From NCBI GenBank assembly GCA_040396175.1, contig JBEBOZ010000005.1:20265-84264 (forward strand): a stretch of 64,000 bases of DNA. The letters run 5' to 3'. The notes below the pieces were generated by a model that saw only the letters and a program-made list of their open reading frames with translations, was not told the DNA's origin and ran no database searches. This DNA is from Comamonas sp. (GTDB lineage: Bacteria > Pseudomonadota > Gammaproteobacteria > Burkholderiales > Burkholderiaceae_C). The position numbers and the translations under genes are program-made. Shown here one piece after another: positions 1 to 64,000 of this stretch. Within the stretch, counting starts at the first letter, position 1. The number at the start of each line of letters is the position of its first letter.

Positions 1-408
1 CTGGCGCTGGAGTGCCGGGGCGCAGAACGCCAGGCGCTGGTCGCGCCGTGCAATCTGCACCAGGCCCTGCTGGCATTCCTGCAGCACATGGCTGCTGCTG
101 CGCGGCTGTCCGCCATGGGCCAGCCAGGCATGGCAACTGCCCAAGGTGGGGTGGCCGGCGAAGGCCAGCTCGCCCTCGGGCGTGAAGATGCGCAGGCAGT
201 AATCGGCCCCTTGTGCCGCCGCTTCGGCACTGGGGGGCAGCACAAACGTGGTTTCGGACAGATTGGTCCAACAGGCGAACTGCTGCATCTGCGCATCCGA
301 CAGGCCACTGGCGTCCAGCACCACCGCCACCGGGTTGCCCAGGTAGGGGACGGCGGTGAAGACATCGACGGTCATCAAGGGACGGGAGCGCAGGGCGGAG
401 GCTGGCAT
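1..408 (-). CDS. PhzF-family epimerase/isomerase, N-terminal part (runs off window start)
   Basis: Manual translation from ATG at 408: ...VDVFTAVPYLGNPVAVV...WTNLSETTFVLPP...DYCLRIFTPEGELAFAGHPTLGS, the PhzF/YddE motifs; not in the ORF track because it is truncated. Confidence 0.9.
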   Translation of the reverse strand, partial: MPASALRSRPLMTVDVFTAVPYLGNPVAVVLDASGLSDAQMQQFACWTNLSETTFVLPPSAEAAAQGADYCLRIFTPEGELAFAGHPTLGSCHAWLAHGGQPRSSSHVLQECQQGLVQIARRDQRLAFCAPALQRQ

Positions 409-522
409 GGCGGCAGGCAAGGGCAGAAAAGAACAACGCGGTGCAGGCTGTGGCTGAACGGGGTCAGGCAGCCGGCACCGCGCCGGATTTGCCACGCGCG
501 GGGCGTGGCGGCATACAGGCGG

Positions 523-1707
523 TCAGGCCTGGGATTGTGCGCGGATGGCGTCCGCCAGGGCGGCGATGCCCTGGTTGATCTGCTCGGCCGACACGGTCAC
601 ATAGGACAGGCGCAGGGTGTTGGTCTGGGCGTCACCGGCGTAGAAGGGCGCACCGGGCACAAAAGCCATCTGGCGTTCCACGGCCTTGGCCAGCAGGGCC
701 TGGGCGTCCATGCCCTGGGGCAGCCGGACCCACAGGAACATGCCGCCGACCGGACGGGTCCACTGCACGTCCAGGCCGGCCATTTCGCGCTCCAGCGCGG
801 CCAGCATCACGTCGCGCTGGGCCTTGTACATGGCGCGGATGGTGGGCACATGGCGGTCCAGGAAGCCATCCTTGATGACTTCGGCCACCACGCGCTGGTT
901 GAAGCTGGGGGTGTGCAGGTCGGCGGCCTGCTTGGCCTGGGTCAGCTTGCCGTAGACCGACTTGGGCGCCACGATGAAGCCAATGCGCAGGCCGGGGGCC
1001 AGCACCTTGGAGAACGAGCCCATGTAGATCACGCCTTCGGGGTTGCGCGCGGCCAGGGGCAGGGGGGGCTCGCCTTCGTACCAGAGGTCACCGTAGGGGT
1101 TGTCTTCGACCAGCGGGATGTCCAGTTCCTTGGCCTTTTCCACCAGCGCCTGGCGGCGCGCTTCGCTCATGGTGCGGCCGGTGGGGTTCTGGAAGTTGGG
1201 CAGCACGTAGGCGACGCGGGCCTTGTCGGCACCGCTGCCGACCTGGGCGGCAAAGTCTTCCACCAGCATGCCTTCGTCATCGCTGTCCACGCCCACGGCC
1301 ACAGGCTCCATGGGGGTGAAAGCCTGCAGGGCGCCCAGGTAGGTGGGCTTTTCGACCAGGATGCGGCTGCCTGCGTCCAGGAATACCTTGCCGATCAGGT
1401 CCAGCGCCTGCTGGCTGCCGGTGGTGATCAGGACCTGCTCGGGGTCCACATTCCAGGGCAGGAAATCGGCCACTGCCTGGCGCAGGGCCGGCAGGCCTTC
1501 GGTGGTGGAGTACTGCAGGGCGGCAGCACCGTCACGCTGCATCACGGTCTGGCAGGCGGCGGTGAACGCGTCCAGGGGGAAAGCCTTGGGGGAAGGCAGG
1601 CCACCGGCCATGCTGATGATGCCGGGGCGGTCGGTCAGCTTCAGAATTTCGCGGATCGCGGAGGAATTCATCTTGGCGGCACGTGCAGCCAGGGTCCAGT
1701 TCGTCAT
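523..1707 (-). CDS. PLP-dependent class I/II aminotransferase (2-aminoadipate transaminase-like)
   Basis: SAIREILK, TTGSQQALD, PNFQNPTG, EDNPYGDL, GSFSKVLAPGLRIG motifs. Confidence 0.92.
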   Translation of the reverse strand: MTNWTLAARAAKMNSSAIREILKLTDRPGIISMAGGLPSPKAFPLDAFTAACQTVMQRDGAAALQYSTTEGLPALRQAVADFLPWNVDPEQVLITTGSQQALDLIGKVFLDAGSRILVEKPTYLGALQAFTPMEPVAVGVDSDDEGMLVEDFAAQVGSGADKARVAYVLPNFQNPTGRTMSEARRQALVEKAKELDIPLVEDNPYGDLWYEGEPPLPLAARNPEGVIYMGSFSKVLAPGLRIGFIVAPKSVYGKLTQAKQAADLHTPSFNQRVVAEVIKDGFLDRHVPTIRAMYKAQRDVMLAALEREMAGLDVQWTRPVGGMFLWVRLPQGMDAQALLAKAVERQMAFVPGAPFYAGDAQTNTLRLSYVTVSAEQINQGIAALADAIRAQSQA

Positions 1708-1990
1708 AACTCAATCTCAAAAATCGGCGCACGCCCTGTGCGGGCGCGTTGCGGCGGAAGGAGCATGCCGTTGTGCAGCATGTGCCGGCGAGCAGTGCGA
1801 GCGCTGGCATCGGCAGGCGCAGGCAGGGACGGTCGGCAGGAAACAGGGGCACAGCCTTTGGGGATAACGCAGGCTGCGGATGAGAGCTATTGTGGGGGGG
1901 CGGATGGCATGGCTGGGAAAGTTGGGGAAAAAAACTGTGTGCAGTCTGGGGGTGTCTGGCACCAAATTGGGGACAGGATAGGAGGCCGGC

Positions 1991-2605
1991 TCAGGCCCGC
2001 AGCATCCACGCCGCAGTCAGCACCAGCAGCGCGGCCATGCCCCGGTTGAACCACAGCAGCCGCCGGCCCTGGGCCAGCCAGCCGCGCAGCAGCGCGCCGA
2101 TGCAGGCATAAAGCAGGTTGCTGGCAAAGGCATAGCAGACCATGACCGGCAGCACCACGGCCAGGCGCTGCAGGCCATCGGGCTGGCCGGCGACCCAGCC
2201 CGCGACGATGGTGAGCGCCAGCAGCCAGGCCTTGATGTTGACGAACTGCAGGGCCACGCCCTGCCAGAAGCCGACCTGCAGCTGTTCGCTGCGGGCCTGG
2301 GCCAGCTGGCCGCTGTTCCACAACCGGAACGCCAGCCATAGCAAATAGGCAATGCCCACGCCCTGGATCAGCCAGCGCAGCGCCGGTGCGGCCGTGACCA
2401 TGGCGCCGATGCCGGCAGCGCACAGCAGCAGCAACAGGCTCCAGCCGCAGGGCACGGCCAGCACAAAGCGCATGCTGCGGCGCAGGCCGAGGTTGGCGGC
2501 CAGGGCGGTGGACAAGGTGGTGTTGGGGCCGGGGCTGAAGCTCATGGCCGAGGCCAGCACCAGCAGGGCGGTGAATTCGTGCAAAGGCATGGGAGACGGA
2601 GGCAA
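1991..2605 (-). CDS. LysE/RhtB-family amino acid exporter
   Basis: SPGPN motif, hydrophobic helices, LQFVNIKAW; start could be the ATG at 2590. Confidence 0.88.
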   Translation of the reverse strand: MPPSPMPLHEFTALLVLASAMSFSPGPNTTLSTALAANLGLRRSMRFVLAVPCGWSLLLLLCAAGIGAMVTAAPALRWLIQGVGIAYLLWLAFRLWNSGQLAQARSEQLQVGFWQGVALQFVNIKAWLLALTIVAGWVAGQPDGLQRLAVVLPVMVCYAFASNLLYACIGALLRGWLAQGRRLLWFNRGMAALLVLTAAWMLRA

Positions 2606-2855
2606 TCCGCGCCACTGTAGGCGCGCGCACCCGGCTTGCCTACGGCGCTATCCCTAGGGTGTGGCCTCTGGTGTGTGGGTGCATGCGGTGCAGCAAGCCA
2701 GAAGGGGCGCTGCTGGGGTGGCTGCCCGAGCCGGGTGGCGCCATTCTGTTCCGTTCGCCGCACTGGGCGCCCGCGCCCGTCGAAGCCATGGCGCAAGGGG
2801 CGTGCCGCTGCGCTGGCCGTAGCATTTTCGGCGCAGTGCCGCAGAAGAGCGCTTT

Positions 2856-4079
2856 TTACAGCGCCAGGCGCTCGGCCGGCCATTCGCTGATGGTGCGTAG
2901 CAGCGTGCGGTTCACATGCTCCAGGTCGATGTCATAGCGCGCACACAGCTCGCGCACCACAGGGCCGTCTTCCTTTTCCAGTGCCTTGGCCAGCAGCAGG
3001 CTGGGGGCGTAGGGGCCGTCTTCCTCCACGGCGGCTTCGTGGATGCGTTCGGACAGCGGCAGGCGCTGCAGTGTCTGGCTCAGCGGCTCGTCCAGCAGCT
3101 CGTCCAGGCGCGAGAACAGGCCGCACAGATAGACCTCGCTGCGCAGCTCCTGGCTGACGCCGGGGTCCAGCAGGCGTTCGGTCAGCTGGGCACGCATCAC
3201 GGTGGCGGCGCGGATGGGCTGCAGGTCCTTGTCGGCGCTGGCCTGGGTCAACTGGTTGGCCAGCCACTGCTTGAGCTGGCTGTAGCCCAGCATCACAAAG
3301 CCCATGCGCAGCGAGTCCACCCCTGAGCGCAGGGCCAGCGAGGCCGAGTTGGTGAACACCATGAAGCGGTAGGCCAGCATGGGGTCTTCGCTCAGGATCT
3401 GTTCGAAGCTTTCAAAGGATTCGTCGGCGTCCACGGCCTTGAGCAGGCGCATCACATGGTCGTGGCTGGGGGCCAGCGCCCGTTCGCCGCGCAGCTTGTG
3501 CTGCACGTCTTCCGACGGCCAGCCCACAATGGCAGCAGCGCGGTGCTGGTCCAGGCAGCGGTGCATGATGGCGCGGCTGTGCAGCTCTTCATACATCTGG
3601 CCGTCCAGCAGCGCCAGATGTTCGGGAGCCGGTGCGCCGGGCGACAGCTGCATCAACTGGATGGCATCCTGCGGTGCCAGGCGCAGCATGCTGCTGGTGA
3701 ACCAGCGGGCGCTGTCGGCATCGGGCAGGTCGTTGAGCGCGCCGCGCCATACCATGCGCACACCGCGCGCCTGGGCACGCTGCACCAGGTCGTAGAGTGC
3801 GGAATCGGCCAGCCATTCGCCGCGCACTTCGATCAGCTGCTGCGCATCGCGTACGGTGTGCTGCAGCAGCAGACCCAGCAGGTGGCGCGACTGGGGCGAC
3901 AGGATGAGCCGGGGCGCCGTGGGCGCCGCCATTTCCTGCAGCATGCGCAGGAAATGCGGGACATCGGGCTGGTCGTCGCCGCCCTCGTGCATGAACAGCT
4001 GCACACCCGCCAGTTTGCGGGCGGCATTCCACAGTGGGCGGTAGCCCAGGGCCAAAGAGGTGAGCGCAGTCTGAACCAT
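2856..4079 (-). CDS. Degenerate EAL plus HDOD domain signalling protein
   Basis: N-terminal GYRPLWNAARKLAGVQLFM resembles an EAL start without the EAL motif; C-terminal DPMLAYRFMVFTNSA...GLFSRLDELL...LPLSERIHEA is HDOD-like. Confidence 0.75.
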   Translation of the reverse strand: MVQTALTSLALGYRPLWNAARKLAGVQLFMHEGGDDQPDVPHFLRMLQEMAAPTAPRLILSPQSRHLLGLLLQHTVRDAQQLIEVRGEWLADSALYDLVQRAQARGVRMVWRGALNDLPDADSARWFTSSMLRLAPQDAIQLMQLSPGAPAPEHLALLDGQMYEELHSRAIMHRCLDQHRAAAIVGWPSEDVQHKLRGERALAPSHDHVMRLLKAVDADESFESFEQILSEDPMLAYRFMVFTNSASLALRSGVDSLRMGFVMLGYSQLKQWLANQLTQASADKDLQPIRAATVMRAQLTERLLDPGVSQELRSEVYLCGLFSRLDELLDEPLSQTLQRLPLSERIHEAAVEEDGPYAPSLLLAKALEKEDGPVVRELCARYDIDLEHVNRTLLRTISEWPAERLAL

Positions 4080-4108
4080 GCAGCGATATTAGGCCGAAGC
4101 CCGCTCCA

Positions 4109-5392
4109 TCAGTTGATGAAATTGAACAGCGACAGCTTCTGGATGGAAGCGTAGGACTGCATGGCGGCTGATACCGTCAGCTGCTGGTTTTGCAGCAGGG
4201 ACAGCGCTGCAATGTATTCCGAATCGTTCATGTCTTCGGCGGCGGCGCGCTGGCCTTCCATCTGCTCGTTGCGCGCCAGCAGGGTCTTGCCGATGCGGTC
4301 GGACTGTTGCATCAGATCGCCAGCATAGCTGCGGACCGTCGAGACACGGTTCATGGCGGTGTCGATCTCGGCTTGCACCTTGGCCAGGCCATGGGCCAGT
4401 TCGCCGAAGGCGGTGGTGCCATCCATCTTGCCACTGTTGCGGGAGGCGGCAATGGCACTGTCCAGCACCGAGAACAGGTCGGTGCGTTCGCTTTGCTTGA
4501 CGGTGAAGCCGTCGCCGTTGGCCGGCACGCCGGTGATGGTCAGGTCCATGCCGCCCACGCGGATGGCGTCGCCCGACTTGTAGGCCAGGTTGGTCATGGG
4601 GTTGCCTGCCGTGTCATTGACCGGGTTGCCCGCGCTGTCGACCACGCTGTAGGTGGTGGTGCCGCTGGCATCGACCGTGAACTGGATGGTCTGCGGGCCC
4701 ACAAAGGCGGCTGCGGCCGAAGGGTCCTTGATGGTGCCGACATTGCTCCAGGCCTTGCCGGTGTTGGGGGTGTAGGTGGGCGGGGTGGTGGCCGGGGTCA
4801 CTTCGACGCCCAGTTCCACGGCCAGCACGCCGTTGCCGGTGGAGCCGCTCATGAAGGCCAGGGCGCCGTCCAGGGTGCTGGCGATGCCGTAGTCGCTGCT
4901 CGACTGCTGGCCGGCCTGGCCGTCGTACTGGTACTTGCCGGAGATGACCTGCTCCTGGCTGTCCAGGCCACGGAACAAGGGCAGGCCGTTGCTGTCCTTG
5001 CGGTTGGCGTAGCCCAGGATCTGGTTGCGCAGGCTTTCCATCTGCTGCACCAGCGCATCGCGCTCGGTCTGGGTGAAGCTGCCGTTGCCGGCCTGCACCG
5101 TCAGGTCCCGGAAGGACTGCAGTGCGTCCACCATTTCACCCAGGGTCGATTCGCCATAGGTGATGGTGGCTGTCTGCGCGTCCAGCGCGCGCTGGTCGGT
5201 GTCCAGGCGCGAAAGGCGGGTGCGGGCACGTTCAGCCTGGGCGGCGCCGACGGGGTCGTCGCTGGCGCGCAGGACTTTTTTCTTGGCCGAGACATGCTCG
5301 ATCTGGTCGGCCAGCTCTTTTTGCTGCTTGCTCAACATGTTCACGGTGTTCGCGTACATGGTGGCCGTGCTGTAACGGTTGACGTTCGCCAT
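4109..5392 (-). CDS. flgL: Hook-filament junction protein FlgL
   Basis: SDDPVGAAQA, C-terminal QKLSLFNFI, position after flgK. Confidence 0.93.
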   Translation of the reverse strand: MANVNRYSTATMYANTVNMLSKQQKELADQIEHVSAKKKVLRASDDPVGAAQAERARTRLSRLDTDQRALDAQTATITYGESTLGEMVDALQSFRDLTVQAGNGSFTQTERDALVQQMESLRNQILGYANRKDSNGLPLFRGLDSQEQVISGKYQYDGQAGQQSSSDYGIASTLDGALAFMSGSTGNGVLAVELGVEVTPATTPPTYTPNTGKAWSNVGTIKDPSAAAAFVGPQTIQFTVDASGTTTYSVVDSAGNPVNDTAGNPMTNLAYKSGDAIRVGGMDLTITGVPANGDGFTVKQSERTDLFSVLDSAIAASRNSGKMDGTTAFGELAHGLAKVQAEIDTAMNRVSTVRSYAGDLMQQSDRIGKTLLARNEQMEGQRAAAEDMNDSEYIAALSLLQNQQLTVSAAMQSYASIQKLSLFNFIN

Positions 5393-5409
5393 GGAAAGCT
5401 CCTACAGAA

Positions 5410-7392
5410 TCAGTTGTTGACAGCGTTGAGCACGCTGTCAAAAAGGCTTTGGGCGATCTGGATCACCTTGGCCGACGCCTGGTAGGCCTGCTGGAATTGC
5501 AGCAGGCGTGCCGCTTCCTCGTCCTGGTTCACGCCGGAGACCGCGGTGCGTTCGTTTTCCAGGCTGGCAGCCACATTGGCCGACAGCTCGGCGGCGTACT
5601 GGGCACTTTGGGTGCGGGTGCCGACCACGGCCATGGCAGAGGAGAAGCCGTCGGTCAGCGTGGTGCCGTTGTCGAAAATCTTGGCATCGCGCAGATCCAG
5701 GAAGGCCGTGGCATTGCCGGAGTTGCGCTTCCAGGCGTCGCCCAGTGCAGGTTCCAGGGCATTGCTCACCTGCACGGTGTCGCCGGTCTTGGGGGTGCCG
5801 TTCAGCGTGATCTGCCAACCGTCGATGTTGATGGGCTTGCCCGACTGGTAGGGCTGAGGGCCTGACAGGTTGCCGGGGTAGTCGTAGGTGATGGCGCCCG
5901 TGCCGGGATCGACCGTGAAGGTGATGGCCACCGGGGTGCCGATGGGGGGCACACCCGTGCCCGTGGACTTGAGCTGCAGCAGCTGCAAGGTGCCCTGGTT
6001 GTCCTGGCTGATGGCCGCCGACACGGGGTTGGAAACGGCCAGATCCTCGGGCGTGTAGACCAGGGCCTTGATGTCGCTGGCGGCGGAGCTGAAGGGCTTG
6101 AACAGAATGCTCTGGCCTTGTGCGCCCGCATTGGCGTCGGCATCCAGCGAGAAGGTCAGTCCGTCGACGGTGAAAGTGGACGAACCGGCCGTGGGGCCGG
6201 CGGCATAGCCCAGTGCAGGGTCGTTCAGCGCGCGGGTCTTGCCGTCCGACAGCCGCACAATCTTGGTGTCGGTCGGGTGGCTGGCACCGAAAATGATCTT
6301 GTAGTCCGAGGCCACCAGGGCATGGGTGTCGGTGAACGCGACCGAGGCCGAGGGCGTCCCCAGGTCATAGCCAGGGATGTTGCTGTAGCCCGGCATGTTG
6401 GTGGGCAGGGCAAACAATTCGGTGCCGGGCACGCCGCTGAGCGTCAGACCCAGCTGGTTCTGCTTGTTCAGCTCGGTCCCGATGGACAGCGCCAGGCGCC
6501 CCATCAGGTTGCGCCCTTCGACCAGGTCTTCGTTGTTGAACTTGAGCAGGCCTGCAATCTCGCCGCCCGCCACCATGCCCGCCGTCAGTTCCACCTTCTC
6601 GCCACTGGGCTGGCTGAAGTACAGCGACAGCTTGCCGCTGCCGGGGTAGTCGGTGGATTCGCTGACGCTCAACTGGGCGGCGCTGGCACCCAGTACCAGG
6701 GCCTGGCTGCCACCCACAAACAGGTTGATGCTGCCGTCATCGGCCGCCACCTGGGTGGTCTTGACGTACTGGTTGATCTCGCGGACCACCTGGTCGCGCT
6801 GGTCCAGCAGGTCGTTGGGGCTGTGGCCGGCGGCCAGGGCGCGGCTGATCTGGGTGTTGAGCGTGGCGACCTGGGTGGCCAGGCTGTTGACCACGATCAC
6901 ATCGTTGCCGATCTGCTGCTTGGTGACGTAGTCCTGCTCTTCCAGCGCCGTGGACGAAGCGCGAAAGCGCGATGCCAGCTCGGACATGCGGGTGAGCACC
7001 ACATTGCGTGCCGTGGAGTCGGTCGGCGAGGTTTCCAGGTCGGCGAACGCATTCATCATGTTGGTGATGGCTGCGCCCAGGCCTGCGTCACCGCCGGCGT
7101 AAACGTCCTGCATCTGCGTCAGCGACTGGGAGCGTGCGGCATCGGCGGCGCTGGCGGCGTTGGCCGCGTTGGATTGCTTGTTCAGCAGCTCGCTGTAGTT
7201 GCGCATCACCGTGGCGACGGAGACCCCGTTGCCGATGTAGCCGTTGCCCCGGTTCTGGCCGGCGACGGTCTGCAGCGCCACGGTCTGGCGCGAATAGCCC
7301 GGCGTGTTGACGTTGGCAATGTTGTGGCCGATGGTCTGCAGGGCAGCCTGGTTGGCCGTCAGGGCCGAGACTCCGACATTCAGTAAGCTCAT
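5410..7392 (-). CDS. flgK: Hook-associated protein FlgK
   Basis: GHNIANVNTPGYSRQ, NDLLDQRD, SGVNQDEEAARLLQFQQAYQASAKVI. Confidence 0.96.
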   Translation of the reverse strand: MSLLNVGVSALTANQAALQTIGHNIANVNTPGYSRQTVALQTVAGQNRGNGYIGNGVSVATVMRNYSELLNKQSNAANAASAADAARSQSLTQMQDVYAGGDAGLGAAITNMMNAFADLETSPTDSTARNVVLTRMSELASRFRASSTALEEQDYVTKQQIGNDVIVVNSLATQVATLNTQISRALAAGHSPNDLLDQRDQVVREINQYVKTTQVAADDGSINLFVGGSQALVLGASAAQLSVSESTDYPGSGKLSLYFSQPSGEKVELTAGMVAGGEIAGLLKFNNEDLVEGRNLMGRLALSIGTELNKQNQLGLTLSGVPGTELFALPTNMPGYSNIPGYDLGTPSASVAFTDTHALVASDYKIIFGASHPTDTKIVRLSDGKTRALNDPALGYAAGPTAGSSTFTVDGLTFSLDADANAGAQGQSILFKPFSSAASDIKALVYTPEDLAVSNPVSAAISQDNQGTLQLLQLKSTGTGVPPIGTPVAITFTVDPGTGAITYDYPGNLSGPQPYQSGKPINIDGWQITLNGTPKTGDTVQVSNALEPALGDAWKRNSGNATAFLDLRDAKIFDNGTTLTDGFSSAMAVVGTRTQSAQYAAELSANVAASLENERTAVSGVNQDEEAARLLQFQQAYQASAKVIQIAQSLFDSVLNAVNN

Positions 7393-7404
7393 GTTGGCGC
7401 TTCC

Positions 7405-8388
7405 TTAAGCTTGGTTGCTGCGCTGCACGGCCACGGCACTTTCGATGGCGCGGGTCAGCTTGTTGGCGTATTGGGGATCGGTGGCGTAGCCCGCTTGCTG
7501 CAGGGCCTTGGCATAGGCATTGGCAGAGCCGGCGCTGGCCACGTTCTGGGCCTGTTCGTAGCGCGGGTTCTCGGTGATCAGGCGGGCGTAGTCGCGGAAC
7601 GAGTCTTCATACGAGTCGTAGGCGCGGAACTTGGCCTTGACCTTGCGGGGCACACCGTCGATGTATTCGGTGGTGGTGACTTCGGCCACCTTGCCGCTCC
7701 AGCCCTTGCCGGCCTTGATGCCGAACAGGTTGAAGGAGTTGCTGCCATCGGCGTTGCGGATGGCGCTCTTGCCCCAGCCGGTCTCGTGGCCGGCCTGGCC
7801 CACCATGAAGCTCGCGGGAATGCCGCTTTCCTGGGCCACGCGCTGCGCGGAGGGCAGGTGCGCCTGGACAAAGCTGTCGCGTCCCTTGGGGGGCGGCGCA
7901 TAGGCGTCCACCGCCGGGGTGCTGCCCTTGTTCCAGCTGCTGCCGCTCAGACTGGTGGCGGCCCGGCTTTGGCTGGCAAAGCTGAGGGTGGACGTCATGC
8001 TGAAGTTGCGCTGCGCCAGGGCGTTGTCATCGCCCAGCAGGCTGGCCATCTCTCCGGTCACATTGGCGGCGGCGAGGTTGTCCTTGCCGATGGAGCGCGA
8101 GATCTGGGCCGTGATGGCATCGCTCAGGCCGCGGGGCATGCCGGACATGGCGACCGACATCTGCTGGTCGTACATGTCGTTGGCCAGGCTGGTGGCAGAG
8201 TTGTCCAGCAGGCCCGACTTCATGGTCGCGTCGCGCATGCTCTTGATCATCTCGCGCATGAACAGCGATTCGAGCTGCTTGGCCGCTTCGCGTGCGGCCT
8301 TGGGGTCGTTCGACTGGGTCTTGAGCGAGTTGAGGGACTGTACGTCGCTGACCAGCGCGTTTTGGGCGTTGAAAGAGAGGGAGCTCAT
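7405..8388 (-). CDS. flgJ: Rod assembly protein/muramidase FlgJ
   Basis: AAKQLESLFMREMIKSMR, HETGWG, NLFGIKA, GYATDPQYA. Confidence 0.95.
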   Translation of the reverse strand: MSSLSFNAQNALVSDVQSLNSLKTQSNDPKAAREAAKQLESLFMREMIKSMRDATMKSGLLDNSATSLANDMYDQQMSVAMSGMPRGLSDAITAQISRSIGKDNLAAANVTGEMASLLGDDNALAQRNFSMTSTLSFASQSRAATSLSGSSWNKGSTPAVDAYAPPPKGRDSFVQAHLPSAQRVAQESGIPASFMVGQAGHETGWGKSAIRNADGSNSFNLFGIKAGKGWSGKVAEVTTTEYIDGVPRKVKAKFRAYDSYEDSFRDYARLITENPRYEQAQNVASAGSANAYAKALQQAGYATDPQYANKLTRAIESAVAVQRSNQA

Positions 8389-9530
8389 ATCACCTCCAGT
8401 TCGGCGTTCAGTGCGCCGGCGGACTTGATGGCCTGCAGGATGGCCAGCAGATCCTGGGGAGTGGCCCCCAGGGCATTGAGGGAACGCACCACGTCGGCCA
8501 GCTGGGGCGAGGCGGGCATGTTGATGACCTTGCCCGGCTCTTGCGAGACCTGGATGGAGGCCTTCTCAGCCACCACCGTCTGGCCCTGCGAGAACGGGCC
8601 GGGCTGGCTGATGACGGGGGTGGAATTGATGGTGATGGCCAGGTTTCCGTGGGCAATGGCGCAGGGGCCCAAGGTCACGGCCTGGTTCATCACGATGGAG
8701 CCGGTACGGGCGTTGATGACCACTTTGGCGGCCGGCTTGCTGTTTTGCAGCGTCAGTTCTTCGATGTCGGCAATGAAGCTGACCCGGGCGCCGGAGAATT
8801 CAGGGGCACGCACTTCCACGGTGCGGCCGTCCAGTGCCGTCGCGGTGCCCGCGCCATGGCGGTTGTTGATGGCCTTCACCACTTGGCTGGCCATCTGGAA
8901 ATCGGAGGCGTTCAAGCCCAGGCGGATGGTGCTGCCTTCGTTGAGCGGCGTCGGAATGGCGCGTTCCACCTGGCCGCCCAGCGGAATGCGGCCGGCGCTC
9001 AGGTGGTTGATCTGGACCTTGGAGCCGGCCTGGGAGGCCCCGGCACCGCCCACCACCATATTGCCCTGGGCCAGCGCGTAGATTTCGCCGTCGGCACCGC
9101 GCAGCGGGGTGACGATCAGCGTGCCGCCCTTGAGCGACTTGGCATTGCCCATGGAGGACACCACCACGTCAATCTGCTGACCAGGCTGGGAGAAGGGAGG
9201 GAGCTCGGCGGTGACGATCACGGCCGCCACGTTCTTGAGCTGCAGACTGTTCATGTTGGCAGTCGCAGGCAGCGTGATGCCCATTTGCTGCAGATAGTTC
9301 GCCAGCGTCTGCGTGGTGTAGGGCATCTGCGTGGTTTGGTCGCCCGTGCCATCGAGGCCGACCACCAGACCATAACCGGTCAACTGGTTGCTGCGTACGC
9401 CTTGCACGGCAGCCACTTCCTTGATGCGCACGGCCTGCGCGGGCGGTGCCAGCATGCTGCCGCACAGGGCAGCGAGCAGGAAAATGCCGTGAGCTGTGCG
9501 GAACTTGGGAAGTGTGGACAGTACTTTCAT
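8385..9530 (-). CDS. flgI: P-ring protein FlgI
   Basis: GVRSNQLTGYGLVVGLDGTGD, AGALNAELEVI. Confidence 0.97.
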   Translation of the reverse strand: MKVLSTLPKFRTAHGIFLLAALCGSMLAPPAQAVRIKEVAAVQGVRSNQLTGYGLVVGLDGTGDQTTQMPYTTQTLANYLQQMGITLPATANMNSLQLKNVAAVIVTAELPPFSQPGQQIDVVVSSMGNAKSLKGGTLIVTPLRGADGEIYALAQGNMVVGGAGASQAGSKVQINHLSAGRIPLGGQVERAIPTPLNEGSTIRLGLNASDFQMASQVVKAINNRHGAGTATALDGRTVEVRAPEFSGARVSFIADIEELTLQNSKPAAKVVINARTGSIVMNQAVTLGPCAIAHGNLAITINSTPVISQPGPFSQGQTVVAEKASIQVSQEPGKVINMPASPQLADVVRSLNALGATPQDLLAILQAIKSAGALNAELEVI

Positions 9531-9551
9531 ACTGCCCGATTCTGGAGACGA

Positions 9552-10295
9552 TCAGAACGGCATAAAGTTCAAAAAGAACGAGGACAACCAGCCAATTGAC
9601 TGGGCTGATCCCTGCTGGCCGCGGCTGCGCGATTCCACGCGCACATTGGCTACCTGGGTGGACGCAATCACGCTGTTGGGCTGCAGCATGTAGGGGTCCA
9701 CGGTGCCGGTGAAGCGCAGCACATCGACGTTGTGGTTCACGCCAATCTGTTTCTCGCCCGCCACGATCAGGTGGCCGTTGGGCAGCACATCGATGACGGT
9801 GGTGGTAATGGAGCCGGTGAAGGCGTTGGCGCTTTCGGTGCCGCCGGCGCCGGAGAACTTGTTGTCGCTTTCCATGCCGGCGCCCAGCTTGCCCAGAATG
9901 CTGGCGCCGGGCTTCATGAACGGAATGGCGCTGACACTGGAGGTCATCTCGTTGCTGCGGTTGACGCTGGACGACTGCTTCTGGCTGGCCGTGACCTTTT
10001 CCGTGATGGCAATGGTCACGATATCGCCCACCAGGCGGGCTTTGCGGTTTTCAAACGGCGGGCGGTAGCGGTTGCTCTGGAACAGGCTGCCGGTCGTGGC
10101 CGCAGACGGGGCTGGCGCGGTGATGGCCGCCGCAGTCAGCGGCTGGGTGGGCAGACCCATTTCCACTGGCGGTGGATCGTTGAAGGCGCAGCCGCTCAGG
10201 ACCAGGGTGGCGCCGATCCAGATGCTGGTGCGCAGGGGCGGGCGGCCAGGGGTCGGGCGGTGCGACAGCAGCGAAAAACGGGAGGGCGTGGTCAT
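9552..10295 (-). CDS. flgH: L-ring lipoprotein FlgH
   Basis: Lipobox LSGC, GDIVTIAITE, VLPNGHLIVAGEK, FFLNFMPF; start set at ATG 10295. Confidence 0.93.
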   Translation of the reverse strand: MTTPSRFSLLSHRPTPGRPPLRTSIWIGATLVLSGCAFNDPPPVEMGLPTQPLTAAAITAPAPSAATTGSLFQSNRYRPPFENRKARLVGDIVTIAITEKVTASQKQSSSVNRSNEMTSSVSAIPFMKPGASILGKLGAGMESDNKFSGAGGTESANAFTGSITTTVIDVLPNGHLIVAGEKQIGVNHNVDVLRFTGTVDPYMLQPNSVIASTQVANVRVESRSRGQQGSAQSIGWLSSFFLNFMPF

Positions 10296-10342
10296 GGCAG
10301 GTATTCCATTCGCAAAATCAGGAGTGGCTTGAGCAAGCACCA

Positions 10343-10378
10343 CAAGGTTTTCAAGGTGGACTTCACCTGAAAACCTTG
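10343..10378. other. Intercistronic stem-loop between flgG and flgH
   Basis: CAAGGTTTTC-a-AGGTG-gactt-CACCT-GAAAACCTTG inverted repeat. Confidence 0.75.
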
Positions 10379-10421
10379 CTGGATGCGCTGAAGCGGCTCA
10401 CTTAATAAGAGAGCTTGAAAA

Positions 10422-11204
10422 TCAGAGCTGCGAGAGCTTGGCCAGCATCTGGTCACTGGTGGAGATGGCCTTGGAATTCATTTCATAGGCGCGCTGGGTC
10501 TGGATCATGGCCACCAGTTCTTCCACCACGTTCACATTGGACGATTCCAGAAAGCCCTGCATCACCGTGCCCAGATTGTTGGAGCCGGGTGTGCCCGCCT
10601 GCGGCGTGCCCGAGGCCGGGGTTTCACGGAACAGGTTCTCACCCAGAGGCTCCAGGCCGGCGGGATTGATGAACGATGCGGTGTTCAACTGGCCGATCTG
10701 CTGGGGCGTGGCGCTGCCGGACACCGTGACTTCCACCAGACCGGTCTTGCTGATGCTCAGGCGGGTGGCGTTGGCCGGCACCGTGATGCCGTCCAGCAGC
10801 GGGTAGCCGCCGGCGGTGACGAGCTGGCCGGTGCCGTTCTTGCTGAAGGTGCCGTCACGGGTATAGGCCGTGGTGCCGTCGGGCATCTGGATCTGGAAGA
10901 AACCATCGCCGCTGATGGCCACATCCAGGTCCTTGCCGGATTCCAGCGGTGTGCCCTGGGTGAAGTTGCGGGTGGTGGCCACGGTGCGCACACCCAGGCC
11001 CAGGTGCATACCGGTGGGCAGCGTGTTTTGCTCGTCGGCCTGGGAGCCGACCTGGCGCATGTTCTGGTAGATCAGGTCTTCGAACACGGCGCTCTGGCGC
11101 TTGTAGCCGGTGGTCGAGACGTTGGACAAATTGTGCGAGACCACGTCCATGTTGGTCTGCTGGGCCTGCATGCCGGTCTTGGCAATCCACAGGGAATTCA
11201 TCAT
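10422..11204 (-). CDS. flgG: Distal rod protein FlgG
   Basis: SLWIAKTGM, FEDLIYQNMRQ, LESSNVNVVEELVAMIQTQRAYEMNSK. Confidence 0.97.
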   Translation of the reverse strand: MMNSLWIAKTGMQAQQTNMDVVSHNLSNVSTTGYKRQSAVFEDLIYQNMRQVGSQADEQNTLPTGMHLGLGVRTVATTRNFTQGTPLESGKDLDVAISGDGFFQIQMPDGTTAYTRDGTFSKNGTGQLVTAGGYPLLDGITVPANATRLSISKTGLVEVTVSGSATPQQIGQLNTASFINPAGLEPLGENLFRETPASGTPQAGTPGSNNLGTVMQGFLESSNVNVVEELVAMIQTQRAYEMNSKAISTSDQMLAKLSQL

Positions 11205-11247
11205 GGCAAGGGTTCCTTCCGTATTCGGTGTGTGGGCTGCGCGCGGA

Positions 11248-11985
11248 TCAGCCGTTCATGCTCAGCAGCTGGCTGGCCGTCTTGTCATTGCTCTCGGCCG
11301 TCTGCAGCATCTTGATCTGTTGCTCGAACTGGCGCGAGGCGGCGATCATGCCCACCATCTGTTCGACGGCGTTCACGTTGGAGCCTTCCAGGGTGCCGGC
11401 CACCAGGCGGGCGTTGCCGTCGTTGGGCAGGTCGCCGTCCACGCCGCGGAACAGGCCGTCATCGCTGCGCTTGATGGTTTGCTCGGCGGTGGGCGTGACC
11501 ATCTTGAGGCGGCCGATGCTCATGGGCGGCTGGTTGGGCAGCGTGGCCACCACGGTGCCATCGGCCCCGAAGTTGAGCTTGGCATTCTGGGGAATGTCGA
11601 TGGGCGTGCCGCCGTCGGACAGCACGGGCAGGCCGGTGGCGGTGACCAACTGGCCCTGTTCGGTCACTTCCAGTGCGCCGTTGCGGGTGTAGGCCTCCAT
11701 GCCGTCCATGCCCTGCACGGCAAACCAGGCATTGCCACGGGCCATGAGGTCGGTGTTCTTGCCGGTGGTCATGGCGGGCCCGGGGGTTTGCAGGTGGCCG
11801 GACGTGGCGTCCAGCGCAAACACGCGGGTGGAGGAGCCCTGGCCTTGGACGGGGACCGAACGGAATGTCGTCATTTCCGAGCGGAAGCCCGTGGTCGAGG
11901 CGTTGGCCAGGTTGTTGGACAGCACCGCCTGCCGCTGGGCAGCGGCGTTGGCACCGGTCATGGTGGTGTAGATGATGCGGTCCAT
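11248..11985 (-). CDS. flgF: Proximal rod protein FlgF
   Basis: MDRIIYTTMTGA, NNLANASTTGFR, LEGSNVNAV. Confidence 0.96.
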   Translation of the reverse strand: MDRIIYTTMTGANAAAQRQAVLSNNLANASTTGFRSEMTTFRSVPVQGQGSSTRVFALDATSGHLQTPGPAMTTGKNTDLMARGNAWFAVQGMDGMEAYTRNGALEVTEQGQLVTATGLPVLSDGGTPIDIPQNAKLNFGADGTVVATLPNQPPMSIGRLKMVTPTAEQTIKRSDDGLFRGVDGDLPNDGNARLVAGTLEGSNVNAVEQMVGMIAASRQFEQQIKMLQTAESNDKTASQLLSMNG

Positions 11986-12018
11986 TGCAAACTCCTAATT
12001 GCGCGTGTCGGGTTGCGC

Positions 12019-13263
12019 TTAGCGCAGGTTGACCAGGGTCGAGAAGATCTGGTCCTGAGTCTTGATGGTCTGCGCATTGGCCTGGTAGGCGCGCTGTGCC
12101 GTCATCATGTTCACCAGCTCGGCGGTCAGGTCGACGTTGGATTCTTCCAGCGCGTTGCCCTGGATGTCGCCAAAACTGCCGCTGCCGGCCGATCCATAGA
12201 CGGCGGGGCCGGAATCATTGGAGGCGAGCCAGTTGTTGTTGCCGTCGGGGATCAGACCCTGGGAGTTGGTGAATTTGGCCAGGGCGATCTGGGCTTCGGC
12301 GCGGGTGACACCATTGGAGTAGGACGCCATCAGCGTGCCATCCTTGGAGACATTGACGCTGGTCAGTTCGCCGGAGGCATACCCGTCCTGCGTCAGCTTG
12401 GCCACGGACCAGGCGCTGCCGAACTGGGTGGCCTTGGTCAGGTCCATCTTCACCGCGAAGGGGCTGGCGGCACCCGTGGTGGGGGTGATGGTCAGCTCGA
12501 ACGGATCGGTGGCCGCTGCGGGCGGTGCCGGCGTGGCGCTGGCCAGGGTGCCGTCGGTGTTGAAGGTCAGCGTGCCGATGGGGTCGGTGGCCGTCAGGCT
12601 GTCATAGACCTCCCAGCTGTTGGGGCCGGTCTTCTCGAAGTACACCGATGCAGGATGGGCCACGCCCAGGCTGTCGAAGACCTGCAGCGAGGTGCCGTAG
12701 GTGGCACGCGGCGTGGGTTCGATGGGAGGGGTGGCCGTGGCGTCGCCCGCGGCCAGGTTGGCGCGTGCATCCAGGTTCAGGATGCCCGTCACGCTGGTGG
12801 TTTGCTTGGCGGGGATGGGCGCGCCGGTGGGGAAGGTCAGTTCGGTCAAGGCCACGCTGTTGCGCAGGCCGGTGATGGGGTCCACGGTGTAGCCCATCAC
12901 CTTGTCGCCGTTGACGGTCTGCAATTCGCCGCTCTTGGTCAACTGGAAGTTGCCGGAGCGCGTGTAGGCCATGCCGCTGGAGGTGTTGACCACGAAGAAG
13001 CCGTCGCCATTGATGGCCATGTCCAGACCGTTGTTCGTCGGAACGATCACACCCTGACTGAATTGCTGCGACACGGCGGATACGCTCACACCGATGCCGG
13101 CGTTGCTGCCGCTGGCGGCGCCCATGGCGCTGGCCACCATTTCATTGAATTCGGCACGCGAGGACTTGAAGCCCGTGGTGTTGCTGTTGGCGATGTTGTG
13201 GCCAATGACGTCCAGGTTCTTGCTGGAGGCGTTCAGGCCGGAGAGGCCGTGATAAAAACCCAT
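12019..13263 (-). CDS. flgE: Hook protein FlgE
   Basis: LSGLNA...GHNIANSNTTGFK, LEESNVDLTAELVNMMTAQRAYQANAQTI. Confidence 0.97.
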   Translation of the reverse strand: MGFYHGLSGLNASSKNLDVIGHNIANSNTTGFKSSRAEFNEMVASAMGAASGSNAGIGVSVSAVSQQFSQGVIVPTNNGLDMAINGDGFFVVNTSSGMAYTRSGNFQLTKSGELQTVNGDKVMGYTVDPITGLRNSVALTELTFPTGAPIPAKQTTSVTGILNLDARANLAAGDATATPPIEPTPRATYGTSLQVFDSLGVAHPASVYFEKTGPNSWEVYDSLTATDPIGTLTFNTDGTLASATPAPPAAATDPFELTITPTTGAASPFAVKMDLTKATQFGSAWSVAKLTQDGYASGELTSVNVSKDGTLMASYSNGVTRAEAQIALAKFTNSQGLIPDGNNNWLASNDSGPAVYGSAGSGSFGDIQGNALEESNVDLTAELVNMMTAQRAYQANAQTIKTQDQIFSTLVNLR

Positions 13264-13298
13264 GGTGTGTGCTCCTCGAAGAGATGTGATTTCCGGTC

Positions 13299-13946
13299 TT
13301 AGAAGACCGACTTGACGCCGCTGTAGTCGACGGTGGCACCGCTGCCCAGCTCCAGCATCAGCTTGCCGTTGCTCACCGTGGCGGCGACGACGTTGCTGGC
13401 GGTCAGTGGCGTGACCTTGACGGTGCTTTCCGCGTTGGAGGCCTTCACGCTGTATTGCAGCTGCGACTTGTCGCCGGTGTATTTGCTGCCGTCCCAGGTG
13501 AAGTAGTTGCGGCCGGCATCCAGGCCGGTCATCTCGACCGTATCCACCAGCTCGCCCGAGGCGTTGGTGATGGTCACGGTCACGTTCGCCGCCTTGCTGT
13601 CCAGCTCGAAGGCGGCCGTGGCCTGGCCTTCTTCGGTCACCGCCAGGCCATTGCCCTCGGTCAGCACGGTGTGGCCGATCAGGCTGCTGCCTTGCAGCAT
13701 CTGCATCTGGTTGAACTGGCTGGTCACGCTGGAGACGGTGTCGTTGAGCTTTTCGATGCCGCTCACCGTGCTGATCTGCGCCATTTGCGAGGTCAGCTGG
13801 GCGTTGTCCATGGGATTGGTGGGGTCCTGGTTTTTCAGCTGGGCCACCAGCAGGGTCAGGAACTTGTCCTGCATTTCCTGCGCGGAGGTCGCGCCGGAGC
13901 TGCTGGAAGAGGAAGAAGAGCTGTTGGAGCTGACGCCGTTGATCAT
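13299..13946 (-). CDS. flgD: Hook capping protein FlgD
   Basis: FLTLLVAQLKNQDPTNPMDNAQLTSQMAQISTV. Confidence 0.96.
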   Translation of the reverse strand: MINGVSSNSSSSSSSSSGATSAQEMQDKFLTLLVAQLKNQDPTNPMDNAQLTSQMAQISTVSGIEKLNDTVSSVTSQFNQMQMLQGSSLIGHTVLTEGNGLAVTEEGQATAAFELDSKAANVTVTITNASGELVDTVEMTGLDAGRNYFTWDGSKYTGDKSQLQYSVKASNAESTVKVTPLTASNVVAATVSNGKLMLELGSGATVDYSGVKSVF

Positions 13947-13975
13947 GGGGTCCTACTTTCTGGTGCTGCGGGCGG

Positions 13976-14380
13976 TTACTGGCCCAGCTGCAGCGTCTTG
14001 AGCAGCAGCGTCTTGGCGGTGTTCATCACTTCCACGTTGTTCTGGTAGGAACGGGAAGCGGAAATCATGTTGACCATCTCGTCCACAGCATTGACGTTGG
14101 AGTGGGTCACATAGCCCTGTTCATCGGCCAGCGGGTGTTCGGGGTTGTGTATGCGGCGGCCGGGGGTGTTGTCTTCCTCCACGCCCACCACCTTGACGCC
14201 GGCCGAGCCGTCCTTGCCCATGGGGGCGGTCTGGAAGACCACTTCGCGGGCCTTGTAGACATCGCCGTTGGGGCCGGCGACGGCATCCACGTTGGCCAGG
14301 TTGGAGGCCACGACGTTGAGGCGTTGCGACTGGGCGCTGATGGCGCTGCCCGAGACGCTGAAGATGGAGAACATGGACAT
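13976..14380 (-). CDS. flgC: Rod protein FlgC
   Basis: RLNVVASNLAN, HPLADEQGYV, ASRSYQNN. Confidence 0.97.
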   Translation of the reverse strand: MSMFSIFSVSGSAISAQSQRLNVVASNLANVDAVAGPNGDVYKAREVVFQTAPMGKDGSAGVKVVGVEEDNTPGRRIHNPEHPLADEQGYVTHSNVNAVDEMVNMISASRSYQNNVEVMNTAKTLLLKTLQLGQ

Positions 14381-14410
14381 GGTGGGTTCCTATTCCTGGC
14401 GGTGCGTGAA

Positions 14411-14836
14411 TTACTGGCCGGTGATGGCGCTGAGCATGGTCTTGGACGAACCGTTCAGGAAACGCAGCGTGGCTTCGTAGCGCACGGAGTTGTCCACGAA
14501 GTTGGCGCGTTCGCGGTCCAGGTCCACGGTGTTGTTGTCCATGCTGGGCTGGGAGGCGATGGAGTAGCCCAGCGTGGAATCCTGGTTATGCCCGGTCTTG
14601 GCGGCAGGCAGCGGAATGTGCTGGGCGTGGCTGACGCTGCCGGCGCGCTGCTGCTGCATCTGGGCGGTGGGCGGTTCGGTGGCTTCACGCAGGGTCTTGC
14701 CAAAGTCGAAGTCGCGGGCCACGTAGCCCGGCGTGTCGGCATTGGCAATATTGCTGGAGAGCATGCGCTGACGCTCGGCGCGCAGCACCAGTGCGTTGCT
14801 GTGGAAATTCAATCCGCCGGTCATTTTGTCGAGCAT
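14411..14836 (-). CDS. flgB: Rod protein FlgB
   Basis: LSSNIANADTPGY, DNNTVDLDRE; GAGGA SD before ATG 14836. Confidence 0.96.
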   Translation of the reverse strand: MLDKMTGGLNFHSNALVLRAERQRMLSSNIANADTPGYVARDFDFGKTLREATEPPTAQMQQQRAGSVSHAQHIPLPAAKTGHNQDSTLGYSIASQPSMDNNTVDLDRERANFVDNSVRYEATLRFLNGSSKTMLSAITGQ

Positions 14837-14897
14837 GTGTTCCTCTCGCTTGCAATAGATGGCATCCATGCATCGACAGGACGCAGGAAGTGGGCTG

Positions 14898-14990
14898 ATT
14901 ATGGAAATCGGGTGGTTTTTCTAAAGCGCGAAGAACTGGGGCTTGGGCCTGCAGTTCCCGGGTTTGCGCGCAGGCATCTGGCTCTACATT
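14898..14990. promoter_or_regulatory. Divergent class-2 (FlhDC-type) promoter pair for flgB and flgA
   Basis: CGAAGAA(14929)-N17-AGTTCCC; minus-strand -10 CATAAT (14903-14898) and plus-strand -10 TACATT (14985), each 25 nt from the near half-site. Confidence 0.65.
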
Positions 14991-15046
14991 GCTGACATCG
15001 CCTCGAAAGGGTTCGGGGCTGTCTGCTATATGAAAGCCTGCTCCTG

Positions 15047-15784
15047 ATGTCTTTTGCCCGCTGTGTTGCCGTCTCTGTCGCCACTTTCTGCCGCAAGCAG
15101 GGCGTGCTGGCGGCAGCGTGCGCGCTGGCAGCGGTGTCAGTGCAGGCTCAGAGTCTGGAGCAGGTCAGCCAGCAATGGCTGAACAACGCGCTGGCGCAAG
15201 GCAGTGCTTCGCCGCAGGAAATGCCTTTGCGCCTGGAGGTGGAGCTGGGAAGACTGGATCCTCGCCTGAATCTGGCGCCGTGCGCTCGCATGGAGCCTTA
15301 TCTGCCCAATGGCTCCAAGCTGTGGGGGCGCACCCGCATCGGTATCCGCTGCCTGGAAGGCAGTCGCCTGTGGAATGTATTCATGCCTGTCACGGTCAAG
15401 GCCTGGGGCCCTGCCTGGGTGCTGACCAACAATGTCGCCCTGGGCGATGTTTTGGGTGCTCAGGACGCCATGCAGTCCGAAGTGGACTGGGCGGCCGAAA
15501 CGGCCGCCGTGATCGCCTTGCCGGACGACTGGGTCGGGCAGAGCGCCGCCCGGTCCCTGAGTTCGGGGCAGACCCTGCGCCAAGGCATGGTCCGCGCGCC
15601 GCAGCTGTTCAAAGCTGGATCGCCGGTCAAAGTGGTGGCTGGCGGCACAGGATTTCAGGTGACTTCGTCTGGCCAGGCACTTTCTGCCGGAGGGCAGGGG
15701 CAGGGCGTACGCGTTCGCATGGATAATGGCCGGATTGTCTCCGGTACGGTCAATGCGAGAGGGGAAGTCGTCGTCAACCAGTAG
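15047..15784 (+). CDS. flgA: P-ring assembly chaperone FlgA
   Basis: LDPRLNLAPC, LWGRTRIGIRC, C-terminal VRVRMDNGRIVSG; divergent from flgB. Confidence 0.92.
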   Translation: MSFARCVAVSVATFCRKQGVLAAACALAAVSVQAQSLEQVSQQWLNNALAQGSASPQEMPLRLEVELGRLDPRLNLAPCARMEPYLPNGSKLWGRTRIGIRCLEGSRLWNVFMPVTVKAWGPAWVLTNNVALGDVLGAQDAMQSEVDWAAETAAVIALPDDWVGQSAARSLSSGQTLRQGMVRAPQLFKAGSPVKVVAGGTGFQVTSSGQALSAGGQGQGVRVRMDNGRIVSGTVNARGEVVVNQ

Positions 15785-15810
15785 GCGGACGCCGTTTCGA
15801 AAAGAAACAC

Positions 15811-15837
15811 TCAAGTTTTCCGGCGCCCCGCCGATAG
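15811..15837 (+). promoter_or_regulatory. Sigma-28 promoter of flgM
   Basis: TCAA-N15-GCCGATAG versus consensus TAAA-N15-GCCGATAA. Confidence 0.85.
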
Positions 15838-15875
15838 ACTGGATATCAAGCCCGCAAGCGGGCACTGGAGCACAT

Positions 15876-16196
15876 ATGAAGGTCGGACAAAACGCAGAGC
15901 GGCTGGCACAGCTGCAACAAACACAGATTCAAGCCGCGGCAGACAAAAAGGCCGGTACGGCCGGTGAAGCCCTGCAGCGCACCACCCAGACCGCCGCGGC
16001 CGGCGTGCCGGTGACGGTGTCGGATTCGGCGCGTTCACTCGATGTGAATGCCAAAAACCAAGGCGACATTGATGTCGCCAAGGTGCGCGCCATGCGTGAA
16101 GCCATTGCCAACGGCACGTTCTCTGTGAATGCCGGCGCCGTGGCAGACAAGCTGCTGGGTGATGCCAGCGACTTCCTGCGCCCTGTCTCCCGCTGA
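15876..16196 (+). CDS. flgM: Anti-sigma-28 factor FlgM
   Basis: DIDVAKVRAMREAIANGTFSVNAGAVADKLL; GGAG SD before ATG 15876. Confidence 0.93.
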   Translation: MKVGQNAERLAQLQQTQIQAAADKKAGTAGEALQRTTQTAAAGVPVTVSDSARSLDVNAKNQGDIDVAKVRAMREAIANGTFSVNAGAVADKLLGDASDFLRPVSR

Positions 16197-16337
16197 GATC
16201 TTCGCCCACCGGCGGCTTCGGCCCGCTCTTGCATGTTCTGCCTTCCGACCTTCGGCAGACCTGCATCGGCGGGCTTTGGCATTTCTGGCCCGGTGCCGCA
16301 CAATGCACTCATTTTCTGACGGACGGAATATCGCGCT

Positions 16338-16718
16338 ATGCAACTTGAAGAAGCCTTGAACCACGTGGAAAGCCAGGTCCAGCTGATGGCCGCCTCGTTG
16401 ACCGGCCAGGAAGGTGTGCCGGCTCCCGATGTGGTGAGTGAGCGCTTGCGCAGCTGTATGGTGGCTTTTTCCGGGCTGGCGCAGAATTTCACGCCAGAGC
16501 AGTTCACCCCGGCACTGCGCCAGCGCATGCAGGTGATCTCCCAGACCCTGGCCCTGCAGCGCGAACACCTGGTGCGCATGGGTGCCATCACGGCACAGCA
16601 GGCCCAGGTCCTGGTGCCGCAGCAGCGCGATGGCCACACCTATGGGGAGATGGCATCGACGGCGGCACCGCAAGGCGGACGGGCGGCGGTTTCCAAGCTC
16701 TATCACATCAGCGGCTGA
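16338..16718 (+). CDS. Small helical protein at the flgN position (FlgN-like export chaperone)
   Basis: Follows flgM, similar size, ends in a TYG-containing tail; similarity to canonical FlgN is weak. Confidence 0.6.
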   Translation: MQLEEALNHVESQVQLMAASLTGQEGVPAPDVVSERLRSCMVAFSGLAQNFTPEQFTPALRQRMQVISQTLALQREHLVRMGAITAQQAQVLVPQQRDGHTYGEMASTAAPQGGRAAVSKLYHISG

Positions 16719-16738
16719 CGCTTTCAGCACCTCAAAAC

Positions 16739-16770
16739 AAAAAAAGCCAGCGCATGCGCTGGCTTTTTTT
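16739..16770. terminator. Bidirectional intrinsic terminator between the flgN-like gene and fliA
   Basis: Perfect 32-bp palindrome AAAAAAAGCCAGCGCATGCGCTGGCTTTTTTT between convergent genes. Confidence 0.92.
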
Positions 16771-16870
16771 TGTGAGCAGTATTTCCAGCCTGTTCAGCGG
16801 CTGGAGTGCTTTTTGTGGGTGGGTAGCTATGCCGCATGCGGCCAGCAAGTTCACCCCAAGGCAAAGGTGT

Positions 16871-17587
16871 TCAGTGGGGGCGCATCTTGGTGCGCAGTCT
16901 GGCAATGGCCTGGCTGTGCAGCTGGCAGACGCGGGACTCGGTGACTTCCAGCACGGCGGCAATCTCCTTGAGATTCATGTCGTGCTCGTAGTACATGCCC
17001 ATCACGTACTTCTCGCGCTCCGGCAGGCCTTCGATGGCTTGCACCAGAGCGGTGCGCAGCCGGTGGTCGCGCAGCATGGCCATGGGGTCACTGCTGCTGT
17101 CGGCCACATAGCGGTCCAGATAGCCTTCGTCGTCGTCCTGTCCGGGGGACAGGTCTTCCAGGTAGAACAGCTGCGTGCCGCGCACCTTGCCCAGCAGGCT
17201 CTGGTACTCGTCCAGCGGCAGGTCCATGGCTTCGGCGATTTCAGACTCGCGTGGCGTGCGGCCCAGCCGCTGCTCCAGGCGGCGGATGGTGACTTCGATG
17301 TCTTTCTGCCCTTTGCGCGAGCTGCGGCTCATCCAGTCGCTCTCGCGCAGTTCGTCGAGCATGGCGCCGCGGATGCGCTGGCTGGCAAAGGTCTCGAATT
17401 GCACGCCCTGGGCACTTTCGTAGCGCGACAACGCTTCGGCCAGACCGATCATGCCCACCTGGATCAGATCGTCCAGTTCCACGTTCGGAGGCAGCTTGGC
17501 GATCATATGGTGCGCAATACGACGCACCAGCGGGGCGTGCTGGCGGATCAGCGCGTCACGATCAAGCTGGCCATGGGCGGTGTACAT
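16871..17587 (-). CDS. fliA: Flagellar sigma factor sigma-28
   Basis: LDDLIQVGMIGL, RIRGAMLDELR, VTESRVCQLHSQA. Confidence 0.97.
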   Translation of the reverse strand: MYTAHGQLDRDALIRQHAPLVRRIAHHMIAKLPPNVELDDLIQVGMIGLAEALSRYESAQGVQFETFASQRIRGAMLDELRESDWMSRSSRKGQKDIEVTIRRLEQRLGRTPRESEIAEAMDLPLDEYQSLLGKVRGTQLFYLEDLSPGQDDDEGYLDRYVADSSSDPMAMLRDHRLRTALVQAIEGLPEREKYVMGMYYEHDMNLKEIAAVLEVTESRVCQLHSQAIARLRTKMRPH

Positions 17588-17591
17588 CGGG

Positions 17592-18347
17592 TCAATGGCT
17601 CCAATCGGTAGGCTGGGCGGCGGCCTGCTGCGGCATTCCTACCGCTTCGGCTTGCTCCAAGCATTGTAGCGACCAGCGCTGCAGTTGCCGGGGGTTATCA
17701 GGGTTCAGTTGCATGACGAGAGGCTCGACATGCAGGTGGTGCATGGCGCACTGCACCACGGCCTGCAGATTGCGGGCGAAACCCGTGTCCGGCGACATGG
17801 AAACCAGCTTGGCGGTCAGTCCGGTATGCATCAGCATGTGCTTGAGCGCGCGGTAGCTGCGCAGCACGCTGCGGCCCTGGGAGGGCACCATCAGCAGCGG
17901 GGACTGGCTGGCGCCGTGCAGCACCGGGCTCAGAATCTGTTCCGGGGCAATGATGATGACCAGCGCATGGTTGCGCAAGTGGCGGTGCAGCAGGTCCAGG
18001 GCGCGGCAGCCTTGCTGGCGGGCACGGTGGGCCAGTTGCAGCAGGCCGCGGGCGGCCGGCAGGGTGGCCACGCTGTGTGCGCCTTCGGTGCCCACGGGCA
18101 GGGCGCCAAAGCCGCTGCCGCTATGGGGCTGCAGCAGATCCTGCAGGCCCGGCGCATCGGCCGTTTCCTGCTCGGTGCCATCCAGCACGATGACCGGATA
18201 GCCTTGTTGTTGCAGATGGGTGCAGGCGCTCCACAGGGCCTGGGTGCCTGCCAGATCCCCACCGGGCAGCACGCTCAGCACGCGCAGCGGGTTGGCCGCA
18301 GCCTGCCATTGCAGGCCGGAACCTTGGTGGCTGCTGCTCTCAAGCAT
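17592..18347 (-). CDS. Degenerate FlhG/FleN (MinD-like) protein
   Basis: Lies between flhF and fliA; retains QGYPVIVLDG and SYRALKHM segments but no KGGxGK Walker A. Confidence 0.6.
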   Translation of the reverse strand: MLESSSHQGSGLQWQAAANPLRVLSVLPGGDLAGTQALWSACTHLQQQGYPVIVLDGTEQETADAPGLQDLLQPHSGSGFGALPVGTEGAHSVATLPAARGLLQLAHRARQQGCRALDLLHRHLRNHALVIIIAPEQILSPVLHGASQSPLLMVPSQGRSVLRSYRALKHMLMHTGLTAKLVSMSPDTGFARNLQAVVQCAMHHLHVEPLVMQLNPDNPRQLQRWSLQCLEQAEAVGMPQQAAAQPTDWSH

Positions 18348-19809
18348 GCAGGCCTCCTGCGGAGCGGGGCGACTCTGCAAAGAAGAAGTCCAGATCCAGG
18401 GCCGATGGGTCGAAGGCCGAACGGGTGTGGGCGCGCATCGACGAGGCGATCAGTTCCTGGGCGTTGGCGCGCTCGAAGTCTTCGGGCACACGCTGGCCGT
18501 TGGTGATGCCGCGCAGCTGCATCTGGTGGCGCACCAGAGCGTCCAGGGCTGGACCCAGCTTCACGGCCTCGTCCACCTTGGACAGGATGGTCTGCTTGCA
18601 GCCATTGCGCTTGAAGGCACCCAGCGATTCGTCCAGCGTATCGCCCTGGCTGCCGGCGTTGACCACCAGCAGGCGTTGCACGCCAGGCAGGTCCAGCACG
18701 TCCAGGATGTCGTCCTTGCGCGGATCGCGCGGGGCTACACCGGTGGTGTCGATCAGGACCATCTTCTTGCCGGACAGCAGGCTCAGCAGGTCTTGCAGCG
18801 CGGCCTTGTCATGGGCCAGGTGGGCCACCACACCCAGCATGCGGCCGTAGGCACGCAGCTGTTCGTGGCCGCCGACGCGGTAGGTGTCCAGCGTGATCAG
18901 GCCAACATTGTGGGCGCCGTGGACCTGCGCAGCCAGGGCGGCCAGCTTGGCGGCCGTGGTGGTCTTGCCCACGCCGGTGGAACCCACGAGGGCGAACACG
19001 CCACCGGTTTCGTAGATGGAGGCCTGCTTGGCGTCGGTGTGCAGATTGCGTTCCAGCACGTTCATCAGCCACTTCAGGGCTTCGGCCGGGCCGGCGTTCT
19101 GGGGCATGCGCTCCAGCAGGGTGCGGCCCAGCGCGGGCGAGTAGCCGGCGCGGATCAGCTTGACCATCAGGTTCGAGTGCAGCGGGCTCTGGCGCGTCTG
19201 GTTCAGCCACGACAGGGTGTTGAAGCGCTCTTCAATCAGGTCCTTCATAGACTGCAGCTCACCCATCACCTGGGTGTTCAGTGCAGGGGCGGCCGGGGCG
19301 GGCTTGCGCGTCTCGACCGGCAGTTCAATGGCCATGCCGCGCAGCGGGTTGTGCTTGACCACCGTGGGGGTGGTGGGCAGCGGTGCGGTGTCGCGCACGG
19401 CATCCAGACGGTTCTTGCGGGCAAAAGTGGGCAGTGCCGGCACTTCTTCTTCCATCTGGGCATCGGGGCCACGGCGGCGCAGCATGCGTTCGCGCACATA
19501 GTCCTGGAAGGACAGGGTGCTCATGCTCAGCTGTTCGGTATCTTCTGCCACGGACTGCTTGGCCGAGGCCTGCAGCGCCTTGGGGGGGCGGGTTTCATCG
19601 GCATCGCGCGCCTGGATGGCTGCCTGCAGGCGGTTGCTGGTGCGGTTGCCTTGGTCCAGCTTGCCCAGACCGTCTTCCGACGTGGCCATGACTTCCACGC
19701 CGGTGGAGGTGGCGCGGTTGGCAAGGATCAGTGTGCCTTCCCCAAAGACGGCCCGCGCTTTGGCCAGGGCCTCACGGGAGGTGGGGGCGGTAAAGCGTTG
19801 GATGTTCAT
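18340..19809 (-). CDS. flhF: SRP-family GTPase FlhF
   Basis: GSTGVGKTTTAAKLA, DTYRVGGHEQL, DTTG, SKVDE, GQRVPED. Confidence 0.96.
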   Translation of the reverse strand: MNIQRFTAPTSREALAKARAVFGEGTLILANRATSTGVEVMATSEDGLGKLDQGNRTSNRLQAAIQARDADETRPPKALQASAKQSVAEDTEQLSMSTLSFQDYVRERMLRRRGPDAQMEEEVPALPTFARKNRLDAVRDTAPLPTTPTVVKHNPLRGMAIELPVETRKPAPAAPALNTQVMGELQSMKDLIEERFNTLSWLNQTRQSPLHSNLMVKLIRAGYSPALGRTLLERMPQNAGPAEALKWLMNVLERNLHTDAKQASIYETGGVFALVGSTGVGKTTTAAKLAALAAQVHGAHNVGLITLDTYRVGGHEQLRAYGRMLGVVAHLAHDKAALQDLLSLLSGKKMVLIDTTGVAPRDPRKDDILDVLDLPGVQRLLVVNAGSQGDTLDESLGAFKRNGCKQTILSKVDEAVKLGPALDALVRHQMQLRGITNGQRVPEDFERANAQELIASSMRAHTRSAFDPSALDLDFFFAESPRSAGGLHA

Positions 19810-21902
19810 GCGGATGCACCTTTAAGAATGGGACCAATGCGGATGGTGTGCGTTTCGGGGATCTCGCTGTGGGCGAGCACCTGCAGTCGAGGAGCGACAC
19901 GGCGCACCAACTTGGCAATGGTGTTGCGAATGGAGTCTGGAACCAGCAGGCAGGCGGGCATGCCCATTTCTTCCTGGCGGTTGGCCACTTCGGCGGCGCG
20001 CTGGGTCAGGACGTCGGCGACGCCGGGGTCCAGCGAGGGCGCTGCGGGGTTGGCCAGGGCCTGAACCAGCAGGCGTTCCAGGCCGGGCTCGATGGCGATC
20101 ACGTTCAGTTCGCGGGTCGGGCCGTAAATTTGTTGGACGATGGCGGGCGACAGCGCAATGCGCACGCGGCGGGCCAGTTCCATGGGGTCCTGGGTCGAGC
20201 CTGCATGCTCGGCCAGCGTTTCGATGATGGTGCGGATGTCACGGATGTGCACCGAGTCCTCCAGCAGCAGCTGGAGCACTTTTTGGAACGTCGTGATGGA
20301 CACCATTTTGGGAATGACTTCTTCGATCAGCTTGGGTGCCAACTTGGCAACATGCTCCACCAGCTGCTGCACCTCAGTGCGGCTGAGCAGCTTGGAAGCC
20401 TGGACTTGCATCAAGTGTGACAAATGCGTCGCCATCACAGTTTCCGAATCAACGACCGTAAAACCAGCCATTTGCGCCGCTTCCTTCTGGCGCTCATCGA
20501 TCCAGTGGGCCGGCAGTCCGAAAGCGGGGTCGGTGGTGGGGGTTCCGATCAGCGGCGTGCTGATGCCACCCGGGTTGATGGCCAAGTACATGCCGGGGAA
20601 GGCTTCGCCTTCGCCCACCATCACGCCGCGCAGGGTGATGCGGTAGGCGCTGGGCTTGAGCTCCAGGTTGTCGCGCACATGCACGGCCGGGGGCAGAAAG
20701 CCCACTTCCTGTGCGAACTTGCGGCGCACGCCCTTGATGCGGGTCAGCAGGTCGCCCTGGCGGCCCTTGTCCACCAGGGTGATCAGGCGGTAGCCCAGCT
20801 CCAGGCCCAGCAGGTCCACGGGCTGCAGGTCGTCCCAGGTGGCTTCGCCGTCGCTGGGCGCGGCCACGGGTGCGGGCGCCTGGGCCTGCTGGGAGGCGCG
20901 CTCCTGCTGGCGGCGCGAGAGCATCCAGGCCAGCCAGCCCAGCAGCGCGCCCGTGCACAGGAAAACGACGTGCGGCATGCCCGGAATGACGCCCAGCAGG
21001 CCCAGCACGCCGGCCGTGATGCCCAGTACCTTGGGCGACATGAACAGCTGCTGCGCGATCTGCTGGCCCATGTCGGTTTCCTTGCCCACGCGCGAGATCA
21101 CCATGGCCGCGGCCACCGAGATCAGCAGGCCGGGGATCTGCGCGACCAGCGCATCGCCCACGGCCAGCAGGATGTAGCTGTCGGCGGCCTGGCCGGCCGA
21201 CAGGCCGTGCTGGATCATGCCGATGGCGAAGCCGCCGATGATGTTGATCACCAGGATCAGGATGCCGGCGACCGCGTCGCCGCGCACGAACTTGCTGGCA
21301 CCGTCCATGGAGCCGAAGAAATTGGCCTCTTCCTGCACCTCGGCGCGGCGGCGCTTGGCTTCCTTTTCGTCGATCAGGCCGGCGTTCAGGTCGGCATCCA
21401 CGGCCATCTGCTTGCCGGGCATGGCGTCCAGGGTGAAGCGGGCCGAGACTTCGGCGATACGCTCGGCACCCTTGGTGATCACCACGAAGTTGATCACCAC
21501 CAGGATGGCGAACACGATCAGACCCACGGCAAAGTTGCCACCGATCAGGAAGTGGCCGAAGGCCTCGATCACCGCACCCGCCGCGCCGGGGCCGGTATGT
21601 CCTTCCATCAGCACCACCCGGGTGGAGGCTACGTTCAGCGACAGGCGCATCAGGGTGGTCAGCAGCAGCACCGAAGGGAAGGCCGCAAAGTCCAGTGGCT
21701 TGATCATGTAGGCCGCCACCATCATCACCATCAATGCAATGGCGATGTTCAGCGTGAAGAAGGTGTCCAGCAACCAGGGTGGAATGGGCAGCACCATCAG
21801 CGCCAGGATGGCAATGACCAGAATCGGGGCCGACATGCCCTGCAGCGCACTGCCATGCTTGCCTGCCATCTGCTGGATGTTCTTGATCATTGCGGAGCTC
21901 AT
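19806..21902 (-). CDS. flhA: Export gate protein FlhA
   Basis: AEVSARFTLDAMPGKQMAVDADL, GSMDGASKFVRGD. Confidence 0.98.
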   Translation of the reverse strand: MSSAMIKNIQQMAGKHGSALQGMSAPILVIAILALMVLPIPPWLLDTFFTLNIAIALMVMMVAAYMIKPLDFAAFPSVLLLTTLMRLSLNVASTRVVLMEGHTGPGAAGAVIEAFGHFLIGGNFAVGLIVFAILVVINFVVITKGAERIAEVSARFTLDAMPGKQMAVDADLNAGLIDEKEAKRRRAEVQEEANFFGSMDGASKFVRGDAVAGILILVINIIGGFAIGMIQHGLSAGQAADSYILLAVGDALVAQIPGLLISVAAAMVISRVGKETDMGQQIAQQLFMSPKVLGITAGVLGLLGVIPGMPHVVFLCTGALLGWLAWMLSRRQQERASQQAQAPAPVAAPSDGEATWDDLQPVDLLGLELGYRLITLVDKGRQGDLLTRIKGVRRKFAQEVGFLPPAVHVRDNLELKPSAYRITLRGVMVGEGEAFPGMYLAINPGGISTPLIGTPTTDPAFGLPAHWIDERQKEAAQMAGFTVVDSETVMATHLSHLMQVQASKLLSRTEVQQLVEHVAKLAPKLIEEVIPKMVSITTFQKVLQLLLEDSVHIRDIRTIIETLAEHAGSTQDPMELARRVRIALSPAIVQQIYGPTRELNVIAIEPGLERLLVQALANPAAPSLDPGVADVLTQRAAEVANRQEEMGMPACLLVPDSIRNTIAKLVRRVAPRLQVLAHSEIPETHTIRIGPILKGASA

Positions 21903-23071
21903 GGTGCGGTGCTTTCCGTGGTGGATTCAGGGGCGGTGCGCAGCTTGGTGTGCGGGTCCAATTCAGGCGGGACTGGCGGTTGCACCAGTTCGCCCGGGGG
22001 CGGGGCTTCGCCGCGCAGCGAGGCCTTGAGACGGTAGACATAGGCCAGCACCTGGGCCACGGCGGTGTACAGCGTGGACGGGATGGCTTGGTCGAGTTCG
22101 GCGTTGGCGTAGAGCGCACGGGCCAGCATGGGCGATTCGAGCACTGGAATGTCGTGGGCCTTGGCCACTTCGCGGATCTTCAGTGCCACCAGATCGGCTC
22201 CCATGGCGATCACCTGGGGGGCGGCCATGGTGGCTTCGTCGTAGCGCAGGGCCACGGCGTAGTGGGTGGGGTTGGTGACCACGAAGTCGGCCTTGGGCAC
22301 GCGGGAGACGGAAGCGCGGTGTGCCATTTCACGCTGTTTCTGGCGGATCTTGCCCTTGACTTCAGGGCTGCCTTCGGATTCCTTGTGTTCCTGCTTGACT
22401 TCCTGGTGGCTCATCTTCAGGCGGCGCTTGAACAGGAAGTTTTGCAGCGGCACATCGATGATGGCGACCATGAAGACCACCACCAGCATCAAGGCCATGC
22501 CGCCGGCAATCCAGTCGCCCACCTTGGACAGCGCCGAGCGGCTGGGCTGCAGGGGCAGGGTGGCCAGTTCGGGAATGCCGGAGCGCAGATAGAACCAGCC
22601 CACGAAGGCCAGCACGATGGTCAGCAGCACATTCTTGGCGGCCGTGACCAACTGCTGCATGGACACCAGGTTCTTGATGCCTGACAGCGGGTTGATGCGG
22701 TTGAATTGGGGGGTGATGGGTTTGAAGCTGAGCACCCAGCCACCGGCCAGCACGCCAGAAATGATGGAGGCGGCCGAAATCAGCACCCCCAGAATCAGCA
22801 CGGCCGTCAGAGCCAGGATGGACATGTCCACCAGGCGTTCCACCATCAGCTGGGGCGACAGGATGGTGCTGGCGTTGAACGACAGCTGGCGCGCCATGGC
22901 TTCGTGCATGTGGCCGACCAGTGAAGGCCCGCCAGCCAGGACCGCCAGCGCGCCGACGCCCATCACCGTCAGGTGACCGAGGTCGCGGGAGCGTGCAGCC
23001 TGACCGTCTTTGCGGGTCTTCTGCAGTTTTCGCTCGGTAGCGGGTAGGTTTTTGTCTTGGCTGGATTCCAT
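21899..23071 (-). CDS. flhB: Export switch protein FlhB
   Basis: NPTH autocleavage motif, EVKQEHKESEGSPEVK. Confidence 0.97.
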   Translation of the reverse strand: MESSQDKNLPATERKLQKTRKDGQAARSRDLGHLTVMGVGALAVLAGGPSLVGHMHEAMARQLSFNASTILSPQLMVERLVDMSILALTAVLILGVLISAASIISGVLAGGWVLSFKPITPQFNRINPLSGIKNLVSMQQLVTAAKNVLLTIVLAFVGWFYLRSGIPELATLPLQPSRSALSKVGDWIAGGMALMLVVVFMVAIIDVPLQNFLFKRRLKMSHQEVKQEHKESEGSPEVKGKIRQKQREMAHRASVSRVPKADFVVTNPTHYAVALRYDEATMAAPQVIAMGADLVALKIREVAKAHDIPVLESPMLARALYANAELDQAIPSTLYTAVAQVLAYVYRLKASLRGEAPPPGELVQPPVPPELDPHTKLRTAPESTTESTAP

Positions 23072-23096
23072 GGCGGCATGGGGGAATGTCCATGCC

Positions 23097-23157
23097 ATTG
23101 TCCGCAGCGGTGTCTGCGGCGATGCCGTGAAAAGCGGGGTCGGGGGCGCGTTATTCC
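23097..23157 (-). promoter_or_regulatory. Class-2 promoter of the flhB operon
   Basis: Minus strand GGAATAA-N17-TTTTCAC-N24-GACAAT. Confidence 0.65.
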
Positions 23158-23362
23158 CGGATAGCGGATGCCGAAAAACCGCTGGAGTCTGCTAGCGTCG
23201 GCAGACATGGGCCTGCTGATGGCTTCCCTAACGGGCGCTTTGCGAGTTGCTACACCCAGTCATCCGCGTGAGCGAGACTGGTGCTTCACGGCGCGGACAT
23301 CGGTGGTGCATGGCTGAACCCCGCCGCAGGATGGAAAAGCCGGGCGGCGGTGCCGCCGCAGC

Positions 23363-24052
23363 TCAGAAACCCAGGCTGGCCAGCAGGTCGTCCACTTCCG
23401 ACTGGGAAGTGACCACGTTGGGGGTGTTGTCCGGGTCCACCACCGGGCCTTGCAGCGCCGGGTGGCCGTCGGCCGTGAACTCGGGGGCTGGTGCAGCAGG
23501 CTCCACCTCCGGCGCGGCTGCCAACACCGCCGCCGCTGCCGGTGCGCTGTGCACGGGGGCCGTCTGCAGCAGCAGTTCGACCAGCTGCTCTTCCAGGCTG
23601 GACGTGAGCTTGACCACCTTGGCGATCACCTGGCCGGTCAGGTCATGGAAGTCCTGGGCCATCATGATTTCGGTCAGACGGCTGTCCAGGCGGGCGTTGG
23701 CCGCATCCATGGCTTCCAGGTGGTTCATCACATGGCCTTTGGCCACGGCCGCCACGGGATCGGCCACCAGGGCCTCACGCATTTTCTGCGTCTGCTCCAC
23801 GATCTGGCTGTGTTCGTCCTTGGCCGTATCCACAATGCCCAGCACCTTTTCCGCTGCTTCGCCGGTCAGGCGGGCGATGTAGGTCAGGCGGCTTTGGGCA
23901 TCCGGCAGGGCATTCACGGAGCCCTGGAGACGGTCGGCGTAGCCGAGTTCTCGCAGCGAATCGTGCAACTGCCGGGTCAGCAGGCCCAGCTTGTTGTGCA
24001 CATCTCCCTGGTCGTAACCCCCGGGGAGAGGTGTATTCGGCGCTTCATCCAT
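23363..24052 (-). CDS. cheZ: CheY-P phosphatase CheZ
   Basis: IMMAQDFHDLTGQVI, SQSEVDDLLASLGF. Confidence 0.96.
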   Translation of the reverse strand: MDEAPNTPLPGGYDQGDVHNKLGLLTRQLHDSLRELGYADRLQGSVNALPDAQSRLTYIARLTGEAAEKVLGIVDTAKDEHSQIVEQTQKMREALVADPVAAVAKGHVMNHLEAMDAANARLDSRLTEIMMAQDFHDLTGQVIAKVVKLTSSLEEQLVELLLQTAPVHSAPAAAAVLAAAPEVEPAAPAPEFTADGHPALQGPVVDPDNTPNVVTSQSEVDDLLASLGF

Positions 24053-24056
24053 GGGC

Positions 24057-24443
24057 TTACATCCCCATCTTTTTCAGCACCAGATTGACTTTTTCTTCCA
24101 GCGTGGCCTTGGTGAAAGGCTTGACGATGTAACCTGCAGCGCCACCCTGGGCGGCCGCCACGATGTCTTCCTTGCGGGCTTCGGCGGTCACCATCAGCAC
24201 CGGCAGGTGCTTGAGCTTCTCGTCGGCCTTGATTTCGGTCAGCAACTGGAACCCGTTCATATTGGGCATGTTGATGTCGGTCACCACGAAGTCGAACTTG
24301 CTGTTGCGCAGCTTGTGCAGGGCTACCACGCCATCTTCGGCCTCATCGGCTTCGGTGAAGCCGCTTTCCTTGAGCAGATTGCGCACGATACGGCGCATGG
24401 TGGAGAAGTCGTCAACGATCAAAAAGCGAAGGGGATTGGCCAC
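24057..24443 (-). CDS. cheY: Chemotaxis response regulator CheY (enteric-type)
   Basis: [25 protein letters not shown]; GTG start. Confidence 0.96.
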
Positions 24444-24514
24444 GTGAGGACCCTTTCGGTCGAAATAGCTCTGTTATCAATGATGTGCCGGTGCGCATAC
24501 TAAGCGACAAATTG

Positions 24515-25453
24515 TCACAAAGATGGCGCGCTCGGTACAGGATTGTCCTGCTTATCGGCAGGTTCAATAGGTTCCTTGACCGCATGTTTGCCCAGCAGCC
24601 GTTCTTCGGCCTCATGGGTCAGTACGGTGATGGTGATGCGGCGGTTCTGGGGCGCGCGCGGTTGGTCCGGGTACAGCAGATCGCTGGCAGCCAGGCCCAC
24701 CACGCGGGCCAATTTGTCGTCAGGCATGCCGGATGACACCAATTCGCGGCGCGAGGCATTGGCGCGGTCGGAGGATAGCTCCCAGTTGCTGTAGCCCCGC
24801 TGGCCATTGCCATAGGGGGCCGAGTCGGTGTGGCCGGCCAGGCTGATGCGGTTTTCCACCCCGCCCATGGCAGTCCCCACTTCGCGCAGGATGTCGCGCA
24901 TATAGGGCTTGAGGATGGCGCTGCCGATGTCGAACATGGGACGGTTCTGTTCGTCCACAATCTGGATCTGCAGGCCGTCAGGGGTGACATCGATGCGGAT
25001 CTGCGACTTGTATTCGTTCAGCGTGGCATTGCTGCTGATCATGGCGTCGATCTTGGCGCGCAGGGATTTGATGCGCTGGGCATCCTGCTGCGCGCGGATC
25101 TGGCGCGATGTGCTGTCCATCTTGCGGCGGTCGTTGTTTTCGTCCGCGTCGGAGCGGCGGATCTGACCGTGCACCTTGGCCAGGTCATTGCCGCCGCCAG
25201 GAATGATGCTGGAGCTGTTGCCCGAGCCATCGCCGCCGGCCATCGAGACCTTCAGCGGCGAATTGAAATAGGCCGCAATCCCCTGCAGATCGCCTTTGGC
25301 GGTGGAGCCCAGCAGCCACATCAGCAGGAAGAAGGCCATCATGGCCGTCATGAAGTCAGCGTAGGCAATCTTCCAGGCTCCGCCATGCGCGCCGTGGGCG
25401 GCTTTCTTGACGCGCTTGATGATGATGGGCTGGAGTTTTTTTTCGGTCGCCAT
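24515..25453 (-). CDS. motB: Stator protein MotB
   Basis: WKIAYADFMTAMMAFF, GHTD, NWELSSDRA, NRRI. Confidence 0.97.
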   Translation of the reverse strand: MATEKKLQPIIIKRVKKAAHGAHGGAWKIAYADFMTAMMAFFLLMWLLGSTAKGDLQGIAAYFNSPLKVSMAGGDGSGNSSSIIPGGGNDLAKVHGQIRRSDADENNDRRKMDSTSRQIRAQQDAQRIKSLRAKIDAMISSNATLNEYKSQIRIDVTPDGLQIQIVDEQNRPMFDIGSAILKPYMRDILREVGTAMGGVENRISLAGHTDSAPYGNGQRGYSNWELSSDRANASRRELVSSGMPDDKLARVVGLAASDLLYPDQPRAPQNRRITITVLTHEAEERLLGKHAVKEPIEPADKQDNPVPSAPSL

Positions 25454-25485
25454 GTGCGTGGGCCTTCTTCTTTAGCGCTGGAGGC

Positions 25486-26346
25486 TTACTTCTGGCCCTT
25501 GACGTGCTCTTCCAGCTCCACAAAGCCGGGACGCTCGGTCGAGAACAGCACCTTGCGGCCGAATTCAATGGCTGTGGGCGGGTTGTAGCCCTGCATGCTG
25601 GCGATCAGCGTGCACTTCACGCATTCCAGCTCCTTGGAGCCGTCCTGGAAAATCTGTTCGATCACGCCGGCCAGCGGCTCCACCAGCCCATAGGCCAGCA
25701 AGATGCCGAGGAAGGTCCCCACCAGGGCGGACGCGATCATGCCGCCCAACACGGACGGAGGCTGGCCCACGGAGCCCATGGTGTTCACCACCCCCAGCAC
25801 CGCGGCCACGATACCGAAGGCGGGCAGCGCACCCGCCAAACGTTGCAAGGCTGCAACAGGGCGGTGGGTTTCCTGGTGGTGGGCTTCGATTTCGTTCTCC
25901 ATCAGCGTCTCAATTTCGTGCGAATTGAGATTGCCGGAGACCATCATCCGCAGGTAGTCGGTGATGAATTCCACCAGATGGTGGTCGGCCAGGATGTCAG
26001 GGTACTTCTGGAACAACGGCGATTCGTTGGGCTCTTCCACGTCCGACTCGATCGCCATCAGGCCTTCCTTGCGGGCCTTCTGCAGCAGGTCGTACAGCAG
26101 GGCCAGCAGGCTCATGAACCGGGCCTTGGTGTACTTGGAGCCTTTGATGGCCAGCGGAATGGCAGCTGCTGTGGCCTTCAGCACCTTGGGCTGATTGCTC
26201 ACGATGAAGGCGCCAAACGCCCCGCCACCAATGGTGGCCATTTCAAAAGGCAGTGCCTTGCCCAGCACGGACATGTTGCCACCGTGCAGAGCGTAGACGC
26301 CGAAGATGCAGCCGAAGGCCACGAGGTAACCGATGAGGACAAGCAT
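25486..26346 (-). CDS. motA: Stator protein MotA
   Basis: ALPAFGIVAAVLGVV, ALVGTFLGILLAYG, EFGRK. Confidence 0.97.
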   Translation of the reverse strand: MLVLIGYLVAFGCIFGVYALHGGNMSVLGKALPFEMATIGGGAFGAFIVSNQPKVLKATAAAIPLAIKGSKYTKARFMSLLALLYDLLQKARKEGLMAIESDVEEPNESPLFQKYPDILADHHLVEFITDYLRMMVSGNLNSHEIETLMENEIEAHHQETHRPVAALQRLAGALPAFGIVAAVLGVVNTMGSVGQPPSVLGGMIASALVGTFLGILLAYGLVEPLAGVIEQIFQDGSKELECVKCTLIASMQGYNPPTAIEFGRKVLFSTERPGFVELEEHVKGQK

Positions 26347-26353
26347 GGGGAGG

Positions 26354-26445
26354 ATTCTGTCAGTCAGCAGGCCGAGCTAAGGGGGAAGAAGCGGCGGAAA
26401 AATGCGCATCTTCGGCGCTTGGGGAGGATCTTATCGAGGGAGACT
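26354..26445. promoter_or_regulatory. Divergent class-2 promoter pair for motA and the glycosyltransferase
   Basis: GGAAGAA(26384)-N17-ATCTTCG(26408); minus -10 CAGAAT at 24 nt, plus -10-like GAGACT at 25 nt. Confidence 0.55.
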
Positions 26446-26506
26446 TGGCTAGGCTAGAAGTGTATTCTGGTCAACAGATATTTCGATTTCTTTCATCACT
26501 TGCTAT

Positions 26507-28162
26507 ATGACAACGCTTGATCAAGCTGTGGTTGCTTCCGAGCCGGTGCCGGCCCTCTCCCATGCGCTGCATGACATCAATGTCAGGCTGGTAGGGCAGA
26601 ACAAGTTCCTGCCGGCGCTGACCGAGCTCATGTGCCTGGCCAAGGACCATGTGATGAGCGCCAACCTGTGGGTATTGATCGGCGTGGTGTACGCACGGAT
26701 GTCGAATTGGTCGGCTGCCATCGGGGCGCTGGAAACGGCCATTGCGCTGGATGAGCGGGCGCAAGGCGCACACCAGCTGATGGCACTGTCGGTGTTCAGC
26801 ATTGGCCGGCGCGAACAAGCCTGTCAGATGGTGGATGAGGCGTGCAAGCGCTCTTCGGAAAACAACGCCTGGCTGCTGCGTGCCTATATCCATGCCCACT
26901 CCTCCCGCAGCCCGGAGGTGGCGCTGAAGGTGGCTCAGGACTGGGGACGCCGTTTTGCCGATCCGCTCACTCGCAAGGCCAAGCCCCTGGTCGTTGGGGA
27001 TCGGAATCCCCGGAAAAAACTAAAAATCGGTTACGTCACAGCCGATTTTCGGGAGCATTCGGTAGCGTTCTTTATGTTGCCGGTACTGAAATTTCATAAT
27101 CAGGATGAGTATGAAATTCATGTGTACTCGAATGGACCATGGGACCATTACACGCCGCAGCTGCGTATGCATGTGCAGTACTGGGAAGATGTTATCGGGC
27201 TTTCCGATAAGGACCTTCATCAGAAAATCCGGGATGATCAAATCGATGTGCTGGTTGATTTGTCTGGTTTCACGCACGGCCACAGACTGGGCGTCTTTGC
27301 ACAAAGAGCGGCACCTGTGCAGGTGACGTGGGTGGGGTATATGCAGACCTTGGGTATGAAGGCCATGGATTATCGTCTGGTGGACAATGGGGTCGCACCG
27401 CCCAGCCATGCACCTTATTATTCCGAAGCGCTATTCCAGATGCCGTTTTCAGGGTGTTATGCCCCTCCCGTGTATGCACCGTTGTGTGAGACGTTGCCGA
27501 TGGAGCGCAACGGCTATCCGACGCTGGTTTCACCGAACAGCTCTGCAAAGATCACAGACGAAATGCTGGCGGTATGGTCCAAGATCCTTCATGCACGCGA
27601 AGATGCCCGGCTGATCATCTTGGTCAAGGAGCTGGATGCCGATGCCGCTCAGGCTGACATGCAGCCCCGTGTAGAGGCTGCTGGAATGCCGTTGGACCGT
27701 GTTTTTGTGATGCAGCAGCAGCCTTTGAACAATTTCATGGAGCTGGGTCACATTGCCGACATCATGCTGGATACCGCTCCTATGTCGGGAGGTACCACGG
27801 TTTTCCATGCGCTGTGGATGGGACTGACGGTGGTCTCCATGGATGCAGAGCGCGGGGTGGATGTCGTGGCGGCCCGTATTTTGCGAACGGTCGGGGCTGA
27901 TGCGGAAATCACGCGCAACACCGATGAATATATACAGGCGGTTTTGGATTTGATGAATGATCCGGAGCGATTGTTGCGCCAGCGTCTGGGTGCGCGCGAG
28001 CAAATGCAGAACTGCGGGTATATGAATTTCGCAGAACGAACTGCGGACGTGGAGAAATCCTTCCGCCTGATGTGGATCAACTGGCTGCGCGGCAATAAAA
28101 AAATCCTGGATACGCAAGTTGATATGGATGCCTTGTTGCAGGAAATGGAGCCAGCGCTATGA
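26507..28162 (+). CDS. TPR-containing GT41 (O-GlcNAc transferase/SPINDLY-like) glycosyltransferase, probable flagellin glycosyltransferase
   Basis: KIGYVTADFREHSV, IDVLVDLSGFT, APVQVTWVGY, LDTAPMSGGTT; N-terminal TPR-like helices. Confidence 0.88.
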   Translation: MTTLDQAVVASEPVPALSHALHDINVRLVGQNKFLPALTELMCLAKDHVMSANLWVLIGVVYARMSNWSAAIGALETAIALDERAQGAHQLMALSVFSIGRREQACQMVDEACKRSSENNAWLLRAYIHAHSSRSPEVALKVAQDWGRRFADPLTRKAKPLVVGDRNPRKKLKIGYVTADFREHSVAFFMLPVLKFHNQDEYEIHVYSNGPWDHYTPQLRMHVQYWEDVIGLSDKDLHQKIRDDQIDVLVDLSGFTHGHRLGVFAQRAAPVQVTWVGYMQTLGMKAMDYRLVDNGVAPPSHAPYYSEALFQMPFSGCYAPPVYAPLCETLPMERNGYPTLVSPNSSAKITDEMLAVWSKILHAREDARLIILVKELDADAAQADMQPRVEAAGMPLDRVFVMQQQPLNNFMELGHIADIMLDTAPMSGGTTVFHALWMGLTVVSMDAERGVDVVAARILRTVGADAEITRNTDEYIQAVLDLMNDPERLLRQRLGAREQMQNCGYMNFAERTADVEKSFRLMWINWLRGNKKILDTQVDMDALLQEMEPAL

Positions 28163-29358
28163 AAACAGATACGGCGCAGGAATTGGAGCGGATTCCATTA
28201 TTGGTTCCGGACATTCCGGCACCGCAGTATTTATTGCCTTGGCTGGAAAAAGTGCATGCCGCACGGCATTATTCCAATTTCGGCCCTTTGGTGTGTGAGC
28301 TGGAATCCCGCTTTGCGCAACAGTTTGCGCTTCCGCAGACCCACATCACCACCGTGGCCAATGCCACTCTGGGTCTGGAACTGGTGCTGCAAGCGCTCGC
28401 GTTGGCGCCGGGGTCACGCATACTGGTGCCTGCATTCACTTTCGTGGCCACGGCCACTGCCGTGTTGCGTGCGGGCCATATTCCTGTGCTGGCCGATGTG
28501 GATGCACACAGTTGGCTGCTGACGCCGGATATCGCGCGCCAGGCGTGCGTGGGCCGGCAACTCGATGCAGTGCTTGCCGTCGCCACGTTTGGCATGCCGC
28601 ACGATATGCAGGCGTGGCAGCAGTTTGAAGAGGAAACCGGCATTCCCGTGGTGATTGATGCCGCCGCCGCTTACGGCAGCCAATGGTTGCAAGGGGCACA
28701 GGGGACACTGGTTTTCAGCTTGCACGCCACCAAAAGCCTGCCCGCCATCGAGGGCGGGGTCGTGGTTTCTTCCCGTCCGGGATTGGCCGCCAAGGTGCGG
28801 CAGTTGTCCAACTTCGGTATCAATCTGGATGCGGGTTCCGGCCTGCCTTTGGGCTCCCTGTCTGCCACCGGCACCAACGCCAAGATGAGCGAATACCACG
28901 CCGCCGTGTGTCTGGCATCGCTTCAGATCTGGGATCGACGTTCGCTCCAGCGAAAAGCGTTGTATGCCGATTTGGTAGCGGAAATGGACCGCGCCACAGG
29001 GGGGCTGCTGGGTTGGCAGAAACCGGGGGCGGCGGGCGGCATACAGGCGCCTACCCTGCTGTGCGCGCAGTTCCCCGATGAAGCGGCACGCAATCAGGCA
29101 GAGCAAGGGCTAGCCCAGGCCCACATCACCACCCGGCGCTGGTACCAGCCTTTGCTCAGCGACATGGCGGTGCTGCAACAACGTTGCGAGATCTTGGCGG
29201 TTCCCAATGCGCAGAAGCTGTCTCGCACTTTGCTGGGGCTGCCCTTTTTTATGGACATCGCACCGGCGCAGAGGGCACGGGTAGCAGAGGCATTGGCGAG
29301 CTCCGGGCGGCAAGAGGACCTGAAGGAAGCGCCGTCGTTGGCGACTGTTGCGCTCTAG
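28159..29358 (+). CDS. DegT/DnrJ/EryC1/StrS sugar aminotransferase
   Basis: NFGPLV, PAFTFVAT, DAAAAYG, FSLHATKSL, GTNAKMSEYHAA; ATGA overlap with the GT gene. Confidence 0.92.
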   Translation: MKTDTAQELERIPLLVPDIPAPQYLLPWLEKVHAARHYSNFGPLVCELESRFAQQFALPQTHITTVANATLGLELVLQALALAPGSRILVPAFTFVATATAVLRAGHIPVLADVDAHSWLLTPDIARQACVGRQLDAVLAVATFGMPHDMQAWQQFEEETGIPVVIDAAAAYGSQWLQGAQGTLVFSLHATKSLPAIEGGVVVSSRPGLAAKVRQLSNFGINLDAGSGLPLGSLSATGTNAKMSEYHAAVCLASLQIWDRRSLQRKALYADLVAEMDRATGGLLGWQKPGAAGGIQAPTLLCAQFPDEAARNQAEQGLAQAHITTRRWYQPLLSDMAVLQQRCEILAVPNAQKLSRTLLGLPFFMDIAPAQRARVAEALASSGRQEDLKEAPSLATVAL

Positions 29359-29476
29359 CGCTGGCACCGCATGTGCGCCCGTTGCAGCGCATGACGTGCG
29401 CATGGTTCCGGGACCAGCCTCCTGCCCGGAGGCTGACCGGCATCTGCTGCGTGTGGCGGAGCTGTCGCGCTGCGTG

Positions 29477-30586
29477 CTAAACCGGGCGGCGCCGCAGAAA
29501 AAGCGTATCGCTGGCCACAAAAGCCAGATCGTAATCCCCTGTGCGGAGCAGCTCATCGCCTGCGCGTTGCGGCCCATCGCCGAAGGCCCATACATAATCG
29601 TCCAATAGCAACCAACCGCCTGGTATCAGATGGGGTGACCACGTTTCAATATCTTGAATGACATGGTCATAGCGGTGATTTCCATCGATATGCAGCAGCC
29701 CTATTCTCCCCGTGATGGGAATATCACCCAGGTCAGGAGAGTGCAGAGACTGGTTGGGAATCGCGTTGAGATAGGTATCAATGGCTTGAACCGATGGTGC
29801 CCGGATGTAGCCCATGCTGCCGACTTCGCTGGCCGTAGCGCAAAACTCTGCAAAAACACGGTCAAGGTCAATCAGTGATCTGCTATCGAACAACCCCTGG
29901 GCGGCAGCTCCTTGATCCACAATTTGCTCCATGCGCCATGGATCGACACAGATGGTGGAGCCCACGCGGTAGTGCTGGGCCAGCCGTGCCAAGGCATACG
30001 CGGATCTGCCAAAGAGCGAGCCGATTTCCACCACATCGCCTGCGGGAACAAGGCGTGCAATGGCAGACATGGCCGCCAATTTCTCGGAATCGCTTTCACC
30101 TGGAACGCGCAAGAAGCCTCTGTGCAGTGCCGCGTATTGCAGTCGGTTCATGGCCGGGGCAGCATGCATGCCGCCGATTGACAGTGCCAAGTGATCCTGA
30201 AGTGCTTTGTCAGCCCAGTTCAGATGGGGCTCGAATTCATTCCAATAGTTCTGGAATGGGTGATCGTTGCACAGAGTGAATGCATATTTCTCGGCATCGC
30301 CATCTGGACCTTTTTTTAAGATGTTCTTGAAATGAGACCAGACCCCATGGTGGGGTGAATGGATATGCGTAATATGGTGATTTTCTAGCGCGCTTTCAAA
30401 GGTTGTGTTGAAAGCAGGGTCGGTGATATAGGGAAGTGATATTATTTCTTCGAAGTATTTTGAAGGAGAATGCAGCGGAACAGAGCTGGCCCCAATCACA
30501 GAAAAACCTAGCTGTTTTGCTGTCTTTGCAATATTTTCTGCACCATCAATTACCGCGGGAAATATAAGCAATGTCGGTTTTTTCAT
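29477..30586 (-). CDS. Class I SAM methyltransferase (Methyltransf_24-like) with an N-terminal extra domain
   Basis: VVEIGSLFGRS, LLHIDGNHRY, GGWLLLDDY. Confidence 0.8.
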   Translation of the reverse strand: MKKPTLLIFPAVIDGAENIAKTAKQLGFSVIGASSVPLHSPSKYFEEIISLPYITDPAFNTTFESALENHHITHIHSPHHGVWSHFKNILKKGPDGDAEKYAFTLCNDHPFQNYWNEFEPHLNWADKALQDHLALSIGGMHAAPAMNRLQYAALHRGFLRVPGESDSEKLAAMSAIARLVPAGDVVEIGSLFGRSAYALARLAQHYRVGSTICVDPWRMEQIVDQGAAAQGLFDSRSLIDLDRVFAEFCATASEVGSMGYIRAPSVQAIDTYLNAIPNQSLHSPDLGDIPITGRIGLLHIDGNHRYDHVIQDIETWSPHLIPGGWLLLDDYVWAFGDGPQRAGDELLRTGDYDLAFVASDTLFLRRRPV

Positions 30587-30592
30587 AGGCGA

Positions 30593-31462
30593 TCAGAGGG
30601 AAATTTTTTTACTTTTGGACTTGATCAGCAAGTCCACATAGCCTTTTCCGAAATTGGCTCTTTTCCGAACGTATGCGTCAAATGGGGCAATTTCTTGGGG
30701 TGTCAATGGCGTCTTGAAGCGATCTGCCAAAGAGGTGTTGTGAAAAGTCGGCGGTGATAACTCAATCACATCAAAATTTTCCACCAGATAGGTCAGGAAA
30801 GCATGAGAGCCCTGCGCGTCTACTTTATCTATCCATGCCGGTGCAAACTCTGTTCGAACAAGGAAATTATGATTCCGTTTGAAGAATTCTTCACCACCTT
30901 GAAGCACCTTGAAGTCATACCCTTGGGTGTCAATTTTAATGAATACCGACTTGTCGTCGGGAAATTTTGACAGAAGGCCTGACAACGTATTCTGGGAAAC
31001 TGCATAACTTGGTGTGTCGTCTCCGCTGGCAACACGACCATCGACAGAGAATCCCGGGCATTCTAGGAACCCCACATCCTCTGCCGAGTCGCCCATCGCA
31101 ATGTTCTTCAGCTCATAGCATTCTATCGAGTTGATCTCCATATTTTTCTTATAGAGCGATGCAAGGCTTGCATTGGGTTCGATTGCAATAATCTCCGTTT
31201 CAGGAAAATTTTCTGCAAAGCAAACAGAAGAAAATCCAATATTGGCGCCGATATCTACAATCAACTGGGGAGCAATAAGATTTCTTATCTCCTCGTATAC
31301 TGGATGGTGAAACTCTGACCAGGCATTGTCTGTCTGATAGATGCCTCCACCCATGCTGCAGTCGATCTTGAGTTGGCTTTCCCCGAAATGGATCAAATCT
31401 CCGCGCCGTTGGCATATTTCAGCATAGAGTTCTGAATTGGAGAAAGATTTTAATGCATTCAT
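30593..31462 (-). CDS. FkbM-family methyltransferase
   Basis: IVDIGANIGFSS, IAIEPN, FIKIDTQGYDFKVLQG; ATGA overlap with the upstream gene. Confidence 0.88.
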   Translation of the reverse strand: MNALKSFSNSELYAEICQRRGDLIHFGESQLKIDCSMGGGIYQTDNAWSEFHHPVYEEIRNLIAPQLIVDIGANIGFSSVCFAENFPETEIIAIEPNASLASLYKKNMEINSIECYELKNIAMGDSAEDVGFLECPGFSVDGRVASGDDTPSYAVSQNTLSGLLSKFPDDKSVFIKIDTQGYDFKVLQGGEEFFKRNHNFLVRTEFAPAWIDKVDAQGSHAFLTYLVENFDVIELSPPTFHNTSLADRFKTPLTPQEIAPFDAYVRKRANFGKGYVDLLIKSKSKKISL

Positions 31463-32583
31463 ATCTTTGTCACATTGATGGGAACAAAATACAAGACACT
31501 TTCTGTCCATCCTTCGGTGTAGTGTCGGAGATAGATCTTGTAGTCTTTTCTGAGTTGCGTGACAAAATCATAAATTTGGATGAAATCCTGCGGATGGTGA
31601 TAACCGCTGATCGCAAGAATAGGGTGATTCTTCAAGATGGTCGCTTGTGCGCCATTGAGTGCATGCAGTTCCCAGCCTTCCAGATCCATCTTTATGAAGT
31701 CTACGCGGGATAGGTTGAAAGAGTCCAGGCGATCCACTTCAATGGAATCCGTACCAGAGTCGCTTATTTTGCTTGCGGAGCCATTGTCGCCAGAAAATCG
31801 CAATACCTCTTTTTTGCTGGAGAGTCCCACTCTGTAGGCATTGGTATTGCGTGTATTTTTTAACGCATCCAGGACTTTTTCATAGTTGCTTGCAGATGGC
31901 TCAAAAACATGGATATCGGAGTAGGCTGGGTAGCGGCTGGAGAATTCGAGACTGGTCTCTCCATGAAAACCGCCCGCGTCGACAAAGGAACCGTCTTGCG
32001 GAAAATAAAAAAATGACTCGAAATATTGATCATTCACTCGGCATGTATAGCCATGCATGAATGATGGAGATCCCGTCATTCGGTAGTGAAAAATATCTAA
32101 AAGTGTTTTCCGGGATTCATCATCTGCCAGTTTTTGGTACAAATAATCAAAGTGTTCTGATTTTTCCTGCAAAGTCGCACGGCTCTGCTGGACGTACTCA
32201 GGAGGGGTGAAAAGATCGGGGTAAATCTGATAGAGGTCTGAATGATCCAGCCACAGACCATCTCCTCGTCTTTGAACATTCTGCTGTGCAGTGATGGGGC
32301 GTGCATTGGCAACCGTATTGACCAGGATCGCATCTGCAGGCAGTGCATGCTGACTTACAACAGGTAGTCCATGCCACTCCATGGGCTCCGTAATGAAATC
32401 ATCCACCACGCCTGAAAGTTGAATATCTTTCGCGAGCAGCAATGTGTTTTCATTGCGCCCCAAAGCATAGCGCCTTTTCTGATCTGCCAAAAATACCTCG
32501 GCAGTGCTCTGGCGCGGATTGCGATGCGCTGCCCACTGGGTCAGGAATTCTGAGGGATGAGAGAGTATGGCTGGGTTCAGCAT
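31459..32583 (-). CDS. FkbM-family methyltransferase
   Basis: FVDAGGFHGET, VFEPS, FIKMDLEGWELHALNGA, LAISGYH, YLRHY. Confidence 0.9.
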   Translation of the reverse strand: MLNPAILSHPSEFLTQWAAHRNPRQSTAEVFLADQKRRYALGRNENTLLLAKDIQLSGVVDDFITEPMEWHGLPVVSQHALPADAILVNTVANARPITAQQNVQRRGDGLWLDHSDLYQIYPDLFTPPEYVQQSRATLQEKSEHFDYLYQKLADDESRKTLLDIFHYRMTGSPSFMHGYTCRVNDQYFESFFYFPQDGSFVDAGGFHGETSLEFSSRYPAYSDIHVFEPSASNYEKVLDALKNTRNTNAYRVGLSSKKEVLRFSGDNGSASKISDSGTDSIEVDRLDSFNLSRVDFIKMDLEGWELHALNGAQATILKNHPILAISGYHHPQDFIQIYDFVTQLRKDYKIYLRHYTEGWTESVLYFVPINVTKI

Positions 32584-33767
32584 GAAATAGCCTTGGTGAC
32601 GTGAAGTTTTTGTGTATGCAACTCGCAGGATGTGCGAGCAATGCTTTCCCATTTTCCGTTCTGGGCAGACCGGTGGACTGCCTCCAGGAAAGCCAGGCCA
32701 CGAGCGGCACTGGAAGGGCCAAAGACATAGGTTGAATGGTCGTGAGGTTCTTTGCTTGTGAGAAGGTCGGCAATATCGGTATAAAGATTGGCAAAGGCCT
32801 CTATGAATCCGGCAGGATGGCCTGCTTTGAACCGCGTATAGCGCGCACTGTTTGCGGTGATAAGCCGGGAGGATCCTCGGTCTATGCGCTCACGCCGACC
32901 ATCTTGCGAATTCCACTGGATCTCCTCTGGTTCTGCTTGCACCCACTCTGCCGAGGCCTTGGAGCCAAAAATTCTGATGCGAAGGCCATTCCGATAGCCC
33001 AATGCAGATTTTCCATACCAGTAATTGACGCGCACATTGTTGGGGTAACGTGCGATGCAGCTGACATCATCCAGAATGTTCTCGAAAAGCCCATAGGAGC
33101 GATGGTCTGCAACGACCTCGGTGGCTTCGCCTGCTCCTAAGAATTCCACCAGATGGTGGGCGTGAACGCCCAGGTCTAAAGAAACCGTCGGAATTTCCGC
33201 ATCATTGAGTCGCCATTTCTGGGGGCAGGGCGTCAGACCATTGGTGATGCGGGAAAAACCTTCCTGCGGCATTTCCACGTGGATTTGCTGAAGCTCTCCA
33301 AGCAGCCCCTGCTTGATCATTTCCCTGAGCTCGCGGACCATGGGGTAGCCGGTATAGTTGTATGTAACGGCTAAAAATCCGGTATGCACGTTTACATTTT
33401 TTTCTATGTCCAGGCTTTCTCGCAAGGATGTGGTCAGTGCTTTTTCACAAATCAAAGGAATTTGATTTTCCAATGCACACTTCAGTATGGGGGTGTGCAT
33501 TGGGGTGGGTGTCAGTACCGCCAGCGCGTCAATATTATTTTTCTCTTTCTGAATCAACTCACCCCAGCTCTCGTATACGCGTTCGGGTTGAATTCCGTAC
33601 GCCATCCCGGTTTGCGCGTTGATTTCAGAATTTCTGCTGAAGCAGCCTGTGACCAGCTCAAATCGCTTGTCCAACGTGGAGGCCGTATAGTGGGCATAGC
33701 CTACGGCGGAGTTGATGGCACCACCGATAAAGCCAAGGCGAAGAGGTCGATGGGGTGTGTGGTTCAT
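32577..33767 (-). CDS. Gfo/Idh/MocA-family NAD(P)-dependent oxidoreductase
   Basis: LRLGFIGG, ICEKALT, YNYTGYPMV, DLGVHAHH, GHPAGFIEAFANLY. Confidence 0.9.
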   Translation of the reverse strand: MNHTPHRPLRLGFIGGAINSAVGYAHYTASTLDKRFELVTGCFSRNSEINAQTGMAYGIQPERVYESWGELIQKEKNNIDALAVLTPTPMHTPILKCALENQIPLICEKALTTSLRESLDIEKNVNVHTGFLAVTYNYTGYPMVRELREMIKQGLLGELQQIHVEMPQEGFSRITNGLTPCPQKWRLNDAEIPTVSLDLGVHAHHLVEFLGAGEATEVVADHRSYGLFENILDDVSCIARYPNNVRVNYWYGKSALGYRNGLRIRIFGSKASAEWVQAEPEEIQWNSQDGRRERIDRGSSRLITANSARYTRFKAGHPAGFIEAFANLYTDIADLLTSKEPHDHSTYVFGPSSAARGLAFLEAVHRSAQNGKWESIARTSCELHTQKLHVTKAISC

Positions 33768-33799
33768 ACGAATGGATTCCTGAAGCTGGCGTGGCAGCC

Positions 33800-34978
33800 T
33801 TATTGCGCTGTCATGTAATTGATTTTATATAGTTTTTTGTCGGAAATAAGACTTAAAACCTCTTTCAACTCATGATGGTCATGGCATTCCAGAAACAGAA
33901 TGCCGATGCGTCCTGCCGGGCTTGGTTGAATGGGGGTGCCAATGAATGCAATTTGTATGTATTCCAGGATAGGAATATGCTTCTTAAATTCAATAGACTT
34001 GAAAATGCCGGTATGGTTGTCGGTGATCGTGTGGCGTAGAACTATCTTGCTGTCGTCAGCGCGCACCAGCGGGATGTCTGCCTCTGGATCGATGAAATAA
34101 CCGGCATATGCTGCGGCATAGTCGAAGCCAGAAGAATGCTGGATCAGTTTGCTGTATAAATCACCTGGGCATCTTCTGGTGATTTCAATCAGCCATATAT
34201 CGTTGTTATGATCCACAATGAATTGTGTGTGGATCAGCCCATTTTTGATTTTGAGTATCTGCGCCAGTTGCGTAATCTCGTGCCGAATTTTATTTTTGAT
34301 GGCATCACTGAGCTCGTGATCGATGTAGCTGGTGTCGACCGCATATTTGTTGGCGAAGCCATACTCGGTCACCCAGAAGTCGCGGGCAATGCTTTCTGCG
34401 TCAATGAAGGCGGAGTGGCTGTATAGCTGGCCTTCTATATAGTCTTCAATAAGGCAGCTTTTTGATTTTGAGTTTTGCTCTGCCAATTGAATGGCTGATG
34501 CCATTCTTTCCGCGTCCAGATAATCCAGCTTGGTAATTCCTTTACCGCTGAATGAGTCTGCAGGCTTCACAATGATGGGATGTCGAGGTGGCAAGCTGCC
34601 AATGTGCGCAATGTCATGCTTGCGAGGCACCGATAAATTATGTGCTTGCGCGAAATCTCGGAAGGTGTCTTTGTTTAATATTTTTCGGGTGACGCTGACG
34701 CTATCAATGTTAGAAGCGTTCTTGGTGTGGGAGATACCGGCACATGCGGTATAAGAAGCATCATTGCATCCCGGAATGATGCAGTCAATCGAATATTGGT
34801 CGACGACCGCAGCGAGAACTTTCGTGTCGGAATAATCTGCGTGAATATAGTTTTTCAGGCCGACGGCTAAAAAATCATTTTTATTCCCGCCAATGACAAA
34901 GACATTATGTCCCCCGGCAACCAGTGACTCATAGATTGGCATTGAGGAGAAGTTGGTATCGACCAGCAGAATGTTCAT
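33800..34978 (-). CDS. ATP-grasp domain protein
   Basis: LNKDTFR, PIIVKPADSFSGKGIT, LIEDYIEG, LIEITRRCPGD. Confidence 0.85.
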   Translation of the reverse strand: MNILLVDTNFSSMPIYESLVAGGHNVFVIGGNKNDFLAVGLKNYIHADYSDTKVLAAVVDQYSIDCIIPGCNDASYTACAGISHTKNASNIDSVSVTRKILNKDTFRDFAQAHNLSVPRKHDIAHIGSLPPRHPIIVKPADSFSGKGITKLDYLDAERMASAIQLAEQNSKSKSCLIEDYIEGQLYSHSAFIDAESIARDFWVTEYGFANKYAVDTSYIDHELSDAIKNKIRHEITQLAQILKIKNGLIHTQFIVDHNNDIWLIEITRRCPGDLYSKLIQHSSGFDYAAAYAGYFIDPEADIPLVRADDSKIVLRHTITDNHTGIFKSIEFKKHIPILEYIQIAFIGTPIQPSPAGRIGILFLECHDHHELKEVLSLISDKKLYKINYMTAQ

Positions 34979-35001
34979 TGGAGAGAATGCTTCGAATGCC
35001 T

Positions 35002-35044
35002 AAAAAAAAGCCGCAGCACCCAGTTGCAACTGAATGCTGCGGCT
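35002..35044 (-). terminator. Intrinsic terminator after flagellin 1
   Basis: AGCCGCAGCA...TGCTGCGGCT stem with an A-run on plus (U-tract on minus). Confidence 0.88.
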
Positions 35045-35087
35045 CTTGATGCGGCCGGTAACGACGTAGCCAGTAAGGGTGCTGAGA

Positions 35088-36350
35088 TTACTTTTGCAGC
35101 AGTTGCAGCACGTTCTGCGGGATCTGGTTGGCTTGCGACACCATGGCGGTACCGGCCTGCTGCAGAATTTGTGTGCGGCTCAGGTTGGCGGTTTCCTTGG
35201 CGAAGTCTGCATCCATGATACGGCCGCGGGCAGCAGACAGGTTTTCCACCTGGATGTCGATGTTGTTCACCGCATTTTCAAAGCGGGTCTGCACGGCACC
35301 CAGGGTGGCGCGTGCGCCATTGACCTGGTCCACTGCGCTGTCGATCTTCTTGAGGGCCACCCAGGCGCCGGCTTGGGTGGTGACATCGATTTGTTCGATG
35401 CCCTTGTCGTTGACGACCGACGTTGCAGCGGCGGTACCGCCTGCCATGTCGAAGTCCGCCTTGACGATGCCTGTGGCAGCAGCGGAGAAGTTCGCGGACA
35501 GAGTGACAGCCACGGGTTCGCCGTTGGAGTCCAGCTTGCCGGACATCAATTCCACCTTGTAGGTTTCCGTGCCCTCGATCTTGGTCAGGTAGGCGGTCAC
35601 GCCGGTGTCTGCCGTCTTGTTGTTGATGGCCGTCACCACCTGGCCCAGGCGCTCTTGCGGATTCTGGGCGGCCTTGATCGTTTCCAGGGTGACGGTGGTC
35701 GCATTGGGAGCAGTTCCCACCGTGATGGAGGCGAAGTCTGCAGCGCTCGCGGTGGCAGGGTTTGCCGGGATGGAGGTGCTGATGTCCGTGATGGAGGCCA
35801 GATCCACGACGGAATTCGTGGCGGCATAGGACGTGGTGGACAGCTGCGAAGCGCGGGTGTCTGCCAGCGCGCCCAGAGTCACGTTGTCGCCAGAGTTGGC
35901 GCCCACTTGGAACACGGCGCCGGCAAACGAGCCATCCAGAATCTTCTGGCCGTTGAAGTTGGTTTGCTTGGCCACGCGGTCGATTTCAGCCGACAGCTGG
36001 CTGACTTCGGCCTGCAGGGCTTTGCGGTCGCTGTCGCTGTTGGTGGCGTTGGAGGCTTGCACGGCCAGTTCACGCATGCGCTGCAGCATGTCACCTACCT
36101 TGCCCAGTGCACCTTCTGCCGTCTGTGCCAGCGAGATGCCGTCGTTGGCATTGCGCGAGGCCACGCTCAGGCCACGCACCTGGGTGTTCATGCGCTCCGC
36201 GATGGCCAGACCGGCGGCATCGTCCTTGGCGCTGTTGACACGCAGGCCTGACGACAGACGTTGCATGGTGGTGTTCAGCGAGCTACCCGAGAGGGTCAGG
36301 TTTCGCTGCGCATTGATCGAAGCAATATTGGTGTTGATAGTTGCGGCCAT
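35088..36350 (-). CDS. fliC: Flagellin 1 (divergent, 420 aa)
   Basis: [50 protein letters not shown]. Confidence 0.97.
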   Translation of the reverse strand: MAATINTNIASINAQRNLTLSGSSLNTTMQRLSSGLRVNSAKDDAAGLAIAERMNTQVRGLSVASRNANDGISLAQTAEGALGKVGDMLQRMRELAVQASNATNSDSDRKALQAEVSQLSAEIDRVAKQTNFNGQKILDGSFAGAVFQVGANSGDNVTLGALADTRASQLSTTSYAATNSVVDLASITDISTSIPANPATASAADFASITVGTAPNATTVTLETIKAAQNPQERLGQVVTAINNKTADTGVTAYLTKIEGTETYKVELMSGKLDSNGEPVAVTLSANFSAAATGIVKADFDMAGGTAAATSVVNDKGIEQIDVTTQAGAWVALKKIDSAVDQVNGARATLGAVQTRFENAVNNIDIQVENLSAARGRIMDADFAKETANLSRTQILQQAGTAMVSQANQIPQNVLQLLQK

Positions 36351-36441
36351 TGCTGTTCCTCTAGTGAAAGGGCGGGTTGCATCGCATCGCTACTGAAACC
36401 GTGGGCACAAATAAGCGACAGGCAACGCTAGCGATGGGGGA

Positions 36442-36479
36442 ATTCTTCTATGGAGGGCCGTTCGGCATAGCGGGAATAA
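36442..36479 (-). promoter_or_regulatory. Class-2-type promoter of flagellin 1
   Basis: Minus strand TTATTCC-N25-AAGAAT; no sigma-28 box seen on this strand. Confidence 0.55.
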
Positions 36480-36582
36480 GCGCAGCAATCACCGTACTTC
36501 TCGGTCCTTCGTGCAAGGAAGGGCGACAGAAGGGGGCTCCACCGTGGCGCAACGGTCTGTGCAGGTGGGTGCGAAAAAAAGC

Positions 36583-36609
36583 TAAAGAAATTTCCAGGGA
36601 GCCCGATAA
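36583..36609 (+). promoter_or_regulatory. Sigma-28 promoter of flagellin 2
   Basis: TAAA-N15-CCCGATAA. Confidence 0.9.
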
Positions 36610-36728
36610 CAGTTTTGTACGGAGCAAGCACGCAGCCTCAAGGGGGTGCAAAGGTCCACAGAGACAACCGCAAGCACCGGCAAAAGCAAACGTTCATCAA
36701 CTATCGCCTGGATAAAAGGAATCGCATC

Positions 36729-37958
36729 ATGGCCATGACCATCAACACCAACATCGTTTCGATCAACGCCCAACGCAACCTGGGCCTGTCCGGCAGTTCG
36801 CTCGGCACCGCAATGCAGCGTCTGTCTTCGGGTCTGCGTGTCAACAGCGCCAAGGACGATGCCGCCGGTCTGGCCATTTCCCAGCGGATGAGCACCCAGG
36901 TGCGTGGCCTGACTGTGGCGGCCCGCAATGCCAACGACGGCATCTCGCTGGCGCAAACCGCGGAAGGTGCGCTGGGCAAGGTGGGTGACATGCTGCAGCG
37001 CATGCGTGACCTGGCTGTTCAATCCAGCAACGCCACCAACAGCAAGAGCGACCGCGAAGCCCTGCAGGCCGAGCTGAGCCAGCTGCGTGACGAAGTGGAC
37101 CGTGTGGCCAAGACCACGACCTTCAACGGCGCCAAGCTGCTGGACGGGAGCTTCACCGGCGGCGTGTTCCAGGTGGGTGCCAATTCCGGCGACAACATCA
37201 CCGTGGGTGCCCTGAGCAACACCAAGGTGACTGAACTGGGCAATTCGGTGTACGGCTCTGGCGCTACCACTGCAGCGACCGCCGAGGCACTGCAAACCAC
37301 CTTGGCTGGTAACGGTACGGTCGCTGCTGCGGACGTGACGATCGGTATCCAGGGGGCCGATTCGACCACGGTGCATACGGTCACGATCAAGGCCGATGCG
37401 AACATGACCAAGGAACAGGCGCTGGGCAAGACGATCGAAGCGATCAACTCCAAGACGGCTGACACCGGCGTGACGGCTTTCCTGGAAGAAGACGCAGCCG
37501 GCGTGATGCAGATCCAGATCCGTGCGACCGCGGAACAAGCAGGAAATGCCACCAGTGTTGCCGTCACCTACAGCACGGGCACCAACGTGACCGGTACGGG
37601 TGCAAACCTGGTGGCCGCCGCGAGCGTGACCGATTCGGGCAGCAAGGGTATCGACCAACTGGATATCAGCACCCAGTCGGGCTCTTGGGAAGCGCTGCAG
37701 CGTATTGACGGTGCCATCGACTCGGTGAGTTCCGCACGGGCCGGCCTGGGTGCCATCCAGACCCGCTTTGAGAAGTCGATCGAGAACATCGAGTCGATGA
37801 ACGAAAACCTGACGGCTGCCCGTGGTCGCATCATTGATGCCGACTTCGCCAGCGAAACCGCCGCCCTGAGCCGTGCGCAGATCCTGCAGCAAGCGGGTAC
37901 CGCGATGGTGTCCCAAGCCAACCAGCTGCCCCAGCAAGTGCTGAGCCTGCTGAAGTAA
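36729..37958 (+). CDS. fliC: Flagellin 2 (409 aa)
   Basis: Flagellin N- and C-terminal motifs; AAGGA SD before ATG 36729. Confidence 0.97.
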
Positions 37959-38181
37959 GTGACACCGTATCCAGATGCACGCACACCGCGAAAGTCTGGG
38001 TACAGCGTGTGAATCTATGACCCCGTGCCCTGCACCCCCCTCTCTCGCAGGGCATGGATCCGGAATTACGGGCAGATCACTGCCTGAAAACAAGGTGTCA
38101 ACCGTTCTTGTGCTTGAGCAAATGAGAATGGTTTGACGCTATCCATCACTGTGTGAGCGTTAGAAAAGAAGGGGAAATCAA

Positions 38182-39411
38182 ATGGCAATGACCATTAACA
38201 CCAATGTTGTGTCGATCAACGCGCAACGTAACCTGGGTCTGTCTGGCAATTCGCTGTCGACCTCCATGCAACGCCTGTCTTCGGGCCTGCGTGTGAACAG
38301 TGCCAAGGACGATGCCGCCGGTCTGGCCATCTCCGAACGCATGAGCACCCAGGTGCGTGGCCTGACCGTGGCTGCCCGCAATGCCAACGATGGCATCTCG
38401 CTGGCTCAAACGGCAGAAGGCGCGCTGGGCAAGGTGGGCGACATGCTGCAGCGTATGCGTGACCTGGCTGTGCAGTCCAGCAACGCGACCAACAGCGCCA
38501 GCGACCGCGAAGCCCTGCAGGCCGAGCTGAGCCAGCTGCGTGACGAAGTTGACCGTGTGGCCAAGACCACGACCTTCAACGGCGCCAAGCTGCTGGACGG
38601 CAGCTTCACCGGTGGCGTGTTCCAGGTGGGTGCCAACTCTGGCGACAACATCACCGTGGGTGCCCTGAGCAACACCAAGGTGACCGAGCTGGGCAACTCG
38701 ATCTATGGTTCCGGTGCGACGGCCGCTACGGCGACCGATGCCCTGCAGACCATCCTGGCGGGTAACGGCACTGTGGCCGCTGCGGACGTGACGATTGGTA
38801 TCCAAGGTGCCAATTCGACGGCTGTGCAGACGGTCACGATCAAGGCCGATGCCAACATGACCAAGGAACAGGCTCTGGGCAAGGCGATCGAAGCGATCAA
38901 CTCCAAGACCGCTGACACTGGCGTGACGGCTTTCCTGGAAGAAGATGCCGCTGGCGTGAAGCAGATCCAGCTGCGTGCGACCGAAGACACCTCGGGAACC
39001 GCTACGAGCGTGGCAGTCACGTACAGCTCCGGCACCAACGTGACCGGTACGGGCAACAACCTGGTGGCCGCTGGTACCCTGACCGAAGCCGGTGACAAGG
39101 GCATCGACCAGATCGACATCAGCACCCAGTCGGGCTCCTGGGAAGCCATGCAGCGTCTGGACAAGGCCATTGACAGCGTGAGCTCTGCACGTGGCCAGCT
39201 GGGTGCTCTGCAGACCCGCTTCGAGAAGGCTGTCGAAAACATCGACATCCAGAACGAAAACGTGACGGCTGCCCGTGGTCGCATCATCGATGCCGACTTC
39301 GCTTCCGAAACCGCCAACCTGAGCCGTGCTCAGATCCTGCAGCAAGCCGGTACCGCCATGGTGGCCCAGGCCAACCAGCTGCCGCAAAACGTGTTGAGCC
39401 TGCTGCGCTAA
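38182..39411 (+). CDS. fliC: Flagellin 3 (409 aa), tandem paralog of flagellin 2
   Basis: Same length as flagellin 2, closely similar central domain. Confidence 0.97.
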
Positions 39412-39478
39412 TCAGCCAGGCAGCAACCATGACCTGTGATGGGCCATGGTTGCTGGCTGAATGAAAGTTTGCTTTTAT

Positions 39479-39510
39479 GACCGCCATGAATTCATGGTGG
39501 TCTTTTTTTT
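39479..39510 (+). terminator. Intrinsic terminator after flagellin 3
   Basis: GACCGCCATGAATTCATGGTGGTC followed by T8; a second hairpin (CAGCAACCATG...CATGGTTGCTG) lies upstream. Confidence 0.88.
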
Positions 39511-39585
39511 GCACAGGGCAGGCCAGTTCGTGGGGTCCTCGCGAAGCGAGTGAGGTGGGATCCGACAAACGGCGGTCGAAGGCCC

Positions 39586-39612
39586 TTAACTATCGGGAAA
39601 AACGGCCGATAT
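39586..39612 (+). promoter_or_regulatory. Sigma-28 promoter of fliDST
   Basis: TTAA-N15-GCCGATAT. Confidence 0.75.
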
Positions 39613-39763
39613 CTCAAATAGGCAAGGTGTAGGGGCTGCGGGTCAGGTGTACTGCCCGGTGCTCTCCGTTTATTTCGGCCTTTTGTATTCCGGCAAGAGG
39701 TTACACAATACGGGCAGTTTCAGATCTGTGCAGACCGGCACGGATCAGCAAGGAGTGTGCAAT

Positions 39764-41212
39764 ATGGGCGTTTCATCCGTAGGTATCGGCAGCGGGCTGA
39801 AGGTTGACGAGATCGTCTCCCAGCTGGTGGAGCTCGAGAAAAAACCACTGGAAACGCTGCAGTCGAAGGCAGAAATCATCAGCGCCAAGATCTCGTCCTA
39901 TGGGCAGATCAAGTCCTTGATGGATGACCTCAATACCGCCGCCCGGGATTTGACATTGGACCGCACCTGGGGTGCTTCCAAGGTGTCGTCCTCCGGTTCT
40001 GCTGCCACAGGTGCCATGACCGGGTTGGCGGCCGCTGGCTCCTACAACGTCAATGTGCTGCAGCTCGCGCAGAGCCAGACCTCGGTGACGACCAAGCTGG
40101 CCAAGGGCGCCACGATGGACGTGTCAGGGGTGATGCGTTTCAAGATTGGTAACCTGGAAACCAAGTCCTTTGACCTGACCATCAATGCGTCGGATACGCT
40201 GCAGAACGTGGCGGACAAGATCAACGGCGACACCAATATCAGCAAGTCCGTGGTGGCCACCGTGATCAAGGACAGCTCGGGCAAAGAGCAACTGATGATC
40301 CGTTCGCGGGAAACCGGCCTGGACAGCAAGTTTGAGGTCAGCCTGGGGTCGGGCGTCGATGCCAATGGCGACCTGGAGGCGTTTGGTGCGTTGGACACCG
40401 GCAATCTGGTGACATTGGCGGGCGCAGGTGGCGTCACGACCACGCAGGCCGCCAAGAACGCCGAGATGGAACTCAACGGTGTGAAGCTGGAATCGAACAC
40501 CAACACCTTTGCCGAGACCATCCCGGGGCTGTCGATCTCGGTATCGGCAGTGGGAACCTCGCTGCTGACGATCGCGCCCGACAAGGATGCGGTGCAGGCC
40601 AGCATCCAGAAATTTGTGGATGCCTACAACGCGGTGAACGATCTGTTGTCGCAGTCGACCAAGAGCGTGCGCACCGCGGATGGCAAAACGGATGACGCCG
40701 CCATCAAGGATGGCAGCGGATTGCTGCAGGGAGACAGCAGCACGGTGAGCCTGCAGAATTCCTTGCGAATGATGCTGCAGCGCGTGTCCAGCAACGCGAC
40801 AGGGGCCTACACGCGCCTGTCTGAAGTCGGCATGCAGATGCAGCAGGGTGGCAAGCTGACCGTGGATACGGAAAAGATGACCGCCGCGCTGAAGGATGTG
40901 GATTCGCTCAAGAGCCTGTTCACTGCCAAGGCCGATGCGCAAGGCGCAGGTGGCGGCGTGGCCACCAATTACAAGACGTTCACCGACGAGCTGCTGGCTT
41001 GGGAGGGAACGCTCAACAACAAGACCGACGCCTTGCAGAAACAGCTGGACAACAACGGTGACCAGCAGGACAAGGTGAATGCCCGGGCCTCTACGCTGGA
41101 AACCCGTCTGCGTGCACAGTACAGCGCGCTGGATGTGAAGATGGCATCGCTCAATGCTTTGGATTCCTACGTCAGCCAGATGGTGACGACCTGGAACAAG
41201 TCGAGTGATTGA
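39764..41212 (+). CDS. fliD: Filament cap FliD
   Basis: GIGSGLKVDEIVSQL, ISSYGQIKS, LRAQYSALD; AGGAG SD. Confidence 0.95.
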   Translation: MGVSSVGIGSGLKVDEIVSQLVELEKKPLETLQSKAEIISAKISSYGQIKSLMDDLNTAARDLTLDRTWGASKVSSSGSAATGAMTGLAAAGSYNVNVLQLAQSQTSVTTKLAKGATMDVSGVMRFKIGNLETKSFDLTINASDTLQNVADKINGDTNISKSVVATVIKDSSGKEQLMIRSRETGLDSKFEVSLGSGVDANGDLEAFGALDTGNLVTLAGAGGVTTTQAAKNAEMELNGVKLESNTNTFAETIPGLSISVSAVGTSLLTIAPDKDAVQASIQKFVDAYNAVNDLLSQSTKSVRTADGKTDDAAIKDGSGLLQGDSSTVSLQNSLRMMLQRVSSNATGAYTRLSEVGMQMQQGGKLTVDTEKMTAALKDVDSLKSLFTAKADAQGAGGGVATNYKTFTDELLAWEGTLNNKTDALQKQLDNNGDQQDKVNARASTLETRLRAQYSALDVKMASLNALDSYVSQMVTTWNKSSD

Positions 41213-41265
41213 GTTGGCTGGGCCAGCGGTTTTATTGCCAACAAATTAGGTGCACAAGGAATTAC

Positions 41266-41685
41266 ATGTTTTCGTCCACAGGTTTCAGCAAAGCGAATGC
41301 CTACCGCCAGGTAGGGGTGCACTCCGGCGTTGAAGATGCCTCTCCGCATATGCTGATTCAGATGCTGTTCGATGGCCTGTTCCAGTCGCTGAATGCGGCG
41401 CGCGGCGCCATCGAGCGCGGGGATATCGAGGAGAAGGGGCAGCTGATCTCCCGGTCCGTTCGCATTCTCCAGGAAGGGCTGATCATGGGCCTGGACATGG
41501 AAAAAGGCGGCGAACTGGCTGCAAATCTGCGCTTGCTGTATGACTACTGTGTGGCACAGTTGACCAAGGCCAATCTGCACAGCGATGCATCGCTGGTGGA
41601 AGAGGTGATCAGCGTTTTACAGCCTGTGGCACAGGGGTGGAAAGAAATTGGTTCTCAGGTGGATACAGTCGCACGTGGAGACTGA
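41266..41685 (+). CDS. fliS: Flagellin chaperone FliS
   Basis: ASPHMLIQMLFDG, GGELAANLRLLYDY. Confidence 0.96.
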   Translation: MFSSTGFSKANAYRQVGVHSGVEDASPHMLIQMLFDGLFQSLNAARGAIERGDIEEKGQLISRSVRILQEGLIMGLDMEKGGELAANLRLLYDYCVAQLTKANLHSDASLVEEVISVLQPVAQGWKEIGSQVDTVARGD

Positions 41686-41686
41686 G

Positions 41687-41986
41687 ATGGAGATGCAGTT
41701 GTTGGATTACTACAAAGCAATCGAAGCGAAGAGCGCAGACATGCTGCAAGCAGCCCAGTCTCATGATTGGGATGCGGTGGTCGACTGTGAAAAAGCCTGT
41801 GGCGTGCTGATCAATGAACTGCGTGTCCAGGCCGAGCAGAATGTGCTGTCCGTCGTGGAGCGCAAGGAAAAGACGCGCATCATGCAGCGCATTCTGCGCA
41901 ACGATGCGCAGATCCGCATCCTGGCCGAGCCCTGGTTGGCGCAGCTGGACCATCTGGGCAAGGTGCCGGCATCGGTGATGCACTGA
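41687..41986 (+). CDS. fliT: FliT chaperone
   Basis: MLQAAQSHDWD, RILRNDAQIRILAEPW. Confidence 0.9.
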   Translation: MEMQLLDYYKAIEAKSADMLQAAQSHDWDAVVDCEKACGVLINELRVQAEQNVLSVVERKEKTRIMQRILRNDAQIRILAEPWLAQLDHLGKVPASVMH

Positions 41987-42008
41987 TCCTTTTTGATTCG
42001 ACGAGCCG

Positions 42009-42050
42009 CAAGGCCCGCATGCCGAGAGGTGTGCGGGCCTTGTTGCATTG
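42009..42050 (+). terminator. Hairpin or terminator after fliT
   Basis: CAAGGCCCGCATGCC-GAGA-GGTGTGCGGGCCTTG with a GNRA loop and weak U tail. Confidence 0.65.
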
Positions 42051-42259
42051 GCACCCGACCTGTTCTTTGCTGCTCAGCGGCCGAAACGGCGTTGTGGAAT
42101 CCCGGTCCATGCATAGGCGTGACGCGGGATGGTTGGTGTGTGCGGCGGGAATGGGTGGGTCGCGTGTTGCTTGTGGCGCGGCTGCCTGCGCTGCCACCTC
42201 CAGGATCAGAAAGGCGGCTGTCTTTGGATGGCTGGTGCGGTCAGGCGCTGTTGATGGGC

Positions 42260-42289
42260 AAAAAAAAGCCACAGATTGCTCCGTGGCTA
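42260..42289 (-). terminator. Intrinsic terminator after fliE
   Basis: A-run-GCCAC...GTGGCT on plus; a further perfect 10-bp hairpin at 42323-42347. Confidence 0.75.
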
Positions 42290-42358
42290 CTTGAAGTGTG
42301 AAGTGTGAAAAGGAAAGGGGGTGAATGCATGCGGCGGGCATGCATTCGAATGGAGTGA

Positions 42359-42679
42359 TTACACCTGCATGTTCATCACGTCGGTGTAGGCCTGGACCAG
42401 GCGATTGCGTACGTGCAGCGTGGCCTGGAAGCCGATTTGTGCCTTTTGCATGGCCACCATGGTTTCTTCCAGGCTGACCGATGGATTTTCCAGCTGCACT
42501 TCTTTTTGCAGGTGGGAAGAATGGTTCTGCGAGGCGCTGACCGAGCGCAGAGCGCTTTCCAGCTCGGTGCTGAAGCCGTTGCCCTGGGCCTCGGCCTTTT
42601 GCAGAGGTTTGGTCAGGCGGGCGGTCAGGTCGCCGCCGGCAGAGACGGGTGAGGTCGCGCTATGAAGACGGAGGTCCAT
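42359..42679 (-). CDS. fliE: Hook-basal body protein FliE
   Basis: LEETMVAMQKAQIGFQATLHVRNRLVQAYTDVMNMQV. Confidence 0.96.
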   Translation of the reverse strand: MDLRLHSATSPVSAGGDLTARLTKPLQKAEAQGNGFSTELESALRSVSASQNHSSHLQKEVQLENPSVSLEETMVAMQKAQIGFQATLHVRNRLVQAYTDVMNMQV

Positions 42680-42713
42680 GGTGGGTTCCTGATGGTGACT
42701 TGAAGATGGCGCA

Positions 42714-42805
42714 ATCGTAGGCGGGTAGGGAAAGTGCATCTGGGGGAATAAAGCGGGAAAGCCGCGCCTTATTGGGGGAACGCCGGCGGGGGGATTTCGC
42801 ATACT
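42714..42805. promoter_or_regulatory. Divergent class-2 promoter pair for fliE and fliF
   Basis: GGAATAA(42745)-N17-TTATTGG(42769); minus -10 TACGAT at 25 nt, plus -10 CATACT at 24 nt. Confidence 0.75.
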
Positions 42806-42860
42806 CGGCACCACGTTGGGCTCCGTGTCGGGCCCGCACTTTCTGTTTGTGGAAGAACCC

Positions 42861-44555
42861 ATGTCCGCTGTCGCACAAGTCCCTGTTGCCGAGAACCCGC
42901 CTCCCGTAGTCACGCAGGCGCCTGCCAGTTGGCAGCAGCGCATCAGCGACATGGACCGCGGCCAACGCCTGCGCTGGGGTGCGGTTGCCGCTGTGGCCGT
43001 GGCCGCTGTGGCTGCGGCCTTCTTCTTCAGCCGCCAGCCGGATTACCGGGTGCTGTTCTCCAACCTCAGCGACAAGGATGGCGGCGCCATTGTGGCGCAG
43101 CTGGCGGGCATGAACGTGCCTTACAAGTACACCGAAGGCGGTGGCGCCATCATGATTCCGGCCGACCGCGTGCATGACGTGCGCCTGAAGCTGGCCACGC
43201 AAGGCCTGCCCAAGGGTTCGGTGTCGGGCTTTGAGATCATGGAGGGCAGCAAGTTCGGTATCACCCAGTTCCAGGAGCGTGTGAACTACCAGCGCGCGCT
43301 GGAAGGCGAGCTGACACGTTCCATCCAGGGCCTGTCGGCGGTGCAGAACGCCCGCGTGCACCTGGCCCTGCCCAACCAGAATGGATTTTTCCGTGAGCAG
43401 CAAAAGCCTTCGGCTTCGGTGCTGCTGACGTTGTACCCCGGCCGTGTGCTGGACCGCACCCAGATTGCCGGCATCGTGCACCTGGTCTCGTCCAGCGTGC
43501 CGGAGCTGCTGCCCACGGCGGTCAGCGTGCTGGATGACAGCGGCAAGCTGCTGTCGCAGGCGCCGGATGGCAAGGACAGCCCGGTCGATCTGCAGCAGCT
43601 GATGTTCCAGCAGCAGCTGGAAAAGCAATACACCCAGCGCATTCTAGACATCCTGGAGCCCGTGGTGGGCAAGGGCAATGTCAAAGCCCAGGTGACGGCC
43701 GAGCTGGACTTCTCGCAGTCCGAATCCACCACCGAGCAGCACAACCCCAACCAGGGCCAGGCGCCCAGTGCCGTGCGCAGCCAGCAGGTGGTGGAGAGCA
43801 CCGGTGAGCAAAAGCCCCAGCCACCGACTGGCGTGCCCGGCGCCACCAGCAACCAGCCGCCCCAGCAGAACCAGGCGCCGATCAACAGCAACAATGCTCC
43901 GGTGCTGCAGGCTGCCAATGGCACGCAAAAGGCCGACTTCATGACCATCCCCGGCAGCAAGCGCGAGTCGGTGACCAATTTTGAAGTGGACAAGACCGTC
44001 AGGGTCACCCGCAACAGCACCGGTGGCATCAAGCGCATGACGGCCGCAGTGGTGGTCAATTACCTGCCCGTGGCGGCCGCCGAAGGCGAAGGTGCTGCGG
44101 CACCGAAGGCGCTGCCGGCAGAGCAGCAGGCCCAGATGCTGGCTCTGGTGCGCGAGACCATTGGCTACAACGCCGATCGCGGGGACTCCGTCAACCTGAT
44201 GAACGCACCTTTCCGCGTGGAAAAGGTGAATGTTGAAAACCTGCCGCTGTGGCGCCAGCCTGAAACCATTGAGCTGGCCAAGACCCTGGCCTGGCCTGTG
44301 GGTCTGGGTGTGGCCGCTGCCGTGGTCCTGCTGGGTCTGCTGCTGCGCCGCCGCAAGCAGAAGAAGCAGGAAGCGACTGCCGTGGACTTGCTGGCGGCCG
44401 AAGAGCTGGAACGCCCTGCATTGGCCGCGCCACTGAAGCCGGGCGAGCCTTCGCCCGAGCAGATTCGACTGGAGCAGGCGCGTGCCCTGGCCAAACAAAA
44501 CCCGATTGCGGTGGCCAATATCGTCAAGACCTGGATCAGCGGCGAGGCGTCCTGA
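42861..44555 (+). CDS. fliF: MS-ring protein FliF
   Basis: YQRALEGELTRSI, ARVHLALP, KPSASV. Confidence 0.97.
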   Translation: MSAVAQVPVAENPPPVVTQAPASWQQRISDMDRGQRLRWGAVAAVAVAAVAAAFFFSRQPDYRVLFSNLSDKDGGAIVAQLAGMNVPYKYTEGGGAIMIPADRVHDVRLKLATQGLPKGSVSGFEIMEGSKFGITQFQERVNYQRALEGELTRSIQGLSAVQNARVHLALPNQNGFFREQQKPSASVLLTLYPGRVLDRTQIAGIVHLVSSSVPELLPTAVSVLDDSGKLLSQAPDGKDSPVDLQQLMFQQQLEKQYTQRILDILEPVVGKGNVKAQVTAELDFSQSESTTEQHNPNQGQAPSAVRSQQVVESTGEQKPQPPTGVPGATSNQPPQQNQAPINSNNAPVLQAANGTQKADFMTIPGSKRESVTNFEVDKTVRVTRNSTGGIKRMTAAVVVNYLPVAAAEGEGAAAPKALPAEQQAQMLALVRETIGYNADRGDSVNLMNAPFRVEKVNVENLPLWRQPETIELAKTLAWPVGLGVAAAVVLLGLLLRRRKQKKQEATAVDLLAAEELERPALAAPLKPGEPSPEQIRLEQARALAKQNPIAVANIVKTWISGEAS

Positions 44556-44595
44556 AGCGACTCCTTGATTCCACACCACATACAAAGAGAATCTT

Positions 44596-45591
44596 ATGGA
44601 TGACCGTGGCCTGAACGACGCCGCCATTTTGTTGATGTCCCTGGGCGAGGAGGAGGCGGCCGAGGTGTTCAAACACCTGTCGCCCAAGGAAGTGCAGAAG
44701 CTGGGTGAGACCATTGCCCGCATGCGCGCCGTGTCCAAGGAAAAAGTGGATTTCGTGATCGCCCGCTTCACGGACGATTGCGCCGCCCAAAGCCTGCTGG
44801 TGGAAGATGCCAGCGGCTATGTGAAGTCGGTGCTCCGGCGCGCGCTGGGCGACGACAAGGCCGCCCTGCTGCTGGACCGCATCCTGCAGGGCGGTGACGT
44901 CTCGGGCATTGAAAGCCTGAAGTGGATGGACCCGGTGTCCGTGGCTGAACTGCTGCGCAATGAACACCCGCAGATCGTGGCGGCCATCCTGGTCCACCTG
45001 GAGCATGAACAGGCGGCGGCCGTGCTGATGCAGCTGCCCGAACGCCTGCGCAGCGAAGTGATGCTGCGTGTGGCCACGCTGGAAGGTATCCAGCCCTCGG
45101 CCCTGAAGGACCTGAACGAGGTGCTTTACAAGGTGCTGGCAGGTGGCGACAAGATCCGCAAGACATCGCTGGGCGGTGTGAAGACCGCTGCCGAAATCAT
45201 CAACCAGCTGGGCGGCAATGCCGATGTGGCGGTGCTGGACACCATCCGCAACTACGACGCCGACCTAGCGCAGAAGATCATGGACAAGATGTTCGTGTTC
45301 GACGACCTGGTCAAGCTGGACGACCGTTCGCTGCAGTTGGTGTTGCGCGAAGTGCCGTCCGAGACCCTGATCGTGTCGCTCAAGGGCGGCTCGATGGAGG
45401 TGCGCGACAAGATTCTGGCGAATATGTCCATGCGTGCTTCGGCAGCCCTCAAGGAAGACCTGGAGTCCCGCGGCCCCATGCGCCTGTCGGAAGTGGAAGC
45501 GCAGCAGAAGGAAATCCTGAAGGTGGTGCGCCGTCTGGCCGAAGAAAACCAGATCACCATCGGCGGTGGTGCCGAAGACAGCTTCGTGTGA
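44596..45591 (+). CDS. fliG: Switch protein FliG
   Basis: AAILLMSLGEE, EHPQIVA, MFVFDDL. Confidence 0.97.
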   Translation: MDDRGLNDAAILLMSLGEEEAAEVFKHLSPKEVQKLGETIARMRAVSKEKVDFVIARFTDDCAAQSLLVEDASGYVKSVLRRALGDDKAALLLDRILQGGDVSGIESLKWMDPVSVAELLRNEHPQIVAAILVHLEHEQAAAVLMQLPERLRSEVMLRVATLEGIQPSALKDLNEVLYKVLAGGDKIRKTSLGGVKTAAEIINQLGGNADVAVLDTIRNYDADLAQKIMDKMFVFDDLVKLDDRSLQLVLREVPSETLIVSLKGGSMEVRDKILANMSMRASAALKEDLESRGPMRLSEVEAQQKEILKVVRRLAEENQITIGGGAEDSFV

Positions 45592-45601
45592 GGACGTGGT
45601 C

Positions 45602-46453
45602 ATGACAAGTTCCACCCACCACTACGCACGTTTCATCCCCAGCGAAGAGATCGATGCCCAGTCCGTGCGCCACTGGCAGTTCGGCGATGTACAGAAGTCC
45701 GCGCCGGGCGCTGCGCTGCAGCCCCTGCACGAGCTGGCCACGCTGACGGACCTGCTGCCACCGCCAGCCCCGCAAGGCATGGCGGCGCAGGCACTGGCCG
45801 AAGAGGCGGTGGTGGCGGAAGAGGAAAACGCCGTCCAACTGCGCGAAGAAGAGGTGCATGCCCAGCTCGAACAGGCGCGCCAGGAGGCGCATGACGCAGG
45901 CTATGAGGCCGGCATGCAGGCCGGCCATGGGCTGGGGCAGGAAGAGGGCAAGCAGCAAGCGGGCGCCGAATGGCAGCACCGTTTTGACGACTACATGGCC
46001 CAGCAAGGCCGCCAGGCGGCCGAGCAGTTGCAAGCGGTGCTCCAGGCTGCGCAGCGCGACGTGCAGGGCATGCAGCAGCGCATGGCGCCGGATGTGTTGC
46101 AACTGGCCTGCGATATTGCGCGCCAGGTGGTGCGGCAGGAGCTGCGCAGCAATCCCCAGGCCCTGCTGCCGGTGGTGCGCGAGGCGCTGGACATGATGTC
46201 GGCCGAATCCAAGCCCGCCACGGTGCGCCTGAATCCCCAGGATTGGGAGCGCCTGCAGGAGCCCTTGAAGGCCGCCCACCCGCAGCCCAAGATCGAATGG
46301 CTGGCGGATGCCAGTGTGAAGCCAGGCGACTGCCTGGTGGAAAGCGCCGGGGCCCAAGTGGATGGCAGCCTGGAGCGCCGCTGGCAGCGTGCCGTGGCCG
46401 CGCTGGGTCTGGTGTCCACCTGGTACGACGGAGCACCTGCCCATGGCCAATGA
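45602..46453 (+). CDS. fliH: FliH
   Basis: GxxxG repeats ([14 protein letters not shown]), VRLNPQD, GDCLVES. Confidence 0.92.
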
Positions 46454-47852
46454 CACCGATATGCCCGTGGCCGATCAGCTGCAGCAATTCTTGCGCTTGG
46501 GCAGCGAACGGTTGCGCCAGCCAGTGCCGCTGCACAGCCACGGAACGCTCACCCGCCTGACGGGCCTGGTGCTGGAAGCGTCGGGCCTGCGCGTGCCGGT
46601 GGGTTCGCAATGCCATCTGCAGATGCCGGGGCAGGAGCCGGTGCTGGCCGAGGTGGTGGGTTTTGCGGGCGACCGCGCCTTTCTGATGCCGGCGGGGGAT
46701 ATCCAGGGCTTGTCTTGCGGTGCGACCGTGACACCGGCCGAGCCCTATGTGCCGCCGTTGCAGCTGGGCGATACCGAAGTGCCGGTGCTGACCAAAGGCG
46801 TGCTGCGGCTGCCCATGGGAGATGGCCTGCTGGGGCGGGTGGTGGATTCGCAAGGCGTTCCGCTGGACCATGCCGGCCCGCTGGCGAATGTGCAGGCCGA
46901 GACCCTGGACCGCGAACCCATCAATGCCATGGAGCGTGCCCCTGTGCGCGAAAGCCTGGACACCGGTGTGCGGGCCATCAACGCCTTGCTGACCGTGGGG
47001 CGTGGGCAGCGTCTGGGTCTGTTCGCGGGTTCTGGCGTCGGCAAATCGGTGCTGCTGGGCATGATGGCCCGCTATACCAAGGCCGATGTCATCGTGGTGG
47101 GCCTGATCGGCGAACGGGGCCGCGAAGTCAAGGAATTCGTGGAAGATATTCTGGGGGCGCAGGACCGCTCGCGCGCCGTGGTGGTGGCAGCGCCGGCCGA
47201 TGCGCCGCCGCTGCTGCGCATGCAGGGCGCCAATTACGCCACTGCCATTGCCGAGCATTTCCGCGACAAGGGCCAGCATGTGCTGCTGCTGATGGATTCG
47301 CTCACGCGTTACGCCCAGGCGCAGCGCGAGATCGCCTTGGCGATTGGCGAACCACCGGCCACCAAGGGCTATCCGCCGTCGTGTTTTGCCAAGCTGCCCG
47401 GCCTGGTGGAGCGCAGCGGCAACGGCCTGCATGGCGTGGGCTCGATCACGGCGTTCTATACCGTGCTGTCCGAAGGCGACGACCAGCAGGATCCCATTGC
47501 CGATGCGTCGCGCGCCATTCTGGACGGGCACTTTGTGCTGTCGCGTGCGCTGGCGGAGCAGGGGCATTACCCGGCCATCGACATCGAGCAATCCGCGTCG
47601 CGGGTCATGCACAACGTGGTCACGCGTGAGCACTTCGACCTAGCTAGGCGGTTTAGGGCTGTCTATTCCTGCTATCAAAAGAGTAGGGATTTGATACAAG
47701 TAGGGGCTTATATGAGTGGCTCCGATCCCGCAGTGGATGAAGCCATTCGGCTGCAGCCCTCCATGGTGCAGTTCCTGCAGCAAACCATGTTTGAGGCGGC
47801 GCCCATGGAACAGAGTCTGTTGGACATGGCTGCGGTCCTGGAACAGCAGTGA
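46443..47852 (+). CDS. fliI: Export ATPase FliI
   Basis: [28 protein letters not shown]. Confidence 0.97.
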
Positions 47853-47872
47853 GCATATAAAGGGAGACGCTG

Positions 47873-48337
47873 ATGTCATCACTTCACGCCTTGATGGTGG
47901 CCATTGAAATGGCCACGCGCAAACGCGATGAGGCCCGCCAGGCCTTGCGCGAGCGCCAGCGTGCGCATGCGGCTGCACAGTCCCAGATGGAGCAGCTGGA
48001 AAGTTACACGGAAGAAATGCGCCAGCGCTGGGCGCCGCAGGAAGGGGCCGAGCTGAAGCTGGAGGTGATGTACCACCACGAGCAGTTCATGGCGCGACTG
48101 CAGCATGCGATCGGTTTACAGACCCGGGTGATGCAGGACCAGGCGATCCGCCTGGAGGCTGCCCAGAAGGCCCTGATGGCCACCGAGCTGCGCCTGTCCA
48201 GCCTGAACAAGGTGGTGGAGACGCGCCGCCGTGACATCGCGCTGGCACAACTGCGCCGGGAACAGAAACAAACGGACGAGCGTGCTGCGCTGCAGTTCAT
48301 CGGCCGCACTTTCGGCATGCAGTTCCAGGAGGCCTGA
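47873..48337 (+). CDS. fliJ: FliJ
   Basis: Coiled coil, REQKQTDERA, follows fliI. Confidence 0.92.
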   Translation: MSSLHALMVAIEMATRKRDEARQALRERQRAHAAAQSQMEQLESYTEEMRQRWAPQEGAELKLEVMYHHEQFMARLQHAIGLQTRVMQDQAIRLEAAQKALMATELRLSSLNKVVETRRRDIALAQLRREQKQTDERAALQFIGRTFGMQFQEA

Positions 48338-48339
48338 GC

Positions 48340-49719
48340 ATGGAGACATTGCCATCCACACCGGTCCCCGGCAAGCGCGCCACGGCCGCAGAGGGGCTGG
48401 CTGCCACGCAGCGCAAGCCGCGGGCTGCAGAGGGTGACAGCGACAGCGCGGGGCAGACCTCTGCTGCTGGCTTTTCCCGGCTGCTGCAGGCTGCCGCACA
48501 ACCGGAAGGCAGCGATGCTGCGTTGACGGATGTGGGTGCGATGGGAGTAGACCCCAGCCTCGGGTTGACAGTGCAGCAGCCGCTGCCGCAACCGGAGGTC
48601 GTGGTGGAGGCGGATGCGACGTCCATGACCATGATGGTGGGCGATGCGGCCTGGACGGTGCAAAGCCTGGTGGGACAGACTGCCCGCATGGACCAGTCCG
48701 CCGATGTGGCATTGCGCAATGGCTCTCATCTGCAGACGCGGATGGATGCGGGCGACCCCTTGGGTTTGATGCGCAGTGCGGCCCAGAGCGCGCTGGGCGC
48801 TGCATCCCAGGTGCCGGTGGTGGCGCAGGGCGTAGCCCAGGCTTTGGGCGGTGGCGTGCTGCAGGCGGTGGCACAGGGCGATGTGGCCGGGGCTGCCGCA
48901 TGGAATGCCGTCAGCGATACCGCACAGTCCGTGGTGGATGCCATGGCCGATGCCATGAAGTCTGACGACGGTGACGCGCTGTCGCGCGGCGAGCGCGGCA
49001 GCGAAGGGCGTGTCAGCCTGCAAGGCCAATGGACGGCCACCGACCGCCAAGCGCAGCCTGCCGAGGTGATGCAGCGCCTGCTGGGGCAGATGTCGCAATT
49101 CCTGTCGGCCACGGGCGCCACTGAGGCCGCGGGGCTGCGCCGTGCCGGCAGCAAATCGGTCGATGATACGGCCGCTTCTGCCCAGGATGCTGCCGCCGTG
49201 CCTCCAGGCGCCGGGATTGGCGCTGGAACAGGGCGTTTGCAGGACAACGCCGTGGCGCAGGCCGCCGCCGGCCAGCAGACGTCCAACGGAGATGCGCAGG
49301 GTGCGCAGGCCGAGCCGGACATGGCGTTCTGGATGAATTCCCGCCAGCAACGCGCCGAAGTGGTGCTGGACCGGGACGGCGCGCCGGTCCGCGTGCAGGT
49401 CACCATGGAAGGCAGTACCGCCCATGTGACGTTCCGCAGCGACGAGCAGGCCACCCGGTCCATGCTGGATGCCAGCGTGGCCCAGCTGCGTGACATGCTG
49501 GCCGCCCAGGGGGTGGAGCTGGCAGGGGTGCAGGTGGATGCGCAGGCCGGAGGCCGCCAGCAAGGCGATTCCTCTGGTGCGCAGGAGGCTTTCATGCCCG
49601 AGGGCGCGCGCCGCGTGCGGTTGCCATCGCAGGCGGGGGCCGAGCAGACGCCCGGCCTGCAGCGTGCGGGCAGCGGCAGCGGCAGCGGCAGCGGCCAAGG
49701 GGTCGATATTTTTGCGTGA
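48340..49719 (+). CDS. fliK: Hook-length control protein FliK
   Basis: Low-complexity N-terminus, C-terminal VRVQVTMEG...LRDMLAAQGVEL, terminal VDIFA. Confidence 0.8.
   Translation: METLPSTPVPGKRATAAEGLAATQRKPRAAEGDSDSAGQTSAAGFSRLLQAAAQPEGSDAALTDVGAMGVDPSLGLTVQQPLPQPEVVVEADATSMTMMVGDAAWTVQSLVGQTARMDQSADVALRNGSHLQTRMDAGDPLGLMRSAAQSALGAASQVPVVAQGVAQALGGGVLQAVAQGDVAGAAAWNAVSDTAQSVVDAMADAMKSDDGDALSRGERGSEGRVSLQGQWTATDRQAQPAEVMQRLLGQMSQFLSATGATEAAGLRRAGSKSVDDTAASAQDAAAVPPGAGIGAGTGRLQDNAVAQAAAGQQTSNGDAQGAQAEPDMAFWMNSRQQRAEVVLDRDGAPVRVQVTMEGSTAHVTFRSDEQATRSMLDASVAQLRDMLAAQGVELAGVQVDAQAGGRQQGDSSGAQEAFMPEGARRVRLPSQAGAEQTPGLQRAGSGSGSGSGQGVDIFA
49669..49695 (+). repeat. (GGCAGC)4.5 in-frame tandem repeat in fliK
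   Basis: Read directly; encodes GSGSGSGSG. Confidence 0.9.
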
Positions 49720-49899
49720 ACGGCAAAAAACACGCTCTGTATACAAGAGCGAAGCCACCAGGGGCGCCGAGTGCGCCCCTTGTCACGTCTGCTGCACTGC
49801 AAGGCGATGGCGCCGGGATTCACGGCTGCGTGGGTGCTGCAATGCAACAGAAAAGAGGGTTTTCTGCCCACTGGAGCGGAACACCGGGCGTGAGCGGCA

Positions 49900-49960
49900 G
49901 GGATTGGGCGATGTTTCGGCGCTTTATTCTGGCTATGATTTCGACCGTGCCCGGAATAAT
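49900..49960 (+). promoter_or_regulatory. Class-2 promoter of the fliL operon
   Basis: GGGATTG-N17-TTATTCT-N24-AATAAT. Confidence 0.65.
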
Positions 49961-50119
49961 TGGCACCCAAAGGCCCGTATCAGGCCTGAGCCAGCGTAGT
50001 GCGGCGCCCTGTCCAATGGCCGGATCAGTCTGACAAATCAGGCTGTGAAGTCCGCGCAGGGCGATGTCACCCGCCGGCTCGGCGCCGGGCAGTCCCATTT
50101 TCCACGCAAGGAATCACAC

Positions 50120-50680
50120 GTGTCCGCCACTTCTTCTGCAGCATCTCCTGGCAAAGAACCTGCCAAGAGCAAAAAACTGATCGTGATCGGTGCCGTTGTC
50201 GCTTTGCTGGTGATCGTCGCGGCCGCGCTGGGCCTGTTTCTGGTGAACAAGCAACGCCATGCCGCCGATGATGATGCGCAGGAGTCGAAAGCCGCCGCCG
50301 TGCTGGTGCCGACCTTCCTGCCCATGGAAAACATGGTGGTGAATCTGGCCGATACCGGCGGTGACCGCTTCGCGCAGATCGGCATCACGCTGGAGCTGCA
50401 GGACGAGAAAACCTCGGCCTCCGTCAAGCAGTACATGCCCAGCATCCGCAATGGTGTGCTGATGCTGGTGTCGCAGCGCACGGCCGAAGAGCTGCTGCGC
50501 CGCGAAGGCAAGGAAAAGCTGGCGGCCGACATTCTGGCCGAAGTCTCGCGTCCGCTGGGCGTGCGCCCCAGTGCCGCACGTGTCGAGCATGACGCCGATG
50601 ATGGCGAGGAAGAAGAGCGTCCCCGTCGCCGTGCCAATCCGGTGCGCCGCGTGCTGTTCTCCAGCTTCATCATTCAGTAA
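50120..50680 (+). CDS. fliL: FliL
   Basis: Single TM helix, MVVNLAD, VLFSSFIIQ; AAGGA SD and GTG start. Confidence 0.93.
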   Translation: MSATSSAASPGKEPAKSKKLIVIGAVVALLVIVAAALGLFLVNKQRHAADDDAQESKAAAVLVPTFLPMENMVVNLADTGGDRFAQIGITLELQDEKTSASVKQYMPSIRNGVLMLVSQRTAEELLRREGKEKLAADILAEVSRPLGVRPSAARVEHDADDGEEEERPRRRANPVRRVLFSSFIIQ

Positions 50681-50701
50681 GCAAGTGCGGGAGTACAGGG
50701 C

Positions 50702-51706
50702 ATGAGTGATTCTTTTCTCTCGCAAGAGGAAGTTGACGCCCTTCTGGAAGGGGTGACCGGCGAGAGCCAGAAGTCAGACGCTGGCGACGTCGATGAAGCC
50801 AACGTACGCAACTACGACATCTCCAGCCAGGAACGCATCGTCCGCGGACGCATGCCGACCATGGAAATCGTGAACGAGCGTTTCGCGCGCAACTTCCGTA
50901 TCGGCCTGTTCAACTTCATCCGCCGCAGCCCCGAAGTCTCGGTGGGCACGGTGAGCGTGCAGCGCTACAGCGCTTTCCTGCGCCGTCTGGCGGTACCGAC
51001 CAATTTCAATATCGTGGCCATCCGCCCCTTGCGCGGCAATGGCCTGGTGGTGTGCGACCCCTCGCTGGTGTTCGGCATCATCGACACCCTGTACGGCGGC
51101 GCAGGCCGTCTGCAGACCCGTATCGAGGGCCGCGATTTCTCCGCCACCGAGCAGCGTGTGATCAACCGTCTGGTGGATGTGATCTGCGAGGAATACAAAA
51201 AGGCCTGGCACGGCATCTATCCGCTGGAGCTGGCCTACCAGCGCTCGGAAATGCAGCCGCAGTTCGCGAACATCGCCACGCCCAGCGAAATCGTGGTGTC
51301 CACCGCGTTCCAGCTGGAAATCGGCGACATCTCCGGCTCCATCCACATGTGCTATCCGTATGCCACATTGGAGCCGATTCGCGACATTCTGTATTCGTCC
51401 ACGCAGGGCGACTCCATGGAAGTGGACCGCCGCTGGGTCAAGGTGCTGACGCGGGAAATCCAGTCGGCCGAAGTGACGCTGGTGGCCGAGCTGGCCCGCG
51501 CCGATGCGACCGTGGAGCAGCTGCTGGCCATGAAGCCGGGCGACTTTATCGAATTGGACCGTGAGCCACGTATCAAGGCATCGATCGGCGGTGTGCCGGT
51601 GTTCGATTGCCAGTACGGGACTTACAACAACAAATACGCCATCCGCGTGGAGCAATGCCTGCGCGGGGTGGATGCAAACTGGACGGGAGATAAGAATGGC
51701 AACTGA
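50702..51706 (+). CDS. fliM: Switch protein FliM
   Basis: LSQEEVDALL, RMPTMEIVNERFAR. Confidence 0.97.
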   Translation: MSDSFLSQEEVDALLEGVTGESQKSDAGDVDEANVRNYDISSQERIVRGRMPTMEIVNERFARNFRIGLFNFIRRSPEVSVGTVSVQRYSAFLRRLAVPTNFNIVAIRPLRGNGLVVCDPSLVFGIIDTLYGGAGRLQTRIEGRDFSATEQRVINRLVDVICEEYKKAWHGIYPLELAYQRSEMQPQFANIATPSEIVVSTAFQLEIGDISGSIHMCYPYATLEPIRDILYSSTQGDSMEVDRRWVKVLTREIQSAEVTLVAELARADATVEQLLAMKPGDFIELDREPRIKASIGGVPVFDCQYGTYNNKYAIRVEQCLRGVDANWTGDKNGN

Positions 51707-52142
51707 CCAAAATACCGACGCCGCAGGCGCGGGCGCAGGCGATGATCCGTTTGCCGATTGGGCCGAAGCACTGGGCGAGCAGAAAAAGGTCGATGACCAG
51801 CAGTCCGTGCTGGATGCCGAACAAGGGGGACCGCTGAGCGGCGAACCCGCTTTTGCCCGCGGTACGGAAGTGCCGGTCAACGACATCAACATGGTGCTGG
51901 ACATCCCGGTCCAGCTGTCGGTGGAGCTGGGCCGCACCAAGGTGCCCATCAAATACATCCTGCAACTGGCCCAGGGGTCGGTGGTGGAGTTGGACGCGTT
52001 GGCCGGTGAACCCATGGACGTGCTGGTCAATGGCTACCTGATCGCCCAGGGCGAGGTGGTGGTGGTGAACGACAAGTTCGGTATTCGCCTGACCGACGTG
52101 GTCACGCCGTCCGAACGTCTGCGCCGCGTCAGCCGTGGATAA
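51696..52142 (+). CDS. fliN: Switch protein FliN
   Basis: DIPVQLSVELGRT, GEVVVVNDKFGIR. Confidence 0.97.
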   Translation: MATDQNTDAAGAGAGDDPFADWAEALGEQKKVDDQQSVLDAEQGGPLSGEPAFARGTEVPVNDINMVLDIPVQLSVELGRTKVPIKYILQLAQGSVVELDALAGEPMDVLVNGYLIAQGEVVVVNDKFGIRLTDVVTPSERLRRVSRG

Positions 52143-52524
52143 CTCGGCGACCGCGTCCGTCTCCAGCTTCCAGACCATTGCGGTGCTGGTGCTGTTCATC
52201 GCCGTGATGGCGGTGCTGCCCTGGTTGCTGCGCCGTTGGCAGCAGCGCCAGATGGTGGCGCGGGGCGTGCAGGGCGTGCAGACCCAGGTGCTGTCCACCG
52301 TGGCGCTGTCGCCCGGCCAGCGTATTGTGGTGGTCGAGGTGGGCCAGGGCGGGCACAGCACGCGCCTGGTGCTGGGTGTCACGGCCCAGAACATCCACTG
52401 CCTGCACGTGCTGGGCGGTGCCGCACCTGCGGACGCGGCGGCGGTTTCCGCGGCCTCGTTTGCCGGTGCGATGGAACAGCTTCAGCAGGCCAGCAGCCAG
52501 CCGGCGGCCAGCACACACCCTTGA
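52135..52524 (+). CDS. fliO: FliO
   Basis: TM helix, LSPGQRIVVVEVG, LVLGVT. Confidence 0.88.
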   Translation: MDNSATASVSSFQTIAVLVLFIAVMAVLPWLLRRWQQRQMVARGVQGVQTQVLSTVALSPGQRIVVVEVGQGGHSTRLVLGVTAQNIHCLHVLGGAAPADAAAVSAASFAGAMEQLQQASSQPAASTHP

Positions 52525-52588
52525 AACCTGCGGCGGCGCAGCCTGCGCTGCCGGGTGCACAACCTGATTTCTTTCTGGACTCCCTCCC

Positions 52589-53347
52589 ATGTCTCGCACT
52601 TCCCTTTTGGCCAAACTGGCAGTCTGCGCGCTGACCTGTGCGGTGGTGCCGCAGATGGCCTGGGCGCAGAACGCGCCCAGCCTGCCGCTGCTGGTGGGTT
52701 CGGGAGGCGGCGGCACCAATTTTTCGGTGCCCATCCAGACCCTGCTGTTCTTCACGGCACTGTCTTTTCTGCCGGCGATTTTGCTGATGATGACGGGCTT
52801 CACTCGCATCGTCATTGTGCTGAGCCTGCTGCGCCAGGCCCTGGGCACGCAGTCTTCCCCGCCCAACCAGGTGATCATCGGTCTGTCGCTGTTCCTCACC
52901 TTGTTCGTGATGGGGCCCACGCTGGACCGTGTCTATGAGGAAGCCTACAAGCCTTACAGCAGCGGTGCCATCACCTTCGAGGCGGCGGTGGGCAAGGCCG
53001 AACTGCCGATGCGCGACTTCATGCAGCGCCAGACCCGCCAGTCCGACTATGCGCTGTTTGCCCGCCTGGCCAAGCTGCCGGCGGACACCAAGATTGAAGA
53101 TGCGCCTTTCCGCGTGGTGGTGCCGGCGTTTGTGATCAGCGAGCTGAAGACCGCGTTCCAGATCGGGTTCATGATCTTCATTCCCTTTCTGATTATCGAC
53201 ATGGTGGTGTCTTCCATCCTGATGTCGCTGGGCATGATGATGCTGTCGCCGGTGCTGGTGGCGCTGCCCTTCAAGATCATGCTGTTCGTGCTGGCGGATG
53301 GCTGGAATCTGCTGATCGGTTCGCTGGCCTCCAGCTTTGCCATCTAG
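52589..53347 (+). CDS. fliP: FliP
   Basis: MTGFTRIVIVLSLLRQALG, SELKTAFQIG, LPFKIMLFVLADGW. Confidence 0.97.
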   Translation: MSRTSLLAKLAVCALTCAVVPQMAWAQNAPSLPLLVGSGGGGTNFSVPIQTLLFFTALSFLPAILLMMTGFTRIVIVLSLLRQALGTQSSPPNQVIIGLSLFLTLFVMGPTLDRVYEEAYKPYSSGAITFEAAVGKAELPMRDFMQRQTRQSDYALFARLAKLPADTKIEDAPFRVVVPAFVISELKTAFQIGFMIFIPFLIIDMVVSSILMSLGMMMLSPVLVALPFKIMLFVLADGWNLLIGSLASSFAI

Positions 53348-53358
53348 AAGGAGCGTCC

Positions 53359-53628
53359 ATGAATGCCCAGTCGGTACTGACCTTTGGCCGCGAAGCGCTG
53401 ACCTTGCTGCTGATGATTTCCCTGCCCGTGCTGCTGACGGTGATGGCCGTGGGCCTGGTGGTCAGTATTTTCCAGGCGGTGACGCAGATCAACGAGAACA
53501 CCTTGTCCTTCGTGCCCAAGCTGGTGGCGGCGGTGTTGGTGTTCCTGATCGCCGGGCCGTGGATGTTGAGCACGGTGGTGGACTTCATCCGCCGCACCAT
53601 CGAAAACATTCCGCTGGCGCTGGGCTGA
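53359..53628 (+). CDS. fliQ: FliQ
   Basis: FQAVTQINENTLSFVPK. Confidence 0.97.
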   Translation: MNAQSVLTFGREALTLLLMISLPVLLTVMAVGLVVSIFQAVTQINENTLSFVPKLVAAVLVFLIAGPWMLSTVVDFIRRTIENIPLALG

Positions 53629-53674
53629 CGCGCAGCGGCTCCCGGTTTCGGCACATTCTCACAGGCGGCACACG

Positions 53675-54448
53675 GTGTTTGGCTTCTCCGAGCAGCAGAT
53701 CATGGCCTGGCTGTCGCCAATCATCTGGCCGTTTCTGCGCACATTGGCCATGTTCTCGGTGGCGCCGGTGTTCTCGCAAAGAGCCATCCCGGCGCGGGGC
53801 AAGGTGGCCATGGCCTTTGTGGTGGCACTGGGCGCCCAGGCCACGCTGATCGACCAGCCGGTGGTCAGCATCAACTCCCCGGACGCTCTGGGCACGGTGC
53901 TGCAGCAAGTCGGCGTGGGTCTGGCGATCGGTTTTGCCGCACGCCTGGCGATCGCGGCCGTGGAAGTGGCCGGGGAACTGGTGGGCCTGCAGATGGGCCT
54001 GAACTTCGCCTCTTTCTTCGATCCGGTCAGCAATGCGCAACTCAGCGCCATCTCGCGTTTTCTGGTGCAGATCTTCACGCTGCTGTTCATTGCGATCAAC
54101 GGCCACCTGGTGGTGCTGATGGCGGTGATCAAAAGCTTTGACGCCTTCCCGGTGAACGGGCATTTCATGCAGTCGGTGGCGCAGATGCGCATCCACGAGC
54201 TGGGCAGTGCCATTTTCTCCAGCGCGCTGTGGATCGCCCTGCCCATGATGGCGCTGCTTCTGTTCGTGAACCTGACCATGGGCATCATCTCGCGCATTGC
54301 GCCGCAGATGAACATTTTTGCCGTGGGCTTTCCCGTCACGTTGACGGTGGGCATGCTGGGCATCACCGCCACCCTGCCGATGATGGAGCAGCCGCTGCTG
54401 CGCATGTTCGAGCAGGCCCTGGGCGTGTTTGGCGCGGTGTCGTTCTAG
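53675..54448 (+). CDS. fliR: FliR
   Basis: GLQMGLNFASFFDP, RIAPQMNIFAVGFP. Confidence 0.96.
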   Translation: MFGFSEQQIMAWLSPIIWPFLRTLAMFSVAPVFSQRAIPARGKVAMAFVVALGAQATLIDQPVVSINSPDALGTVLQQVGVGLAIGFAARLAIAAVEVAGELVGLQMGLNFASFFDPVSNAQLSAISRFLVQIFTLLFIAINGHLVVLMAVIKSFDAFPVNGHFMQSVAQMRIHELGSAIFSSALWIALPMMALLLFVNLTMGIISRIAPQMNIFAVGFPVTLTVGMLGITATLPMMEQPLLRMFEQALGVFGAVSF

Positions 54449-54659
54449 CAGCGGCTCCACAGGGCGGTGCGTGGCGGGATGTCACCCGTGCTGCACGCGC
54501 TCCGGGCCAGTTTTTCATGCACCCGCAGTGCATACGGTGATTTGCCTGTTTTTTAAGCAGTCTTTGCACCAGGTTCGCTCGAATCGAGCCATGTGGGCAT
54601 GGCCGAATGCCAAGCAGCCACGCCCGGAACTGCCGCAGCGCAGCCAGCAGTGCCGTGGC

Positions 54660-55289
54660 TCAGACCAGGTTGTTGCGGATGGCGTAGACCGTCAGCTCGG
54701 CATTGTTGGCCAGTTGCAGCTTTTCCAGCACTCGGGCGCGGTAGACGCTCACCGTCTTCGGGCTGAGCATCAGCTCCTCGGCGATATCGGTCAGCCGCCG
54801 GCCGGTAGCAATTTTCTGCAGTGTCTGCATCTCGCGCTCGGACAGGGTTTCGTGCAGCACCTCGGCCTGGGGCTGGGCCACGCTCTCGGCCAGCATCTGT
54901 GCGACTTCGGCCGTCAGGTATTTGCGCCCCTGCATGACCATGCGCACGGCCTCGATCAGCTGCACCGGATCGCCCGCCTTGTTGGCATAGCCCTGGGCCC
55001 CGGCCTTGAGGCTGCGCAGCGCGTACTGGTCTTCGGGGTACATGGAGACCATGATGACCTTGATCTCCGGGTGCGTCTCACGCACGCTGCTCAGCACTTC
55101 CAGGCCGTTGCGGCCGGGCATGTTGATGTCCAGCAGCAGCACTTCACAGGCGGCGGTGCGCAGGGCTTCGCGCAGCTCGGTATAGCTGGCGGCCTCGGCG
55201 GTGACGCGGATGTCGGTGGCTTCCTGCAAGGTGTCCCGGATGCCGCGGCGCAGCACGGCATGGTCGTCGCATAGCACTACTTGGATCAC
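54660..55289 (-). CDS. NarL/LuxR-family (UvrY/GacA-like) response regulator
   Basis: CDDHAVLR, LLDINMPG, LSERE...LSPKTVSVYRARVLEKL. Confidence 0.92.
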   Translation of the reverse strand: MIQVVLCDDHAVLRRGIRDTLQEATDIRVTAEAASYTELREALRTAACEVLLLDINMPGRNGLEVLSSVRETHPEIKVIMVSMYPEDQYALRSLKAGAQGYANKAGDPVQLIEAVRMVMQGRKYLTAEVAQMLAESVAQPQAEVLHETLSEREMQTLQKIATGRRLTDIAEELMLSPKTVSVYRARVLEKLQLANNAELTVYAIRNNLV

Positions 55290-56425
55290 AGCGTTTCCTC
55301 GGCAAATTCAGCACCAGACACCGATGGTAGTGGGATGGAGACAATGATGCTGCTGCCTTTCCCTATTTGGCTGCTGACATCCAGCCACCCCCCCACGGTG
55401 CGGGCGCGTTCGGCCAGGCCGCGCAGGCCGAACGCCTTGGGCTTGTCGCGTTGGGCCGGGGCGATGCCGCAGCCGTTGTCGCGCACTTCCACCGTTAGCA
55501 CCCCCTCGGCGTCCGACATCTCGATGTGCACGGCCGTGGCCTGGGCGTATTTGGAGACATTGGTCAGCGCTTCCTGGGTGGTGCGGTAGGCGACCAGCTG
55601 GATGTTGGATGCCAGACTGTTGTGTAAAGGCGACAATCTCAGCGCCACGGGAATGCCGGTGCGGCGCTCGAACCCTTCGGCCAGCCACTGGATGGCGGCG
55701 GCCAGGCCCTGGTCCAGCACGGGGGGGCGCAGGTCCAGCATGATGCGCTGGCTGGCGCCCAGGGCATGCTGCAGCATCTCCAGTGCGGACTGGGCGTGCT
55801 GTAGCACCTGGGGCTGGGTGGCGGTATTGCGCGCAATCCATGACAGGTCGAACTTCACGGCAGTGAGTGCCCCGCCGATGTCATCGTGGATTTCCCGGGC
55901 AATGGCGGTGCGTTCCTGCTCGATCGAGGTCTGCAGGTGCTCCGTCAGGTCGGCCAGGCGCCGTTCCGATGCGGCCAGCTCGGCGGCTGCCAGCTCGCGT
56001 GCGCGCCGGGCGTCGTGCACTTCCAGGGCGCGCTCCAGCACGTGGGGCAGCCGCGCCATATCGTCTTTGAGCAGGTAGTCGGAAATCCCCAGGCGGATGG
56101 CGTCGACGGCCGCGGCCTCGCCAATGGCCCCGGACAGCAGGACAAACGGCGGGCAGGGTGATATCCGTTGTGCACCTTCCCAGGCGTCGATGGCGGTAAA
56201 CCCGGGGAGGTAGTAGTCCGCCAGCACCAGATCATAGGAACTGGCGGCCAATGCCTCCAGGAAAGCCGGAAGCTGATCGACGCAATCGATCTGGCAGACC
56301 CGTTGCGCACGGCGCAAAGTCAGTGCTGCCAGTCGTTGATCGGCTTGTGAATCCTCAAGGTGGAGGATCAGGAGGGGTCTATCTGTTGGATCAGGACCCA
56401 GAAGGGGCGCTATCATAGGATACAT
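55286..56425 (-). CDS. Soluble hybrid histidine kinase, REC-HisKA_3-HATPase
   Basis: N-terminal HLED...LADYYLPG receiver; IAREIHDDIGG; QEALTNV, DNGCG, FGLRGL; no TM segment. Confidence 0.9.
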   Translation of the reverse strand: MYPMIAPLLGPDPTDRPLLILHLEDSQADQRLAALTLRRAQRVCQIDCVDQLPAFLEALAASSYDLVLADYYLPGFTAIDAWEGAQRISPCPPFVLLSGAIGEAAAVDAIRLGISDYLLKDDMARLPHVLERALEVHDARRARELAAAELAASERRLADLTEHLQTSIEQERTAIAREIHDDIGGALTAVKFDLSWIARNTATQPQVLQHAQSALEMLQHALGASQRIMLDLRPPVLDQGLAAAIQWLAEGFERRTGIPVALRLSPLHNSLASNIQLVAYRTTQEALTNVSKYAQATAVHIEMSDAEGVLTVEVRDNGCGIAPAQRDKPKAFGLRGLAERARTVGGWLDVSSQIGKGSSIIVSIPLPSVSGAEFAEETL

Positions 56426-56584
56426 CTTGGAACAAACGTGCAGGCTGGCGGTACGCTACAGCTTTGAAGTTAGGGCTCATTCCCCTGCACGTCCACAGCA
56501 GAGCCACAAGGTGATGCGCCTGCGCAGGCGCCCACCGGGTGAACTCCTGTCCAAGCTTTGCACCTGCCCCTGAATGGAGAAACG

Positions 56585-57034
56585 ATGCATTCAACGCTAT
56601 CACCGACCGGAGAACCTGCTGTTCAGGTGCCTGTCATGGTTGCGGCGGAATTGCAGGATTCCCTGTTGGTCGTCATGCGCGACCTTCATCGACTGGAAGG
56701 GCTCCTCAATCATGCCACGTCCAATTTGCTGGAACGGTTTTCTGAAGCCAACGGCCTGCTCTCGGGCACCGGCGCAGTGGACCGCAACGAGCTCGAAGCC
56801 GCACGCCATGCCTTGCGCAGCGCCGTCACGGAGCTGCAATTCCATGACATGGCCACCCAGTTGATCTGGCACACCACCCAGGTGTTGCAGGGGTGTGCGT
56901 TCCGGCTCGCGGCGGAGACCATGGGCGTGGAAGAAGGGGAACTGCCTTCGGAGCCTGCACAATCCATGATGCCGGAACGCCCTAACCCTGTGACCCAAAG
57001 CGAAATGGACGCGGGTTCGGTGGATTTGTTCTAA
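56585..57034 (+). CDS. Chemotaxis-associated orphan protein (CheZ-like or McpA C-terminal-like)
   Basis: ELQFHDMATQLI motif and NPVTQSEMDAGSVDLF tail; GGAGA SD; first gene of the che operon. Confidence 0.7.
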   Translation: MHSTLSPTGEPAVQVPVMVAAELQDSLLVVMRDLHRLEGLLNHATSNLLERFSEANGLLSGTGAVDRNELEAARHALRSAVTELQFHDMATQLIWHTTQVLQGCAFRLAAETMGVEEGELPSEPAQSMMPERPNPVTQSEMDAGSVDLF

Positions 57035-57079
57035 GACGCTGTCCTGTTTACTAATTCCAAAGTCAGTTGGAGCCCATAC

Positions 57080-57442
57080 ATGCAATCGATCCTCGCTGTA
57101 GATGACTCACCATCCATGCGCAAGATGGTGTCGTTCACCCTGTCCGGCGCAGGCTACAAAGTCGTCGAGGCCGTGGACGGCATGGACGCGCTGGAAAAAG
57201 CAGAAGCACAACAGATAGATCTGGTGCTGGCTGACCAGAACATGCCGCGTCTGGATGGCATCGGCCTCACCAAGAAACTGCGCGAGCATCCGCGTTTCAA
57301 GAACACCCCGATTCTGATCCTGACCACCGAGTCCAGCGACCAGATGAAGCAGGCTGGGCGCGCGGCTGGCGCTACCGGCTGGCTGGTCAAGCCGTTCGAT
57401 CCGAACCGCCTGATCGAAGTCATTCAAAAAGTAATCCGCTAA
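57080..57442 (+). CDS. cheY: Second CheY
   Basis: ILAVDDSPSMRKMV, DQNMP, ILTTES, GWLVKPF. Confidence 0.93.
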   Translation: MQSILAVDDSPSMRKMVSFTLSGAGYKVVEAVDGMDALEKAEAQQIDLVLADQNMPRLDGIGLTKKLREHPRFKNTPILILTTESSDQMKQAGRAAGATGWLVKPFDPNRLIEVIQKVIR

Positions 57443-57475
57443 GCAGCGGCGCAGCAGGCGATCACAGGAGCCTAC

Positions 57476-59605
57476 ATGGTGGACACTCATACAGATGCTG
57501 GGGGCGGGGCGGATTTCGACCTGACCCAGTTCTATCAGATCTTTTTCGAAGAAGCCGGGGAAAACCTCGACCAGATGGAGCAGATGCTGCTCAATCTGGA
57601 CTTGTCGGCCGCCAACGATGAAGAACTCAACGGCATCTTCCGTTGTGCGCATTCGATCAAAGGGGGCTCTGCGACCTTTGGTTTCTCCGATGTGGCCGAG
57701 CTGACCCACAAGATGGAGTCGCTGCTGGACCGCCTGCGCCGCCACGAAATCACGCCCATCCCCGAGATGGTGGATGTGCTGCTGGAATCGGCCGATGCCT
57801 CGCGCAGCCTGCTGGCGCGCCACCAGGCGGGCGGTGAGGGCGAAGCCATGTCGACCTCCGATCTGGTGCGCCGCATCACGGAGCTGGCCGCCGGCAACGG
57901 TGCATTGTCCGCTCCGGTGGCCGCACCGGTAGTGGCGGCCCCGGTGGCACCACCACCGCCCGCGCCGGCCCCGGTGGCCGCCGTCCCGGTGGGGGGGAAC
58001 CGTGCGCTGGAGATTCGCATCGGTCCCATGGACAATCTGGATCTGGCCGATGCCATCAAGGAGCTGTTCCGCGATATCCCGGGCCTGGGCACCATCGAAG
58101 ACCTGCCCTGTACCGACACCGGCTGTCGCCTGTTCGGTGTGCAGACCCAGTCCACCGATGAAGACCTGCTGGACCTGTTCGCTTTCCACGTCGCCAAGGA
58201 GCAGGTGCAGATCCGCAGTCATGCGTCCCAGGCAGCTCCGGTTGCTGTGGATGTTGCGCCGCAGACGGTGGCCGTGGAGTCTGTCGCTGCACCGGTGGAA
58301 GCCGCTGTGGCGGCGGCCGGCGACACGGTGAGCGGCAATTTCGGCATCTTCCCCGGTGCGCCCGGCGATCCGGAAACACGTCCTGCCCTGGCGCCGGCCA
58401 AGGCCTCTGCTGCGGCCAAGCCGGCGGTGGCGGCCACCATGGAGTCCACCAGCATCCGCGTGGCCCTGGGCAAGGTCGACCAGCTGATCAACCTGGCCGG
58501 CGAGTTGGTGATCACCCAGGCCATGCTGGCACAGAACAGCCGCACGCTGGATCCGGCCGCCAACCAGCAGTTGCTGGCCGGGCTGGCGGACCTGGACCGC
58601 AACACGCGTGACCTGCAGGAATGCGTGATGTCGATCCGCATGATTCCCATGTCCACCGTGTTCAGTCGTTTCCCGCGCATGCTGCGTGACCTGGCCAACA
58701 AGATGGGCAAGAAGTTCGACTTGGTGCTGCAGGGCGAAGCCACCGAGCTGGACAAGGGCCTGGTGGAAAAGATCACCGACCCGCTGACCCACCTGGTGCG
58801 CAACTCGCTGGATCACGGCATCGAAATGCCCGAACAGCGCATTGCGGCCGGCAAGTCCGAAGCGGGTACGCTGACCCTGGCGGCTTCCCACCAGGGTGGC
58901 TCCATCGTCATCGAAGTGCGCGATGATGGCCGCGGCATGAACCGCGAAAAGATTCTGCGCAAGGCCCGCGAGCGCGGCATGGACGTGTCGGACAGCCTGC
59001 CCGATGCCGATGTCTGGCAGCTGATCTTTGCCCCTGGCTTCTCCACCGCCGATGTCGTGACCGATGTGTCGGGCCGTGGCGTGGGCATGGACGTGGTGAA
59101 GAAGAACATCACCGCGCTCAACGGTACCGTGGAAATCGACTCCGCCGAAGGCGTGGGCATGCGCGTGGCGATCCGTCTGCCGTTGACCCTGGCCATCATG
59201 GACGGCATGTCGGTGGGCGTGGGCCAGGAGGTCTACATCCTGCCGCTGTCTTCGGTGGTGGAGTCCTTCCAGGTCAACCCGAACGATGTGAACACCGTGG
59301 CCCAGGGCTCCCAGCTGGTCAAGGTGCGTGACGAGTACATGCCCGTGATCGCCATGGAAAAGACGTTCCGTGTGCCGCGTGCCGAAGGGGAAAAGAGCAG
59401 CGACATCATGGTGGTGGTCGAGTCCGACGGCAGCCGGGTGGCATTGCTGGTGGACGAACTGCTGGGGCAACATCAAGTGGTGGTGAAGAACCTGGAGTCC
59501 AATTACCGCAAGGTGCCGAATGTGTCGGGTGCCACCATCCTGGGTGATGGCACCGTGGCCTTGATTTTGGACACCATCAGCATGGTGAACCGGGCGCGTT
59601 ACTGA
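57476..59605 (+). CDS. cheA: Chemotaxis kinase CheA
   Basis: FRCAHSIKG, HLVRNSLDHG, SGRGVGMDVV, C-terminal CheW-like domain. Confidence 0.98.
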   Translation: MVDTHTDAGGGADFDLTQFYQIFFEEAGENLDQMEQMLLNLDLSAANDEELNGIFRCAHSIKGGSATFGFSDVAELTHKMESLLDRLRRHEITPIPEMVDVLLESADASRSLLARHQAGGEGEAMSTSDLVRRITELAAGNGALSAPVAAPVVAAPVAPPPPAPAPVAAVPVGGNRALEIRIGPMDNLDLADAIKELFRDIPGLGTIEDLPCTDTGCRLFGVQTQSTDEDLLDLFAFHVAKEQVQIRSHASQAAPVAVDVAPQTVAVESVAAPVEAAVAAAGDTVSGNFGIFPGAPGDPETRPALAPAKASAAAKPAVAATMESTSIRVALGKVDQLINLAGELVITQAMLAQNSRTLDPAANQQLLAGLADLDRNTRDLQECVMSIRMIPMSTVFSRFPRMLRDLANKMGKKFDLVLQGEATELDKGLVEKITDPLTHLVRNSLDHGIEMPEQRIAAGKSEAGTLTLAASHQGGSIVIEVRDDGRGMNREKILRKARERGMDVSDSLPDADVWQLIFAPGFSTADVVTDVSGRGVGMDVVKKNITALNGTVEIDSAEGVGMRVAIRLPLTLAIMDGMSVGVGQEVYILPLSSVVESFQVNPNDVNTVAQGSQLVKVRDEYMPVIAMEKTFRVPRAEGEKSSDIMVVVESDGSRVALLVDELLGQHQVVVKNLESNYRKVPNVSGATILGDGTVALILDTISMVNRARY

Positions 59606-59672
59606 TACCGGATTGCAGGCGATCCACAACTAGCAAAGGCCAGGCCCCCAGCGGGCCGCCAGGAGAATTGAA

Positions 59673-60161
59673 ATGAATGTGATGGGCAAAAATACCGAGT
59701 CTGCTGCCACCGGCACCCGCGAATATCTGACCTTCCGTCTGGGCCAGGAGGAATACGGCATCGACATCCTCAAGGTGCAGGAAATCCGCGGCTACGAGCA
59801 ACCCACCCGCATTGCGAATGCACCGGAATTCATCAAGGGCGTGGTGAATCTGCGCGGCACCATCGTGCCGATCGTGGACATGCGCCTGAAGTTCAACTGC
59901 ACGGAAGTGGAATACAACAGCTTCACGGTGGTCATCATCCTGAACCTGCGCAACCGCGTGGTCGGCATTGTGGTGGACTCCGTGAGTGACGTGATGGAGC
60001 TGGCGCCGGACGCCATCCGCGCGGCACCCGATATCGAAAGCGCCATCGACAACGGCTGCATTCTGGGCCTGGGCTCGGTGGGCGAGCGCATGCTGATCCT
60101 GCTGGACATCGAAAAGCTGATGTCCAACGTGGACATGGGCCTGGTGGCTCCGGCCGAGTAA
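59673..60161 (+). CDS. cheW: CheW
   Basis: [23 protein letters not shown]. Confidence 0.97.
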
Positions 60162-60260
60162 AGGGCGCTGCGGCGGATTTGCTAGCCAACGGCCCGCCCT
60201 GTGGTGGGCTGTTGAATTTGAACGCCTTGCAGGCGTTGGGATTTTTTGACCCTTTCATCC

Positions 60261-61151
60261 ATGCGTACTTCTGCTTCTTCGTTGTCCACGGATGCCGGGT
60301 CGGCATCCGGCATGCCGGCCTCCATGGGGGGCGGTGCTGCGCAGCGCGAGTTCGCCTGGACCAATGCCGATTTCACCCGGGTGCAGGCGCTGATCTATAA
60401 GCACGCCGGCATCAGCTTGCACGATGGCAAGCACGCCATGGTGTACAGCCGCCTGTCGCGCCGCTTGCGTGATACGCGGCTGGACAGTTTCGACGACTAC
60501 CTGTCCTGGCTGGAAAAGCAGCCTGGCGATGCCCCGGAGTGGCAGGAGTTCGTCAATGCGCTGACCACCAATCTGACCTCGTTCTTTCGCGAGCAGCACC
60601 ATTTCGAGATCTTCGCTCAGCACCTGCGCAGCAAGCAGCAGCCGTCGTGGAAGGTCTGGTGCAATGCTGCATCGACCGGGGAAGAGCCCTATTCCATCGT
60701 GATGACGGCCCAGGAAGCGCTGGGGGCCAACGGGCAGTTCAAGCTCACGGCCAGCGACATCGACTCCAAGGTGCTGGCCACGGCATCGAACGGTGTCTAC
60801 CGCCTGGACAATGTGAAGAACCTGAGCCAGGAGCGTCTGCGCCGCTTCTTCATGAAGGGCAAGGGGGGCAACGAAGGCATGGTGCGCGTCAAGCCGGAAC
60901 TGCGCCGCATGATTGACTTCATGCAGGTCAATCTGATCAAGGACGATTGGCCCTTCCAGGACGCCTTCGATGTGGTGTTCTGCCGCAATGTGATGATCTA
61001 CTTTGATGCGCCCACACAGCGCCGTGTGCTGGAGAAAATCCACCGCGTGCTCAAGCCGGGTGGCATGCTGTTTGTGGGACATGCCGAGAATTTCAGCGAA
61101 TCGCGCGACCTCTTTACCTTGCGCGGCAAGACCGTGTACGAGCGTCGCTGA
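60261..61151 (+). CDS. cheR: Methyltransferase CheR
   Basis: LTTNLTSFFREQHHF, STGEEPYS, FCRNVMIYFD; start uncertain. Confidence 0.96.
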   Translation: MRTSASSLSTDAGSASGMPASMGGGAAQREFAWTNADFTRVQALIYKHAGISLHDGKHAMVYSRLSRRLRDTRLDSFDDYLSWLEKQPGDAPEWQEFVNALTTNLTSFFREQHHFEIFAQHLRSKQQPSWKVWCNAASTGEEPYSIVMTAQEALGANGQFKLTASDIDSKVLATASNGVYRLDNVKNLSQERLRRFFMKGKGGNEGMVRVKPELRRMIDFMQVNLIKDDWPFQDAFDVVFCRNVMIYFDAPTQRRVLEKIHRVLKPGGMLFVGHAENFSESRDLFTLRGKTVYERR

Positions 61152-61186
61152 ACGGGCTACGCCGGTTATTGGAACAAAGGTCCACC

Positions 61187-61966
61187 ATGAATCCTCTGCG
61201 AAAAGGCGTACCGATGTCGTCCAATCCCTTGGGGGGCGGCTTTGGCTCGTCCCTTGCCTTTGGTGAGCGCCGGGGTCCTGTGCCCAAGATGGCGCCGCCG
61301 AGTGCCCCGGTGTTCCACCGGCCGGCGGTTGCTCAGCCGCCCGCGCCACCGTCGTCACTGGAGGCGCTCAAGCGCCGCACGCCCAAGCCGGGCGAGGCCT
61401 CGTTCTTCTATTTCGACCCGCATTTCCAGTTCAACGCCGTCAAGGTGTTGCCGGGCGAGTATTTCGTGACGGGCGAGAACATGGCCATCGTCACGGTGCT
61501 GGGCTCGTGCATTGCCGCCTGTCTGTGGGACCGCACCCTGAACATCGGTGGCATGAACCACTTCATGCTGCCCGATGGCGATGCCGGCGACGTCTCCGGT
61601 CGCTACGGCTCATATGCGATGGAACTGCTGATCAACGAGATGATGAAGCTGGGCGCGCGCCGCGAGACCATGCAGGCCAAGATCTTTGGCGGCGGCCAGG
61701 TCATGGCCAACTTCACCACCATGAATGTGGGTGAGCGCAACACCGATTTCGTCACCCAGTATCTGAATACCGAGCGCATCCCCATCGTCTCCGAGGATGT
61801 GCTCGACATCTATCCACGCAAAGTGGTCTACTTTCCGACCACCGGCAAGGCCCTGGTCAAGCGCCTGGCGCATGCCCACCCCGAAGAGCTGGTGGCGCAG
61901 GAGCGCCGAGGCAATGCGGCCACCGTGGCACAGTCCAACGCTGGCGGCAGCGTAGACCTGTTTTGA
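61187..61966 (+). CDS. cheD: Chemoreceptor glutamine deamidase CheD
   Basis: TVLGSCIAAC, GGMNHFMLP, AKIFGGG, VGERN; start could be 61214. Confidence 0.95.
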   Translation: MNPLRKGVPMSSNPLGGGFGSSLAFGERRGPVPKMAPPSAPVFHRPAVAQPPAPPSSLEALKRRTPKPGEASFFYFDPHFQFNAVKVLPGEYFVTGENMAIVTVLGSCIAACLWDRTLNIGGMNHFMLPDGDAGDVSGRYGSYAMELLINEMMKLGARRETMQAKIFGGGQVMANFTTMNVGERNTDFVTQYLNTERIPIVSEDVLDIYPRKVVYFPTTGKALVKRLAHAHPEELVAQERRGNAATVAQSNAGGSVDLF

Positions 61967-61981
61967 GAGAGGTTTGAGGGA

Positions 61982-63097
61982 ATGAGCAAGAAGATCCGTG
62001 TGATCGTGGTCGATGACTCTGCGCTGGTGCGCAGCCTGCTGGCCGAGATCATCAACCGACAAAGCGATATGGAGTGCATCGGCACGGCCAACGACCCGTT
62101 GATTGCCCGCGAAATGATCCGCGAACTCAATCCTGACGTGATCACGCTGGACGTGGAAATGCCGCGCATGGACGGTATCGACTTTCTCGGCCGCCTGATG
62201 CGCCTGCGCCCCATGCCGGTGCTGATGATTTCCACGCTGACCGAGCGCGGTGCCGAAGTGACCATGCGTGCGCTGGAACTGGGTGCCGTGGACTTTGTGG
62301 CCAAGCCCCGCGTGGGGGTGGCCAATGGCCTGCAAGACCTGGCCAACCAGATTGTGGACAAGATCCGCGTGGCGGCGGTGGCCCAGGTGCACCGTGCGGT
62401 GCCCGCAGCCCGTCCGGCCATGGCGCCTGCGGCCAAGGGTGCTGCACCGGGTGTGGCTGCAGCCCCCGTGTCGTCGGCCACCCTGCTGGGGCGGCTGTCC
62501 ACCGAGAAGGTGATTGCCATCGGCGCCTCCACCGGGGGGACCGAAGCCATCAAGGAAGTGCTGGTGCAGATGCCGGCCGACTCCCCGGCCATTGTCATCA
62601 CCCAGCACATGCCGCCGGGCTTCACCACCAGCTTTGCAGCACGCTTGAACGGGCTGTGCCAGATCACGGTGAAGGAAGCCGTGCAGGGTGAGCGTATTTT
62701 GCCTGGCCATGCCTACATCGCTCCGGGCGGCAAGCAGTTCTCCATTGCCCGCAGCGGTGCCAACTATGTGGCCGTGGTCAATGACGAGCCGCCGGTCAAC
62801 CGGCACAAGCCTTCCGTGGAAGTGCTGTTCAAGTCCGTCGCCGCCTGTGTCGGGCGCAATGCCTTTGGCGTGATGCTGACCGGCATGGGGGCAGACGGAG
62901 CCGCCGCGATGCGCGAGATGAAGGACGCGGGCAGCTACAACTATGTGCAGGACGAAGCCAGCTGCATCGTCTTCGGCATGCCACGCGAAGCCATCGCCCA
63001 TGGCGCCGCCGATGAAGTGCTGCCGCTGACGCAGATTGCAGGTGCCTTGCTGGGCAAGCTGCGCACCTCACCCGACCATGTGCGCCACCGCATCTGA
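61982..63097 (+). CDS. cheB: Methylesterase CheB
   Basis: REC domain, [18 protein letters not shown]. Confidence 0.97.
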
Positions 63098-63151
63098 CGT
63101 GGGCATCAGTCGGCTTGTTGTCCAAGGGTGCAGCAGCTGACAAACAAAAAC

Positions 63152-63179
63152 AAAAGGGAGCTGATACAGCTCCCTTTTT
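63152..63179. terminator. Bidirectional terminator between cheB and the ABC-F gene
   Basis: AAAAGGGAGCTG-ata-CAGCTCCCTTTTT. Confidence 0.9.
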
Positions 63180-63334
63180 GCATGCATGTTCCGCCGTGTA
63201 TGCCAGCTCAGTGGCGCTGGATTGCCGTGTTCAGGCGTGGGATTGCTGGCAAACAGGCGCTGTCCGCACGCCTGCCGCCACGGGATCCGCTTGGGGGGCA
63301 TAAGGCTCCCCCACAGTCCCCTCCTGAAAGGGCG

Positions 63335-64000
63335 TCAGGCGGACAGCAGCTCCCAGCGCTCTAGTGCGGCCATCAGGGCCGCTTCGATCTCCCCATCCCG
63401 CAGCTGCAGTTGCACGGCGCGGGCGTTGTCGGTGGCATACAGGCTGCCATCGGCCAGGGCTGCCTGGATGGTGGCCTGCTCCGCCTCCAATGCCGCAATC
63501 TGCGCAGGCAGCTGTTCCAGTTCGCGCTGTTCCTTGTAGCTGAGCTTGCGCTTGGCGGCAGGAGCGGCGGCCGTGGCCGGTGCGCTGGCGGTGGCTGCTT
63601 CCTTTGCGGGGGCAGGTTTGGCCGCACCGGCCTTGGCGGCCTGTTCGGCCGCCGCCTTGCTGCGCTTGGACTGGACCAGCCAGTCCTGCACACCGCCTTC
63701 GTACTCGCGCCACTGGCCGTTGCCTTCGGCGGCAATGGTGCTGGTGACGACGTTGTCCAGGAAGGTCCGGTCGTGGCTGACCAGGAAGACGGTGCCGTCG
63801 TAGTTTTGCAGCAGGTCTTCCAGCAGTTCCAGCGTTTCGATGTCCAGATCGTTGGTGGGTTCGTCCAGCACCAGCACATTGGTGGGGCGGGCGAACAGCC
63901 GTGCCAGCAACAGGCGGTTGCGTTCACCGCCCGAGAGGCTGCGTACGGGCGAGTTGGCACGGGCCGGGGAGAACAGAAAGTCCCCCAAGTAGCTTTTCAC
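63335..64000 (-). CDS. uup: ABC-F ATPase Uup-like, C-terminal part
   Basis: LSGGERNRLLLA, LDEPTNDLD, KLSYKEQRELEQLP; runs off window end. Confidence 0.88.
   Translation of the reverse strand: MKSYLGDFLFSPARANSPVRSLSGGERNRLLLARLFARPTNVLVLDEPTNDLDIETLELLEDLLQNYDGTVFLVSHDRTFLDNVVTSTIAAEGNGQWREYEGGVQDWLVQSKRSKAAAEQAAKAGAAKPAPAKEAATASAPATAAAPAAKRKLSYKEQRELEQLPAQIAALEAEQATIQAALADGSLYATDNARAVQLQLRDGEIEAALMAALERWELLSA

Follow-up and report, generated by a model that had tools for sequence, protein, structure and literature searches.

We propose that a short segment of the flagellar gene flhA, codons 474-499, has two functions at once, encoding protein and probably also serving as a sigma-70 promoter that depends on an activator and belongs to the type seen in seven intergenic flagellar promoters of the window, by which we mean the whole 64,000-nt stretch of DNA that was analysed. 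In our estimate, there is roughly a 75% probability that this element is an FlhDC-type sigma-70 promoter for flhF, an flhG-like gene and fliA. The observation behind this proposal, a promoter signature written in flhA codons, is confirmed, and the site is not a product of chance; that the activator is FlhDC, that the site fires and that it starts transcription at 20407 is what we infer from the sequence.

The source of the window is a member of the Comamonadaceae, and the closest named relatives of its FlhA, with 86-88% amino acid identity, belong to Comamonas and Acidovorax. On the minus strand, the genes follow the order motA, motB, cheZ, flhB, flhA, flhF, a gene in the flhG position and fliA, and those relevant here are the following:

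21899-23098, minus strand: flhB
19806-21902, minus strand: flhA, host of the element (TIGR01398 FlhA, E=1e-257)
18340-19809, minus strand: flhF, presumed target (NCBIfam FlhF)
17592-18380, minus strand: gene in the flhG position, presumed target (assigned by position)
16871-17587, minus strand: fliA, presumed target (NCBIfam FliA)
16871-19809, minus strand: presumed target block of flhF, the flhG-position gene and fliA

In the window, the start of flhF and the stop of flhA overlap by 4 nt (ATGA), while flhF, the flhG-position gene and fliA mutually overlap or abut, with no space for promoters of their own. What is more, neither a sigma-28 nor a sigma-54 consensus is found between the element and flhF, nor does any other position there reach 9 bits with the promoter matrix introduced below.

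An earlier note on this DNA had described three boxes inside flhA, and they are found just where it placed them, namely GCAAATG at 20475-20469, TGATTCG at 20451-20445 and CACACT at 20419-20414, all on the minus strand and with spacers of 17 and 25 bases. The boxes sit within flhA codons 476-497 (the whole finding spans codons 476-500), in a patch that is indeed locally AT-rich, its GC content being 0.53-0.55 vs approximately 0.66 for flhA, and the distance to flhF, put at about 600 nt, amounts to 605 nt from the -10 box to the flhF start at 19809. Only the distal box needs to be amended: GCAAATG is correctly positioned, but its match to GGAATAA is weak (3/7). Shifted by two bases, this box reads better (AAATGGC vs AAATAGC), and if the alignment is anchored at the -10, the distal half aligns, unshifted, with AAATAGC/GAATAAC of the flhB promoters. 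The parts of the element would then be as follows:

20466-20481, minus strand: distal half of the putative FlhDC box, AGCGGCGC AAATGGCT, including GCAAATG
20445-20454, minus strand: proximal half-site CGTTGATTCG, including TGATTCG
20414-20424, minus strand: putative extended -10, TTTGT followed by CACACT (20419-20414), with TG at -15/-14 (20422-20421)
20406-20407, minus strand: predicted transcription start, AA of the CAA codon 499, placed 7-8 nt past the -10 hexamer
20406-20426, minus strand: invariant block CAT TTG TCA CAC TTG ATG CAA, codons 493-499

The distal half matches the E. coli half-site AAYGSSNNAAATAGCG (PMC9962212) at 11 of the 14 specified positions, and is at the same time the weakest and least conserved of the boxes, with CAG in place of CAA in two of the five members of a group of relatives at approximately 70% identity. 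The two half-sites are separated by 11 bases, which lies inside the E. coli rule of N10-12, and the proximal TTGATTC agrees with TTTATTC of the fliL and fliE promoters at six of seven positions. From the proximal half-site to the -10 there are 25-26 bases, like in fliE and fliF. The hexamer CACACT has three of the six consensus bases and shares five of six with CATACT of the fliF promoter; its -11A is supplied by the rare codon TCA (4.9% of Ser) and its -7T by TTG, not CTG. Codon 499 is retained as CAA in 35 of 38 orthologues. Finally, TCACACTTGATGCA is unique in the genome, without a second copy, and is therefore not a repeated genomic motif.

How closely does this site resemble the intergenic promoters? 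A literal consensus search of the window with the boxes, allowing 3 mismatches, returned 3 matches vs 6.8 expected and was uninformative, and for this reason a quantitative matrix test was built. The matrix was trained on the seven intergenic flagellar promoters, i.e. those of fliF, fliE, fliL, flhB, flagellin 1, flgB and motA, with the internal site excluded. All seven show a proximal box similar to TTATTCC and, 24-26 bases beyond it, an xAxxxT hexamer. The reference example of the signature is the following:

23097-23157, minus strand: intergenic flhB promoter (footprint across 35 relatives)

In these 35 relatives, the flhB footprint consists of an inverted repeat, AATA(A/G)GC, 13-14 bases and GCTT(A/T)TC, followed after approximately 25 bases by the -10 GACAAT. 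The internal site scores 17.5 bits (17.45), inside the leave-one-out range of the true sites (11.0-23.8), and in this sense the claim that it has the same geometry as the intergenic promoters is borne out. It ranks 9th among the 128,000 positions of the window, after the seven training sites and a palindrome at 28245, and 11th among the untrained positions of the 4.49 Mb genome (8.95 million positions). By chance, one would expect approximately 0.16 sites with such a score per window and approximately 0.003 in the sense strand of flhA. Moreover, the neighbouring registers score below 3.1 bits, the reverse orientation gives a box-like score with no -10, and the maximum reached at the site by 20,000 column-permuted matrices is 13.7 bits; since permuted matrices never attain the score of the site, the match is register-specific and does not reflect AT-richness only. 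Note that the training sites were picked with a pattern that the internal site also satisfies, a bias that is absorbed by the genome-wide null distribution. The other high-scoring sites of the genome are mostly terminator-like or lie near non-flagellar genes (an ABC transporter, an rmlB-type gene, one unknown), which means that the matrix is not highly specific and has no validation beyond the flagellar cluster. A generic scan for sigma-70 promoters and terminators returned nothing at the site, and no -35/-10 pair.

The codons themselves provide a second and independent line of evidence. When residues 476-500 are recoded synonymously according to flhA codon usage, the matrix score averages -2.8 +/- 4.5 bits, and the value of 17.45 is reached once in 200,000 recodings (p ~5e-6). 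Conservation at synonymous sites, suggested earlier as a check, gives a clear answer: in a codon alignment of 38 orthologues from several genera, all with at least 80% identity, the silent-site constraint at the element is the strongest in the gene. Namely, codons 493-498 (CAT TTG TCA CAC TTG ATG) make up the sole run of at least four invariant codons in flhA, codons 493-497 are the gene's only such run with zero silent changes, and the lowest silent-site diversity of flhA is found at codons 493-500 (0.08 vs a mean of 0.32). On the tree, degenerate codons average approximately 5 changes, and 9 of the 31 (out of 495) that never change fall within codons 474-497. The frozen silent positions map to the distal box (CAA), the proximal box (GTT GAT), positions -17/-16, the TG at -15/-14, -11A, -8 and -7T; in particular, the CAA of codon 477 and the GTT and GAT of the proximal box show no silent change in the 38 orthologues, whereas third positions in the spacers change 3-15 times. 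What is more, the frozen codons are nearly all rare ones, with GTT accounting for 5% of Val, TCA for 4.9% of Ser and TTG for 11% of Leu, while CAT, GAT and CAA have a usage of approximately 29% each. The silent constraint thus lies on the informative positions of the putative promoter, which is what defines an intragenic promoter, or 'duon', at the codon level. At the protein level, the residues M478, F481, S495 and M498 are specific to this clade, and replace A/V, Y, N and I/L, respectively, of other Betaproteobacteria.

The distribution of the element among relatives is equally restricted. At the orthologous position, the matrix score is 14.9-22.3 bits in close orthologues (at least 80% identity) and 14.4-17.2 bits in the group at approximately 70% identity (Pelomonas, Rubrivivax); in every FlhA gene more remote than these (Burkholderia, Cupriavidus, Bordetella, Pseudomonas and others), it lies between -19.5 and +8.1 bits. 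We also sampled 151 genomes of the Comamonadaceae, taking one for each genus. Approximately 95 of these genera have an FlhA at least 68% identical to that of the window, and 79 of the 151 genomes carry an exact match to GTTGATTS-N19-CAYYTNTCACACTTGATGCA, the reversed control having 0. That is, GTTGATT and TCACACTTGATGCA are both exact in 79 genera, among which the 19 spacer bases differ freely. We inspected the 16 orthologous loci without the exact pattern: 6 carry a near-version (for instance, a Ser-to-Pro change converts GTTGATT to GTTGATC), and 10 have lost the element. The 10 loss loci still encode V-V-D and H-L-S-H-L-M-Q, and do so with common codons (GTG GAC, CAC CTG TCG CAC CTG ATG CAG), and their scores are -4.7 to -11.8 bits.

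Would one expect the element to persist if flhF no longer followed flhA directly? In all 48 element-bearing loci, flhF overlaps or nearly abuts flhA; the overlap is 4 nt in 45 of them and the others are at no more than 2 nt, except for one degraded case with a 62-nt gap. In the element-bearing loci, the internal site is also the sole matrix score of at least 9 bits from flhA codon 300 to flhF. Among the 10 loss loci, three have unrelated genes after flhA (a TPP enzyme; a TctC receptor; Nramp with GntR) and four have a flhA-flhF gap of 267-1532 nt, and in all four gaps a site scoring 19.2-28.4 bits (TTATC..CTTAAGT..AACAAT) precedes flhF by 35-170 nt. The remaining three (L132, L134 and L144) keep the overlap without the element or any other matrix match, and since they manage in this way, the element is dispensable. 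The association between the element and the flhA-flhF arrangement has a Fisher p of 3e-6, a value that overstates the significance, as the relatives are not independent; on a quick FlhA tree, in which the outgroups lack the element, there are at least three independent state changes and up to 7 by parsimony. Gene order accounts for most of the losses. The element is thus conserved across species in connection with a downstream gene that has no promoter of its own, which is the other hallmark of a 'duon'. The flhF promoter would seem to sit in the spacer where a spacer exists and inside flhA where there is none, and the joint pattern of element and gap promoters suggests that flhF in the Comamonadaceae normally has its own promoter of this type. 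Taken together, the silent-site constraint, the tuning of the codons (p ~5e-6) and a presence that tracks the flhA-flhF overlap, with intergenic replacement in the gaps, support the original idea of a dual-coding element driving flhF, flhG and fliA separately.

As for the activator, the candidate is FlhDC. The inverted repeat of the flhB promoter is similar to the inner part of the FlhD4C2 box known from E. coli, AAATAGCG-N10-12-CGCTATTT (PMC9962212), and in the element AAATGGCT-N11-CGTTGATT matches that same inner part at 11 of 16 positions, with the right spacing and a weak distal half; taken singly, the inner half-sites agree with the E. coli box at 6/8 and 5/8 positions. As in promoters of this class, a sigma-70 -10 follows the box at a fixed distance, and there is no good -35. 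Of 40 genomes from the genus, 32 encode FlhC, and those that lack it are for the most part the ones in which flhA was not detected either; in the source assembly, which is 82% complete, PF05247 and PF05280 (FlhD and FlhC) were not found. Finally, the window has one sigma-28 consensus, at 36583 by flagellin 2, and no sigma-54 consensus. The likeness of the box, the presence of FlhC in the genus and the scarcity of sigma-28 and sigma-54 sites make 'FlhDC class 2' a reasonable label, with FlhDC dependence of the element being suggested by the likeness of its motif. Other assignments of the site were rejected. Namely, TGTCACACTTGATGCA read as a sigma-54 promoter has GT at -24, not GG (TC or CT in the 70%-identity group), and the sigma-54 element TGGCAC-N5-TTGC (-24 GG/-12 GC) has no match in the window; a sigma-28 reading fails, the sole match in the window being the one at 36583; and TGTGA-N14-TCACA, though CRP-like, is neither correctly spaced nor conserved.

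Could the same observations be explained without a promoter? The simplest alternative, a chance resemblance laid over ordinary codon conservation in a conserved protein segment, might draw on the lack of enrichment in the literal consensus search and on the approximately 10 other untrained genomic sites that score as high. We find it barely credible, given the approximately 0.16 sites expected per window and 0.003 in the flhA sense strand, given that the strongest silent-site constraint of the gene falls, independently, on this very site, and given that the element is kept in 79 genera with variable spacers and is lost along with the flhA-flhF overlap. A constraint at the level of RNA or translation deserves more attention. 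In this case, the segment would be a single-stranded target at which an sRNA or RNase makes the stability of the flhF-fliA part of the operon mRNA independent of the rest, or else a rare-codon pause in FlhA synthesis. The frozen codons are, after all, nearly all rare, the region is unusually free of structure (an alifold value of approximately -1 vs -10 to -22 elsewhere in the gene, with essentially no conserved RNA structure at codons 480-530), and relocation of flhF would likewise make an RNA element tied to it unnecessary. That said, such a constraint would explain neither the register-specific match to a DNA matrix (reached by one recoding in 200,000 and by no permuted matrix) nor the absence of the allowed rare synonyms TTA, TCT and GTA, and the loss lineages encode the same residues with common codons, which speaks against a general folding requirement; all in all, we consider it quite improbable.

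The last alternative retains the activator and dispenses with the start of transcription: the site would bind the master regulator or another protein without being a productive promoter, and its role could be to set how much flhF-fliA transcript is made relative to flhBA, as a roadblock or attenuator, or else to cooperate with the flhB promoter as an auxiliary operator. The box part alone scores 12.0 and 14.6 bits in the two orientations, and E. coli has intragenic FlhDC sites without detectable regulation (PMC4183435; PMC9962212). Against this, the strongest freezing is seen at the -10/extended -10 block, not at the box, the element is orientation-specific, and where a gap exists it is replaced, before flhF, by a complete promoter, all of which makes mere binding very improbable in our view. 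Two further possibilities raised in the earlier note gained no support, namely a regulatory RNA and a C-terminal fragment of FlhA. For the latter, no in-frame ATG is conserved before M533, and with just a weak GAAGAAG ahead of it, M533 is unconvincing as an internal translation start. The 6-bp palindrome CACTTG-ATG-CAAGTG was also considered and set aside, as it is not retained where codon 500 varies.

If the element is indeed a promoter, the following picture would emerge. Its architecture would be that of a two-part inverted-repeat box resembling the FlhD4C2 box, 25-26 bases and an extended -10 (TGTCACACT). An activator, presumably FlhD4C2, would bind the box at approximately 20445-20481 and recruit sigma-70 RNA polymerase to the extended -10 at 20414-20424, and transcription would start near 20407/20406 on the minus strand. 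The transcript would carry a leader of approximately 600 nt, consisting of the last 200 codons of flhA, followed by flhF, the flhG-position gene and fliA. In this way, the regulators of flagellar placement and number, as well as sigma-28, would gain an early-class input of their own, added to read-through from the flhB promoter. Several points count against this picture. At approximately 600 nt, the leader would be long, since the intergenic flhF promoters have leaders of 35-170 nt; in addition, the distal half-site is a moderate match, the -10 hexamer has half of the consensus bases, three lineages do without the element, and flhD and flhC were not found in the incomplete source assembly. Our search of the literature found no transcription start-site dataset for the Comamonadaceae. 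In RNA data from a relative, of low depth and from more than one strain, a contig ends near 20404 and none covers 19131-20403, with the proviso that contigs cannot show transcript starts or ends. One may also speculate that the embedded promoter has shaped the FlhA protein, with M478, F481, S495 and M498 fixed to permit the box and the -10 and left as a fossil after loss of the element, and that the 600-nt leader serves as a regulatory 5' UTR or as the source of a C-terminal FlhA fragment that tunes FlhF and FliA, a combination that strikes us as unlikely.

A real promoter at this position would explain how sigma-28 and the regulators of flagellar placement and number, which lack promoter space, receive direct input from the master regulator. 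The element would, in addition, be an unusually clean bacterial case of overlapping protein and regulatory codes, spanning approximately 80 genera with freely varying spacers. Nature even provides a control: where flhF is separated, a promoter-like site appears in the gap and the flhA codons are relaxed to common synonyms. The loss lineages could serve as ready-made null alleles, and the system as a model for how intragenic regulatory DNA constrains the evolution of genes. From a practical point of view, inserting DNA into the distal third of flhA in these bacteria, or optimising its codons, may have polar regulatory effects on fliA.

The closest precedent is PflhF of Pseudomonas putida, an internal flhA promoter from which flhF-fleN-fliA is transcribed (Navarrete et al. 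2019, PMC6424431). Like PflhF, the putative promoter described here is sense-oriented, lies in the flhA coding region, would give extra transcription of flhF, flhG/fleN and fliA beyond that from the upstream operon promoter, and would be under the control of an early regulator, which in our case is inferred. However, PflhF, a sigma-54 promoter (TGGAACA-N4-TTGCT), is FleQ- and FleN-dependent and is located at -298 to -284 from flhF (PMC6424431), whereas the element has a sigma-70 -10 and an FlhDC-like box, no GG at -24, and a distance of approximately 605 nt from flhF, at a position in the gene that is not homologous. For PflhF, PMC6424431 reports no deep conservation of silent sites. The element is, therefore, a putative functional analogue of PflhF that stands outside its promoter class.

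Other flagellar systems share individual features with the element. In E. coli and relatives, a FliA-dependent motA promoter lies inside flhC (bioRxiv 10.1101/188474; PMC4183435), and this sigma-28 promoter is a conserved intragenic flagellar promoter that constrains its host gene (bioRxiv 10.1101/188474); it is, however, of the late class, in another host gene and near its target, while the element appears to be of the early, activator-dependent type and lies far upstream. With the class 2 promoters of E. coli and Salmonella, which are activated by FlhD4C2 through the FlhDC box AAYGSSNNAAATAGCG-N10-12-CGCTATTTNNSSCRTT (PMC9962212), the element has in common two inverted half-sites, putative here, 11 bases apart, the sigma-70 -10 and the lack of a recognisable -35. 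Direct early-class control of fliA belongs to the logic of enteric class 2, and the role proposed for the element would mirror it. In contrast, class 2 promoters of enteric bacteria lie between genes, with one dedicated to fliA, whereas the element is written in codons and its link to FlhDC is putative. In E. coli, csgC also contains an FlhDC site, which lies upstream of the start site of ymdA (PMC4183435). Just like the element, this site lies in coding sequence near a start site, here a predicted one, for a downstream gene; it differs in being bound by FlhDC, which the element is only putatively, and in having a non-flagellar target, and no conservation or constraint is reported for it in PMC4183435. 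Finally, Burkholderia glumae transcribes flhBAFG together with fliA, and its flhF depends on FlhDC (PMC3885665), data which would fit a combination of read-through transcription and an internal boost. In sum, an internal flhA promoter for flhF-fliA and dual-coding promoters as such were already known, and what is new here is the apparent FlhDC/sigma-70 type and the deep conservation.

Four residues of FlhA lie at codons within the putative FlhDC-type sigma-70 promoter embedded in flhA. Namely, codons 478, 481, 495 and 498 encode M, F, S and M, and these residues are specific to the element-bearing clade, the other Betaproteobacteria having A/V, Y, N and I/L at the same positions. What is more, M478, F481, S495 and M498 are retained in lineages that have lost the element. 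Since the clade-specific residues outlast the loss of the element, the comparison of sequences suggests that the embedded promoter has left a lasting imprint on the FlhA protein itself.

In four lineages where a gap separates flhA from flhF (L136, L138, L140 and L143), the putative flhF promoters lying in that gap share a tight consensus (TTATC, 2 bases, CTTAAGT, about 15 bases, AACAAT(G)). In L140, an opposite-strand gene for a solute-binding protein is inserted between flhA and flhF. At flhB, whose intergenic promoter serves as a reference example of the same signature, the listed ORF start at 23098 (window 23062-23103, minus strand) runs into the conserved -10, GACAAT. FlhB itself has a conserved N-terminus, MESSQDK, that starts at about 23062, which implies a leader of about 35 nt, and within this leader there is a palindrome, GGCATG...CATGCC, conserved in many relatives.

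The flagellar promoter matrix, a weight matrix built from seven intergenic flagellar promoters of the window with the internal flhA site left out, also matches the following feature on each strand, with scores of 18.5 and 15.0 bits:

28245-28305, both strands: near-perfect inverted repeat, GGAATAATGC...GCATTATTCC

The repeat falls approximately 86 nt past the listed start of an ORF for a DegT-type aminotransferase (28159-29358), which is adjoined by a GT41 glycosyltransferase. Judging from sequence, the repeat may be an extra box of the flagellar promoter type for flagellin glycosylation genes, or else the true start of the DegT-type ORF may lie downstream of the listed one. Near the fliI end, the AT-rich patch at 47640-47720, which the earlier note had read as holding a class-2 half-site, is absent from the window's 40 best matches to the matrix, all of which score above 8.8 bits, and by this measure it does not belong to this kind of site.

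A second gene of the FlhA/SctV family, 43% identical to flhA, is found elsewhere in the genome of the window organism (contig C29:2598-4622) and in several of its congeners, and it may be part of another export apparatus, either flagellar or type III. Separately, a record titled Pantoea sp. 18069 (L006, NZ_CACSJA010000036.1) carries an flhA locus of the Comamonas type and falls inside the genus of the window organism in the FlhA tree; its assembly is probably mislabelled or mixed.

Finally, the gene in the flhG/fleN position (17592-18380, minus strand) has zero matches in Pfam or NCBIfam. Compared with the gene in the same position in relatives, it shows only 24-35% identity, while the FliA proteins of those same relatives are 70-78% identical. 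The gene either evolves very fast or encodes no MinD-type protein.

Follow-up and report, generated by a model that had tools for sequence, protein, structure and literature searches.

In Salmonella, the flgMN class 3 promoter lies inside the flgA coding region and is sigma-28 dependent. The patch of rare, AT-rich codons described here, in the fliI gene of Comamonas, would resemble it as a flagellar promoter within the frame of the preceding gene, but the patch has no TAAA-N15-GCCGATAA. In Pseudomonas putida, the internal promoter PflhF lies in the flhA coding region and drives flhF-fleN-fliA (PMC6424431), and further internal flagellar promoters, also within coding sequences, precede parC and cheA (bioRxiv 10.1101/2021.08.29.457346). 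As proposed here for fliI, PflhF sits in the 3' part of a gene for flagellar export and provides the distal genes of its operon with additional transcription. PflhF is sigma-54/FleQ dependent (TGGAACA-N4-TTGCT) and was demonstrated by experiment, whereas the fliI patch, known from sequence alone, has no GG-N10-GC, lies in another gene and occurs in only part of one genus. Chaney et al. (2017, PMC5438181) described position-conserved clusters of synonymous rare codons, in which distant homologs share the rarity of the codons but not their identity. The fliI patch is likewise a rare-codon cluster held at one position of a protein family; however, its identity is kept base for base, in one clade only, and homologs outside that clade use common codons.

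The patch was located in a 64,000-nt stretch of Comamonas sp. DNA (assembly GCA_040396175.1, contig JBEBOZ010000005.1), referred to as the window. The host gene, the patch and the downstream genes were as follows.

46362..47852, plus strand: fliI, flagellar export ATPase, host gene of the patch (NCBIfam FliI_clade1)
47640..47711, plus strand: AT-rich rare-codon patch of 72 nt (24 codons), in frame with fliI
47873..48337, plus strand: fliJ, first gene 3' of fliI (NCBIfam flagell_FliJ, 57.4 bits, cut-off 50.45)
48340..49719, plus strand: ORF in the fliK position, after fliJ and before the fliL promoter (assigned by position only)

The protein remained FliI, as the original prediction had held, with a FliI_clade1 score of 632.7 bits against a cut-off of 619.1. 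This match began at residue 61 of the ORF, and the matches of distant relatives began at about residue 29-40; the real fliI start is probably the ATG at 46443. The ORF at 48340..49719 had no NCBIfam match, and its C-terminal end could be aligned among relatives, upstream of fliL. The gap between fliI and fliJ was 13-70 nt in patch and non-patch clades alike, and no clade difference in gene order or at the fliI-fliJ junction was seen, apart from an insertion after fliI in two species.

The letters, frame and codons given for the patch by the original prediction were exact, the patch beginning at 47640 in the fliI reading frame, and the dip in G+C was also as described (26/60 at 47640-47699, compared with 37/60 in the 60 nt before). 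The patch was the most AT-rich stretch within the GC-rich fliI; G+C was 0.433 (about 43%) in its lowest 60-nt window and 0.649 (about 65%) in the genome. Codon usage, taken from about 3100 genomic ORFs with high GC3, gave shares among synonyms of 0.7% for CTA, 3.6% for AGG (used three times in the patch), 3.0% for ATA, 3.5% for GTA, 6.7% for GCT and 4.9% for AGT. The rarity score of the patch over 26 codons corresponded to z = -5.4, a significant local excess of rare codons. Scores as low as this were found in 243 of 1.1 million genome windows, and most of the lowest-scoring windows displayed were artefacts of ORF calling, at 5' ends or across intergenic DNA. Two other intragenic AT patches of the studied genome (C8 and C144) were rejected as intergenic DNA within over-extended ORF calls.

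Comparative analysis showed that, of 62 flagellated Comamonas species, 23 carried the patch in fliI. In a FliI tree from which the patch columns were left out, the 23 carriers formed one clade (support 99/100), and the distribution needs one change. The consensus of this clade was YTA GCT AGR CGN TTT AGR GCN GTY TAT TCS YGC TAT CAA AAR AGY ARR GAT TTG ATA CAA GTA GGN GCT TAY, within which the following segments were distinguished.

47640..47648, plus strand: 5' block YTAGCTAGR (TAGCTAG invariant in the 23-species alignment)
47688..47704, plus strand: 17-mer GATTTGATACAAGTAGG

The patch was found neither in 28 other aligned Comamonas fliI genes nor in about 20 other genera; non-patch Comamonas and these genera had the same peptide, written in ordinary GC-rich codons. 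Carriers include C. aquatica NBRC 14918 and C. denitrificans CCUG 44425, and relatives of the C. testosteroni type have the GC-rich version. The 17-mer occurred once per genome in 23 of 77 Comamonas species genomes (21 exact, two with one mismatch), including the studied one, and every copy examined in carrier genomes lay within fliI. A dispersed motif of the uptake-sequence or REP-like kind was ruled out by this single occurrence in 23/23 carriers. No second copy, paralog tract or sRNA partner of the patch longer than 13 nt was found elsewhere in the studied genome, and no exact copy of the 17-mer in 400 genomes from about 200 other genera of the family. In a scan of 185,579 species genomes, six of the at least 120 matches listed lay in a fliI-like gene, and five of these six came from Comamonas or Comamonas-like genomes. 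The sixth among the matches listed, in a Myxococcales fliI, was set aside as chance, the rest of the patch being missing. The sister genus g182 had a half-way patch with GTTT, TATTC, an A-rich spacer and TGGTACAAG, without the 5' block YTAGCTAGR.

Synonymous diversity within the clade was lowest for the gene in the patch (0.20, against a mean of 0.42) and returned to 0.49 directly after it. Between the clade and the rest of the genus, 24 near-fixed differences were counted over 440 codons; 10 of them fell in the 24 codons of the patch, all from GC to AT, and 14 in the other 416 codons, a 12-fold local excess. TTG, ATA, CAA, TTT, the first GCT and the first two TAT codons were identical in all 23 species, while GTA, GAT and the last GCT were each altered in one species only (22/23 kept). 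Since these codons stayed fixed despite the availability of equally rare synonyms, the constraint acts on the bases and not on rarity. Common codons were used at the variable positions CGN, GCN, GTY, TCS and GGN, and the amino-acid replacements (R to K, G to S, V to I) likewise moved toward A/T.

Absence of the patch from relatives, which the original prediction had named among the evidence against itself, was not observed: its carriers were a monophyletic group of 23 species, with silent sites nearly invariant in the patch and freely varying in its flanks. The sequence comparisons indicate that the patch is neither an assembly error nor foreign DNA, and that it arose through a burst of silent changes, with a few conservative amino-acid changes, toward A/T. 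The rare A/T-rich recoding, together with its near-exact retention in 23 species, points to a second, nucleotide-level signal, and the proposal of a second code layered on fliI was strongly supported by the 23-species silent-site conservation. As judged from the alignments, the patch is a lineage-specific nucleotide-level element in the fliI frame, kept by selection.

We tentatively read the patch as an internal promoter on the sense strand, of the local class-2 type, that would serve fliJ and fliK. The original prediction had offered an internal promoter, an antisense promoter or a translational pause; the internal sense promoter fitted best, by its geometry, its conservation pattern and a modest PWM support, and the other two fitted worse. 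The elements concerned, and a second element compared with them, were as follows.

47664..47675, plus strand: TATTC-NN-GCTAT box, similar to those that precede fliL (49925) and flagellin 1 (36478, minus strand)
47692..47700, plus strand: candidate extended -10, TG-A-TACAAG (hexamer 47695-47700, 26 nt after TATTC)
20405-20475, minus strand: flhA-internal element, AT-rich and rich in rare codons, about 70 nt, in the same window

Such a promoter would be driven by sigma-70 with an upstream activator, presumably FlhDC, positioned at the TATTC-NN-GCTAT box. The 26-nt A-rich spacer would be free to vary, and TG-n-TACAAG would serve as the extended -10. Transcription would start near 47707-47710, the start implied by this -10, and cross the final 145 nt of fliI to reach fliJ and fliK, which would receive it on top of the supply from the fliF operon promoter. 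FlhC was found in complete genomes of both clades; it was not found in the studied assembly, which is 82% complete.

The sequence CTATTCCTGCTAT was present at 47663-47675. Its reported likeness to the fliL and flagellin 1 sites was confirmed: YTATTCNNGCTAT occurred three times in the window, equal to its count in the whole 4.49-Mb assembly, and the other two copies lay upstream of flagellin 1 and of fliL. TACAAG followed 25 nt past CTATTCC, also as reported; counted from TATTC, the spacing was 26 nt, and TG preceded the hexamer. A [T/G]ATT[C/G] box, 25-26 nt and a -10 hexamer were common to the fliL, flagellin 1, fliE, fliF and flhA-internal sites. In TACAAG, position -11 was A, but position -7, where a Val codon begins, was G; all five comparison hexamers had T there. 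The patch held a single half-site-like box, without an inverted partner such as the fliE/fliF region has, and a sigma-70 consensus scan reported no site in it.

Within the clade, the box and the -10 region were invariant, the variable codons AAR AGY ARR lay in the spacer, and conservation stopped about 10 nt past the hexamer. TG-A-TACAAG was retained in genus g182 as TGGTACAAG. The fliL promoter formed a conserved footprint in 21 Comamonas. It read GGCTATG in 13 of the 15 aligned patch-clade species (compare GCTAT in the patch), GGTTAT in L212 and CTATA in L219; in non-patch species it read GGCAAT or GGACAT.

The class-2 half-site singled out by the original prediction was present in sequence, but it was not what sets the patch apart. 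TATTCNNGCTAY was written by the conserved peptide V-Y-S-R-Y and was also found in non-patch relatives (e.g., L015, L017, L020, and L060), and the one clade-specific silent change within it was TAC to TAT. The TATTC-NN-GCTAT box was mostly set by the codons for Y-S-R/C-Y, and some non-patch relatives had it. A class-2 PWM, built from 4-5 local sites only, of which the flhA member may be a sigma-54 promoter, gave the patch 16-24 bits in all 23 species, compared with 10-31 bits for its training sites in leave-one-out scoring. At least the score of the studied patch was reached at 36 of 8.9 million genome positions, and genome-wide matches at this level were mostly noise. Non-patch orthologs in the same register scored 3-18 bits, overlapping the patch range. 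A large share of the patch score is written by the protein; random AT-rich synonymous recodings equalled the real score in 0.1-6.6% of trials.

The patch also contained an inverted repeat, to which two other readings refer.

47673..47696, no strand assigned: inverted repeat TATCAAA-N10-TTTGATA (inverted-repeat search in G000 and G013; alignment)

At the RNA level, the patch would be an open, A/U-rich and weakly structured segment of the fliFGHIJK mRNA, maybe with a hairpin UAUCAAA-loop10-UUUGAUA. As an RNase E-type processing site or RNA-binding-protein site, it would set fliJ-fliK stability or translation apart from that of fliFGHI; we regard this as unlikely. The repeat arms were conserved and the 10-nt loop variable, and two of three arm variants (CAG for CAA in two species; GTA for ATA in g182) keep a G-U pair in sense but not in antisense RNA, while the variant GAC (L051 and L201) would break the pairing. 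The TATCAAA hairpin appeared in the RNAalifold consensus structure. The same stretch folded at -14 to -17 kcal/mol in non-patch orthologs and at only about -3 kcal/mol in the patch, which points to an open stretch in this clade. However, none of 24 predicted pairs showed a compensatory double change (RNAalifold), and the folding energy equalled that of shuffles (z -0.06 and +0.60 for the two strands). The 7-bp A-U stem was marginal (-2.7 to -3.4 kcal/mol) and did not occur in the minimum-energy fold of the studied genome. Rfam at a permissive threshold gave chance-level matches, none below E = 0.5, CsrA GGA motifs were missing in 8/23 species, and the 5' half of the patch is left over. The invariant 5' TAGCTAG is accounted for by no model considered.

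Read as DNA, the repeat and its AT-rich flanks would be an operator without promoter function, on which a dimeric or nucleoid-associated protein would act as a roadblock or silencer tuning fliI read-through to fliJ-fliK. This is somewhat less likely still. Dimer-binding sites typically show this pattern of conserved arms (7 bp here) around a variable spacer, and both the base-specific constraint and the position in the most AT-rich stretch of the gene are consistent with one. Neither the palindrome nor the 17-mer, however, has a second copy in the studied genome, so that no regulon can be defined; the IHF consensus (minus strand) fitted 15/23 species only, and no candidate regulator was found.

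The rare codons themselves (YTA, AGR two or three times, ATA, and GTA) might slow the ribosome just after the FliI ATPase domain emerges, which would help folding or assembly or tune the coupling to fliJ. The extreme codon rarity and the free exchange of AGA with AGG and of TTA with CTA, which stay rare, agree with such a pause, and clusters of rare codons conserved in position have been described (PMC5438181). It is nevertheless improbable, since identity and not rarity is kept: TTG never became TTA or CTA, GCT never GCA and ATA never ATT, although transversions were common at free sites. Several patch codons were common ones (CGG/CGC, GCC, GTC, and TCG), the R to K change through the non-rare AAA/AAG points to nucleotides, and other lineages have the same protein segment without rare codons.

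The minus-strand sequence TTGATA-N17-TAAACC was present at 47678-47650 as predicted, and an antisense promoter there would yield an RNA complementary to the fliI mRNA. Its -35 hexamer matched the consensus at 5/6 positions and was kept in 21/23 species; the reading frame itself dictates the distance of 17 nt to the -10. The -10 matched at 3/6 positions and lacked the final T, the sigma-70 scan did not report the site, the class-2 PWM gave 0-5 bits on the minus strand, and the most strictly conserved 17-mer would sit upstream of the -35 and be left over, all of which makes this reading quite improbable. A patch without present function, left by foreign DNA, by gene conversion or by an intein or homing-endonuclease site that was recoded or vacated, is barely credible: its sharp boundaries and foreign-looking composition would fit, but the peptide is that of non-patch relatives and so bears no foreign protein signature, the genome has neither a second copy nor a matching paralog tract, no fliI among about 120 genomes examined has an intein-sized insertion and no FliI-like protein above 868 aa was found (weak evidence), in 23 species purifying selection acts on the silent sites, which have not drifted back to GC, and the sister genus shows a half-way stage.

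Several other signals were rejected. Inspection of both strands showed that the nearest GG/GC pairs were 1-2 nt out of register for a sigma-54 promoter (GG-N10-GC, TGGCAC-N5-TTGC), and that, for a sigma-28 promoter, only GATA of the -10 was there, with no TAAA at the right distance. The A-run CAA AAA AGC was out of slippery register for a frameshift site and had four A's only in the studied genome. After the Shine-Dalgarno-like AGGAG, the next in-frame codon was GTG or ATG in some species only, which did not suit an internal translation start. An overlapping ORF on either strand was rejected, the silent-site constraint being limited to 72 nt.

It is possible, if somewhat less likely than the internal sense promoter itself, that the patch shows how a regulatory element was born in an essential, highly conserved gene, with its stages still visible. 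The GC-rich ancestral codons of about 20 genera would be the first stage, in which V-Y-S-R-Y by chance spells part of the fliL/flagellin-1 box; the half-way version in g182, with the box, the A-rich spacer and TGGTACAAG, would be the second; and in one Comamonas clade the whole 72-nt element would have been fixed and then frozen. If so, selection for a promoter or operator overcame codon preference, changed three FliI residues and rewired the expression of fliJ and of the hook-length gene fliK. Regulatory signals written in frame escape annotation and are hard to date, and here the states before, between and after are found among sequenced relatives. As a promoter, the patch would be a tractable case of promoter birth through synonymous recoding in a flagellar operon, and a handle on hook length and on the dosage of FliJ and FliK. 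Should the promoter reading prove wrong, something in these cells still reads this specific stretch of 72 nt.

The flhA-internal element resembled the patch in having a [G/T]ATTC box 26 nt before a hexamer in a flagellar export gene, and may also be read as a sigma-54 promoter (TGGCGAC-GCAT-TTGTC). Both elements are sharp AT-rich rare-codon patches in conserved genes, which makes such patches a usable search image for embedded signals in GC-rich genomes. The TTGATRCAAGT common to the two was discounted: relative to the box it was shifted by 10-11 nt, and it codes for L-[IM]-Q-V in both genes, so that this likeness is probably a coincidence. Over the 19 nt ending in the box, the two elements were identical at 13 positions in the same register. 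Unlike the fliI patch, which is young and clade-specific, the flhA element was present in both Comamonas clades, and its silent sites were invariant in 30 Comamonas.

The fliI gene of this Comamonas sp. contains an AT-rich stretch of 24 codons, many of them rare (window 47640–47711, plus strand, 72 nt; called the patch here), and the comparison of orthologs indicated that it is very probably a nucleotide-level element under selection. The gene and its downstream neighbours were as follows.

46362..47852, plus strand: fliI (NCBIfam FliI_clade1, 632.7 bits, cut-off 619.1)
47873–48337: fliJ, downstream of fliI
After fliJ: ORF in the fliK position, assigned by position

The genes fliF, fliG and fliH lay upstream of fliI in the same window. 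The original prediction had described the protein as a typical FliI, which the family score bore out, and its codons were correctly placed: they begin in frame at 47640, with a G+C of 26/60 versus 37/60 in the 60 nt before. The minimum G+C of a 60-nt window in the patch was 0.433, against 0.649 for the genome. With some 3100 high-GC3 ORFs from this assembly as the codon reference, CTA made up 0.7% of Leu codons, and the shares among synonyms were 3.0% for ATA, 3.5% for GTA, 3.6% for AGG (used three times), 4.9% for AGT and 6.7% for GCT (used three times). In codon rarity scored over 26 codons, the patch fell 5.4 SD under the mean, and most of the few windows with lower scores were ORF-calling artefacts.

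The 17-mer GATTTGATACAAGTAGG was found in 23 of the 77 Comamonas species genomes, one copy per genome and those copies in fliI, so the patch is not absent from relatives. The carriers included C. aquatica NBRC 14918, C. halotolerans and C. denitrificans CCUG 44425. The 62 fliI-bearing genomes fell into two classes without intermediates, and the G+C of 28 codons around the patch was 0.39–0.48 in the 23 carriers and 0.61–0.71 in the 28 other genomes examined. In a maximum-likelihood FliI tree with the patch columns removed, the 21 full-length carriers (two partial sequences were omitted) formed a single clade with a support of 99/100. The peptide was near-identical in both classes (...[R/C]YQK[S/G][R/K]DL[I/V]QVGAY, 10 letters not shown); therefore, the patch arose through silent substitutions plus a small number of conservative ones, and not from an imported foreign protein segment. 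In 20 further genera of the family, the same peptide was encoded by ordinary GC-rich codons. Judged by these comparisons, the patch is neither an artefact nor foreign DNA.

A half-way version was found in fliI of g182, the GTDB sister genus in the same family (loci L200, about 2590–2680, and L201; genomes G257 and G400), reading TTG GCG AGG CGT TTT CGT GCC ACT TAT TCS CGS TAT CAA AAA AGC CGG GAY TTG GTA CAA GTM GGG, with a G+C of 0.50–0.54 and flanks of 0.61. A quick FliI tree placed g182 outside the whole of Comamonas; therefore, the element was either built twice or lost from the C. testosteroni-type half of Comamonas. The patch is young, with its ancestral, intermediate and final states all extant among sequenced relatives.

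Codon alignment of the 23 carriers in 20-codon windows, a check called for by the original prediction, showed that synonymous diversity in fliI reached its minimum over the patch (0.20; mean 0.42; next region 0.27). The constraint is tighter than these values suggest, since AGA/AGG and TTA/CTA swaps were scored as diversity. Between the two halves of the genus there were 10 near-fixed differences in the 24 patch codons, all from GC to AT, and 14 in the other 416 codons, five of them from GC to AT. This is a burst of change on the stem branch, after which the patch froze. The clade consensus was YTA GCT AGR CGN TTT AGR GCN GTY TAT TCS YGC TAT CAA AAR AGY ARR GAT TTG ATA CAA GTA GGN GCT TAY. Among its silent choices, TTG (never TTA/CTA), ATA (never ATT) and the first GCT (never GCA) were fixed; TTT, both TAT and the second CAA were also invariant, and GTA was replaced by GTT in one species. 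The free codons within the patch were mostly common ones (CGG/CGC, GCC, GTC, TCG, GGN), and amino-acid replacements in the clade went toward A/T: R to K (AAR), G to S (AGY) and V to I (ATA). This pattern marks a defined nucleotide sequence that is being read, and not codon rarity as such. The original prediction had placed a second code on fliI; its nucleotide-level part stood, while of the mechanisms offered an internal sense promoter is tentative, a translational pause doubtful and an antisense promoter more doubtful still.

FlhC (PF05280) was detected in five complete or near-complete relatives, and complete Comamonas genomes of both clades had it; therefore, the local class-2 promoters should be of the FlhDC/sigma-70 type. 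FlhC was not found in the host assembly (82% complete, 251 contigs), where the master regulator gene is probably in the unassembled part. Upstream of fliL, flagellin 1, fliE and fliF, a common arrangement of [C/G]C(T)TTATT[C/G], 25–26 nt and a hexamer (AATAAT, AAGAAT, TACGAT, CATACT; A at position 2, T at position 6) was found, and across 21 Comamonas the fliL site stood out as a clear phylogenetic footprint. The divergent fliE/fliF control region (window 42680–42860) had two inverted TTATT boxes, AATAAAGCG ... CGCCTTATT (also written GAATAAAGCG ... CGCCTTATTG), each followed 25–26 nt downstream by a -10-like hexamer (TACGAT for fliE, CATACT for fliF), which looks like a single activator (FlhDC-type) site common to both promoters. 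The half-site of E. coli FlhD4C2 is AAATA(A/G)CG, which the inverted boxes recall. Inside flhA (20405–20475, minus strand), an AT-rich element with silent sites invariant in 30 Comamonas of both clades could be read as GATTC, 26 nt and CACACT, or as the sigma-54-like TGGCGAC-GCAT-TTGTC. The latter resembles TGGAACAgattTTGCT of P. putida PflhF (PMC6424431), and the flhA site may be a homologous sigma-54 promoter.

On the sense strand, an internal class-2 promoter is the leading possibility for the patch, at somewhat less than even chance. The TATTC box at 47664 would be the upstream element, and TACAAG (47695–47700), 26 nt after TATTC with TG at the extended -10 position, the candidate -10; the start site would fall where conservation stops, some 10 nt beyond the hexamer. 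In the 23 carriers, the box and the TG-n-TACAAG-TAGG block were invariant and the variable codons sat in the spacer. The sole 17-mer base always different in g182 was the "n" of TGn, one of the two g182 species having two further changes. This pattern is compatible with a promoter. Two silent substitutions, ATC to ATA and CAG to CAA, converted TCCAGG into TACAAG. The half-site likened to those of flagellin 1 and fliL was confirmed in part: the 4.49-Mb assembly had just three copies of YTATTCNNGCTAT (fliL, flagellin 1 and the patch), but the box is mostly spelled by the peptide.

A two-block PWM from five sites, the patch excluded, gave the host patch 16.2 bits, a score reached by only 36 of 8.9 million genome positions, five being training sites; the remaining matches at this level resembled noise, and the leave-one-out scores of true sites were 10–31. 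All 23 carriers scored 16–24 bits. In the same register, non-patch orthologs scored 3–18, since the residues A-V-Y-S-R-Y and F by themselves dictate a large part of the box. When the peptide was recoded at random with AT-rich synonymous codons, the real patches ranked in the top 0.1–6.6%, and a PWM without the flhA site gave the same picture. The case for a promoter is only moderately strong. Against a sense promoter count the missing T at -7 in TACAAG (the G there is locked, since a change would replace a conserved Val), the absent second half-site, and the invariant 5' TAGCTAG, for which the model does not account. Promoters within flagellar coding sequences are an established phenomenon; those of P. 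putida include PflhF, in flhA, and sites preceding parC and cheA (PMC6424431; bioRxiv 10.1101/2021.08.29.457346). As a candidate only, the patch is grouped with them, and would be a probable, though putative, new member. The literature search found no description of an element of this type in fliI or ahead of fliJ, and nothing on the Comamonas FlhDC regulon.

A second reading, less probable than the promoter, is that the patch would be a site of RNA processing or binding, or a segment of mRNA held open. The arms of the inverted repeat TATCAAA-N10-TTTGATA were kept while the spacer varied, and with two of the three arm variants the sense RNA would still pair, as G-U. In non-patch orthologs this stretch was a strong palindrome, GACCTGGTCCAGGTC, which folded at about -15 kcal/mol; in the patch it folded at only about -3. 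In non-patch orthologs such as L009, L011, L015 and L057 (fliI loci of relatives), the D-L-V-Q-V codons GAC CTG GTC CAG GTC formed a perfect 15-bp palindrome at the position of 47688–47702; as RNA it is a hairpin of about -14 to -17 kcal/mol across the family, and the patch version hardly folds. The inverted-repeat pattern and the loss of the strong fold therefore make an RNA element a fair rival. The patch matched no Rfam family, its predicted consensus fold had no compensatory pairs, and its region folded no better than shuffles on either strand. In the host assembly, the 17-mer and the TATCAAA-N10-TTTGATA palindrome were single-copy and a complementary stretch of at least 14 nt was absent; thus, there is no dispersed motif and no obvious sRNA target.

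The inverted repeat of the patch as a DNA operator bound by a dimeric protein is less likely again. A translational pause is improbable: codon identity, not rarity, was kept, several patch codons are common, and the base-specific constraint makes this reading less likely. In position-conserved rare-codon clusters, rarity is conserved and identity is not (PMC5438181); the patch differs from them in lacking this defining feature. An antisense promoter is very improbable, and a functionless relic is scarcely credible.

Consensus elements of sigma-54 and sigma-28 promoters were absent from the patch or out of register, and neither the GGA motifs of a CsrA site nor the IHF consensus was kept across the 23 species. 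No fliI examined had an intein-sized insertion, and no FliI-like protein above 868 aa was found; the latter is weak evidence against an intein site. With a constraint that spans 72 nt only, an overlapping ORF is unlikely.

The annotated start of the fliI ORF (46362) is probably too early, and the ATG at 46443 (MANDTDMPV...) is the likelier start. The leading 27 residues (46362–46443) overlap the 3' end of fliH, and the match began at residue 61 for the family models and near residue 29–40 for more distant relatives. The "1 TAG" flags in the fliI matches of some relatives are probably within the stretch upstream of this likelier start, because they were gone when the query began at residue 60.

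A FliI paralog of 54% identity and a second FliA were found on another contig of the host assembly, C29 (12842–14086; 18425–19054), which suggests a second export system, flagellar or of a related kind. The FliI paralog does not follow the patch in its distribution, being present also in G007 (patch clade), in G023 (non-patch) and in G035. In two patch carriers (L053 in G083 and L040 in G020), fliJ did not directly follow fliI, and the DNA inserted after the fliI stop had GCCGATAA, the sigma-28 -10 consensus.
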